Origin: Octopus vulgaris
Taxonomy: Eukaryota
DNA length: 64,000 nt
Direction: 5' to 3'
NCBI GenBank assembly: GCA_951406725.2
Contig: OX597818.1
Location: 127,100,001-127,164,000 of the forward strand
Shown here: one piece after another, positions 1-64,000 of the stretch
Numbering within the stretch: the stretch's first letter is position 1
Layout of the letters: each line of letters starts with the position of its first letter
Position numbers and translations under genes: made by a program
Notes under the pieces: model-generated
Database searches by the model: none
Told to the model about the DNA's origin: nothing
The model's input: the letters and a program-made list of their open reading frames with translations, nothing else

Positions 1-5
1 GCGCC

Positions 6-52
<47 letters not shown>

Positions 53-188
53 AAACCTATGGTATAATCATAAACAGGGAAAATTTTAGCCGTTTCTCTG
101 CAGACTGAAAAAAAAATAATGAACCTTCATTTCGAATCTTACTGGGTTCTCATCAGAGGTGTCTACACCATTCTGACAGTCTCCAGAT

Positions 189-394
<206 letters not shown>

Positions 395-397
395 ACA

Positions 398-680
398 GGC
401 GCGTGGCTTAGTGGTTAAGGTATTCGGCTCACAAGCGCAAGGTCGTGAGTTCAATTCTCGGTAATGCGTTGTCTCCTTGAGTAAGACACTTTATTTCACG
501 TTGCTTCAGTCCACTCATCTGGCAAAAATGAGTAGCACCTGTATTTCATAGGGCCAGACTTGTCACACACTGTGTCGCTTAATAATTAAGCACTGGTGTC
601 GATTCGTTCGATTAAAACCCGTCAAGGTAGTGTCACACCTTGGCTGCAGTTCAATGGCTAAAACAAGTAAATAGATAAGA
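398..680 (+). mobile_element. Chimeric tRNA-derived SINE (tRNA head, CORE-like block, family-B2 middle, family-A tail)
   Basis: A-box TGGCTTAGTGG and B-box GAGTTCAATTC; then CCTTGAGTAAGACACTT; ACCTGTATTTCATAGGGCCAGACTTGTCAC matches 41196-41225; the end AAACAAGTAAA matches the family-A tail. Confidence 0.8.
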
Positions 681-1074
681 TACAGTTTTTATTTATTTAT
701 TTATTCATTTAGGCACGGATCTAATAAATATTCATAGGGTATTTGTAGAATACATTGATATAATTGAAACCCAGTCGACAGTATTTAAGATTTTCTTTAC
801 TGAATCCGAAATTTTAAAATCTAATTTCGTCCTACATGTAGCAGCGCATTGGCACGACTACATTAGCTTCCACCTTTCTATTTTCCAATTAGATATTGAT
901 GCTATAGAATTAAACGGCCACACAAGCCACTAATCGAGAATATCCTGCATGCTCAAGCGTGACTGAGCTATCAAGAATGTTTCCTATTGTCAGTGGAATC
1001 GAGAGATTCCTCCCCGTCTGAACCTTGCTAATGACAATTAGCATGCTATAAAGTCTGTCGAGTTAGATATAAGA

Positions 1075-1315
1075 AAATAGCTGGCATGTACAGGAAGAGC
1101 TCACCATTGTAATTAGTAAAATCACTGATAATTAACATTTGGTTAACATGGCTGTGCCCGCTAATGTTGAATACTTTGGTTGGACCATAGATGGAAGAGT
1201 AACAGTCTACTTCGCCACGAGTCTTGAAATCGACTGTGTAGATTCTTCACCGAATTTTTCACTGTTTAACGGAGAATTCGAGATTTAACAATATCCTTTT
1301 AAAATACGCAACATC
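1075..1315 (+). mobile_element. Decayed DNA transposon 3' end, possibly Academ (XPG-type)
   Basis: Frameshifted remnant H-V-x-R-A-H...AVPANVEYFGWTIDG; TTTTTCACTGTTTAACGGAGAATTCGA (~1255-1281) is the reverse complement of ~14686-14712. Confidence 0.35.
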
Positions 1316-1447
1316 TTTTAGCTGAAAGAAATGATAGAAATCTTTCGCTATTAGTAGAAAAGTGAAATAATAATTCGCATTGTAAATAGAGCAATGGTTC
1401 TTCTTCAAACCCCAACATACATAATTAAGTCCCAAACAATACAGTGT

Positions 1448-1670
1448 GAGGACGCGTAGCCCAGTGGTTATGATGTTGGAAGATCGTGGTCACGATTGTC
1501 GGGCTGGGCAGTGCATTGTCTTCTTCACGTTGCTCCTGTCCTCTCAGCTATAAATTACTAAATCTGCGACAGTCTGGCGTCCCACTCAGGAGGTATTTCG
1601 TGATCTCGGTACTCATATGCCATGGAAACCCAGTACCCTGCACAGTGAATCCTAGGGCTCAAGATAGTAA
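1448..1670 (+). mobile_element. Old, diverged tRNA-derived SINE
   Basis: TAGCCCAGTGGTTA A-box remnant; CACGTTGCTCCTGTC block shared with 398-680; GCGACAGTCTGGCGTCCCACTCAGG central motif. Confidence 0.55.
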
Positions 1671-1697
1671 TAGCCATGAGACTTAAACAATGAACAC

Positions 1698-2661
1698 ATA
1701 TTTTCAGTTTGGCTTTCACTTTTCAAATCCTTCAATTTTGCTCCGATTTATTTCGGATTTGGTATATTGATATAGTTTTGCATGCTGATAATGGAAATTA
1801 AATTCATTTTTGCCATAAATCAATAAATAAAAATTGAATGGCTCTTAAAACTCGCAAATCTTGCGTAATTTTAGCCAATCAAAAGCCACAGACATTGTTG
1901 CCTATTTCTATAGTAATACGCCAAGATATTGTGTAAAGTGCTTACCCGTCTGTTGCCAACTTGCGTAACCTTCCGTATATGATGGAGAAATTAAAAACCA
2001 AGGAAGCTGCAGCTGATCAGGCAGACCTATTATCAAAAGAAGCATTATCATACTGAACGCCCCACAATTTTAGAGTTATCTAGGGTTACCATAATCTAGT
2101 AAGTCCTTCCTCATTCTATAACGTTAGGATGTTCTTTGGGGGGAAATCTGGCTGTCTGTTCTAGAAGTTCCATCATCACATGAACTAAACTACAGTTCAT
2201 TTTCTCATAATTTAACGTTCTCGCTACAAAATAAGTATTGTTTACATGGACTGAACTACAGTTTTTTTCAAGTTTTCTTTTATGTAATTTAACGTTCAGT
2301 TTCAATTCCTTAATTTTTGTTGTTCTTTTTGGTAATTTTTCGCATCACATGCCTGTTCCAACATTCCACCTGATTTTATTCGTTAAACGTTATTAAAATT
2401 TTCGTCGTTGAATGTTTTGTCGTCGTAATGTTCTCATCAGTAGTCATAATGTTTCATCAAGTATAAAATGTTAGCTTCCAAACCATGTTTTCTGATTGGG
2501 CAAAAATTTATCAAACTTTAAACCTCTTCAACAATTTTCTAAAAATCTTTTCTGGAGCAAGTGAATAACAATATCAGATTCAGTGTGAAAAATTACATCA
2601 ATATACCAAATTTGAAAAGTCTCAATTTTAAATTTTCAAAATGATGTCAAACAGAAAATAT
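1698..2661. mobile_element. Non-autonomous DNA transposon (MITE-like) with imperfect TIRs
   Basis: Left end ATATTTTCAGTTTGGC...ATTTGGTATATTGAT mirrors right end ATCAATATACCAAAT...GTCAAACAGAAAATAT; internal ~70-bp duplication at 2175-2300. Confidence 0.7.
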
Positions 2662-3462
2662 CCTAATATGCTTCTTACGCTTTCATATATATGTATCATT
2701 TGTGGTTAGCATGGCGTCTCGGTATTTGAGGTTGCAGTGAAGCAATACTTGCCGTTAGAAAATGTTCTAAAAAAAAAGTTGAAATGTGTGAGGGAAGACT
2801 GGCTGAGTGGTGGGGAGAGAATTGCACGATGTGATAAGATTGATAGATTAAATATATTGTTAAATTAAATAAATTTCCCTTTTTAGTTCCCTTGTTCTCT
2901 CCTATTCATGGTTTTTCATCATCTAGTAGATATGATTATAAGATTTTAATATTTTAGTCAAGCGTGTAACTTTGTGCTTGTTATAAAGTCATTAGAAATA
3001 GGTTTTACACTTGCACCATAATTTTCTAGCATAATTTAGTTCCGCATGAGACTTTTAAAGCAAGCATTACACAGATACCTTTCGATTTGACAGTACACAA
3101 GCAAAGTAAAATTGACCAAAGAAATGCATTTTTCTTTCTACTTCAGGAGGCTTGTGTAGTTAGAAAAATGGCTTTAGAGCCCTGTCACTTTGTATACCTT
3201 ATTTTCTAATCCATTGGTACCACACAAGACGTTGGTACAGTCAGAGAAAATGTTGATCCTGAACACAGGACATCCTAATATATATATCTGTAATATAATA
3301 TAGGACAATTATTTGGTTGCCATAATAAGACTCCGAGTTTCGGGTGTCGGGGCGAAAACCTGCACCGGCATCTCGTCAGTTATCTAGGCAATCAAAATAT
3401 GGTATGAAAATGAGCGTTGAACACAGGGAAATTACTATTAAGATATATATATATATATATAT

Positions 3463-3561
3463 AACGGGAAGCTTTATGAAAATAGACAAAAGACGAAGGC
3501 AGGTGGAAAACAAACAAACAATTGTATTAGTATGGCGCTCAGGAAATATAAATAAAACAAG
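3463..3561 (-). mobile_element. Penelope-like terminal fragment in (TA)n, family E
   Basis: CAAAAGACGAAGGCAGGTGG...TGTATTAGTATGGCGCTCAGGAA matches 15617-15677 and the reverse complement of 45418-45480; truncated before the hammerhead. Confidence 0.6.
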
Positions 3562-3562
3562 T

Positions 3563-3947
3563 ATATATATATATAAAGCTGAAGTTGTCTATGTATGGCA
3601 GGCTTGGTAGCCTTCAACTAACACTATCTCCTCCGAGACTCTGCGGTGCAAGTTGACCAAAATTGAGAGTATGATAGAAGAAGGCTTGCTTTTCCTTCCG
3701 TAGAAGGAATTCAAATCGGACCATGTTAACACCAAAAATTATTTACATCAAAAAGATGCTTTTTTATGAAAATTCCCCATATTTTACGATTTTTCACTGC
3801 TGTGTCACCATTTTTCGGTGTATTTCAACCAGAAAAATGTTCACTTAAAGAGAATAACAAGCTACATAATGCACAAGTTTTACTTTTCAAAAATTCCAAT
3901 TCTAAAGGGTCGAAACAAACCGGAGCAACGCCGGGCGATACTGCTAG
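3563..3947 (+). mobile_element. Non-autonomous Helitron
   Basis: Begins TATATAAAGCTGAAGTTGT; ends with GC hairpin CCGGAGCAACGCCGGG then CGATACTG-CTAG|T, shared with the ends at 29773, 39605 and 63148. Confidence 0.8.
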
Positions 3948-4016
3948 TATATATATATATGTATATATATGAAATAGGGTTACGGTTAGGATTAGGGTTA
4001 TGCATATATGCATGTA

Positions 4017-4083
<67 letters not shown>

Positions 4084-4336
4084 GGAAGTAATTCTAAACT
4101 TGTGCAGTTGGATTTCTAAGTATTTCACAACAGCTTGACCCAACACCGCATTACACAAAATTCTAAGGCGAAGATAGGGCGACTACTCCTCCACTTGAAC
4201 GGATTCACATACACGCACGCACGCACACACATACACGTACACATACACACGCACATATATATATACATATGTACACACATACACTTATACGTATATATAC
4301 ACACACACACATATACATACATGTATTTATGTTTAT

Positions 4337-4399
<63 letters not shown>

Positions 4400-4404
4400 T
4401 ATAT

Positions 4405-4753
4405 TCTTTTATTTGTTTTAGTCTTTCACTGCTGCCAAGCCGGAGCACCGCCTTTAGTCGAATAAATCGACCTCAGGACTTATTCTTTGCAAGCCTAGTA
4501 TTTATTCTATCTGTCTCTTTTGCCGAAACGCTAGGTTACGGAGACGTAAACACACCATCTTCCCAAGGCTTCCCAATCACATGGATCCGGGTTCAGTCGC
4601 ACTGTGTGGCACCTTGGGCGACCAAAGCCTCGGGCGATCAAAGCCTCGGGCGACCAAAGCCTCGGGCGATCAAAGCCTCGGGCGACCAAAGCCTCAGGCG
4701 ACCAAAGCCTTGTGAGTAGATTTGGTAGACGGAAACTGAAAGAAGCCCGTCGC

Positions 4754-4795
<42 letters not shown>

Positions 4796-4998
4796 TTTCA
4801 TTTGACTGCAGTCATGCTGGAGCATCGTAGCAGACAAATGACTGAAACAAATAAAAGAATATATACTTATACGACGGGATTCTTTCAGTTTCCATCTACC
4901 AAATCCACTCACAAGTAGAAGACACCTGCCGAAGGCACTGAACCCAGGGCTATGTGGTTGGAAAAACACGCTTCTTGCCACACAGCCACTCATGTGCC
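4405..4998. mobile_element. Scrambled cluster of SINE family A fragments in both orientations
   Basis: Minus 3' half 4405-4560; plus 5' part 4561-4755 with six copies of a 16-bp unit; minus 5' part 4870-4998. Confidence 0.85.
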
Positions 4999-5019
4999 TA
5001 TATATATATATATATATAT

Positions 5020-5067
<48 letters not shown>

Positions 5068-5173
5068 TCTGATTGAAAATTATACATGTATACAGATATA
5101 TAATTAAACACATTTTCACACACACACATATGTGCATGCATATATATACGTGTGTGAGTGTGTGTGTATGTGC

Positions 5174-5268
<95 letters not shown>

Positions 5269-5883
5269 TGTCTGTCTGTCTGTTCTTAAAAATCGAGACA
5301 GGCCGATAAGATATTACTATTCCCGGCCGGTAGATGTGGTAGTGACAGCTATAGTACGGTAGTGTTGACTGTGGTAATGGCGGTAGTATCGAATGGTCTT
5401 CGAATCAACCTCCGCCAAGGGATGCATGCCGTATCCCTTTTCATGTTATTTACTTCCATTAATATTTCTTGATCGACTGCGAATATTGCTATAGACCTTT
5501 TGTCACGGACTAGATTTTGCGGAAAGACTCCATGATATATGTAGATAAGTATGTTTTATCGTTGTATGCGTATGTATGAAAATATGAGAATTAATATACG
5601 TCCAGGCACAGAAACATATGTATACACATATACATGTACTTATACATATGAAAAATATGTGTGTGTGTGTGTGCGCGTGTGTGTGTTTGTATGTTTATGT
5701 ACATATATGCATGTAAATGAATATATATGCATATGAAAGAAAATATGTGTGTATATATATATATGTATATATATATATATAGAGAGAGAGAGAGTGAGAG
5801 AGAGAAAGAAAGAGTGAGAGGGTGACAGAGCGATGAGAGGGTGACAGAGAGATATAGTGTGTGTGTGTGTGGTACATAGACAC

Positions 5884-5914
<31 letters not shown>

Positions 5915-6003
5915 TTGTGAGTAAATGTAAACGTATGTTCATATATGTGTGTGTGAAAATGTGTATAATTATATATCTCTATATATGTATAATTTTCACT
6001 CAA

Positions 6004-6040
<37 letters not shown>

Positions 6041-6074
6041 ATCTATCTATCTATATATATATATATATATATGT

Positions 6075-6122
<48 letters not shown>

Positions 6123-6675
6123 GTATATATATATTTGTGCATGTGTATCTACTCATATATTTATATATGTACATATATATATACATATATATACGCATCA
6201 ATATATACACACGCATATACATTTAAGCATTTGTGTATCTGTGTGCATACATGTGAGTGTGTGTTTTGATATTGATATATACAGAGATAGAGTGCACGAT
6301 AAAATGATACCATGGTCCCTACTTTATACACCTCCTCTATGTATTTCCTTCACATACACATTCATATATACATTTACATATAAATACGAACTACTGATTT
6401 CATCTCATCCCCCTATCCTAGTATCTTTACCTCCCTGTCAATCGTTCATTCCGATCGACCCCTCTCCGTTTCACTCCATATTCAATGCATGCACATCCAT
6501 ATACACTCCTCACTTCACTTTACGACGCTCTCCCGCCCCTTTCGCCTCGAATAGTCACTCTCCTGAACTTATCAACCAACACCATTATCACAACCATCCG
6601 ATCACCATCAACGACATTCATATATATACATCAATGTCATTCTTATTTTCTCTCTGCTTTTTCTCCTGTATCTTT

Positions 6676-6882
<207 letters not shown>

Positions 6883-7358
6883 TTTTTTTTCTTGTTCTTG
6901 ATATTCTTCCTGACGTTGTTGCAAGAAACCTAACACCGAAGGAGAGAATGGAAAAAGATGGAAAATATCGGCTTGTTATCTTTTTGTTGTTTTCTAGCTT
7001 TGATCGATGTAGATATATCCGGTGGCATCCAAAACTTCCGTTGCGCAAAACATCCTGGCCCTTGTAAAGATAATTTTCAGTCAATTTGTGATAGCATTTC
7101 ACCAATATTAAAGGACTTTACTATCGTTGTTAAGTCGAGTTTTGCTAAGAAGCAAGACAATTCCGAAACAACAGTTTAAGACACGTGAAAGAACGAAAGA
7201 GAAGGCCATAGCAAAAGAATTCTTTTAATATACGTTAGGTTATATTAGTTTTAAACTGATTCAATAAAAGAAAGATCCAAATGTAGATTCTACGAAAAAC
7301 GTGTATTAGATGAGTGTGTATGTGTGTGTGTGTGTGTATGTGTGTGTGTGTGTGTGTA

Positions 7359-7442
<84 letters not shown>

Positions 7443-8529
7443 CCGTAACAATTCATGAGGCATGAGAGATGAATATATTTATTTAACCACTTCACATCCT
7501 TAGCTGTAAGGCCGTTTTGCCGTAAGGCTCTTTCAACTAGTAATAACTTAAGTGTGAGAGAAATTATATTTATGCGTTTGCACTTTTATGCATGCTCTGC
7601 TCTATACAATTGTATATTCATAAATCAATGCTAATAAAGAAAAAAAAGCTCATCAGATCACCAGAACAGACACACACAAACGGTTCAACTCTGGTTAAAT
7701 AAATATATTCACATATTCACCTCTCATACCTCCTGACTAAGGTTTATATAATCCAGCGATCTTCTGAATTTCAGCTACATCAACACTCTACATTGCACTG
7801 TTTTGGAATTACTAAGTAGAGTATATTTTTTTTGTTTAACCGTGCTTCACCTGTGGCATTTGCTGAACATAGGTAGAATGGGAAGACCTGGAATTCAGGA
7901 CCCTTATTTTTAGCACATATGCCTATGTGACCACTCAGTAGAATCTATTTCGTACTGGATCTGCTAGTCCTAGCTGGTGGGGGTGCTTGCCTCCCCTTCG
8001 CAAATATAAGGACACAGGAAATGTGTCAAAGCCGACAGGAAGCGTCGATGCTTCCTAGGGCTAAATAGCGGTGGTGTAATTCCCTTTACGGGACTGTCAC
8101 CTTATGTTGACAGTATACAACCACTCTATCGCTTCACCACCGCTCATGTCTTTTTGAGACATTTAGAAATTCAATATTTCTGATCTCGTATTTGTTGTCG
8201 GGAAACATACAAAAGGTTATAAACTTAATCATGTGTTCATTCTCTACAAACACTTGGCAGAAAACATTCAGAGCATTAATTGTTTGGACCTGTTCAGTCA
8301 ACTGTGTCAGCCTTAACTTACGACGTCAAACATTGTCACTTGAGACTAACACACGGACGTAACGAGGAACCTACCTTCTAAGACCAGCATGTGACTATCC
8401 TGTACCATTCAAATCTTATTCAAAACATATACTAATTTGAGCCATGAACTCCTTATTGAAACAGGGCAAACTTCAGACACTAGTCACAAGCATAACAGTT
8501 GCGACATAAGCCACGTCTTTCTAGTTGAA

Positions 8530-8568
8530 CCTTCTGAAAATCAGTGTAAACTGTGAAACCGGTTAAAG
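8530..8568 (+). ncRNA. Degenerate minimal hammerhead ribozyme motif
   Basis: cctt-CTGAAAA-TCAGTGTAAACTGT-GAAAC-CG-GTT-aaag; palindromic AACCGGTT stem III; G8 replaced by A without compensation. Confidence 0.5.
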
Positions 8569-8666
8569 CTTCAAATATATTAATAAAATAATATTTTAAG
8601 TAGTCTCAGTGCATTTTCAACTTTTATTTTTCCTATATATATACATACATACATACACACACACAT

Positions 8667-8711
<45 letters not shown>

Positions 8712-8716
<5 letters not shown>

Positions 8717-9312
8717 ATACAAAAAATGGGCCAACCCCAAGGAAAATCTAAGCTAAGAGCACTAGATTCCTCGGAAGAAAGCAGAGAATGTATACGAAAA
8801 CAAGGACCCACCTCTCTCACATTTCCTGGCCTTCCCTTCATTCTCATCTTCCCTCCTCTTTCACTTCACTCTGTCCCTTTTTCCTCGTCTATCCTTAATT
8901 CTTCTATCTCTTTGCCTCTACCTCTCTCCTCTCCTTCCACGTGACCGGTGTTCGACCATACCTGATCTTTCTTTTTGGGCTCGACTACCATCCGTGCAAC
9001 ATCTATATTCCTACCTATGCCTGTTATCACTTATGTCCCTGCCGTAAGGCTTCACTTCCACACATGCCAACTTAATTTGATTCGTCCTTAGTCGAAAGAC
9101 ACCTGTTGTTAATGTCCTGTTGTTTGTATTTGTAATTCTGTACCATTTCTCCGTTTTTTTCCTCCTTGTTTTCGTATAAATTCGTTGCTTTCTTCCGAGG
9201 AATCTAGTGCTCTTAGCTTAGATTTTCCTTGGGTCTGGCCAGATTGGAGCAGCCTTGTCCCATGTTTTGTATTCTTTTTATATGCATATAGCGGCGTACG
9301 TACACATTTTGG

Positions 9313-9316
<4 letters not shown>
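8712..9316. mobile_element. (TA)n-flanked repeat family D with inverted terminal duplication (probable Penelope-like terminal repeat)
   Basis: 8713-8806 is the reverse complement of ~9165-9275; body matches 24410-25030 and 32280-32375; TA runs on both sides. Confidence 0.65.
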
Positions 9317-9367
<51 letters not shown>

Positions 9368-10514
9368 ATGAGACCTTTGTGTTCTAGCCGACTTCTACTC
9401 GACTCTATATCATTTCTCATCACCTTGACGCTGACAACCTTGCCCGTACTGTATCGCAAACGTTACGACAGATCAAAGAACCACTGTCAAAACTCGTTCC
9501 ACTGGCCATTATCCTTGTCTTGTACTTGACTTACATATTTAGGTATGTGCCTACAGGTAGGAATGTGATGAACCAACTGGGGCAGCTGCCTCATTTCATA
9601 TCAGTTTCGAAGGCCAGGCATATGCTTCTATATGCCCTACCTCAGTCAGTGAAAACTACACCAATCCATCCATCAATATGACTAACGCCTCTGAGAAACT
9701 ATTGACAATTATGTTTTATGAAAAGTACATGAATGTTACTTTCTTCTGGTTATTTCTTTGATTAAATTGTCAGGCAAAAAAAAAAAACAATTTTGCATGA
9801 CAATTTTCTCATGACCTTTGTTTTGTAGAGAAACGTCCCCATATTCCAAACTTATTTGGCTTAACACATTAGCAAATTAGCAATGCAGTTTTTGAGGTGT
9901 TGTGATTGTTTTATTGGAATTTTTAGTGGGCATTATTTTCAGCTATCGCCAGACTTTGTTTGCATAAGAAATGTGTTTGCTTGTGTTTTCTGTATATTTC
10001 TCGAAGCGTCAATGTCAGCATTTATGTTTGTTTTCGCTTCTATTTGTTTAATTTTTCTTTTTTTTTTTGACAGTGTTTATCTTTCCACAATTTTGAACAA
10101 ATCTTCTTATGTTTTTTGCTTCGAAGATTTTTATAAGCATGATCGATGCTACTGCCTTTCTAAAAATTGTAAGTGATCAAATGTTTTTAAGTCAAATAAA
10201 TTTTAAACTGAGAGACTTTTTCCTCCATGGCGAGTTAATGGACTAGGTATCTAAAAATACCAGGACTCTTAATTTTTAAATACTCCAGAAAGAGTATTTA
10301 AATGAACTTTGTAGAAATTGAACACCACTGACAGCGAAATGAAGCAATTTCGATAGCAGCAAAATGGCGACAATATCAGTGAGTGAGAGATAAGAGTAGC
10401 ATATGTCGATCACATCCCTTGACTGATTATTTATTTCATTGCACCGGCAAGTATGGAAGGTTTGATTTGAAACTACGAAAGTAAAGGGAAGGAATGTCGG
10501 AAGATTTCAGGTTT

Positions 10515-10838
10515 TATTTACATTATTTATATTTGACGGATATTTGTCCTCATCTTGTTTGTTGTTTCGGCTTATATACCCTCCAGCCCTCATCAGGTGT
10601 CTTGGGGAAATTTCGAACATAAGTTCTCATTCCTAAGGTATTTTTCGATGTTATTATCATGATTATAGTTATTCAGGTCCCTGCCTGGAATCGAACTCGG
10701 AATCTTGGGGGTTAGTAGCCCGCGCTCTGAATCGCTACGTGGCAATTATGGAGTGAAATTTAGGGCTTATAAATCTAATATTTTCCAATCATTCCTTAAT
10801 ACTGGTTCCCATATGCTATTCATATTTGCACTCGGTCT
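10515..10838 (-). mobile_element. Penelope-like 3' end, inverted copy (EN C-terminus remnant, tRNA-like cassette, partial hammerhead)
   Basis: Reverse complement of 11456-11612 plus 11925-12062; B-box GAGTTCGATTCC at 10687-10698; CTGATGA...GAAAC at 10596-10564 with the cleavage arm deleted. Confidence 0.8.
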
Positions 10839-11093
10839 ACTCTTTACTCTTTTACATACTTCAGTCATGAAACTGCGGCCATACTGGAGCACTGCCTTTA
10901 GTCAAACAAATCGACCCCAGGACCTATTCTTTGTAAGCCTAGTACTTATTATGTCGGTCTCTTTTACCGAACCGCTAAGTTACGGGGACGTAAACACACC
11001 AGCATCGGTTGTCAAGCAATGTTGGGGGACAAACACAGACACACAAACATATACACACACAAACATATACACACACATACATACATACATACA

Positions 11094-11172
<79 letters not shown>

Positions 11173-11188
11173 CTGAAAGAAGCTCGTC

Positions 11189-11234
<46 letters not shown>

Positions 11235-11393
11235 GACGAGCTTCTTTCAGTTTTCGTCTACCAAATCCACTCACAAGGCTTTGGTTGGCCCGAAGCTATA
11301 GCAGAAGACACTTGCCCAATGTGCCACGCAATGGGACTAAACCCGGAACCATATGGTTGGTAAACAAGCTACTTACCACACAGCCACTCTTGC
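10838..11393 (-). mobile_element. SINE family A, full length, with internal microsatellite
   Basis: A-box TGGCTGTGTGG, B-box-like GGTTTAGTCCC, TTGGGCAAGTGTCTT block, internal (TA)n/(CATA)n, (AGTAAAAG)-like tail. Confidence 0.92.
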
Positions 11394-11559
11394 ATAGGAA
11401 AATACAAAAATTAAAAGAAGCAGCACATATGCTAGGACACAACAACCTCCTAAGCAGACCGAGTGCAGATATGAATAGCATATGGGAACCGGTATTAAGG
11501 GAGGATAGGAAAATATTAGATTTATAAGCCCTAACATTCACTCCATAATTGCCCACGGG

Positions 11560-11612
11560 CATGAGACGTAGTGGTTAAGAGCGCAGGCTACTAACCCATA
11601 ATTCCGAGCTCG

Positions 11613-11613
<1 letters not shown>
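11560..11613 (+). promoter_or_regulatory. tRNA-like Pol III internal promoter cassette within the Penelope-like end
   Basis: GAGACGTAGTGGTTAAGAGCGCAGGCTACTAACC...CCGAGCTCGAT; the inverted copy (10676-10740) keeps the intact B-box GTTCGATTCC. Confidence 0.6.
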
Positions 11614-11679
<66 letters not shown>

Positions 11680-11680
<1 letters not shown>

Positions 11681-11919
11681 CCTTATTCAGGGACCTTTTG
11701 AGCGGGATGGGCTACTCAACCTGAAGAAAATTCTAACTGGGCCCCACCTGCAAGGTCATGTGCTGTTTATCTTGATATGAGATAACCATGTCGCGCACAT
11801 ATGGTTGTGATGCATGTGCCTGGTGTACCCTTATCAGACGGGTAGTCATGATGGGTATATTGGGCTTCGTATATTTTACCCCAGTGTCACTTTGATGGCA
11901 TGAACTGCTCTCTCACTCA
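11680..11919 (+). mobile_element. Unclassified ~240-bp retroposon fragment inserted in (AAT)n
   Basis: (AAT)n on both sides; absent from the inverted partner at 10515-10838. Confidence 0.55.
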
Positions 11920-11968
11920 ATAATAATAATAACATCGAAAATTACCTTAGGAATGAGAATTTCCCCAA

Positions 11969-12014
11969 GACACCTGATGAAGACTGGAGGATATATCAGC
12001 CGAAACGTTGTGTT
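11969..12014 (+). ncRNA. Minimal type-I hammerhead ribozyme
   Basis: gacac-CTGATGA-A-GACTG(gaggatatat)CAGCC-GAAAC-GTT-gtgtt: stem I gacac/gtgtt, canonical core, loop-less ACGT stem III, predicted cut after 12009. Confidence 0.75.
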
Positions 12015-12752
12015 AACAACAAACAAGATGAGGACAAATATCCGTCAAATATAAATAATGTACATAATACACCATCTCTTAAATATAAAACTGTATTTCA
12101 AGCTTTGTCATCCACCGCGCAATAATGATAATAGCTTCTTAATGCAACATGAAACCCTAGAATGCTAAAGACTAAGAAACGGGAGAAATATTATCGAATA
12201 AATATAACAGAAATTAAATAAAAATAAAAAAATAAATAGGAACAATTATTCAGATATTTCTTAATCAAAGGACTATTGAAATGCGAAAAATTAATTTATC
12301 TAATTTCAAGAGTTGTTCAATATTTGTTTTAACGAACAACATTGTAATGCTGCAATGAGGAAAAGCATAAATTTTTGTAAAAATTCAAATATTTTATATT
12401 CTTTATAATTAAAATAGGTGATTGAATTTGTTATTGTTTGTATTATTATTATTTTTATTTGTCGGTATTTAAAGCCTGAATTTATGACGAGGTTTCGGAT
12501 CATACTGTCAGCACAGCTAAAGTTGGTGGGAATGGCCATAAACATTATAAATGTGTTACTTTCTTCCCAAGTACGTAAGCATCATATTAGTGTAATAAAT
12601 GAATTCTACATTAAAGTTAGTGCAACAAAATATATAAAGCGCAGGTGGTGGAAACTAAGTAAACAGCAATATTCGGAGCTCCAATGCCGCATGTCTTGAT
12701 TTCCTTTCATATCTGTATATAAACACAAACACACACAGATATACATATATGT

Positions 12753-12824
<72 letters not shown>

Positions 12825-12975
12825 CTATATATATATAAGTTCAGCATAAATTTAGACTCAAATGAATATGGTACTTAATTTAAATGCAGCCAATTATATA
12901 TATGGTGTTATCCATAAAAATTTGTGGGGTGATTATAATCAAAATTACCGGAGTCAATCTTGTTGCTTATTTTGA

Positions 12976-13011
<36 letters not shown>

Positions 13012-13107
13012 TATTAGATTTTATCCATTGGCTTATGCTTTTAATTGTTTGAAGCAACCACAGAAGTAGTTTCCAACTAGAATCTGATTCTAATTGGAAT
13101 ACTAATC

Positions 13108-13145
<38 letters not shown>

Positions 13146-13276
13146 TTATCCACATAAGTGGATAACTCTCTAATAATTTATGTATAAATTTGTATTTTCT
13201 CCGTAGTTTTTTGTGCTAAGCCACTTGGTGTTAAATTAATGGTATTATTAAATTAATATCGATTTTTCACCCTCAT

Positions 13277-13312
<36 letters not shown>

Positions 13313-13337
13313 TGTTTGTATATATTCTTATAAACAA

Positions 13338-13683
13338 ATACATGGTCCTGGGTTCAGTCCCACTGCGTGGCACCTTGGCCAAGTGTTTTCTACTATATCC
13401 TCGGGCCGACCAAAGCCTTGTGAGTGGATTTGGTAGACGGAAACTGAAAGAAAGCCCGTCGTATATATATATGTATATATGTGTGTTTGTGTGTCTGTTT
13501 GTCCCCCCAACATCGCTTGACAACCGATGCTGGTGTGTTTACGTCCCCGTAACTTAGCGGTTCGGCAAAAGACACCGATAGAATAAGTACTAGGCTTATA
13601 AAGAATAAGTCCTGGGGTCGATTTGCTCGAGTAAAAGCGGTGCTCCAGCATGGCCGCAGTCAAATGACTGAAACTAGTAAAGA
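13338..13683 (+). mobile_element. SINE family A, 5'-truncated
   Basis: Matches family A from GGTTCAGTCCCACTGCGTGG to GACTGAAACTAGTAAAAG. Confidence 0.92.
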
Positions 13684-13792
13684 CTATGTGTGTGTGAGAG
13701 AGAGAGCGAGAGAGAGAGGAAGAGAGAGAGAGTATGCGTATATACACTTATACATAGTCCTTACCAATCAGGTACTAAGGTATGGTTAATAG

Positions 13793-14165
13793 ACGCAGAA
13801 GTGGCTCTGTGGTTAAGGAACTCGCTTCACAATCACATAGCTGCGGCTCCATCGCACTGCGTGGCACCGTAGACAAGTGTCTTCTACTTTAGACCCGGGC
13901 CGACCAATTTTTTGTGGCTGACTTGGTAGCGGGAAGCTGTATGAAAGCCCGTCGTACATGTATATGTATTTTAGTGCCTGTTTTTGTCCCATGCTCTCTG
14001 CTTGACAACCTTTGACTGTTTACGTCCCCGTAAACTAGTTGCTCGGCAAATGGAACCAATAAGCCTTAAAAACAAATAGTGGGGGGGGGGGCATCTAATC
14101 GAGTAAACCGCTTCAAGGCGGTGCACTAGCATGGCCGTAGTCCAATGACTGATAAAAGTGAAAGA
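13793..14165 (+). mobile_element. SINE family A, diverged
   Basis: Same module order with many substitutions. Confidence 0.8.
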
Positions 14166-14235
14166 TATTTGAATAAAAAGTAATGGTAATAGAAAAACAA
14201 CTAGCGTATTTTGCCTATATAAAAGATCAATATAA

Positions 14236-14607
14236 GCGTAGGAGTGGCTGTGTGGTAAGTAGCTTGCTAACCAACCACATGGTTCCGGGTTCAGTCCCAC
14301 TGCGTGGCATCTTGGACAAGTGTCTTCTGCTATAGCCGGGCCGACCAATGCCATGTGAGTGGATTTGGTAGACGGAAACTGAAAGAAGCCTGTCGTATAT
14401 ATGTATGTGTGTGTGTGTGTTTGTGTGTCTGTGTTTGTCCCCCTAGCATTGTTTCACAACCGATGCTGGCGGCTCGGCAAAAGAGACCGATAGAATAAGT
14501 ACTGGGCTTACAAAGAATAAGTCCCGGGGTTGATTTGCTAGGGGGACTAAAGGCGGTGCTCCAGCATGGCCGCAGTCAAATGACTGAAACAAGTAAAAGA
14601 GTAAAGG
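14236..14607 (+). mobile_element. SINE family A
   Basis: GCGTAGGAGTGGCTGTGTGG head through AAACAAGTAAAAGAGTAAAG tail. Confidence 0.93.
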
Positions 14608-14644
14608 AGAGAGAGAGAGTGTTAGATCTGTAAGGTTGTAAGAA

Positions 14645-15300
14645 ATTTTAGATATTTAATTTCGGCATTTTAACTCTGTTGAATTTCGAATTCTCCGTTA
14701 AACAGTGAAAAATTTCTAGTATTTCCTTATGTGTAAACAAATACATCGAGCAGCAAAGCTTCTCCATACAAATTAGATCCAATGAGATCTTTTCTTAATA
14801 TGTTGTCCCATGTTTTCTTACACTCCAGAATTCTCATTACGTAATCTAACCATATACAAGCTTCGATTATCAGATATTTAGAATTTAAAAACGGTAAAAT
14901 ATGGAAATATTAGAAATGCATCAAAGGATCCAATTTCATTCCTTTCGAATCTATAAATTACGAAGCAGCTGTATTGCTGCATATTCCTGCAAAACCCAAT
15001 GCATCAATGACATACAAATGAAGATTTCTTCATGAAACGTATCTTCGAACAAGGCAGCGACGTGGACTCGAACACCTAGCAAGGAATATTTACAGAGAGA
15101 TTTAACCTCAGCACTGTAAGTTAGTGAATTTATTATCAGTCAGTATTACAAGCATTATCTTTAATATTTCATACATGGTAATGGTCTTGGATTTTGACTT
15201 AAAGGTTATGGTTTGTAACTAAGTGAAGACACTGTGTTACGGAGATATTTTCATCCAAGTAAAAACTTTTAGAGTCAACAAACTGCAGAAGACAAATCAA
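14645..15300 (+). mobile_element. Decayed DNA transposon derivative, possibly Academ-like
   Basis: Terminal sequence inverted relative to 1255-1300; frameshifted remnant HTNEDFFMKRIFEQ/AATW near 15010-15065. Confidence 0.3.
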
Positions 15301-15548
15301 TAGCACTATGTTGTATTCCACTGACAGTGGAAACTGCTATTAGGCTTCGTTCAAAACCGAGAACTATTAATGTTTAAAAATTCTCTTGAAAGCTACAACT
15401 AATTTAGAAAGACAAGATCCTATTTGAAAAAAAAGATAAATTAAGATAAGCAAACCTACATATAAGCTTAAATGCAAACATAAATATATGCATATGCATA
15501 CACCAGCAGACTCGAAAATAGATATATGTGCATATATATCATATATGA

Positions 15549-15597
<49 letters not shown>

Positions 15598-15600
<3 letters not shown>

Positions 15601-15768
15601 AGAGTTTACGAAAAAAACAAAAGACGAAGACAGGTGGTGTACAAAACAAACAGATGTATTAGTATAACGCTCAGGAATAGGAAAAGTCTTTTACGTTTCG
15701 AGCCTACGCTCTTCTACAGAAAGGGGCACAGAAAAAAACAAGGAGAGAAACAAGGAGAGAAAAAAATG
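15598..15768 (-). mobile_element. Penelope-like terminal fragment, family E, with hammerhead variant
   Basis: Near-identical reverse complement of 45355-45498; abuts (TA)n. Confidence 0.7.
15688..15723 (-). ncRNA. Hammerhead-like motif with variant core
   Basis: Minus strand: cttt-CTGTAGA-A-GAGC(GTAG)GCTC-GAAAC-GTA-aaag; stems I and II pair perfectly; A6 replaced by U. Confidence 0.6.
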
Positions 15769-15971
15769 TATCAGTACAAGCATATATACACTTATGCATA
15801 TGTACATCTATACAAATATGAGAACATGCATATGTGATTGCGGGCATACAGGTGTTTAGACATGCAAATATACCCGTTGAAGTTTTCTCCATTCTAATTT
15901 TTATAAAGCTTGATTCTAGGTTATGAAGCAGCTCTTTCTCTAAAAAGAATTCGAAAAATAAATCAGAGCAT

Positions 15972-16167
15972 GCATACATACATATAAATACATACATACA
16001 TACATACATACATACATACATGCATACATACATACATACATACATGCATGCATACATACATACATACATACATACATACATACATACATACATACATACA
16101 TACATACATACATACATACATACATACATACATACATACATACATACATACATACACACATACATAC
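15972..16167. repeat. (CATA)n microsatellite
   Basis: Seen directly. Confidence 0.97.
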
Positions 16168-16171
16168 GTAT

Positions 16172-16380
16172 CGGGTTCAACTTTGGCACAAAGTCAGCAA
16201 TTTTGTGAAAGGGGTAAGTCGATTATAGCGACCTCAGTAATTAACTGTTACTTTTTATGTCGTCCGCGAAAGAGTGAAAGCCAAAGTTGACCTCGGAGGT
16301 ATTTCACCTCAGAACGTAGAAACGAACGGAATTCTGCTCAGCACTTAGTCCGACGTACTAACGATTCTGCCAGTTACCCG
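16172..16380 (-). mobile_element. SINE family C, diverged
   Basis: Reverse complement of CTGGCAGAATCGTTAG...CGTTCTGAG...GAGGTCAACTTTG. Confidence 0.8.
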
Positions 16381-16402
16381 ACTTCTGCATACACACACAC
16401 AC

Positions 16403-16497
<95 letters not shown>

Positions 16498-17852
16498 TTG
16501 GGGACAGATTCCTTACGATGATCTCCGTGTATGCCCCAATCCTTTAATCTGAAGACGACGTCAAGGCTTCGTTCTACAACCTGCTGAACCGCACCATCCA
16601 GACAGTGCCCGCGCATTGTCTGTGGAATAGCATTCTTGGTCATCACAGCTTTGGGAAATGCAATGCCAATTGCCAGCTCCTCCTGGGCCTTTGCGCCGAG
16701 AACGAACTCGTCATCACAAATTCCCTATTTCGTTTCATTTTTCGACAAAAAACGACCTGGAAACTCCCGCGGCACATCCTCGACTAAGTTCTGACAAGAT
16801 CAAGGGACAGACGAGATGTACGCATCCTCCGCTTCATGTCTGGTTCAGATGACTGCCGGACGGATCACCGCCTTCTTATTTGTCGCCTTGACATCAAGAT
16901 CCGCTGCCCCACAAAGCGAGTCTCAGCAAACTTACCAACGCTTCGTTTGTGCCAAACTCCGGAACTCACAGGCATCCCAGACTTCAGGGAATCCATTCAG
17001 AGACATCTGATGGACCTCCCAGAGCCAACCTCCATTGAAGATCGCTGGCCCAGCCTTCGAGAAGCCATAACCGCTGCCGAGGAGACGATCGACTTTGTCC
17101 GGAAGAAGGACCAAGACTGGTTTGACGAGAATGATGGAACCATCTCCCGTCTGATCGAAGTCAAAATTCGGACGCGTCTAGCCCTCGAGAACTATGTCAC
17201 TGTGGAGAACAAAGGGAAACACCAGTAAGCATCAGCGGCATGCCAGCGAGGAATTCGAGAAGCTCAGAACATCTAGTGGCAGAGGAAAGCACGGGAGATG
17301 CAAAAATATGCGGACCAACGAGGCAGTTTTTTATGCCGCAACCAAGGAGATCTTCGGCCCCACAAGGTCATAAGTACGCGGCCTGAAGAACACAGCTGGC
17401 TCTACGATAATCGGTATCCAGGGAATCCTCGATTGCTGGCAGTCCCATTTCGAGTGTCTACTTAACGATCACTCATGCATTCCTGACGATCTCCTCCTCC
17501 AAAACACCCCACAGCTCCCCATCCGCCATTGGATGTTCCTGCCGCCCTCACGCCATGAGTTCAACAAGGTACTTGCGCGCATGAAGCCGCGGAAAGCTCC
17601 AAGAACAGGCAACATCTCGTTTGAGCTTTTCACGCACGGATGTCCTGAGCTGAGAAGCCATATGATGCTCCTTATACTCAAGAGCTGGGAAAGCAAGACC
17701 CACCCCCACCCCGAAGGACATCTGGAATGCAACTATCATCACCATCTACAAGAAGGGCGACCCAGATGATTGCAACAACTATCGGGGTATCTCATTGTAT
17801 TGCAAGTAAGATCTTCGCCCGTAGCCTACTCAATCGCCTCTTCATCCTCACG
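16498..17852 (+). mobile_element. RTE-clade (BovB-like) LINE fragment, pseudogenised AP endonuclease, linker and RT start
   Basis: ISVYAP; GKCNANCQLLLGLCAENELVITN; CRTDHRLL; KDQDWFDEND; KPRKAP; ATIITIYKKGDPDDCNNYRGISL; KIFARSLLNRL, with stops and frameshifts. Confidence 0.92.
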
Positions 17853-18235
17853 GATATATATAATCGACTAAAATGAATTTTAAGAGTGAAATGTGTCGCA
17901 TAAAGCTAAAAGTTCTACGTTTCACATACAGTTCGTATATAATTATGATCAACAGATGCTTCATTAAGATAAACTTTATTATATGTATAATTACATAATT
18001 GCGGTAGATGATTACTTTAAATCAATTATCTAAAATTAAACTAAAAAGGTGTTACCTTAAGTCATCAAGAATGACTTGGGGTAGGTATTATTTTATCAAA
18101 AGAGCGTACACACACACACACACACTATCTCTCACTCTCTCACACACACACACACACACACACGTAACATCTAGTAAACATAATCTTGAGAAAAGGAATT
18201 CACTTTAAATAATACACACACACTCACACACACAT

Positions 18236-18283
<48 letters not shown>

Positions 18284-18736
18284 CAGTAATACTTATCGCC
18301 ACATCGATATGGCTTTGCAACGTTACTATCTTTTAACCTCAGGCAGATCCACCGCCGGCTGGTTACCGGTGCAACCTGCACCCTGTATATATATCGTAAA
18401 CAGGGGAGCAACTCCCACCATCCTTTAGCAGACGATGGGATCACAAGACCGAACGGTTTCGGACTACTTTTTCAGTCGTGAACATCCGACTATTAGAAAT
18501 AGTAGGGATTCGCTTCAGCTCGCGATATATAGAAAAATAAGCGACCATCTGGCACTGATTTTAAAACAAAGCAGCTAGTTAGAAAACATTATCAACGATA
18601 CATATTTGGGAGTATATGGCACGTGTATATGGCATAGGCTGAAATGTGGCGCAGTGGAGGAGACTCAGGTATTTAACACCATACATTTTGGGAGATTGTT
18701 CTCCGCTGCACTAATTGCAACCTACTGGCAAGTACA

Positions 18737-18877
18737 GTCTGTCGTTACGTTCTGAGTTCAAATTCCGCCGAGGTCGACTTTGCCTTTCATCCTTTCGGGG
18801 TCGATATAATCGACTTAATCCGTTTGTCTGTCCTTGTTTGTCCCCTCTATGTTTAGCCCCTTGTGGGTAGTAAAGAA

Positions 18878-18880
<3 letters not shown>
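18737..18880 (+). mobile_element. SINE family C, tail type 1, 5'-truncated
   Basis: Nearly identical to the reverse complement of 54139-54310, with an internal deletion. Confidence 0.9.
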
Positions 18881-18938
<58 letters not shown>

Positions 18939-19964
18939 ATGAGTCAACACATATATTTATATATATATATAGACATATATTCTGTCATAAACCTACTGAA
19001 ATTCACTGTTTGGTTGATAAAAAGTTTGTTTACGATTATGGTTTAAGCTAATAAGGTTATGTACTTTAGTGTCATTTGTATAAGTTTAAATTCCATAAAT
19101 TCTGACTTTGAGTAATGGCTTCAAATTATGACAAGGTTTGTAACCCAACGAAATCTCTCGAAATTCTTACTTGTTTCTCATTTTATTGATTAATGCAGGA
19201 TGAACTAAACGCTAAACCGACATTGCTCAGATTTAATTTCACGACGTAGCGGATGCGATTACACTTCACAAAGCATTTTATCTGCCGTTCTCCAGATTCT
19301 GTGATCCACTGCACTGAATAGAGGTTAACTATAATAAAGCAGATGGGGAAAGTATCCTTAAACTCTAACCTCTCTGAACTGAGCTTCCTTACTGACTCTA
19401 TTATGGTGGCGACAAGACGGTGGAAATTATACAACGTTGAATTTAATGTGTTCAAATGAAAGAACCTCTACGTGGTCGTCACTCGATCTGCTAGAAATCG
19501 TAGAATTAGTTAGAATATCTTTAATCATACATATGTTCAGTCAGAGTTGAAATGGTGGTAAACTACAACAAAAGTGTCGTAGTTTTTACGTAGTTACGTC
19601 AACCGTACATTGTTAGTTCAAATGCAGTTAATGTCGGCTTTGAATTTTTCCCCGATGCAGTATTGTAAATACCAGTAAATCATTGACATCGACACAGCAG
19701 TCCGCGCTCTATTTCTGATTCGAAATCGATTTTTTATATCATTTGCTATGTTATTAGAAATTGTTATGTAGCCACCCAATCTATCGTCTACTGTCTGCGT
19801 AAAATAGATGGATCACTTTTGGTTTTGGTGATGAATATTCAATTGGTCGATTAACTGAAATCCTGTTCATTGAACTGGTGTCATTGGTTGAGTAAATCAA
19901 AGGTGCGTGCACCTTTAACTTAATCTATAAATAATATCAATGTGTCACACGTGAAGGGCATCCT

Positions 19965-20268
19965 CACAGTTGCGTCCACTCAATTTCACTCACAAGACTC
20001 GGGTCGACCTACAAATAAAGTGACCTTTACTCAAGATGCTATGCAGAGGGATCAAACATGTGATCTTGTGATTGCGTATCGAACTTCTGAACCATTCGAC
20101 CATGTCAGCGTATTCGTCTACTAATTCAATGTAGTAACTAGCAGAATGTTTATGGCACAGGATAAACTTTTTACGATATTTGTACCGGCTCTTTGCGTTC
20201 TGCGTTCAGGTCTCGCCATGGTCAACTTTGCTTTTCATTCTATCGAGTTTATTAAATAAAATACCAGC
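19965..20268. mobile_element. Old family A (minus, 19965-20115) and family C (plus, 20138-20268) SINE remnants
   Basis: TTTCACTCACAAG and GGTCAACTTTGCTTTTCATTC motifs. Confidence 0.55.
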
Positions 20269-21149
20269 TTAGAAAGGATTGGCGGAAATGATAAAATGAT
20301 AGACTGACGAACGCGATACCCTGTGGTACTTGTTCACTGACTTCTTTGGGTGATACATTAAACCCGTTGTTCGGTTCGACAAACCACTTGGTACTTGGAT
20401 ACTATTAGTTGAGTTCACTCTATTGCAAGCCTTTGGACGAGATATCCAGTTTGAGAACAATCTCTTTATTTTCTCTCATCAACCTCAGAAACATTGAAAC
20501 GAAAATATCTATGTTCGCTAGCATTTCCTACTCGACAAAGCAAGGAAAAGAATTTTCTTTGTTCCTCTTGTATGACCAGATACGTTGAACAATAAAATTT
20601 ACCTCTGTCTCATGAATCCAGCCTGACTGAGATCTAATATGCCAGGCCATGTTCTCTTCCTTCCACACATCACCGACCAGAATTTAGATTCAAGAATCCT
20701 GTAACATGCGATTTGCTCGTTTCGGCTATTTTGAAACTATGAATGCAGAAATAGGCAGAATTTGCTGGAAAAGATAGTGTGCGAAATTTCGTTACACGAT
20801 TCTATACAGCCAACGTTAGCTTCGCCTTTTATATTTTTGCAATCAGATTTAATTATTTCTCACAACCCAAGTGTGAAAATCTTGAGTCCAATTTAAATCA
20901 TAATTATGATCTAAATTGGACGGTGTTCTCAGAGATGACCAAGACTCATGAATTAGCTGTTATGTTACCACCATTTGCATTTTTCAAGAGTAGCCAATAT
21001 ATTTCATCAATTCCATATAATAACTATACTTTAACTGATGGAGTAGATACAGTTAACTACACCCTTTACCCTAAAGTTTGTGAAATCAGCCCCTAAACAG
21101 AAATTGTTGCCAATACATTCATTTGTAATGTCTTATTAATTAGCTCAAG

Positions 21150-21365
21150 AAGGCGGCGGGCTCGCAGTATCGTTAACTAGCCAGACAAGATGTTTAACGA
21201 TATTTCTTCTGGTTTTACGTTCTGAGTTCAAATCTCGCCGAGGTCAACTTTGCTTTTACCCTTTCGGAGACGATAAAATAAGTACTATTTGAGTACTGTA
21301 TTTTACGTAATCGACTACCCCGTTCCCGAAAAATTTCAAACCTTTTGCCTATGGCAGAAAATATT
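21150..21365 (+). mobile_element. SINE family C
   Basis: AGGCGGCGGGCTCGCAGTATCGTTA...GTTCTGAGTTCAAATCTCGCCGAGGTCAACTTTG. Confidence 0.85.
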
Positions 21366-21489
21366 ATTTATTGGTCCAACAGTATATGGCGTTAAGTATT
21401 TGCCTCTTGTAACATAACACCTTCAAGAATCGGGAAGCCACTGCATTGTAATCTTCGAAAATGAAATATTTGTCCAGAAAATACTTTAG

Positions 21490-21850
21490 GTGGCAGAAAC
21501 ATTAGCATATCGGACAAATTACCATTCCAGTAATTAGTTACGTCCTCTATATCCTGAATTTAAATCCAACCAGAATCTGATTTTATCTTATAATCTTCCA
21601 AATATTGATCAAAAATAACTACCATTGCATAGTAAAATAGATTTCAAGAGTTTACACTTATCTGTCATAATGTCAGAAATCATTATTTAGCAGACATGAA
21701 TCCATTAGCGTCATTTCATCCGTCCTTATGATCCGAGTTCAAATTCCGCCGAGGTCGACTTTGCCTTTTCATCCTTTCGGAGTCGATAAATTAAGTACCA
21801 GTGAAACGCTGGGGTCGATGTAATCGACTACTTCCCTCCTCCAAAATTCC
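21490..21850 (+). mobile_element. SINE family C fragments (old copy 21490-21640, younger copy 21705-21850)
   Basis: GAGTTCAAATTCCGCCGAGGTCGACTTTGCC...CTGGGGTCGATGTAATCGAC. Confidence 0.75.
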
Positions 21851-22705
21851 CGTTTGTTATTCTTGGGCTTCAAGTATGGGTATTATTTAATTTCTCTTTC
21901 ATTCTTTGTGTATGATGGTGAGAGACAGAGACATTTTGTTGTTGTTGATTTGAACTGTAATATGGCGAACGTGCTTGCATATGTTTGCAAGTGATGGAGA
22001 TTGTATACGGTTATAATACATCATTTCATCTGAAAAACAGACATAAATTTGAATGAGTATTACTTACACGGGTATAGTTCAACATTTTGTCAGATTTTTT
22101 TAGGTTTCATTTGTTGCTTTTATTTCCGGTGCTTTTAGATAGATGTCAAAGCAATGTTTTAACATCCCCGTCGTTTGCGGGCTAGTAAGTTATTACTGAA
22201 TTCTGTTGTTTCGTAGAAAGATACTTTGATTTTTGCTTTACTACTTTGTTATTAAGGCAATTTTCCTCTTTTTAGACTGTGTGAAAATTTATTCCTTCGA
22301 GGGGGATTTTGTGGTTTCTTTTGTAATATTTACCCATTTCTCTAAAACTACAAAGAAATTTTCCGGTAAAAAGTCAAGACAGTGAGAACAAGAATTAGAA
22401 GAGTAGTTTTCATGTTGCCTCGCAACCATTAAAACAAATCACCACCATAATCATCATCTCTTCACCATAACTGAAGACCAAACAACAACAACAATAAATA
22501 AAAATTGAAATGAAAAGAACAACTGCAGCAACAAAGAAAATGAAAACAATATTCTAACATTTTGGTATTCTTTGCCTCAATAACAAGTGATATTATGAAT
22601 CTTCATACATCACATATTTTAAAAAACTTTTTGTTCTATATTTTTCTTTATTTTTATTTTATTATTCCATTTTTTTTTACCTCTATCTTTTTTATATAAA
22701 ACTTT

Positions 22706-22965
22706 TTGGTAGCGGTATGGCAAGAAGTTTGCTTCCCAACAATGAAATTTCCGGTTCAATCCCACTGCGTGACACCTCTTGAACGTTTCTACTATAGTCA
22801 CGATCCGACCAAAGCGTTGCGAGTGGGTTTGATAGATGGAAATAGAAAAGAGCCTGTCCTATGTTTGTGTGTGTGTGTATATATGTGTCTTTCTATCTAT
22901 GTTTTCCCACCTCTCCACCGCTTGGCAACTGGTATCGGTGTGTTTACGACCCCCTTGTTTAGCGG
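22706..22965 (+). mobile_element. SINE family A, diverged, 3'-truncated
   Basis: CCGGTTCAATCCCACTGCGTGACACC...CCGACCAAAGCGTTGCGAGTGG. Confidence 0.8.
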
Positions 22966-23469
22966 TCCTTACGCTGTAACACTGTATAGTGTTATTCAGG
23001 CACTCCACTGTGGGTCCCCCACATCTTATAATGGAAACAGCTGTAAGCTAATTAAGTTCATAAGGTAATTGTTTATTATTTCGTATTCTCTTTCTTACGA
23101 CCGCTCTGTACTTGAATAATGCTTCGTTCAGAAGCATGTGTATGTGTGTGTGTGTGTGTGTGGGTGGATGAGTGAGTGCAATAACAACACATGGATTGTG
23201 ATTCACTACAGTTGTTTCCGATTTATTTTTTATTGATGAACAGAAGTATTGCATTATGCAAAGCAAATAGATAAATAAAAACGCTTTCATCAGATGAGTA
23301 GAGGTAACAATTAACAATTAGAACTTCTCAAGGGAAATGATAAAATACCTGATGACTTGACCGATTAAAATTCGGTCAGTTATACATTGCTGGCACATAG
23401 TCTTGCTTTCACTATCTAAATACCTGGTTCTCTCAAATCCTGGAAATTTTGTTATATATATATATATAT

Positions 23470-24140
23470 ATATTATTTTAATTTCGTAATTTTAAGTTTA
23501 AATACCCACACTTTTAAACTTTACGATTTTATTTTTCTACTCTTCTTAACTTTTACTATAATTTATTTTGTTCATTATTTTCATTGTTTATCTATCATTT
23601 TTAAGCGTTAATTTTTCATTAATTTCTGCTTCTAGCTTTTAACCTTTTAATTTTCTCAATGTTTTAATTATTAAATTTCAGTTTTAGGTCTAAGTTTTTT
23701 AATTTTATTTTTAACTTCTTAATTTTTGTTTTCAAAATTTTTAGTACTTTCAATTTTCAACTTTTTAATCTTTCAATTTAAATTTTCATATTATTTTTAT
23801 TATTTGATATTTACTGTCACATTCAGATTTAATTTTTTTAATATCAAGTCATCTTAATCAAATTTTAAGTGTTAATTAATTACTTTTAAATAATTAATTT
23901 CTTAATAACTTTTTTTACAATTTTGTAATTTTGTAATTTCTGCATTTTTTAAAATTATTTTGTAATTTTTAATATTATTTTCAATTAACATTTTTTTAAA
24001 ACATTTTGATCTTTATCTATACTTTTTTCAATCGTTTAAATTTTAATGTTTTAATTTTTTAGTCATTTAATTTTTCATTTTTATTTTTATTTCAATTTAA
24101 TGTTTTATTTCATTTTGGACATACACAATATTTTTTTTAT
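23470..24140. repeat. T-rich low-complexity tract
   Basis: Strongly T-skewed and almost free of G/C. Confidence 0.8.
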
Positions 24141-24308
24141 CCACAGTCACGTAATCTTTTACAGTTCTGTTGTTCCCCTTGAATGGTCAATCGGTCCCTT
24201 GGGTCACACAAAAGTTCTTCCTGAATTCAAACATCTAACCGTTAGAGAAAATTGAATAAATTGCTACCGAACGACTCCAAGTTATGAATGTGTTCCATGC
24301 TTGTATTG

Positions 24309-24367
<59 letters not shown>

Positions 24368-24374
<7 letters not shown>

Positions 24375-25200
24375 CCTTTTTTGTATCACCTAGTTGTCCG
24401 GATGTTTTGCGTTCTTGTCCCATTTTGTATTTTATTTTATATCTATATATCTATAGCGGCGTACGTACACATTGTTCTCTTATATGTAAGTACACATTTC
24501 ACTAAATATTGTACGACTTTTTCAACACTTTCTCCCCACCTCTCTTAAAATTCTTTGCCTTTCTTACTCACTTTGCACTTAACTATGTCCCTGTCTTCCT
24601 TTTTTTCTCGCCACTCCTTGATTCTTCAATCTATCAACTTCTACACACTCTGTCTCGCTCTCTATCTCTCTCTCTCTCTTTTCCCCTCCTCAATTCCTTT
24701 GTTCCTCTTTTTCTCTTCTCTTCTCTTCACACGTGACCGTTGGCCGACTGCTAGTCCTTTTGCGTTTGACCTTGGTCACTGCCACATCGATATTCTTCCC
24801 TCTGTCGTGAGGCTTCATTTCCATACATACCAGCTGAATTCAATTCGTCCCCAGTCGAAAGACGCCTGTTGTTATGTCCTGTTATTATTATTATTGCATT
24901 TATGTATTCATATTCGTGTAACATTGTCTGTTTTTCCGTCCTTTTTTCGTATACATTCGATGCTTTTTTTCCAAGGAATCTAATGCTCTTAGCTTAGTTT
25001 TTCCTTGGGGCTGGCCAGATTGGAGCAATCTCAAGATTAATCAGCCGAAATTGCGAGGATGATCCGGTTCTTGACTGAAGATAAAAGGCTTCGAATGAGC
25101 CGTCCGTGTCTTTTTTGTATCGTCTATCTGGATATTTTGCTGTCCCTTTTTGTATCACCAAGTTGTCCAGATGTTTTGCGTTCTTGTCCCATTTTGTAGT
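24368..25200. mobile_element. Family D unit with direct terminal redundancy (partial tandem) in (TA)n
   Basis: 24368-24430 recurs at 25137-25200; body matches 8810-9310 and the reverse complement of 32105-32375. Confidence 0.7.
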
Positions 25201-25201
25201 T

Positions 25202-25257
<56 letters not shown>

Positions 25258-25260
<3 letters not shown>

Positions 25261-25570
25261 GTATGAGGTGCTGTTCAGACCAAGGGCAATATTGAAGAGC
25301 CAGGGGCATTTATCGCAGAGGAGATTTGGTGAAGGACGAAATGCAGGCTACTTTTTGAGTGTTCGACAAGTTATATCTGCTTCTTGACACCTGTTATTTT
25401 CTATCACGTCTCTTCCTCGACGATGACATGCCACGAATTTGGGCAGTCCTTGGTGATTGTCTCCCAGGTGTTTTGGTCAGTGGAGAAGTGGAAGATAGTG
25501 AACTTGGACTGATCTCGAAAATGGAATTTTGGGACTTCAGCGTGATCTGGTGCCTGAGCCAACTCCGCAA
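25258..25570 (-). mobile_element. RTE LINE 3' end fragment
   Basis: Minus: PKFHFRDQ...DQNTWETI..DC..W, then LCDKCPWLFNIALGLNS (frameshifted C2H2-like terminus). Confidence 0.65.
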
Positions 25571-25574
25571 AGAG

Positions 25575-25790
25575 TATGCGAGGGGTTGCTGAAAAGTTTC
25601 TGGCCTTGGGTAAAAGAAAATAGAGGAGGATCAGTTAATTATGATTTTATTCAACATATTCCCCTCTCAGATTCACACACTTATTGCGGCAGTCCTTCGG
25701 TTTTTCTAAGACCTGTAAAAGAATTCGGAAGGCTGGGACATCAAACCTTCTTAATATTTGAAACCGCAACTCAACTTTTCGAAGATATGA
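25575..25790. mobile_element. Mariner-type terminal fragment / MITE
   Basis: CGAGGGGTTGCTGAAAAGTTTCTGGC resembles a mariner TIR; followed by TTTTATTCAACATATTCCCCTCTCAGATTCACACACTT. Confidence 0.55.
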
Positions 25791-26545
25791 TTTTAAACAA
25801 GAGACTTTGATATCGGTTTCAAATTTTCGCACAAGACCAGTAAATTCGTGGGAGTAGGAAAGTCGATTACATCGACCCCATTGCTTAATTTGTACTTAAT
25901 TTATCGTTCCAGGTCGCACCAAATGCAAAGTCAATCTCGGTGTAACCCACTTTCTTCGTTCAAAAACAGGGAAAAAAATGAAGTGTACGAGTTTGAGTGG
26001 GATCATCGGCACTTAAAGGATAGGGACTCTAAATATGATATTTATTAAATGGGCGATTGTTAGTAGCGCTTCGCCATATACTATAGAGAAATCGAAACTT
26101 GAAATATTCCACACCTTTACCTCTAATTGCATAACATTAAATCGTAGAAACGGATTACTAATCAAATGCGCTGATGATTCATTGAGGAAAGTAATTTAAC
26201 TACTTTCCAGATAACGATGTTAATTAGAAATCACATAGCTGGAAGTGCACATGAGTTAATCTAGCCCAATAATTACAAACTTATTTTAGTTAGATTTCAA
26301 CAAATTCACACTAAACTCCACATTTATTGGGAAGGTTTGTGAGTTGTGACAAAATAGGATTAGAATTTCAACTTACATTATTCATTTCAATTAATATTAG
26401 ACTCTTAATGTTAAAAGAAAATGTATAAAAATTTATTGATATGGAGAGGTCTGATTACCCAAATTGAAACGATATAATTTCCTCTTTCTTTCGATTTCTT
26501 TTAAATCTGTCCATTTCTCTTATACGATATGATATTATGCTCATA

Positions 26546-26930
26546 GGCGTAGGAGTGGCTGTAGGGTAAGTAGCTTACTTACGAACCACATCGTTCCGGG
26601 TTCAGTCCCACTGCGTGGCACCTTGGGCAGATGTCTTCTACTATAGCTTCAGGCCAACCAAAGCCTTGTGAATGGATTTGGCAGACGGAAACTGAAAGAA
26701 GCTCGTCGTATATATGTTTATATGTGTGTGTATGTGTGTGTGTGTGTGTGTATACGTATGTGTGCGTATATGTTTGTGTGTCTGTGTTTACGTCCCCGTA
26801 ATTTAGCAGTTCGGCAAAATAGGCCGATAGAATAAGTCCTGGGTTCGATTTACTCGACTAAAGGCGATGCTTCAGCATGGCCACAGTCACATGACTGAAA
26901 CAAATATAAGAGTAAAAGAGAGTGAAAGAG
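26546..26930 (+). mobile_element. SINE family A
   Basis: Full head-to-tail match. Confidence 0.93.
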
Positions 26931-26966
26931 TATTATGAGCGATCAGTGATGTGAACGGATCCTGAC

Positions 26967-27619
26967 TTAATCACCCTGCGCGCGTAAGCGAAAGCAGGGT
27001 ATTGTGTTCACTTGTCTTTGTTTGCAAAATTACTAGAACGGCTGAACAGATTTTCACCACATTTGGCAAAAATGCTCATTGGGTGAGTGGCTCGAAATGA
27101 TGAACGTTTAGTTTGATTATTTAGAAAAATATTTTTTTCTTTAAATCAAACTTACGAATTTCCCGATAAGCAAGTGGTCATATTTTGTTCACTTTCTTTT
27201 TCATATGAATCGAACCCCGTCTGCATGTTTATAGATCATGTTTTACCTATGCGCGTAGATCCGTGTGGATACATACATGCATACATACATACATACATAC
27301 ATACATACATACATACATACATACGTGCATACATACATACATACGTACATACATACATACATACATACATACATACATACATGCCTACATGCCTACATAC
27401 ACACATAGATACATACGTGCATACATACATACGTGCATACATACATACATACATACATACATACATACATACATACATACATACATACATACATACATAC
27501 ATACATACATACATACATTCCTACATACATACATACATACATACATACATACATACATACATACATACATAGAGAAATACATACATAGATATGGGGCTCT
27601 GTGTAATGTGTGTGCGCGT

Positions 27620-27661
<42 letters not shown>

Positions 27662-27890
27662 GTGTGTGTGTGTGTGTACAGTGATGGATTCGAGGGTTTC
27701 GTTTATTTACGAGTTGATTTCTTAATTTCACCAGAGTATAAATACTTATAATGTTGATACTTAAAAGCACAAAATTAATTCAATTCAATTGAAAAGCATG
27801 ATTAAGCAACGCATTGTAAGCTACTCTAAAATTTGTGAAAAAATTTGTCTGCGCGCAGGTGTATGCATCGCCCCGCCGATGGCTTATTTT
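26967..27890 (+). mobile_element. Probable Helentron-associated (HINE/DINE-like) non-autonomous element with expanded microsatellites
   Basis: 5' ACCCTGCGCGCG..GCAGGGT hairpin and GGCTGAACAGATTTTCACCACATTTGG core; 3' GCGCGCAGGTGT inverted match plus CATCG..CGATG stem; internal (CATA)n and (TG)n. Confidence 0.5.
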
Positions 27891-28130
27891 ATACTCTTTT
27901 ACTCTTTACTCTTTTACTCTTTTACTTGTTTCAGTCATTTGACTGCGGCCATGCTGGAGCACCACCTTTAGTCGGGACAAATCGACCCCGGGACTTATTC
28001 TTTGTAAGCCTAGTACTTATTCTATCGGTCTCTTTTGCCGAACCGCTAAGTAACGGGGACATAAACACACCAGCATAGGTTGCCAGGCAATGTTAGGGGG
28101 ACAAACACAGACACACAGACACACACACAC

Positions 28131-28163
<33 letters not shown>

Positions 28164-28336
28164 CATATATACGACAGGCTTCTTTCAGTTTCCCTCTACC
28201 AAATCCACTCACAAGGTTTTCGGTCGGCCCGAGGCTATAGTAGAAGACACTTACCCAAGGTGCCACGCAGTGGGACTGAACCCGGAACCATGTGGTTGGT
28301 TAGCAAGCTACTTACCACACAGCCACTCCTGCGCCT
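27891..28336 (-). mobile_element. SINE family A, full length
   Basis: (TACTCTTT)n tail through GCCACTCCTGCGCC head. Confidence 0.95.
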
Positions 28337-28806
28337 AAATATATATATATTTTTTTTCATTATTTTTTTTTTCCACAACTAAGTGCATAAATTACTCTAT
28401 TCCCTTAATATCTAAAAAGGTCATTCTAAGTTTAGGTGATAGCAGAACTAAAGTCATATCGTATTTCAGTTTTACTGCTATGTACCTAGAATATACTTTG
28501 AGATGATTTATTACTCGTATCCTCAGTTCGCTTCACCCACCCGATTGAGTAAAACATTGAAGAAAGCTGCATAGGAAATATCTACTGTTGATGAATTTGT
28601 ACTACAACTGAATCAACTAAATGCATGTAAATGTTACATCATTATTCTCATTTAATTTAATGGGACTAATATTGTTATAATTTTAGAAGATGTATAATTC
28701 TAGTTTTTTTTTCTTTCCTTTTTTGTCGTGATTATATACACTATATGCTGTTTGAAATTCAACGAAGTGAACTCAGAATTTACTATCGAATGAAGTACCG
28801 TCTAAA

Positions 28807-29220
28807 TACTCTTTTACTCTTTTACTTGTTTCAGTCATGTGACTGTGACCATGCTGGAGCACCGCCTTTTAGTCAATCAAATTGACCCCAGGTCTTATTC
28901 TTTGTAAGCCTAGTACTTATATTATCGGTCTCTTTTTGCCGAACCGCTAAGTTACGGGGACGTAAACACACCAGCATCGGTTGTCAAGCGATGTTGGGGG
29001 GAAAAACACAGACACACAAACACGCACATACACACATATATATATATACATATATACGACGGGCTTCTTTCAGTTTCCGTCTACCAAATCCACTCACAAG
29101 GCTTTGGTCGGCCCGAGTCTATAGTAGAAGACACTTACCCAAGGTGCCACGCAGTGGGACTGAATCCGGAACCATGTGGTTCGTAAGCAAGCTACTTACC
29201 ACACAGCCACTCCTGCGTCT
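28807..29220 (-). mobile_element. SINE family A, full length
   Basis: Same head, body and tail as 27891-28336. Confidence 0.95.
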
Positions 29221-29377
29221 ATGTTTATGTTAATTCTGTATGTTCCCAATCATTCGATGCGGTTAGCCAGATCAAGATTATATCAGAGTCCTAGTACGAC
29301 ATCTGCCCGGATTCCAAATCCCTGTTCCTTTGTTGTGTGTGTGTGTGTGTATCTGTCTGTCTGTCTATATGATAATA

Positions 29378-29773
29378 CCTTTATATATAAAAGTGAAGTT
29401 GTGTGTCTGTCTCCTACGATTTAGATTCCTAACTACTCCCACATTTTGCGGTGCAGTTTAACCAAAACCGGGTATCTTATAGTCGTGATTCATATCGAGC
29501 CCTTCTGGGTATTAGCGCGCGTCTACGATGAGTCTACGATTTAAAAAAAAATTACCATCATTTTTTCCATTTTAATGCATTTTTTCGCTATTATATAAGG
29601 GAAGTAACTCTCTAAAAATGTCTACGATGAGTCAACGATTTAAAAAAAAATTACCATCATTTTTTATTCCATTTTTAATGCATTTTTCTGCTATTTTTTT
29701 GCTATAACTCACTAAAAATGCTTATATAGTTATTTCCCTTACAAACTCGAGCAACGCCGGGCGATACTGCTAG
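29378..29773 (+). mobile_element. Non-autonomous Helitron
   Basis: Near-identical to 62752-63148; 3' hairpin plus CTAG; sits between A and T; internal ~95-bp duplication (GTCTACGATGAGTC...). Confidence 0.88.
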
Positions 29774-30339
29774 TTTGTACTAAAACTAAATGTACCCTTG
29801 CGAGTTTAGTTACAATGATGTTATGATAATGACGATGAAGGACATCTTGTTGATGATGAAAATGATGAAGAGGAGGATCGTCGTCATGATGATGGTGGCA
29901 GTGATGTTGGTGGTGGTGGTGGTATTGATGGAGGAAAGGGCGGAAGAATTGTGAAAGAGAGACGTTCTTATTACACTTCCCTTATTTTAATTTATTCATA
30001 TATATTTTGTTGTTTTGTGTTTTTGTTTCGTTTCCTTTTATGGTAGTGTCTGCTTTTGCTTTTATTTCATTCCACATCAAAAATGGTATTTTGTCTAATT
30101 TCGTTATTCGTCCACCTGGGGGCGTTGGCAGTTTCGTTTGAAATAATTTAAATTGTTCATAATAAGCCAACGTGAATAATTTACAAGTTTTTTTTTTCAT
30201 TATTTTATACTTTTTTTTCCTTTCATTTTTGGTTTCACATTCCAACGACAAAAAAAAAACGAAATAAAAAGTAAAATAAGCAAAATATAAACACACGTAA
30301 TGTATTTTTGAAATTTATTTATGTATAAATCAGGAACTA

Positions 30340-30377
30340 CCATCATTATCATTACGATTATTATCATTACGATTATA

Positions 30378-30434
<57 letters not shown>

Positions 30435-30767
30435 ATCATTATTATTATTATTAAAGTAGTAAATATTGTTATAATTATTGTTAGCATTATCATTATTATA
30501 TTAATGTCACCATCATCATCATCATTATCATCATAGATATAATAATTATAATTAATACTAGTCCAAGATTTTCAGCTTGAGCTCTTGTCTGTTTGTTGGG
30601 TTTTTTTCCTCATTTAGTTACTGTCAATGTTTCGTATGCATGGACAATATTGTTATTGGTGTTCTTATTGTAATTACAATTTTTTTGCTTTGTTTTATGC
30701 CGCATGACTAGATTAAGCTTTATATTTTCATGTTCTCTTTAAAATTTCATATTTTATTTATTTATCA

Positions 30768-30829
<62 letters not shown>

Positions 30830-30854
30830 CGTTATTATTATTATTATTATTATC

Positions 30855-30892
<38 letters not shown>

Positions 30893-30900
30893 CATTATTA
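30340..30900. repeat. (ATT)n microsatellite blocks
   Basis: Runs at 30340-30550 and 30768-30900. Confidence 0.9.
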
Positions 30901-30914
30901 GTAGTAGTTTTGTT

Positions 30915-31115
30915 AAGGTGGCGTGCTGGCAGAATTGTTAGCACACCGAGCAAAATGCTTCGAGGCCATTTCGCCCGCCTTTACGTTCTGAGTTCAAATT
31001 CCGCCGAGGTCGACTTTGCCTTTCATCCTTTCGATAAAATAAGTGCTAGTTGAACACTAGTGTCGATGCAATCGATTTAAACACCTCCGCCATGCCAAAA
31101 TCCGAAACCGTTATT
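30915..31115 (+). mobile_element. SINE family C
   Basis: AAGGTGGCGTGCTGGCAGAATTGTTAGCAC... head and body match. Confidence 0.88.
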
Positions 31116-31227
31116 ATAATTATTCTGTTAGTTTATTTTGAATTTACCGATACACTTATTAATATGCCATTCCATCTTCATCATCGTTCCCATCATCATC
31201 ATCATTAACATCATTATCATCATTAAC

Positions 31228-31367
31228 AGATCACTGGTAACGTCGTCATCATTTTTTGACATCACATGATCATTATAACAACAATTGGCACTAACATATT
31301 TATCGCCCTATTCACTATCACCGTTACACCCATCTCCAGCCTACACCTCCTACTCCTCCTCTTCCTT

Positions 31368-31399
<32 letters not shown>

Positions 31400-31808
31400 T
31401 ATCATCGTCATCGTCGTTTTCATCACTATTCTCCCTGTCACCATAGCCATCGTCATCACCTCCGTCATCATCTACAGCCAATGTGATAACAGCAATAGTA
31501 GGCAAAGAAAATCACAAACAGAAACCACGATGTCCACCACCACCACCACCTCCACAATAGCAAACAACAACACATTCTTGATGAAAAAGAAGTAGTGATA
31601 GCAAGGAATTTTCTTTTCAATGTATCCAATATCAAAACAAATGTAAATACAAGACAAAGAGAATATATATGGAAACAAAATATAAACGACACAACATGCA
31701 ACAAGCAAAACGGTAAACATCAAATAATTGAGAGAATTAACAAAAATAAAATAAGCGTTTAAATAACATTTTTTACATGTTTCAGTACTTATATATATGA
31801 CGATGATA

Positions 31809-31855
<47 letters not shown>

Positions 31856-31986
31856 AAGAAAGAGGAGGAGTAGGAGGTGTAGGCTGGAGATGGGTGTAAC
31901 GGTGATAGTGAATAGGGCGATAAATATGTTAGTGTCAATTGTTGACATGTGATGTCAAAAAATGATGACGACATTACCAGTGATCT
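31228..31986. repeat. Inverted duplication, ~180-bp arms, ~390-bp spacer
   Basis: 31228-31410 is a close reverse complement of 31800-31986. Confidence 0.9.
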
Positions 31987-32028
31987 TAAATCTAATTTTT
32001 CCCTGTAAGTTTGGATTTATTCCCTAAT

Positions 32029-32102
<74 letters not shown>

Positions 32103-32104
32103 AA

Positions 32105-32392
32105 CAATACAAGAATGGGACAAGAACGCAAAACATCCAAACAGTTAGGTGATACAAAAAAGGGGACAACAAAATATCCAGACGGATGATACAAAGAAAA
32201 CAAGGATGGGTCATTCGGAAATTTTCTTTCCTCAGTCGAGTTCCAGATTATCTTTGCAATTTCGGCTGGTTATACTCGAGATTGCTCCAATCTGGCTAAC
32301 CCCAAGGAAAAACTAAGCTAAGAACACTAGATTCCTTGGAAAAAAGCAGCAATTGTATACGAAAACAAGGACGGAAGAGCGGGAAAATTTGG
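32105..32392. mobile_element. Family D fragment in (TA)n, opposite orientation to 24368-25200
   Basis: Reverse complement of ~24930-25200. Confidence 0.75.
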
Positions 32393-32405
32393 GCATGTAT
32401 GTATG

Positions 32406-32520
<115 letters not shown>

Positions 32521-32812
32521 GTGGTGACGCAATGGCACAGTGGTCAGGGCAGCGGACTCGCGGTCGTAGGATCGCGGTTTCGATTCCCAAACCGGGCTTT
32601 GTGAGTGTTTATTGATCGAAAGCGCCTAAAGCTCCACGACGCTCCGGCAGGGAGTGGTGGCGATCCCTGCTGTACTCTTTCGCCACAACTTTCTCTCACT
32701 CTTTCTTCTGTTGGCCTACTTGCTTAGCCAGCGGGGTGGAGTCATTTGAAGGCATTGTGACCAGCGATGTGTAGCAACATCTGACAGCCTGGTTGATATA
32801 TATGTCACGGTG
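32521..32812 (+). mobile_element. SINE family B1 (tRNA-Arg-like head, possibly octopus OR type)
   Basis: TGGCACAGTGG A-box, GGAC-TCG-CGGTC anticodon-like loop, GGTTTCGATTCCC B-box; ATATATACAT target duplication. Confidence 0.9.
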
Positions 32813-32845
32813 ATATATACATATGAACCTAAAAGTTTATGCATT

Positions 32846-33108
32846 CGCAGGAGTGGCTGTGTGGTAAGTAGCTTGCTAACCAACCACATGGTTCCGGGTT
32901 CAGACCCGGGCAAGTGACTTCTGCTATAGCCTCGGATGAGTGGATTTGGTAGACGAAAACTGAAAGAAGCCTGTCGTATATATATAAATATATATATGTA
33001 TGTGTATGTATATGTTTGTGTGTCTGTGTTTGTCCCTCTAGCATTGCTTGACAACCGATGCTGGTGTTTTTACGTCCCCGTCACTTAGCGGTTCAGCAAA
33101 AGAGACCG
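32846..33108 (+). mobile_element. SINE family A with internal deletions
   Basis: Intact head; body match with gaps. Confidence 0.9.
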
Positions 33109-33627
33109 TACCAATTTGTAGTTACATTTTGTTGCTGATAATATTGATTGTTGTTTGTTCTTTGTTTTACAATTTAACAAACATCACATTGATTTTAAAT
33201 CCGTATCCAGAGCGAACGCTTGATTTCAACAAAAAAAAAAGAAAAGAAAAACGATTTGGGAGTGTACACCACAATATTTGTGCGAATCTATACGTGATAG
33301 CATGTGGGAGTGTATATGTGCTGTGGAATTCGACCGGGGAAAGCTAAAGAGGTGATCTTACCGATATTTTTATGAACTTTTTGAAAACTACAATATTATA
33401 GACATTCACATTCCCACAGGCGCACACGCAAGCGCACACATACGCACATATCATGCATATGTGTGTTTGTATGTGTGTGTGTGTGTAGGTGTCTACGTGT
33501 GTGTGAGCGCGCATTTGCATGTGTGTGCCCGAGTGTGTTTGTATGTTTCCGTAGTTATTAATGCATATATTATGTGTGCATACGTCCAAACACAGAGATA
33601 TATATGTGTATAAACATACACATACGT

Positions 33628-33659
<32 letters not shown>

Positions 33660-33839
33660 ATATATATATATATATATATATATATTCAAATATGTATATA
33701 TGTGTGTGATATATATGTATGTGTGTTCATATTTTTTATTGATACACGCTCATATATTTGTGTGTGTGCTAGTGTGCACATGTGTCTGTGCGTGTGTACT
33801 TATCCAGATCTGATTTTTCCGTGTGTGCGTGTGTGTGAT

Positions 33840-33901
<62 letters not shown>

Positions 33902-34081
33902 TGTGTCTGTGTCTGTGTGTGTATGTGTGTGTGTGTGTGTAAATGTAATGTATATGTATCGTAACATTCTTGGCCAGATAGCAAATCTCGATGTTGTCCA
34001 AGTTGTTTTAGCAGTTTGGATACCGTTGCAGTTTTCACAGACATATTCACGTTACCTAGTCACGAGAAGGTGTGTGTGTGG

Positions 34082-34131
<50 letters not shown>

Positions 34132-34889
34132 TTGTATACATGTCTGTGAGCGTATGCGTATATTTGTTTACCGAAATGTGTATGTGTGTGTTCATATGCA
34201 TTTTGTATTAATGTATATGTGTGTGAGGGTGTGTGTTTGCGTATACATGTGTTTGAGCGTATGCGTGTATTTGCATGCCAAAACACGTATATGTGCGAGT
34301 GTATTCGTAGGCTTTGTTGTAAGTGCGTGTGTAGATTGTGTGTTTGTGTGTGTGTGTTTGGGTTTATATTTGCGTCTATGATTGTGTGTACGTATCTAGC
34401 AAGTTTCCATTAAATCCTTTTAGAGGACTATGTTGGATGGAAATGAAGGAAAGATAGAGGAAATACATAGGAATGGGATCTGCAGGGAGACGTATGTGAC
34501 AAAGAGAAGTAAAAGACCCGAAGTGCTGATGCCAACCATCCACTCTACAGAAACAAAGAATTCAAAGGTAAAAATACGAACAAAATATCCACTCAGTTTG
34601 AAATTTCCGATCAGTAAGAGATCTCAATTTAAACATCCATGTTTAAATAAATTCGGGTTAAATTTTTAGGAAGGTTTGATAATCAGGAATGAGCAACTCC
34701 TTGAAAAATTTTAGATATCATATCGACTGATACAAGGACTCATTTTGATAAGCGTGTTATTGTTTGTCCAAGACACCTACACGCAAGTACGCATGCATAC
34801 ACAAACACACACACACATACATACACATGTATATATATATAATAAATTAATAAATAAATAAAACATATGCATATATACATGCATATATG

Positions 34890-35065
34890 GGTACAGGACA
34901 CCCAAAAAAATAAACGTCGAACGCAATAAGAAACGAAAACATAAACACAAAACTAAGGAAATGGACATTTTTTTAAACAACGAAAAATAGAGTACAGAAC
35001 ATACAAAACAAGGAAAATTCCCCTTCTTCAGTCGCCTTAATTTCATCTACTCCACGTTTCGAAGG

Positions 35066-35068
<3 letters not shown>
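34890..35068 (-). mobile_element. Unclassified (TA)n-adjacent repeat terminus, possibly Penelope-like
   Basis: Minus strand starts TGACCTTC-GAAACGTG-GAGTAG directly after a TA run, then a T-rich tail. Confidence 0.4.
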
Positions 35069-35153
<85 letters not shown>

Positions 35154-35208
35154 GTGTGTGTGTGTGTGTGTTTGTGTGTGTGTATGTATACATGCATATA
35201 CGCATATA

Positions 35209-35373
35209 GGCGCAGGTGTGGGCGTGTAGTAAGAAGCTTGCTTCCTAACCATATGGTTCCGCGTTCACTCCCACTGCGTAGCACTTTCGGCAAGTGTCTT
35301 CTACTATCGCCTCAAGCCGACCAAATTGTCGTGAGTGAATTTGGTAGAAGCCCATCGTATATATATATAGAAT

Positions 35374-35471
<98 letters not shown>

Positions 35472-35655
35472 CAGATAGATAGATAGATATAGATAGAGAG
35501 AGAGAGATATACACACGATGGGCTTCTTTCAGTTTCCGTCTACCAAATCCACTCACAAGGCTTTGGTCGACCCGAAGCTATAGTAGAAGACACTTACCCA
35601 ATGTGCCACGCAATCGGACTGAACTCAGAACTTTGTGGTTGGTGAGCAAGCTACT
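35209..35655. mobile_element. Inverted pair of family A 5' halves around (GATA)n
   Basis: 35209-35360 plus; 35515-35655 minus. Confidence 0.85.
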
Positions 35656-35825
35656 TTATTTCATAAAAATTTACCAAAAAGGCATTACAAAGTGTAGCTG
35701 CGGGCTGGACATATACATTGATGAGGTGAATGATGAAATAAGGATGATATTGATGAGAGAAGACAAAAACGCCCGCCTACTTTCTACTTCTCTAAAACAT
35801 TGTTCTTTTTTTTTAACAGAATAAA

Positions 35826-36195
35826 CAACGCAAGGTATTGAACCTCTCACAACAGTTTTTACAATTTTTGGACTTAATAATCCCTTACAAATATTAAGAT
35901 GCAAAAATTATTCAATATACAATCAGCACTAGTCCATTTACAAAAGAGGTGCTGGGCCTCTTACACTTTATAACACTCAGGCTTTTCAGCCTCTTGTCTA
36001 TTTTTCACCTCAACGAGGTATTGAACATCTTACTACAGTTCTTACAATTATTAGACTTAATAGTCAATAGCATGCAATAATATGTAATGAAATATTCAAT
36101 ATACAATCAACACTAGTCCATTTACAAATGAGGCGCTGAGCCTCTTACACATTATAACACTGAGGTTTTTCAACTTCTTGTCAATTTACCACCTC
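35826..36195. repeat. Two diverged tandem copies of a ~185-bp unit
   Basis: AGGTATTGAAC...TATTCAATATACAATCA.CACTAGTCCATTTACAAA...CCTCTTACAC occurs twice. Confidence 0.85.
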
Positions 36196-36542
36196 ATAAT
36201 CGCTTGTGTCCGTGTACTCCGCCATAACCCATGCTTCGTTTAAAATCACAGCGGGGTCCGAGTTGGTGTTACCCGGCCACGAGCGATATTCCTCTTTTAG
36301 TCCGTCCAGCATCACAAACAGGCGCAACGTTATGACCTCCACAGCTATCTGCGAAGGCCATTCGGGGTCCTGTGTGAAGGCCAGAGGTATTCCCTTGTAG
36401 TGTTCTTTCACTATCTTTTCCACCTCTCCGGTTCACTTTTTATCCTTTTTAGACGTTGACGTTATTTATGACGTAGGAAATTTACTAAGTATCAGAAACA
36501 TTGTAGTATTTGAATCCTGAGCAACACCGGGTATTTCTGCAA

Positions 36543-36582
<40 letters not shown>

Positions 36583-36587
36583 CGAGA

Positions 36588-36625
<38 letters not shown>

Positions 36626-37116
36626 AAAAGGGATAAGTTATCTTGGCGGATTCCAGATTATCTTTCATATTGGCTTAGATGCCCGCTATCCTCAGCGATC
36701 CATTATATAGTACTCAAGCTTAGCTTAGAAAAAGATTGTGGTACTGTAAGACTTCACTTCTGTGTTCCTATTCAGAACTGCAAATATTCCGTAGACTATT
36801 CAATAACGTTGATAACGAATTGACAGTGGAGATTTTATTCATATCCGAAAACTTCTTTATTTAAAAGTTTTCTACAGCATACACATCTGACCTACACGTG
36901 TTTCGAGAAAACGTATGTTTTCTCAAGTGTTAGAGCCCGTTCCTGTCTTGTGTTTATAAGAGTAAATTTAGAATATACGTTTAAACATTTTAAATAAACA
37001 CAACTCACAATCTATAGCAATACTGATTATGATAATAAATGATATTTATAATAATAATAATACTAATAACAATTACATTTTAAAATGTTTGACGTAGCTC
37101 TTCACAAAGGTAAATA

Positions 37117-37794
37117 GACAATACGAAGCGCACGATGAGATTGCAATAGCAATCGGTTGAACGATTTTTCGGCAGATTGCCTGTCTTTGTCGAATTCAAA
37201 ATGAAAAGTGATACATAGAAATTCAAAATTATAGAAATTCAAATTCAAAGTTTGAACGAGGCAACCAGCGTTCCCACGCATCATCAGTCTTCAATTTTCA
37301 AGTTTACAACAGGTAAAAAGAAAAAGAAAGAAGAAAAAAAAGAAAGAAGAATATTTAATCAAACAGTTTTGTGCAAATATGATGGAATTTTCCTATCATT
37401 TTATCATCCCTCCAGGGCGTGGTGTTAATAACTCGCAAGCATAATTCTCCTCATGCATTTTGAGGACTGAAAGTGTAGTAGATTCAGACTATTTCATGAG
37501 AATATGCACTCGCCGAGCATTTTACATCAAACGGCTGCACTTTTGATTAAGCATTCTTCTTTTACCTTTATTTGTTTCTCTTTTTTTCTTTTTTCTTTTG
37601 CCAGTTGTAAATTTGTCATTCGCTCAACGTGGGCGCACTGAGTGCCTCGTTCAAACTTCGAATTTGAATTTCTATAACTTTGGGTTTCTGTGTATCACTT
37701 TTCATTTTGGACTCGACGAAGACAGGCTAGCTGTCGAAATATCGTTCAACCGATAAAACATCTATTGCAATCGCATCGTGCTCTTCGTATTGTC
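37117..37794. mobile_element. Fold-back / MITE-like element with long imperfect inverted arms
   Basis: GACAATACGAAGCGCACGATG...AGTTTGAACGAGGCA mirrors TGCCTCGTTCAAACT...CATCGTGCTCTTCGTATTGTC. Confidence 0.85.
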
Positions 37795-38357
37795 AAATAA
37801 TAATAATAATAATAATAATAACAATAATAATAATAATAATAATATTAATTGAGAGTATAAAACCAAAATAAGTAAAATACTTCTGAATAAATAATGCACT
37901 CCTTACCACAACATGTAAACAAAACTCCTACTATTAATTAAAATTTGAAGAAACATATTTAAAACTACTCTTCAACAGTAATACCAGCAGAGGTGATTAT
38001 AAGATCAGAAGTCTATCGAATATAAATTGTAACGTTATCACCTTCAACTGAATACCAACGCAGGAAGCTTGTCTGAATGAATTCGCTTTGAAAACGTTGT
38101 GAGTGATGGCCCCTTGATAAAATTTCAGCGACTAGAATGCATAGAAAGCAATGTGCACATATATATATATGAAAGAAGTGCGTCGTATACACACACACAC
38201 AGCACACACAAAACTGATCGCCGCAGTGTTTCTACGAATTTCATCCACAAGTCAGTTCGGAGGTACTGTGCAATAGACTTGCTTAAGATGCTGTACAGTT
38301 ACACCTGATCCAAAACTAAATACACTTGCTCACATCGTTTGAAGAACGTAAAAAATA

Positions 38358-39009
38358 TATTCTATAATTAGGACAGAAATGAAGGCGGGATATTTACGAT
38401 GCATCATGACTTAGAGCTAAACAACCCGAATAACAGTGTGGTGTCTACCGCAGTATATCTCATTTGGTTGGAGTGGTTTTTGAATAAGATATAGCTGATT
38501 GCTCTCATGCATGATCACATGTTTTCCAGCCTTTAGCTGTAGTTTTTGCTAGGTGTATGAGGGATTACCAAATTTATTGTATTCTTTGCGTATCAATAGC
38601 GTATGACTTAAAGGACATTTCTCTTCTTTCTCTACCAACTCAATTGACCACATGGATAAAGCTTCCTTGTCAATGCGACTTCATTTATCTCTTTCGTTCA
38701 CATACTTCTTCTTACACTTCATTGCAGTTTTTGCAATTGCTTATCTTCCCATATAAAGTAGTCGTGATCAAATAGACCTGTAATGGACGGTGTTCTATGC
38801 ATGATCTCTCTCTTACTCTTTACTCTTTTACTTGTTTCAGTCATTTGACTGCGGCCATGCTGGAGCACCGCCTTAAATCGAGCAACTCGACCCCGGGACT
38901 TATTCTTTTGTAAGCCCAGTACTTATTCTATCGGTCTCTTCTGCCGAACCGCTAAGTAACGGGGACATAAACACACCAGCAATGTTGTCAAGCAATGCTA
39001 GGGGGACAA

Positions 39010-39063
<54 letters not shown>

Positions 39064-39604
39064 GACGGGCTTCTTTCAGTTTCCGTCTACCAAATCCACT
39101 CACAAGGCTTTGGTCGGCCCGAGGCTATAGTAGAAGACACTTGCCCAAGGTGCCACGCAGTGGGACTGAACCCGGAAGCATGTGGTTGGTAAACAAGCTA
39201 CTTACCACACAACCACTCCTAGTGGGACTGAACCCGGAACCATGTGGTTAGTAAACAAGCTACTTACCACACAGCCACTCCTGCGCCTCATCTCATATTT
39301 TTATACATAAGGGACAACATTCTCCAATTTGTCTTTCCTTTATTTAAGACGAAAGGATGTGATTTGAGTGAGTTTTGGTTACTATTTCAAAGATCGTGTA
39401 CCTGAGTAGAGGCTTCCTCATCGATACCTTGCTGTTATTTATCCTTATTTGAACGTGGATGTTTTGTTAAAGCAACCTGTACTACGGTAGAGACAATGAG
39501 ATATACTGCGGTAGACACCAAGCTGTTGTTGCTCGGATTGTTTAGCTCTAAGTCATAATCCATCGTAAATATCCCGCCTTCATTTCTGTCCCAATTATAG
39601 AATA
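38358..39604. repeat. Inverted duplication, ~110-bp arms (38358-38465 and 39495-39604)
   Basis: GACAGAAATGAAGGCGGGATATTTACGATG occurs with its exact reverse complement. Confidence 0.88.
38812..39288 (-). mobile_element. SINE family A with duplicated head
   Basis: Full copy; 39159-39220 is repeated at 39221-39282. Confidence 0.93.
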
Positions 39605-39984
39605 CTAGCAGTATCGCCCCGCGTTGCTCGGGTTTGTAAGGGAAATAACTATAAAGCATTTTAGAGAGTTATAGCCAAAAAATAGCAAAAAAATGGGAAA
39701 AAAATGGTAAGTTTTTTTTGAGAGTTAAAAAGGTCGAGTTGCGTCCCCTAGACAGTCTGTGGTTTGTGTTTCTGATTCTCGACCCCATGTCGAATTTATC
39801 AATTTTTTTCAGAACTGGGGGAACTTTTCAAAATTTTCGCTGCGTTAGTTTTGAATTATGACATTGGGTTATGTGTGTGTCAAGTTTCATCAGAATCGGT
39901 TGAAAGCCGTGGTCAGGGTGAGGGTACAACCTAACAGACACACAGACACGCAGACAGACAAACTGCCGTTTATATAGAAAGAGA
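39605..39984 (-). mobile_element. Non-autonomous Helitron, different internal region
   Basis: CTAGCAGTATCGCCCCGCGTTGCTCGGG is the reverse complement of the shared 3' end; 5' TC at 39984. Confidence 0.85.
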
Positions 39985-40945
39985 TTTTGAAGTATGTTAA
40001 AGCAGTTCTTCTTATCTTTCTTAAATCTACAGAACGTGATTCAAAGGAGATTTTTGTTGCTATTTCTGACAGGTTGTGTGTCTACATTCGAGAAATCCAC
40101 TCCTCAGTATTTTCAACGTTGTTTAGTCTTTTTGTTGCGTTTTACTTCAACGAGTTCTAGCTTTGATACGATATTAGATATTTGAGGAATGGCAGGCAGT
40201 CGTCAATCAAATCGATCATAGTAATTAATCGATATGTGGTTTCTCGTGCAGTGAGGAGAAGGGAGTTCTGAAGTTAAGTGTTTGGACATTCCTCGACAGA
40301 ATGAGAAGTGTATTATAACACTGATATATCTCTACATTCCTATTTATGTTAATTTACAAATTTACGCATTTTAGAAACAGATTTTTACCGATGCAGATGA
40401 TTACCAGTTATCATCAATTCTAGTTTTTATTTTAACGACCCGGAAATCAGAAAATTGAGCCCTTGGTGCGATATAAAATCAGAAAATACGTAACTAAATA
40501 ACAAGAGAGTTTATATCCGGCATCCTATTGATTTAGGTAATCAACAACAACTAGTATAGAAACAAAATAAAGTATTAAAGTAGAAAACCTAGTTTTGTGA
40601 GTTGAAATTTGTTACAAAGTCTTCCTACTGTTTGGGAGCATTCCATTCAACATTTATCAAATAAAACTTCAGATATATGGATACGCTTCTTTTTCATTTA
40701 AATAGAAATAATATCAATTATTGGTTAAAATTATTTTCTAGCTCAGAAATACAGTACAGTGACATTTTAATATACAACAATTGATATACCAATGTACACA
40801 CACACAAACGCATATGTACGCACATACCCATGTATGTATGTACAAATGATTTAATGAATGAATGAATGTATGTATGAATGAATGGACGTATGTTTGTATG
40901 AATGAAACCAGGTATGTATAAATATATATGTATGCATGCGTGTAG

Positions 40946-40979
<34 letters not shown>

Positions 40980-40992
40980 TTGTGTATGTGTA

Positions 40993-41375
40993 GGTGGAGG
41001 CGCAATGGCCCAGTGGTTAGGGCAGCGGACTCGCGGTCATAGGATCGCGGTTTCGATTCCCAGACAGGGCATTGTGAGTGTTTATTGAGCGAAAACACCT
41101 ACAGCTCCACGAGGCTCCGGCAGGGGGTGGTGGTGAACCCTGCTGTACACTTTCACCACAACTTTCTCTCGTTCTTTCTTCTTGTTTCTCTTGTACCTGT
41201 ATTTCAAAGGGCCAGGCTTGTCACTCTCTGTGTCACGCTGAATATCCCCGAGAACTACGTTAAGGGTACACGTGTCTGTGGAGTGCTCAGCCACTTGCAC
41301 GTTAATATCACGAGCAAGCTGTTCCGTTGATCGTATCAGCAGGGACCCTCATCGTCGCAACCGACGGAGTGCTCC
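40993..41375 (+). mobile_element. SINE family B2 (same head as B1, different 3' half)
   Basis: GGAGGCGCAATGGCCCAGTGG head; tail ACCTGTATTTCAAAGGGCC...ACCGACGGAGTG. Confidence 0.92.
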
Positions 41376-41380
41376 TATTC

Positions 41381-41411
<31 letters not shown>

Positions 41412-41691
41412 TTGTAGAAAATTTCAGCGGCCACTGATCAAATTTTGAAAATTTGTAAATGTTTATGAACATTTTTCGACTAAGAAGCAATATACGATTT
41501 TTTACCCTTTACCTATGATTTGTGTCAGTAATTGGACTGTGGCCATGGTGTAGTACTGCCTTGAAGGGTTTTAGTTGAAAGAATCGACCCCAACATTTAC
41601 TTTTTAAAACCTGATACTTACTTTACATATTTTGTTGCAGAGCCGCTAAGTTTAATTTAAATTAACTATCGCTTAACCATCATCTCACACC

Positions 41692-41738
41692 GTCTCCGAT
41701 GAGGGATATAATAAATATTCTAGAAACAGTTGCAAGAC
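41692..41738 (+). ncRNA. Degenerate hammerhead motif
   Basis: gtct-CCGATGA-GGGATAT(aataa)ATATTCT-A-GAAAC-AGTT-GCA-agac; likely decayed from GAAACAGCTGTA, which is intact at ~23034. Confidence 0.55.
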
Positions 41739-42020
41739 CTTCTATTTATAAATGTTCTAAAATCTACACAGCCTTGGTTTTTTTATCTCAAAACGAAAAA
41801 AATTCTATATATACATACGCTGATATATGACCTAAGTTGGATCCCTTATTCGCATATTCACCGAATTTGGAACTTAACTATGGTCCATCCATAGCACTTA
41901 TTCAGCATTACCTGAGACCTTTGGGTCTCATTGACACCATTACCTCTCATAACCTGCATATGTATGTGTGTGTGTATGTATATATATATATATGTATATA
42001 TATACATATATATATATATA

Positions 42021-42670
42021 CTAAGCAATAAAGGGTTTAGCAACGAATTGCCTTACCACAGACCGAATTTAGAAATAGCAGTCAAAGAGTTATAGCTATT
42101 TCTTCTACTAAAAAGGGAGATCTCAGTAAAAAACACAGCAATTGGAAGGCAGACACAAACAGGTAAGAGAGAATGAATTGACGGCAATCTATCATACAAT
42201 TTTAAGTTATCTACGGACGCACGTTTCGAAATCAAGTTTTTAGGAAAGCATAAGAATTAAATATTAAATAATTCTACGTTACCCAAACTTCTTTTCTCTT
42301 CAGCGTAGAATACTATAATCATAAATGATTATATATTGAAAAAGGATTGTGTCACCAGCCCCTTCCCACCCGCGTGTAGCCAAAAGAAGATGCTATGGTC
42401 ATCTACTGAGATAAAATATGGTTATCCGTAATAATGAAGGGTGAAATTAATTAATTTGGAATAATTATCAATTACACCAAGTAGTCTTCGGCATGTAAAA
42501 GCCTCATTCGAGGAAAATTTAAGTAATACTAAGCAATAAAGGGTTTAGCAACGAATTGCCTTACCACAATTACCTTTTAGTAGAAGAAATAGCTATAACT
42601 CTTTGACTGCTATTTCTAAATTCGGTCTGTGGTAAAGAAAATCTCGTTGCATAAAGCCTTTATTGCTTAA
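42021..42670 (-). mobile_element. Hammerhead-bearing non-autonomous element with inverted and direct terminal copies (Penelope-like)
   Basis: 42021-42060 repeats directly at 42529-42568; 42021-42116 is inverted at 42575-42670; left end abuts (TA)n. Confidence 0.75.
42210..42309 (-). ncRNA. Type-I hammerhead ribozyme with extended stem II
   Basis: Minus: tctacg-CTGAAGA-[GAAA...~70-nt hairpin...TTTC]-GAAAC-GTGC-GTC-cgtaga; 6-bp perfect stem I, canonical core, GUC site. Confidence 0.85.
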
Positions 42671-42786
42671 TTCAACTCACAAAAGTTTGGGGTAAGGACA
42701 TTAAAACATCAAATGACTAGGTGTATTTGATACGTACGTTTCAAGATTAGTTAAAACAACACTTCATTATTTATATTCAGCTATAG

Positions 42787-42865
<79 letters not shown>

Positions 42866-42948
42866 TGTATATATACCTACACAAACACACATGCACGCTC
42901 GCACACACACACATACACACACACACACACACACAAACATATACATTA

Positions 42949-43883
42949 TCGAGTCATCCCATGAGCAAGGTGTGAAAAGTAAGGAGGATGAGCAATGTTC
43001 TCCCAGCTAAGTTCCTCCATCTTCTGAGACGTGACCTTTGCAGCGTGGGTGTCTTGCATTGTTCTCATAAAACACAACTCCCTTTCCAGTCACTACAGCA
43101 GACCTTTTCTTCAAAGCAGCGTTCAAACGATCTCATTGCTGACAGTTGATTTGAGTATTGATTGTTGCATTAGTTGGTAGTACCTCAAAGTGGATGACTC
43201 CTTTGCATTCCCACCAAACAGAGAGAAGAAATTTCTTCGCATGGTGTTCCCTTTTCGGTTGTTGTTGGGCCTTTGCCCCTTCACCAAGCCAATGTTTACG
43301 ACGCGTAACATTTTTCATCACCGGTTACAATTCTGTCCCAAAAGGGTGAAATGAGTTCACGAGAATAAAGAGAAAAGTAGATGTCCATTTGGGAGTGGCA
43401 GTTAGCTTCAGACAAATAATGAGGCACCCATTTTCTGAGTTTTTGAACCTTGGCCGTGAACAGTTGTATGGCTTAAACGAAGCTTGCTTGTCAATTCTTC
43501 AACTGAAACTGTATCACCTTTTTTTCAAATTCTGCCAAACTGGACATGTTCTGGCCTAATCTTCAAGGCTGAAATCTCCACTTCTGAATTTTATAAACCG
43601 TTTACAACAAATTCTTTCATTCGGGCACTCTTCTTCATAAGCGGAGTGAATATTTCGAGTCGCTTCAGCTACAGAGTTGCCCCTTTTTTCAATTCATACA
43701 TCATTATGTACCACAACTGCTCCTCAGTCATTTCCATGTCTGAAGAGCTATAATTAACGAAATTTCAATTAGATTATCTTGCCAAATAAAATATATTGCT
43801 TGATGCCATTAGACATACTAAAATACTGTTAAATCGTTTACAAATTGAAAATATAGAAATCCGGACTTTACTTATGGGATGAC

Positions 43884-43887
<4 letters not shown>
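42949..43887 (-). mobile_element. Decayed mariner transposon
   Basis: TIRs TCGAGTCATCCCATGAG / CTTATGGGATGACCTGA flanked by TA; remnants VTGDEK, KFLLSVWWECKGVIHFEVLP, NAR, HPPY, and N-terminal MMYELKKG. Confidence 0.92.
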
Positions 43888-43939
<52 letters not shown>

Positions 43940-44206
43940 TATATATCTATATATATATATAGCTTAAAATAGCATTCCTAGGAACTGCACATATATGATA
44001 TTATGCTGAGGACACTCAGTCTAATAAACAGCGCAAAAATCCAAACAGGGCACTGTATGTATCTGTAGCACAAAGATGCGACATTGGCTGCGCAGTAGAG
44101 TACGCAGTATAAACAAGATTACTAAATAATAATAATAATAATAATAATTATGGTTTCTGAGTCGGGGGCAAGCAGAACCTTGTGGGTGGGCATTATGTAT
44201 GTATGC

Positions 44207-44285
<79 letters not shown>

Positions 44286-44778
44286 CATACATAGTACACG
44301 TTTTATCACAATTGTTATGATAATATATATAATGAAGATTACAGCTTATACTAAAGATCATATGTCTATCTTAAAGTGGTGGAGAATAAATCATCCATGC
44401 ATGATTAGATTGGAGATAATCATACGAACATCAATTGATGATTGGAAACAGTCAGATGAGGATCAGTTCAAGATCAGATAGGCAGATATAGTCTCCATCT
44501 GCTGTTTCATATACTTAGGAAATACGTAGGCACATAAATACGTAAGTGCATATCTGCATATAGGAAATCATGCCTACGTGAATACATGCATATACGAATA
44601 GCTACAAACATACGCTCAAATACATATATTACATTCACATTTATACTTGGATACGCAAATATACCGAGATTTGTGCGTGTTTTTTAATATGAATGATATA
44701 TATTTCTAATTTTATCTAACTTGTATACGTGTGCATGTATATATCTATATACCTATATATATATATATATATATATAT

Positions 44779-44905
<127 letters not shown>

Positions 44906-45354
44906 CACAAGTATATATACATACATACATATATATATAAGCATGTTTATAGAAGGAAAAAAGTGCTGCAGAATTCAAAATAAAATGACTGTTGTACGGC
45001 TACCCATGAGTTATCACGTGAAAATAAACATTACTGTATCTGTCTATAAATACATACATGGTGGGCGTACAGTCGCAAATAGTACTCCGTAATAATATAT
45101 ATAGACATATACATTGTTGTCAAGCACTCATCTCAACTGTCAGTCAATATTTCGAAATCTGATGATTACTACAAACATATCAAAGCGATAATTGAACTTT
45201 ATGAACATTACTAAATACTTTTTTAATATCTAACAGACTTCAACATTGTAAAAAGTTTTTTAAATACAATAATAAAAAATGTGAAAACCAGAACATGTTT
45301 TAACTTTATTCAACTGATACACTATTCTAGATACATTTATACAAATTTGGCGCC

Positions 45355-45498
45355 ATGTTTTTTTCTGTGTTCCTTTCCGTAGAAGAGCGTAGGCTCGAAA
45401 CGTAAAAGACTTTTTCTATTCCTGAGCGTTATACTAATACATCTGTTTGTTTTGTACACCACCTGTCTTCGTCTTTTGTTTTTTTCGTAAAATTTCCC
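45355..45498 (+). mobile_element. Family E Penelope-like terminal fragment with hammerhead variant at 45373-45408
   Basis: cttt-CCGTAGA-A-GAGC(GTAG)GCTC-GAAAC-GTA-aaag; ends at a TA run. Confidence 0.7.
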
Positions 45499-45732
45499 TA
45501 TATATATATGGATGTGAATAGCATACTGCCATATGCAGTACCGTGATGGAAAAATCGCATATATGTGTGTGTGTGCGTGTGTGTTATAATTTGGAAAAAA
45601 TAGTAAAAAGTTGTCATTATATACTCGGAGTTACTTTGGGGCACCCCTAGTATGCATCATCTCTCTATCTATACACGCGCAGGCACACATACACACATAT
45701 AGACAAACGCACACACACATACACACACAGAC

Positions 45733-45787
<55 letters not shown>

Positions 45788-45839
45788 GACATAAACCCAA
45801 ATAGATGGAATGAGAGAGTTTAGGAAAAGAGAAACACCC

Positions 45840-45892
<53 letters not shown>

Positions 45893-46017
45893 TACACATT
45901 TTTTTGTGCTTCTCTTGACAAGTTTATTTTTTGAACTTGTGGATGACACACGAGATGTCGAAATATCGTTCACTTGATAACAAAGCTCTCATCTACTTTT
46001 ACTACTACTACTACTAC

Positions 46018-46018
<1 letters not shown>

Positions 46019-46048
<30 letters not shown>

Positions 46049-46340
46049 AAGAAGGAGGAGGAGGAGAAGGAGAAGGAGAAGGAGAAGAAGAAGAAGAAGA
46101 GGAAGAAAAAGAAGAAGAAGGAGAAGGAGAGAAAGAGAAGGAGAAGAAGAAGAAGAAGGAGAAGGAGAAAGAGAAGAAGAAGAAGAAGAAGAAGAAGAAG
46201 AAGAAGAAGGAGAAGAAAGAGAAGAAGAAGAAGAAGAAGAAGAAGAAGAAGAAGAAGAAGAAGAAGAAGGAAGAAGAAGAAGAAGAAGAAGAAGAAGAAG
46301 AAGAAGAAGAAGAAGAAGAAGAAGAAGAAGAAGAAGAAGA
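46019..46340. repeat. (GAA)n/(GGA)n polypurine tract
   Basis: About 320 bp of purines on the + strand. Confidence 0.98.
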
Positions 46341-46500
46341 TAATTTAAGAAAAAATAGTAAAATTAAAGGAAGCAAGGGAGAATAAGGAGAAAAAATGTG
46401 AAAGAAAGAAAAAAGACAAAAGGAAGTGTTGGGTCCCTTATCCATAGATGAACGTTATTTCGCAATTTTGTTTAAAGCAAATGAATATGTAGATTGTAAT

Positions 46501-46886
46501 GGTGGAAACACTCCGTCGGTTACGACGACGAGGGTTCCGGTTGATCCGAATCAACGGAACAGCCTGCTCGTGAAATTAACGTGTAAGTGGCTGAGCACTC
46601 CACAGACACGTGTACCCTTAACGTAGTTCTCGGGGATATTCAGCGTAACACAGAGAGTGACAAGGCCGGCCCTTTGAAATACAGGTACAACAGAAACAGG
46701 AAGTAAGAGTGAGAGAAAGTTGTGGTGAAAGAGTACAGCAGGGATCACCACCATCCCTGCCGGAGCCTCGTGGAGCTTTAGGTGTTTTCGCTCAATAAAC
46801 ACTCACAACGCCCGGTCTGGGAATCGAAACCGCGATCCTATGACCGCGAGTCCGCTGCCCTAACCACTGGGCCATTGCACCTCCAC
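46501..46886 (-). mobile_element. SINE family B2, full length
   Basis: Reverse complement of 40993-41375; 10-bp TSD AGATTGTAAT (46491-46500 and 46887-46896). Confidence 0.95.
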
Positions 46887-48194
46887 AGATTGTAATAAAG
46901 TATTTATGAAAAGCTTCTAAAGAAACGGCTTTAGCGAATTTCAAATTAAATGAGAATTTCTTAATGTCATTTAGAGAGTGGCTGGATTGACATCGTATCC
47001 TGTGGGTTTAATTGATTTATTTACCTCATCCTAAGAACAATAATAAAGGTGGGCTTCATTACAATTAAAAGTATTCATTTGTTTTATTTATTTTTCATTA
47101 AGGTATTTAAGCTGGTTTTCTTGTTGTTGTTTTTTACTTTTTATTTTACATACATTATTCTCCACATTTTTGCATGAGCCAACTGTATATGTATATGTAA
47201 TTTTTACATACATACGTCTTCATTATGCACATCAATTAAGGTCAGAAAGAAAGGGATATAAAATCCGGATATTCGTGTGATTTTCATAAGAATTAATTTT
47301 CTCCTCTCACTATAGACAATTTTGTCCTTACGTTAAATTCATGACCATTTTCTCAGTTGCTAATTTCTCCCTGAAAATTTACGATACAATTTGTTTCATT
47401 TGCATTCATTTCTTAATCCCTTTATCGCCTTCTAGTTCGCCGTTTATCGCTTATTAAGCGGATTTCTTTGAATCAATCTTTTTTTTTATGAAAAGACGCC
47501 TTCGCTCTTTCTCAATTCAATTAATTTCCACAGTTAACATCCGATATAGTAATATAAAGTCCTTCTTATATTTAAACTCAACAGGTACAGTGATGTACCA
47601 TAATCCGGCTGGATGGATTTCTTTGCAAGGGGAATTCCATGACAACGATGACAATTAATATTATGGAGGGATATGTGTGACTGCATCACGGCCCAAATCC
47701 TTACCGGGACTTCAATTTAGTCGGGAAAGTAATAAAAATAGCTGCTAATTGTGCATTGTTCAAGCTACGTGGATTGTTTTACTGATGTTGTAGTCGTTGC
47801 TGGTGCTGTTACTGTTGTTGCAGTCATCATTGATGTTAGTGTTATTCTTATTTAACACTAGCTCAGGTTTAATCGATAACATGTCATCGATATCCTATCG
47901 CAGTGAATTTAGAGCCATATCATTCAATGTACGCCTTCTTTCTCAAAACGCTTTTTTCTCAAAACGCAAAAAAAACCCCACAAAGTGAATACTTTTACAA
48001 GAAATGAGCATTGACAACTGAATAAATTAATTACTGAACAACAAACCAAGTGGTCAGTCGTTCGTCTCCTGTTATCACTTTTGAATAGCTCTGTCCATCG
48101 AACTAAGAATAGGATAGATCTGTGCCATACAACTGAAAATTCTGATGCCTTTAGGAGAAAAAACACAGAGTGAGTAATTCCTCTGCTTTTACAA

Positions 48195-49340
48195 GCAAAG
48201 GAATTACGTAGAATACGTGAGGTACCCATAAGTATGGTCTTTCGTAATTAGTCTATTATTTTGGGGCTGCCAGGAATTTAATCTATATACTTGTTTACTC
48301 CTCTTGATATCATTTCAAGTGCCCCAATGATAATAGGTAACGTCCTTGTTTTGAGATGCCACATGCTTCTGATTTCAATCTCCAGGTCCTTATACTTGCT
48401 CACTTTCTCAAAGGTTTTCAGTGATATGTTTCTGTCGGCTGCGACTGCAACAGCAATTAGAAAACAAATCCCTTTAATATGATTTTTCACAATGAGTTCA
48501 GGTTTGTGTATCTATAATTCCTGATCAGTTAGAACACTGAAATTCCAGAAGATGGTAACCTCGGCATTCTGGACAACTTGTGTGGCTTATGTTTCCACCA
48601 ATTGCTTTTGTGAGAGAGGTTGTATGTGCGGCATATTGACCAGTGTGTGTACTGAGCTGTCCTGTCATGACATTACAAGTAATTCTGTTGGTGCCAGTCT
48701 AGTACATTCAGAGACTATGTGGTCGATTGTCTCTGAGTTCTCCCCGCATATGTCGTATAATAAGCTGCTTTCATATTTGTGGACATCACTCTGGTGATTC
48801 CTAGTTGGAAGGGACGGGTCGTGAGCAACAATGACAAAACCCTTCAGCTTCTGGTTTGAGATCAGAGCATCACAGTCACTGATGAGTAAGGGTTTGATCT
48901 AATCAGGGTCCCTGATTCTAGTTGGGTATTTGCCATGCAGTGGCCTTTGCTCCCATTTCTCATGAATACATTGGAGTTTGGTTTATTTGTCTATGGTTTT
49001 TAGTTGTTTTACATTGTCTTCGGGTACTAGTTCGTCTAGTTGCATTTCTCAAAGGTATACTTTCACATTTTTCGTCACTAAGTGCAACCTTTTGGTATCG
49101 TCACGTTTCAGAACCAGCTTTAATATCCGGTCGTTTGTGTATTGCAGGTAGGCAGACAGTCCGATGGCTGAAATTTTCAATGAGAATTGAGATTGTATTA
49201 ACCCCCAGCGACTGCTTTCTTTCCTCGGGAAGTATATTCGGTCTGTGTCTGTTTTTGAGTGATGCATACGATGCATTGTCATCAGCTTTTGGCAACCAGC
49301 ATATAATATTAAAATTGTCCGTGATTACAGGTATAGCATT
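48195..49340 (-). mobile_element. R4/Dong-like non-LTR retrotransposon 3' part (RT thumb to restriction-like endonuclease), decayed
   Basis: MHHSKTDTDRIYFPRKE; ADRNISLKTFEKVSKYKDLEIEIRSMWHLKTRTLPIIIGAL; KTILMGTSRILR. Confidence 0.88.
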
Positions 49341-49403
49341 GGATCGATATAATTGCCTATCGCTCTCCTTTAAAATTGCTGGCCTTGTGCCAGAATTTTA
49401 AAC

Positions 49404-49447
<44 letters not shown>

Positions 49448-49448
49448 T

Positions 49449-49498
<50 letters not shown>

Positions 49499-49696
49499 AG
49501 GTGGTGAGCTGGCAGAATCGTTAGCACGCTGGACGAAATGCTTAGCAGTATTTTGCCCGTCGCTACGTTCTAAGTTCAAATTTCGCCGGGGTCGATAAAA
49601 TAAGTACTAGTTGAACACTGGGGTCAATGTAATTGAATCTTCCCCTCCCCCAAAATGGCTGCCCTTGTGGCAAAATTTGAAACCATTATTATTATT

Positions 49697-49750
<54 letters not shown>

Positions 49751-49781
49751 CAGCAGCAGCAGTAGCAACAGCAGTAGCAGT

Positions 49782-49813
<32 letters not shown>

Positions 49814-49817
49814 CAGC

Positions 49818-49881
<64 letters not shown>

Positions 49882-49990
49882 TTTATGATTTGAGTTCAAG
49901 CTTTGTTCAGTTTGGCTTCGACCTTAACTCTTCAGATATCGATAAAATAAAAGAAACGTCCAAGTATTAAACTCAATATAATCGACTAAA
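49340..49990 (+). mobile_element. Head-to-tail family C SINE pieces separated by (ATT)n/(AGT)n
   Basis: Tail 49340-49405, copy 49498-49690, fragment 49888-49990. Confidence 0.8.
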
Positions 49991-50447
49991 CCCCGCACGG
50001 TAAATCTATTATCTTGTACCTGTGTTAGACTTCGTTTTCAATATTCTTATTATTTTGAGGAAAGTGATAGATAACATCGATAAAACATTTTAAGACCACA
50101 TCATGAAATGGCCAAATGTATCATTTATAGGTTGTCGATGAATTAAGCACCAATCGAGACCAAAGCTAAAAAATTACGCCTACATCTTCCATCAAAATCT
50201 ATGACACAGTACATTTTTTAAAACCTTATATTAGTATAAAGTTATGTGTATAATATAATACGCCTTAAAACCATACCTCTTTATTAACAGGCCATCTATT
50301 AAAAAATCCATTCTAATATTTTTATGTTTGCAGTAGTTTGTAGTCTTTATGTTAGTATAATGGATTATTTTCGCTAATTTTATACACACATACATATATA
50401 CATATATGTATGTATATATGCATATGTTTTATTTATCATTTTGTTAT

Positions 50448-50495
<48 letters not shown>

Positions 50496-50566
50496 GCGTG
50501 AATAGATATACATGTGTGTGTGCTTGTGTGTGCATATTTATCAATCTCTCTCTCTCTCTCTGTATA

Positions 50567-50608
<42 letters not shown>

Positions 50609-50663
50609 TATATGAAAAAACAAGTCAAATATAGAAAATGCTAAGATAATTTTATAGTGAATC

Positions 50664-50706
50664 TTTCAGTACCGGTTTCGGTCATTTTGAGACCTTTTCA
50701 ACTGTA
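50664..50706 (-). ncRNA. Minimal hammerhead ribozyme with U3-A8 core
   Basis: Minus: tacag-TTGAAAA-GGTC(tcaaaat)GACC-GAAAC-CG-GTA-ctgaa; palindromic ACCGGT; lies between TA runs. Confidence 0.72.
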
Positions 50707-51498
50707 ACGATATATATATATATATATATATATATAAATGTGTGTGTGTGTGTGTGTGTGTAAATATTTATATCAATGTATCCAGGACGATTATATCGAC
50801 ATATAATTCATATATGCATATCATTCAATATATGCATAACATATTTGGGAAAACAATTACGAAACAGAAATCAACGTACACAAGCACACGAATGTACGTA
50901 CGCTTGTAAATATGCAAATATATTCAAGAATACCATTGCATGTGAATATGTGGGTTGGATAAAAATATTATATGATATAACATTATATGTGCGTGTGAGT
51001 ATGTATGTATAAAACTCTCTCTCCCTCTCTCTCCACACACATGTATGTACATACATAAATTCACTCACATATAGAAGCACATACATATATAATATATATC
51101 TATATATATATATACACACACACACACATATGTTTATATATATCTAGGTTTACACATGTATGTATGTATGTATGTATGTATGTATGTATGTATGTATGTA
51201 TGTATGTATGTATGCATGTATGTATGGAAGGCTGGATCTGCGAACATCTGTACATACATATACATTATTGTATATCCTTACCCTCTCATATTTACTCCTA
51301 CACAGATTGCTATTACTATTAATTTTATATAATGAGTAGTAATTATTTATGTTCTGAATATTCCCAAATCTATATATATATATATATATATATATACGTC
51401 ACTGTTTATTTTTCTGATGGTGTGATCTGTACGAAAAATCCGTGTTATGGGTGCACTAAAATATATTTGTATATATCAAATATACACACAAAGCATAT

Positions 51499-51578
<80 letters not shown>

Positions 51579-51623
51579 TTATTTATTTATCTATCTATCT
51601 ATCTATCTATCTATCAATCTATT

Positions 51624-51671
<48 letters not shown>

Positions 51672-51704
51672 ACACACAGACATACATATATAAATATATA
51701 TTTA

Positions 51705-51741
<37 letters not shown>

Positions 51742-52178
51742 GGACGATATAAAAAAGAAATATTGCTAACCTGATAGGGATATCGATTTATTCTGTTTCG
51801 TTTAGAAATTTTGTTAATTTTTTTTTTTTTTGTTTTCGCTTATAAAACATAAACTGCTACTCTGACCGATATTTATTTAAATATGCACGCATTTGATCGC
51901 ACATATCTAAGCATGTGTATGAGTATGTGCTTGTATGTGGGTGTGCGTATGTGTGTGTGTATGTATAGATATGCATGTGCACGCAGGTGCTTCAGTTTAC
52001 GGTCCATTAAATCTATAATAAAAGCGTGGGAAAGCTCAGGAGCTGCATATGTATGTGAGTGTCTGTTTCTACGTATTTATTCGTATTCATGTATATTTTT
52101 TATAAATATCTATGTATATGTATTAATGTATATACATGTATATGTGTCTGTGTATTTTGTATTTGTATTTATGTATAG

Positions 52179-52209
<31 letters not shown>

Positions 52210-53789
52210 CATACATGTGTGTGTGTTTGTGTATGTGTGGGTTTGTGTGCGTATGTATATGTGTTCCATGTATGTACATAAATAAAGGATGAATAAACCC
52301 TAAAATCCTCAGTCCTATAAATGTTCTCGACTTAGCTTTGCCGTAATCGAAGAGCATACATAAACATCTCGGAAAATGTTGTTTATTTACATAGAACCAG
52401 AAGGAACTCTTCAAAGTCTCATAAAGCCATAATCGAAGACTTTCGGAATGACTAAATTGCATGCGTCATGTAAGGATTTAACTAGTAGAATGTTTTCGAC
52501 AGTGTATCTACGGAATCAAACATGAGTTATGGATGGATTTGTGTCAATAATTAGTAGATGCATTACATGTTTCGTGGCTTAATGACAAATAATCTTAGAC
52601 AAAGATTTTGTTTCTATTAAATGCGCGATATATATTTTTATTAGATCACAGCTATATACTTCTATCAGATTACATATACCAAGGATATACTACTCAATGT
52701 TTTTGTTCCAAATATTTGTTTCACCAACATGACTAACTAGACTGAACTCGGATACAGATACTAAAAAAGGAAAACCATCTGCGTTGCACATGACACACAA
52801 GTAGAAACACTGCTACAGCCAATCCACAGATTTATCAGAACTGATGAGATTGTAATTAGAAAATTGTTCTAAGACAATGATGTTGAGATTTTAAATAATG
52901 AACGAAAGTAATATCAAGTTAGATAAAGAAAGTGACATAAAGAAATTAGACCAAGTAGAGGTTTACAAATTATAAAATTATTACATTATAAAATCATTAG
53001 ATCATTACTTAAAACAGAGTCAGAAGTTTAAAAATGTAAGGTAACAGCTTCCTCAGCAGTAAGTTACAGTTACAACATTCGCAATATGATACGAAATGGA
53101 CTAGCAAAATAACTAGCAAAATTATGACTTCATTTAAAAACTGCAATATGTCTGCTATAGAAATATTTACTTCCTATGAATGCAAGGTCGCAGATGTCCA
53201 CTCAGACTAGAAAGTTATAAAATAGCCAACGTTAAATTACAACACATCTAGGAAATAGCTTAATACAAATAACTACAAAATGCATATAAAACATAAAACA
53301 ATATTCTTATTTGGCGGTAAACCGACAAATATAAAACAATGGTTAAGATGATAGACAGGTCTGATATAAAAATGAGAAGAGAAATTATGAAATGGCCACT
53401 TTGGCTAAAAGTGATGTTGCAGAATATTATGCTGAAGCAATAGCAAGAGAGGCACCGAATACGTGAATGGAGAAAAAACTGGAAGTAACTACGTAAAAGA
53501 AAATCGTTAGCTGAGTAGTAAAGGAATTAAAAACCCTGATTGATGGATTCTTGATTGCATTGCAAGATTAAAAATGCCCTTCCAGAATCTGCTGATGGTA
53601 TATAATGAAGCAGAATGAATGAAATAATGACAGGATATGTGGAGATAGAGAGAAACTATTAATGATATCACCTCTGGTTAACCAGGGAGGATATATCTAC
53701 ACACATGAAAGGGTATAAGATGAAGTATAAACATATACCAGAAATATCACAGAAAAAAAATCAAAGCGATTATACCCCGGCATACACCA

Positions 53790-54680
53790 ATCTACACAGA
53801 CAGGGAAATCAAGTTTAGTATGGATGTGAGGATCTTGTAGGTGATGTTGAGACATGTTATTGGTCGGTAGTTCTCTGGATTTTTCGTGTTTTCAGTTTTT
53901 GGTAGAAGGTATATTGTTCCTTCGGTCAGCCAGGCAGGTATTTGGTTTGGGTTCTGGATGACATCAGTTAGGGGTGCAGCAAAATTTTGGTGAACTTCTG
54001 TCAAACAATTCAGCCAGAAGTTAGGGATCCGGTCCCTATATATTGGGAAGTTCTAAAGAATTGATTCATTTTCTGCCTCAGTCACAGCCCCAGGGTGGTG
54101 CTTGTTCCATTTGTCAGCAGTTTTGATTTTGCAACACCTATTTCTTTACTACCCACAAGGGGCTAAACATAGAGGGGACAAACAAGAACAGACAAACGGA
54201 TTAAGTCGATTAGATCGACCCCAGTGCGTAACTGGTACTTAATTTATCGACCCCGAAAGGATGAAAGGCAAAGTCGACCTCGGCGGAATTTGAACTCAGA
54301 ATGTAACGGCAGACGAAATACGGCTACGCATTTCGCCCGGCGTGCTAACGATTCTACCAGCTCACCGCCTTTGATTTTGCAATACCGACACATTCAGACC
54401 ATAACTAACAACTGAAACTGCTAAGTAATTTATGGCTAACACCTTGTTACGTGCATTTAAATCAGATTTTAGGACTGCTCAAACTCTCCTGTAACATTCC
54501 TCTGACTTTCCCTTTCATGCGTGCATACTGAATGACAGAGTCCTCATTTATTCCGAGGTATTTGTAAGTTTGTTCCTGCTCTTTTATAACGGTGTCAAAA
54601 TCTAACACTACTGAATGTGAGGTCATCAATTTCCCTTTCTGGAAAGTGGCCTTTTGTCAAGACCAAATTTCATCCAGTAT
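53790..54680 (-). mobile_element. R4/Dong-like RT fragments interrupted by a SINE
   Basis: IPAWLTEGTIYLLPK..NPENYRPITCLNITYKILTSIL (53800-53945); YKYLGINED and a following frameshifted ILKS.LNARNK-like stretch (54430-54570). Confidence 0.85.
54139..54370 (-). mobile_element. SINE family C, tail type 1, full length
   Basis: 16-bp TSD TTGATTTTGCAA(C/T)ACC at 54123-54138 and 54371-54386. Confidence 0.95.
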
Positions 54681-54707
54681 CACTATTATTATTATTATTA
54701 TTATTAT

Positions 54708-54759
<52 letters not shown>

Positions 54760-54760
<1 letters not shown>

Positions 54761-54985
54761 AAGGCGGCGAGCTGGAAGAATCGTTCGCACACCGGGCGAA
54801 ATGTTTAGCGGTATTTCGCCTGCGCGGCTACGTTCTAAATTAAAATTCCGCCGAGGTTGACTTTGCCTTTTATCCTTTCGATGTCGATAAAATAAGTACC
54901 AGTTGAACACTGGGACCGATGTAATCGACTCATACCCTCCCACAAAGTGGCTGCCCTTGTGGAAAAACTTGAAACCACTATTATT
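54760..54985 (+). mobile_element. SINE family C, tail type 2
   Basis: Preceded by (ATT)n(AGT)n; ends TTGAAACCACTATTAT. Confidence 0.9.
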
Positions 54986-54987
54986 AT

Positions 54988-55087
54988 NNNNNNNNNNNNN
55001 NNNNNNNNNNNNNNNNNNNNNNNNNNNNNNNNNNNNNNNNNNNNNNNNNNNNNNNNNNNNNNNNNNNNNNNNNNNNNNNNNNNNNNN
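54988..55087. other. Assembly gap (100 N)
   Basis: Run of N. Confidence 1.
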
Positions 55088-56270
55088 AAACAAACAATCA
55101 AACAACCAACTAAATAACCAACCAAATAACTAATCAAACAACCAATCAAACAACCAGCCAAATAACCAGTCAAACAACCAACTAAACAACCAATCAAACA
55201 AACAATCAAACAACCAACTAAATAACCAACCAAATAACTAATCAAACAACCAATCAAACAACCAGCCAAATAACCAGTCAAACAACCAACTAAACAACCA
55301 ATCAAACAAACAATCAAACAACAAGTCAAACAACTGAACAACCCATCAAACAACCAATCAAACAACCAGCCAAATAACCAGTCAAACAACCAACTAAACA
55401 ACCAATCAAACAAACAATCAAACAACACTCAAACAACCAACCAAATAACCAGTCAAACAACCAACTAAACAACCAATCAAACAAACAATCAAACAACAAG
55501 TCAAACAACTGAACAACCCATCAAACAACCAATCAAACAACCAGCCAAATAACCAGTCAAACAACCAACTAAACAACCAATCAAACAAACAATCAAACAA
55601 CCAGCCAAACAACCAACCAATCAAACAACCAATCAAACAACCAGCCAAATAACCAGTCAAACAACCAACTAAACAACCAATCAAACAACCAGCCAAACAA
55701 CCAGTCAAACAACCAATCAAACAACCAGCCAAATAACTGAATAACTAATCAAACAATCAATTAAACAGCCACCCAAACAACCAATCAAACAACCTGATAA
55801 TCAACCAGCCAAACAAGTGAACAACCAATAAGACTACCAAATAATAAACGATACTGCCAAGCAACTACCGAAATAACTAAGCAGCCATACCTACCAACCA
55901 AACAAGTAAACAACTAAAAAACAAGACAACTAAACAACCAATCAAACAATCAGTCAAACTGTAAAATAACTTACTATTCAAACAATTAAACAGACAAGCA
56001 TGTAACCAGCCAAACAATTCATTAACCAAACAATTAAAATAACCAACCAAACAACTAAACTAGGAACAAACAACCAAAGCAGAGATACAATCACGGATAC
56101 AAACAACAAAGACACCCATACAATCACCTAAACAACTAACCAAGCAACGAAAACAAACAACTGACCGAACAAGCAACTGACCGAACAAGCAACTGACCGA
56201 ACAACACATTACACTGCCAAACAACGAACAATGCTTCAACCAAAAAGACAGACAAATAATCAATCAGATA
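55088..56270. repeat. 12-bp minisatellite (AATCAAACAACC-like), decaying rightwards
   Basis: Homogeneous to ~55740 with a 108-bp higher-order period at the start; diverged thereafter. Confidence 0.92.
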
Positions 56271-56685
56271 CCGAAAAAGCAACCATGTCCAGAACCTCTA
56301 CGCTATTATATTAGAAAAAGGCAGGATGATATAATGTGATGTATTTAGGTTCCTTTTATATAGGAAAAAGTCGAGATGGTCAGGTTTGGGACCTCTTTGG
56401 TCATAAGTCTGCATGATAAGGACTGACATTGGGTTTAACTACTAAAGTTACACGAATATACTACGAGTTTAAAAGGATGATAATATTAATAATTATATAT
56501 GATAGGGTGTCACATACTAATACAGTATAGGTTAATATCTTATACAACAAATACCCCATTGTAGCAATAGATCCAAAATTCTATCTCATAGAGAAGAACA
56601 ATTTTCTATTAGAGATTGTTAGAGAGTTAGCTAAATAGTATATGGTAGTTAGTTAGCTCGATAGATAGATCGATAAATAGATAGA

Positions 56686-57040
56686 TATGTTTCTTTATTA
56701 GCCACATAGGGTTGCACACGGGCGGGACAGATTACAAAGTAGAGCTTTTCTTTTTGGGGAGAAAAAAAAGTGGGGTAGGTTTTCGATCAAAAGGGATCGT
56801 AAAAGGGAAAGAAAAAAGAAAAACAAAAAAGAAATGTCATGATGTAAAGTGTAAAGGGGGAAGCAGATAAGGTTTATCCATGTAAAGAAAAGCCTACGGA
56901 AAAGACCACGGTAACCTCGGTCAATAATGTTACATTTTACCACATTTGTTTGCAAGTAGGTAACCCTCTGTTTTAAATTTTTCCGGGTTCATAGGATTAT
57001 GCTCAAGGTGGCTTCGTCATTCATACGTGCCATCCTTGCT
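56686..57040 (-). mobile_element. LINE 3' end (Tx1/L1-like by inference) embedded in (GATA)n
   Basis: Minus: ORF end ARMARMNDEATLSIIL*, 3' UTR, AATAAA, then (ATCT)n; second copy at 60012-60292. Confidence 0.6.
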
Positions 57041-57057
57041 AGATAGATAGATAGATG

Positions 57058-57128
<71 letters not shown>

Positions 57129-57203
57129 GGATAGATGGATAACTGAGAAGAATTATATCTAAAATATGAAAAGTTTATTTAGACCCACTTCCCAATTTCC
57201 TCT

Positions 57204-57329
<126 letters not shown>

Positions 57330-57437
57330 AATACTTTCTGAGAACCCAGAGTGTACATGCTCCATCTTCCATTTACATATACGTTGCTTGAGAAGTTTCT
57401 GGCTAGCATATTTGTTTTGCTAATGTTGTAAACATGG

Positions 57438-57500
<63 letters not shown>

Positions 57501-57717
57501 GGAAGGAGGGAGAGAGAGAGAGAATGACTACTGAGAGGAACTTTATCTGAGAGATATAAAGTTTATTTCGATTTATTTCCCAATTTCCCTTTCTGTAAAT
57601 GTTAGTCTTAAGTGTATGTGTGTATATATACACACACACACACACAATCACACACATATATATATATATGTACATATATGTGTGTGTGTGTGTCTGCGCG
57701 CGCGCTTTTATATATAA

Positions 57718-57779
<62 letters not shown>

Positions 57780-57798
57780 GGATAGATAAATATATATA

Positions 57799-57888
<90 letters not shown>

Positions 57889-58289
57889 GGATAGATTCGT
57901 CTTTTATGACTAAACTAATAACTTAAGAGTGGGATTATATACTAGATAAACAATCGAAGTCACAAAATCGGGTGAATATGGGAATTGAACGTAGAGCTAA
58001 AGTGGAAACTGCATTGACATTTCAAACAGTTAATCAGAAGAAAATGAACATTTTAGCCATCACACTATCTTATACTTCCTTACTAACTCTCTCTCTCCCC
58101 CTCTCTCTCTCTTTGTCTCTCTCTCTCTTTCTCTCTCCTTATGTGTATGTGTATGTGTATACAGATAGCTTGCTAGCTAGCTAGATGATACATACATACA
58201 TACATACATACATACATACATACATACATACATACATACATACATACAGATACGTGAGTACATGCATAATCACATACATACACACGCAT

Positions 58290-58520
58290 ACAGTTGCGGC
58301 CAAAATGTTCAGAACGGTATTGTTTTTGTCAGAAAAGTAGGTATAAGATTTTATCAAAGTTGTTTTATATTCTATAATTTTCACAGACAATAAATACAAT
58401 ATTAATTGTTATTGTCTGAGATTTTGGTGCAATTTGAGAGGATAATACAAAAGTTATGGATAATTTAGGGATTTACTGCAAAAGCCATGGCGGCCAAAAT
58501 GATCAGAACGGTTGAAAAGA
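58290..58520 (+). mobile_element. Tc1-like IR/DR terminal fragment
   Basis: TA-CAGTTGCGGCCAAAATGTTCAGAACGG with an internal direct repeat GCGGCCAAAATGATCAGAACGG ~195 bp downstream. Confidence 0.65.
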
Positions 58521-58574
58521 TAACAAAATAATCAAAAATGACAGAGAATACTGGAATTATTTACACACACATAC

Positions 58575-58638
<64 letters not shown>

Positions 58639-58640
<2 letters not shown>

Positions 58641-58805
58641 TCCCTTCTCTGGATCTTTCCTTCTCCTATGTTTCCGACGAAGAGCTCCGCTCAAAATGTT
58701 AAGCCCTCCTTCTTTCCTTCTTTCCTGAGCGTCCAATAATACTATATTTGTTCCACGTCCTCGCGTTGTTTTGTTTTGTTGTGCTTTCATGTTTGGATTA
58801 ACTAT
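58639..58805 (+). mobile_element. Family-E-related Penelope-like terminus with decayed hammerhead at 58670-58704
   Basis: gttt-CCGACGA-A-GAGC(TCC)GCTC-AAAAT-GTT-aagc; downstream TTCCTGAGCG..AATA motif shared with family E; TA runs on both sides. Confidence 0.6.
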
Positions 58806-58826
58806 GTATATATATATATATATGTA

Positions 58827-58896
<70 letters not shown>

Positions 58897-59170
58897 TACA
58901 TATATATATTTATATGTATATACATCTCTATCTTTCTCTCTGATTCTCTCTTATTCAGTGTCTTACTGTCTTCATAATATTCTGTCTTTAAAATCTTTCT
59001 TTCATTTCTTTCTCTCCCTTCTCCCTTTCTCCCTTTTTACAGGCACACATACGCATTCGCACACACACATATATACACATACACACGCATAGATATATAT
59101 GGTTGCATAACAAACATGCAGACTGACAGACTAAGTGAATAAGAAAAAAACATACAAATAAGGGCGGTGC

Positions 59171-59266
<96 letters not shown>

Positions 59267-59459
59267 GCATATATATAATAATTGTCTGGAGAACCTGATG
59301 AAGCGTGTATGACCTCCGTGGTAAGCTGTTCATACACTCTAATGTTCACGACAACATAAAATTGGTTGAAAGGCTCTTCAATGCGTACTCAACCAAGATA
59401 CACTTACATAAAGTTTTGAATACCAAATATACCAATTTGGCTTGCAGTTTGTGTATATA

Positions 59460-59844
59460 GGTGTGGCTGTGTGGCTGTGTGGCAAGAAGTTTGCTTCCCA
59501 ACCACACCGTTCCGGGCTCAGTCCCACTGCATGGCACCTTGGGCAAGTGTCTTATGTTATAGCTCCGGGCCGGCCAAAGCCTTGTGAGTGGATTTGGTAG
59601 ACGGAAACTGACAGAATCTTGTTGTATGTATATATCTATGTATACATGTCTTTGTGTTGCCCCCCCACCACCACTTGACAACCCATGTTGATGCGTTTAC
59701 ATCGTTGTGACCCAGTGGTTCGGCAAAAGACCGATGGAATAAGCACCAGGCTTAAAAGAAATAAGTTGTGGTCCATTCGTTCGTCTGAAATTCTTCAATG
59801 TCGTGCCTCAGCGTAACCGTAGTCTAATGAAGGAAACAAGTAAA

Positions 59845-59845
<1 letters not shown>
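59460..59845 (+). mobile_element. SINE family A, diverged
   Basis: Head-to-tail match. Confidence 0.88.
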
Positions 59846-59918
<73 letters not shown>

Positions 59919-60011
59919 ATGGATGGATGGATGGATGGATGGATGGACGGACGGACGGACGGACAGACAGACAGACAGACAGACAGATAGATAGACAGAT
60001 AGATAGATAGA

Positions 60012-60289
60012 TATGTTTCTTTATTAGCCACACAGGGCTGCACACAGACAGGACAAATTACAAGGTAGAGCTTTTCTTTTGGGGGTAAAAAAAGGGGGTT
60101 TGGTTTTCGATCAAAAGGGATCGTAAAGGGAAAGAAAGAGGACAAAAAAGGGGGGAATAAAATTTTAAAAAAAAGTGGGGGAGGGAAAGGAAAAAAAAAA
60201 TTTATCAATAGGGATCGTTATCACAGAAATGTCAATATGAAGTGTAAATGGACAGGTGAGGTTTACCCGTGGAAAGAAAAGCCTACGGA

Positions 60290-60292
<3 letters not shown>
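60012..60292 (-). mobile_element. Second, shorter copy of the (GATA)n-embedded LINE 3' UTR
   Basis: ATGTTTCTTTATTAGCCACA...AAAGAAAAGCCTACGGAAAAGA shared with 56686-56905. Confidence 0.75.
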
Positions 60293-60383
<91 letters not shown>

Positions 60384-60821
60384 CCTCATGCATGAATGTT
60401 GTGTGGGTTTGCCTACAAATCTGGCATGTCTGGTTTTTATGTGTACGCCTATAGCTAAAACTGTTACAACTATTTTGTTTTCGAGTGTCATACTTCTGCT
60501 ATACCTGTTAAATGATAGTCAAAATATCTACAATTCGAGTTATTTGTAACTTATTATCCGTTCAAAAGACAGAATGAAGAAAGTGCTGTTTGTATTGTCG
60601 GGAAATTCTTTGGCCATTTAAGAACCCTATTTCTTGCTGAGTTTCTAGAACCTGAAAGAAACGTGGGAAGAATAGGGTGGGGGGAACTGCAACGGGTATA
60701 TCCCTTTTTTCTATTTTTGATCTTTCTTTACTCTAGCTATGACGTCAATGAGGATTGTTTGCGCATGTGATTTGTATATGTAGCCTGAGGTAGGAAAAAA
60801 GTTCTGGAATGTTCGTATTCG

Positions 60822-61202
<381 letters not shown>

Positions 61203-61721
61203 TTTCTCATCGGAGCTGATTATTTTAGTAGAACAATGACGTGCTAACCTACCTCTCCAAGCAGTTTGTTAATCATCATTTACTGAAAATTAGAAGACCC
61301 GTCAGTGCGTCTGGTCGATTTGGCTTTCGAAATTAGCTTCGGTTTTCTGTGCTCGGGATTCAAATCTTGTAGAGGTCAACTTTATCTTTTATCCTTTCGA
61401 GGAACCAACCTACGATGCTCTGTTGATTAAATTCAAAGAGTTCCGGTTTCGGAGCCTTTGAGAGGATCTGTTTTGAATTTTGGTGTTCTGACAATAATGC
61501 CAGCGATTACAATAATTCCAGGCTGTATCGGAATTGGCGTCACTTTTCTCTAGAAAAAGTTCAGTGACATAGCTTCTTTCAGTTTTCGTCAACAAATCTG
61601 CAGAAGACACGCCTACACCTATGTGTTTGAGCGGGGTATATAGGTGTATACACCGCTACACGCACACACACACAGACAGAAAGAGAAACAGACAGATTGA
61701 CAGGCAGGGGGGCAGGCAGGC

Positions 61722-61847
<126 letters not shown>

Positions 61848-62101
61848 ATAGATAGATGGATAGATATAGAGAAGACGTTTACTGTCGAAGTCATGATATT
61901 TAGTCTTGCGATGATGCAAAGTTCGCATTTTCTGCCCCTTCTCCTGTATTTTCCGGCCTTAGCTATAATGCGGCGGCTGCTTACTTCCTCTCCTTAGGTG
62001 TCCATACATTACTGGATAAAAATGTTGTATGTCTTTTGTATTTATCGCTGAACGAGGGCAACGCTTTCAAACAGCGCTATATGCAGCATTATATGAACAT
62101 T

Positions 62102-62405
62102 GTGGAGGTGCAATGGCCCAGTGGTTAGGGTAGCGGACTCGCGGTCGTAGGATCGCGGTTTCGATTCCCAGACCGGGCTTTGTGAGTGTTTATTGAGCGA
62201 AAACACCTAATGCTCCATGATGCTCCGGCAGGGGGTGGTGATCCCTGCTGTACTCTTTCACTACTCTTTCTCCCACTCTTTCTTCTGTTGGCCTGCTCGC
62301 TTAGCCAGCGGGGTGGCATCATTTGAAGGCTAAAACAATGCGAACGCATTGTGACCAGCGATGTGTAACAACATCTGATGGTCTGGTCGGTCACGTGAAC
62401 ACGTG
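62102..62405 (+). mobile_element. SINE family B1, full length
   Basis: 11-bp TSD ATATGAACATT (62091-62101 and 62406-62416). Confidence 0.95.
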
Positions 62406-62751
62406 ATATGAACATTATGCATAAAAGTAACACGCCCCAATAAACTGATACTGGGTTCCCCTATTACACAGATACCTGTGCAATACGCACATTCATGACA
62501 TCTCATGATTCACACAATAAAACACATACAAACACAAACTTATAAATTTTCATCCCAAGCACCAAAGTTGGCGTGAAAATGTATGAAACTCCGCAATTAT
62601 GTGCACATACTCATACACGAAAAAACGCATAAGGGCATAACGCAGGTGTATATATGGAGGAGATGCGTGAGTGTGTGTGCCTGTGTACGTGTGTATGCGT
62701 GGCGTGCGAATTTTGTATGGACGTGCATCTACACATCCATGTGTATTTATA

Positions 62752-63148
62752 TCTTTATATATAAAAGTGAAGTTGTGTGTCTGTCTCCTACGATTTAGAT
62801 TCCTAACTACTCCCACATTTTGCGATGCAGTGTGACCAAAAGCGGGTATCTTATAGTCGTGATTCATATCGAGCCCTTCTGGGTATTAGCGCGCGTCTAC
62901 GATGAGTCTACGATTTAAAAAAAAAATTACCATCATTTTTTCCCATTTTTTATGCATTTTTTTGCTATTATATAAGGGAAGTAACTCTCTAAAAATGTAT
63001 TATTAAATCTCAGAACGTAAAAAGCTACAGTAACACACCCCCCTTTGTGGTTAGCCATATTGAGATAGCTATTATACTTTACATCTCTAAAAATGCTTAT
63101 ATAGTTATTTCCCTTACAAACCCGAGCAACGCCGGGCGATACTGCTAG
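62752..63148 (+). mobile_element. Non-autonomous Helitron
   Basis: A|TC...CCCGAGCAACGCCGGG-CGATACTG-CTAG|T; no TSD. Confidence 0.92.
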
Positions 63149-64000
63149 TTTATAAATATGAACATACACGAGCAGTCTCAAATAAACAGATTTAGAAGTT
63201 AATCAGTTTATGGCGAGCACATCAAGGCTAATGCAAGGAAGACAACAATTATGATCATACAATAAGTGAGCTCCCATTATTTGTATATCTATTTATCCCA
63301 AAATCCTGTACAGTGTCGTGTAGCTCCATGTATTCTCATCCGAGATGGAGACGAGTGCCAACGTTCCCATGTGGCAGGACTGGGATTTCTCACTACATGA
63401 AATCATTACCCACAAATAAAGTGAGTGAGTGTGTGTGGGAAATTGCTAAATGTTATTTATGACAAAAATTTAGAGTAAAATCTCTTAGTAGAGTCTGCCT
63501 GCGTTTTGCATCTTTTTTACTATCTCTCACTCCCATTCCATTTGTTGTCTTGTTTCCCTCTGCCAGCGTAACCAAGAGGACACTCATTGCGTTTATTATA
63601 TGTAAAATAGATTAGTTGTGTCAGTCTTCAGAGACGAAATCAGGGGAACCAATGCACCAGCAAAAATAGGCAAAAAAGCGTTCAAAGTTATTGAACACTG
63701 ACAGATACTATGGATATATTCTGTTTTACCCTCCCGAAGACCTAGATCCATAATGCTTAACATTTTCATTGTACAAATTAATTGTTGCTCCTGCGGAATT
63801 CTATATGCTCTATTATCGGGTTCTTTGCTTTTATGTGATGAAACAGTGCACAGTTTGTTTGTTTGTTTTTTCGATTTATCACTATTAATGCATATTTGAC
63901 TCACCGAAATGTATTCCAATGTCTGGGCATTGCTGAGTCATATATTCAATTCCTTGTTGATATGGCTTATTTATATTTCCCACGAGCACGAAAAATAAAA

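Follow-up and report, generated by a model that had tools for sequence, protein, structure and literature searches.

Short SINE-like repeats that carry a hammerhead motif occur in Schistosoma, where they go by the name Sm-alpha. The minimal hammerhead of Penelope-like elements (PLEs) is described, in the accessible part of PMC4209133, as having an extra base before stem II, a G10.1-C11.1 pair, palindromic positions 15.2-16.2 and a stem I of 5 bp; its monomer is left uncut and its dimer is cut weakly, and hammerhead pairs on opposite strands have already been noted in Schistosoma. PLE insertions typically include an inverted 5'-truncated copy and a tail of 30-40 bp at one end, and a zinc finger in the RT-EN linker separates Neptune and Nematis from the Penelope/Poseidon type (PMC8557442, accessible sections). 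One tested Penelope promoter is reported to be TATA-less, LINE-like and internal (PMC2377424, available text).

The sequence considered here is a 64-kb stretch of octopus DNA (the window), and all positions are counted from its first letter. A preliminary description had read one of its loci as a Penelope endonuclease end, a tRNA-like Pol III cassette and a hammerhead joined in one module, present as an inverted pair and possibly giving rise to a short tRNA-headed RNA of retrozyme or SINE type. In the overall reading reached below, which we hold to be evenly poised between right and wrong, the locus would consist of two inverted, decayed 3' ends from an octopus PLE of high copy number, in whose family the cassette is likely a Pol III promoter and short transcripts are copied by the element's own enzyme. 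That a PLE captured a SINE-type head and likely spawned SINE-like offshoots is a proposal for and against which the arguments weigh about equally.

The insertion and its two arms

The PLE insertion spans positions 10516-12094 and comprises two inverted 5'-truncated arms, with a 3' tail on the right arm only (Table 1). The module, previously said to end at 12075, in fact runs to about 12094 in the right arm. A candidate 12-bp target duplication flanks the pair, and its score of 10/12 was equalled at 1.95% of 2000 random places (p ~0.02). The identity between the arms is 90% in both alignable blocks (132/146 and 137/152), and a BLAST search of the 64-kb window returned no further copy of either arm. 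The SINE-like repeat at the arm junction has 33 further BLAST pieces in the window; no target duplication was seen around this repeat (10839-11393), which holds an internal palindromic fold-back at 11169-11254.

Table 1. Positions of the features recognized at the octopus locus (window coordinates)
Feature	Position	Strand	Remarks
Candidate target-site duplication, left	10504..10515	+	12 bp, 10/12 match to 12095-12106
Left arm, inverted 5'-truncated PLE 3' end	10516..10838	-	Without the last ~30-nt tail
Left hammerhead remnant	10563..10601	-	Retains core and stem II; 11-nt deletion of the stem I 3' strand and cleavage triplet
Decayed (AAT)n behind the tRNA-like head	10645..10672	-	Left arm
Left tRNA-like cassette	10673..10742	-	B box 10697-10687 with 1 mismatch; anticodon-like arm; 12-nt deletion in the A box
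Endonuclease frame, last 23 codons and stop	10767..10838	-	Left arm
tRNA-headed SINE-like repeat at the arm junction	10839..11393	-	Own A/B boxes at 11386
Right arm	11393..12094	+	Endonuclease end, cassette, (AAT)n with insert, hammerhead, tail
PLE GIY-YIG endonuclease, C-terminal 44 codons and stop	11393..11527	+	Right arm; stop TAA 11525-11527
Right tRNA-like cassette	11557..11614	+	A box 11564-11574 with 2 mismatches; anticodon-like arm; B box truncated at 11614
Expanded (AAT)n	11613..11680	+	Right arm
Secondary insert within the right (AAT)n	11681..11918	.	238 nt; no other copy in the window
Minimal type I hammerhead	11969..12014	+	Predicted cut after 12009; one stem II mismatch
3' end of the element including the ~30-nt tail	12015..12094	+	Tail found on the right arm only
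Candidate target-site duplication, right	12095..12106	+	Pairs with 10504-10515

Two RNA runs (X23 and X24, organism B, ~6% of each) and two DNA contig sets (X2, organism B, whole; X3, organism A, ~80%) were aligned to positions 10180-10844 at 80% likeness, placing 8010 and 6371 reads and 19682 and 22200 contigs, respectively, on this interval. Three further organisms, C, D and E, share sampled words and do not enter into the evidence. On the flank of the element lie single contigs (depth 45 and 53) and no RNA reads. X3 contains the junction of the locus with one differing letter and may represent the sample of origin. The depth of the family begins sharply at about 10514. Family reads extend past 10514 into the tail and past 10838 into the endonuclease frame, and the consensus of the loose ends beyond 10514 (1508 and 1385 reads) corresponds to positions 12070-12094 of the right arm.

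Among the 26 differing places listed, 11 are near-fixed in the family and readable in both arms, and at 10 of them the right arm has the family letter. A rare letter at 10530 is common to both arms and absent from 93-96% of the family reads; another shared letter, at 10740, was dropped as evidence, since a deletion junction can explain it. The marks of a PLE insertion present at the locus are 5' truncation, an inverted truncated copy, a one-sided tail and a target duplication (10/12). Because one 12-bp duplication bounds both arms, the tail is one-sided, the letter at 10530 is shared and the overall shape is PLE-like, both arms most likely derive from one template in a single insertion event, followed by decay. 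A duplication of an arm after insertion is ranked below this scenario, as one target duplication flanks both arms and the tail is on one arm only. Thus, where an inverted copy in the same order (10838-10515) had been attributed to a later duplication, the order is upheld (10838-10516, 90% identical) and the duplication gives way to a more likely single insertion.

Both arms have been damaged. In the left one, two deletions removed 11 nt with the cleavage triplet and the stem I 3' strand and 12 nt with the A box's 5' part; the right one no longer has the B-box 3' end, and its hammerhead has a mismatch in stem II. Judged by its sequence, the locus itself is dead: each arm is short of one box, and neither is a working module. 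In the family reads, the 11 nt missing from the left hammerhead are present, and the AAT repeat of the left tract becomes regular again with the family letters at 10658, 10661, 10667 and 10668.

The right-arm peptide is 84% identical to P0001 over 44 amino acids (tblastn, E 2.6e-20) and likewise 84% identical to P0002, and the left-arm peptide is 71% identical to P0001 over 24 amino acids (tblastn, E 1.3e-6). The nearest named proteins are P0002 of Octopus vulgaris and P0029 of O. sinensis. Of 53 candidates from a search with P0001, 27 are longer relatives, 10 of which have a recorded RT family, and RVT_1 scored above its curated cut-off in five of the six long relatives scanned, including the full-length P0043 and P0032. 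Cluster representatives of the RT-bearing relatives are 59-74% identical to P0001; the octopus protein P0029 reaches only the domain after RT. The hosts of the relatives at 60-74% identity include a barnacle. RT is absent from the window, where the truncated insertion retains only the last 44 codons.

In the Atlas, P0001 adjoins clusters named GIY-YIG (score 0.95-0.96, Pfam share 17-30%), P0009 is named a GIY-YIG endonuclease in its JGI record, and P0001 has the pattern YSIPCSC...YKxET. Scans of Pfam, NCBIfam and the PDB gave the domain no name, the PDB sequence search giving a chance match only, and the predicted fold of P0001 is of low confidence (pLDDT 52). No extra zinc-finger motif was found by eye in the RT-EN linker of P0043, P0032 and alignment A2, which points to an EN+ PLE of the Penelope/Poseidon type, as placed by the zinc-finger criterion and not by a tree. 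Four of the five PLE features tested were found, with RT seen in relatives only. By its match to P0001 and by the relatives of the latter, which combine RT with a GIY-YIG-type domain, the peptide does resemble Penelope endonucleases, and its stop codon (TAA, 11525-11527) agrees with the C-terminus at 11527 given in the preliminary description.

DNA pattern scans of metagenome and viral contigs gave no match, and protein scans retained none of 15 candidates in prokaryote genomes and none of 18 in viral contigs. A protein scan of metagenomes gave two distant loci among 93 candidates, at 28% identity and with downstream sequence too short to show a hammerhead or a cassette.

The hammerhead, reported earlier at 11969-12014, stands. 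It is the sole match in the 64-kb window to a minimal-hammerhead descriptor, which was written with the sequence already seen and which matches shuffled sequence 0.04 times per 64 kb, and its features fit the minimal type as described in the accessible part of PMC4209133. Its elements are GACAC, CUGAUGA, an extra A, stem II, GAAA-C-G-U-U and GUGUU; stem I has 5 pairs, the extra base precedes stem II, the first stem II pair is G-C, and a palindromic C-G replaces stem III. Rfam reported no hammerhead at either gathering or E-value thresholds, the motif falling under any Rfam threshold. The microRNA matches of Rfam correspond to a (TA)n fold-back. The hammerhead was not formed in free folding (z -0.40 and 0.92), as expected of a motif without stem III. 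On these features it is the known minimal, dimer-type PLE motif, whose cutting here is only predicted, and an inverted pair is unable to form a same-strand dimer. The inverted hammerhead pair as such is not new, given the opposite-strand pairs already reported from Schistosoma (PMC4209133).

The tRNA-like cassette at the locus and in the family

In two octopus-like species, the normal end of the family consists of the endonuclease stop, ~30 nt, the tRNA-like head, (AAT)n, ~60 nt, the hammerhead and the tail. The consensus of the loose ends before 10741, built from 54 X2 contigs (agreement 0.81) and 74 X3 contigs (0.73), connects the 3' UTR with an intact A box. Endonuclease-side contigs cross the place of the local 12-nt deletion into the intact A box, and contigs X2-8 and X3-13 to X3-16 reach from the endonuclease to the tRNA arm or the B box. 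The cassette had been claimed as part of the module, and this is borne out by its same place in both arms and by the many contigs, in both species, that join it to the 3' UTR of the endonuclease; with 54 and 74 contigs linking the endonuclease side to the A box, it is very unlikely to be confined to one locus or to be an independent SINE. The (AAT)n said to follow the cassette is likewise there, as the tract at 11613-11680.

At the locus, each cassette has 6/18 mismatches to the published Pol III A/B-box consensus (as printed in the accessible part of PMC8969392), a level that shuffled sequence reaches about 50 times per 64 kb; the B-box-like stretch of the right arm is 11607-11614. At the family level the A box has 0 mismatches and the B box 1, giving 17/18 letters with a spacer of 32-34, where the A box is taken from the loose-end consensus and the B box from the left arm, the two not having been seen intact together on one molecule. 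No match of this quality (at most 2 mismatches) occurred in 100 shuffles of the window, and its analytic chance is ~2e-7 per 330 nt. Since the local arms are no better than chance, the tRNA-like reading is significant only at the family level, and the A/B-box cassette formerly placed at 11560-11613 holds for the family (17/18) and fails in the local arms (12/18).

A true tRNA gene was rejected: ARAGORN found 0 tRNA, Rfam listed no tRNA to E 10, and the T stem pairs at 3/5 positions, as in a promoter remnant rather than a tRNA. A tRNA-hallmark pattern of our own, written with the sequence seen, gave 4 matches vs 1.0 per shuffle and was not relied on. The best non-self matches of the cassette in the window are the heads of SINE-like repeats, with scores of 33-40 against a shuffled range of 30-38 and one shuffle at 49. 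In its sequence, the cassette looks like a captured SINE head with an AAT tail.

Depth, transcription and origin of the cassette

Across the tRNA head, the depth steps down about 2.2-3.2-fold from the 3' to the 5' side in all four runs. Relative to the endonuclease, the depth of the AAT tract with the B box is 2.4, 3.1, 2.2 and 2.3, that of the hammerhead 4.4, 6.3, 4.9 and 6.1, and that of the tail 6.5, 8.4, 6.9 and 5.2 (X23, X24, X2 and X3, respectively), where the summed contig depth does not represent a copy number. Two level stretches, 10640-10708 and 10755-10823, appear in the depth of the RNA runs, and the step that separates them falls on the damaged part of the reference (10709-10754), where its exact position is not visible. 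The hammerhead and the tail are ~2-3 times deeper than the cassette, so that most copies are plain 3' fragments that have no promoter, unlike the plateau of a full-length SINE.

A class of short copies starting at or near the tRNA head would fit the step. The same step could also come from subfamilies that share the 3' module and differ upstream, or from RT pausing. Among the 24 of 1049 loose ends listed, none marks a copy beginning at the head, nor was an individual copy of this kind observed. The proposal that many copies begin at the tRNA head has the step in 4/4 runs in its favor and the missing loose end against it.

RNA starts or ends are piled up at no place in X23 and X24, which are standard RNA-seq runs, not small-RNA ones, and carry another species label, and RNA mates fall equally on both strands. 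RNA depth is not evidence of expression here, with many copies summed, strands equal, flank depth 0 and a different species label. These runs neither show nor exclude a short Pol III RNA, as thousands of embedded copies can supply the reads. The 325 and 221 sense-strand bases examined between head and tail contain no T4, which is also true for 73% of shuffles. A predicted Pol III transcript would reach the cut site after ~200 nt and the end of the unit after ~280 nt, and would then continue into flanking DNA; without a T4 terminator in the unit, it would be ~280 nt or longer unless cut at ~200 nt. The discrete short ribozyme RNA suggested earlier thus found no backing, neither from piled starts or ends in two RNA-seq runs nor from a T4 terminator.

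The boldest form of our explanation, to which we attach somewhat less than even weight, is that a Penelope lineage of the octopus acquired a tRNA-derived Pol III promoter within the terminal repeat and so begot a SINE moved by the Penelope enzyme and not by a LINE, with a tRNA head, a silent monomeric hammerhead and a Penelope tail. In the evenly weighted main reading, a short tRNA-derived SINE (head and AAT tail) would have entered the 3' UTR of the family ancestor. If Pol III starts at the head, the transcript would include the hammerhead, predicted to stay uncut as a monomer, and would also cover the tail, where reverse transcription begins, making it a ready template. Copies of such a transcript would start at the head, keep the promoter and behave as a SINE using Penelope machinery; head-started copies with their own promoter would explain the depth step. 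At the present locus, the two arms would have been laid down together in one insertion bounded by the 12-bp target duplication. The geometry has a precedent in the Pol III promoter followed by a hammerhead in SINE-like repeats of Schistosoma (PMC6765202, accessible part).

Alternatively, an old tRNA-derived SINE fragment may lie unused in the 3' UTR of the PLE master as an inert passenger, the short copies being ordinary 5'-truncations, which is a serious possibility that we nevertheless place on the doubtful side. Head and (AAT)n have the anatomy of a short SINE, and the best window matches of the cassette are SINE-like heads, with scores near the shuffled range. Depth falls in the 5' direction along the whole unit, and most copies are without the cassette; one X3 contig, among the 15 of 88 joints listed, skips 10652-10741, i.e. 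the whole cassette, and would be a cassette-less copy. The absence of piled RNA ends and the TATA-less, LINE-like internal promoter tested in Penelope (PMC2377424, available text) are also in agreement with an unused cassette. It is less easily reconciled with the two boxes being near perfect at the family level, whereas the stems are not, and with a depth that is flat on either side of the head and steps across it in 4/4 runs.

Another route, which we consider improbable, would make the cassette a pseudo-LTR promoter: Pol III would start in an upstream tandem repeat and read the next copy, and a hammerhead dimer would trim the tRNA-like leader and free a unit-length RNA with the promoter at its 3' end. 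The position of the cassette, in the terminal repeat and upstream of the hammerhead, is that of PLE promoters (PMC6765202, accessible part), T4 is absent from the sense-strand bases mentioned above, and a comparable route has been proposed for the Schistosoma repeats in the literature available. However, a 2.4-kb frame without T runs would be needed, of which 135 nt are in the window, and the known Penelope promoter is LINE-like (PMC2377424). Finally, a separate SINE inserted at the locus, or a chance likeness, in favor of which one may cite single local copies no better than chance against the Pol III consensus and blank ARAGORN and Rfam results, is very improbable, since the cassette occupies the same place in both arms and the many contigs in which it adjoins the endonuclease 3' UTR, from two species, largely refute it.

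Significance and comparison with known systems

Most features of the locus are already known for PLEs, and the unusual part is the family-wide cassette between the stop and the hammerhead. The transcription of PLEs, the role of their minimal hammerheads and the enzymes that move short hammerhead-bearing repeats are open questions in the accessible literature. A family with a Pol III promoter fixed before the hammerhead, in which parent and short copies share a 3' end, would make these questions testable in one system with public genomes. If the class of short copies is real, SINE partnerships extend from LINEs to PLEs. If the birth of a SINE from a Penelope lineage is the true reading, the family is a visible intermediate between autonomous PLEs and Pol III hammerhead repeats of the Schistosoma-alpha kind, and a single genome contains both parent and offshoot. 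Should the cassette be a passenger, it offers a lesson for annotation, which would assign the pieces of one unit to 'SINE/tRNA' and to 'Penelope'.

The literature search, which covered few subscription papers, brought up neither a PLE-driven SINE nor a PLE whose terminal repeat has a tRNA-like promoter, and a consensus may be present in Repbase, Dfam or the repeat library behind PMC13282606. In the mollusc SINE literature examined, the word Penelope is absent. Motif searches of the supplements of PMC8557442 (one file) and PMC10294476 (12 of the 33 files) gave no match.

Like canonical EN+ PLEs of the Penelope/Poseidon type, as described in the accessible parts of PMC4209133 and PMC8557442, the octopus family has a C-terminal GIY-YIG domain, located behind RT in its relatives, and no zinc finger in the linker; it also shares the minimal type I hammerhead, 5' truncation, the inverted truncated copy and a tail at one end. 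It differs from the canonical elements of these descriptions in having an A/B-box cassette and (AAT)n between the stop and the hammerhead.

Among short repeats, animal non-LTR retrozymes (PMC7229834 and preprint 10.64898/2026.07.22.740005, accessible parts) are similarly short, bear hammerheads and have been proposed as derivatives of PLE terminal repeats. However, retrozymes are tandem, have circular RNA and are said to be without promoters (PMC7761336, available text), whereas the octopus unit has a promoter-like head and occurs as an inverted pair. Its assignment to this group was rejected, because the pair is inverted, the left hammerhead is broken, and the tandem organization by which the available text of the preprint defines retrozymes is missing; the retrozyme of the preliminary description has accordingly been abandoned, no tandem array with two hammerheads on one strand having been observed. 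A go-back joint was not found among the 15 of 88 joints listed, and three low-depth X3 records rejoin 10564/10566 to 10526, at a distance of ~40 nt and not of unit length. The SINE-like hammerhead repeats of Schistosoma (Sj alpha; PMC6765202, accessible part) have the same order of Pol III promoter and hammerhead on one strand. They are non-coding tandems with hammerheads that cut in vitro; in contrast, the octopus module is fused to a coding PLE end and has a minimal hammerhead, and no tandem was seen.

Finally, in tRNA-derived SINEs partnered with LINEs (PMC8969392 and PMC7245038, accessible parts), as in the octopus family, an A/B-box head with normal spacing is followed by the 3' end of an autonomous retroelement. 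The spacing of 30-35 nt between the boxes that characterizes SINEs is found at the family level, with 17/18 letters, and not in the local arms, with 12/18. Unlike in these SINEs, the partner in octopus would be a PLE, and it is the coding lineage itself that carries the head.

Variation of the tRNA-like cassette

At 10619, 10621 and 10622, most reads of the family (83-94%) carry letters that give rise to a second B-box-like word, which lies approximately 70 nt behind the first B box and immediately before the hammerhead; in the right arm this word is deleted. One contig of the DNA set X3 skips the whole tRNA-like cassette together with the AAT tract (among the joints listed, 15 of 88), and may represent either a cassette-less ancestor or a deletion.

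Positions of the repeat features in the window
Feature	Position	Strand
Second B-box-like word, with family letters	10608-10622	-
Cassette and AAT tract skipped in X3 contig	10652-10741
SINE-like repeat	10839-11393
Fold-back around (TA)n	11169-11254
238-nt insert, right arm	11681-11918
Two broken frames	16788-17769
Another SINE-like head, four copies	32533, 41006, 46874, 62114

Secondary repeats

The SINE-like repeat lies precisely where the two inverted arms meet, and no target duplication was seen around it. Both a later insertion at the palindrome centre and a template switch during insertion of the Penelope-like element are possible. The repeat's own sequence folds back near-perfectly around a (TA)n tract, either as a local inverted duplication or as an assembly artefact; the microRNA matches found there are spurious, being caused by this fold-back.

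Further along the window, the two broken frames, when read by eye, resemble the remnant of a LINE ORF, possibly RTE-like. The insert in the right arm is flanked by AAT repeats on both sides, has no second copy in the window and no clear reading frame, and we guess it to be a microsatellite-targeting element such as Dong/R4. Dong-R4 is listed as active in O. vulgaris in PMC13282606. All four copies of the other SINE-like head have near-perfect A and B boxes, with one mismatch in the 18 letters of the Pol III consensus (PMC8969392).

Relatives of the endonuclease

P0001, an endonuclease related to that of the arms, is 59% identical to a cluster from the barnacle Amphibalanus, and its identity to elements of other hosts reaches 74%. 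These identities are high for animals so distant from each other, and horizontal transfer is possible.
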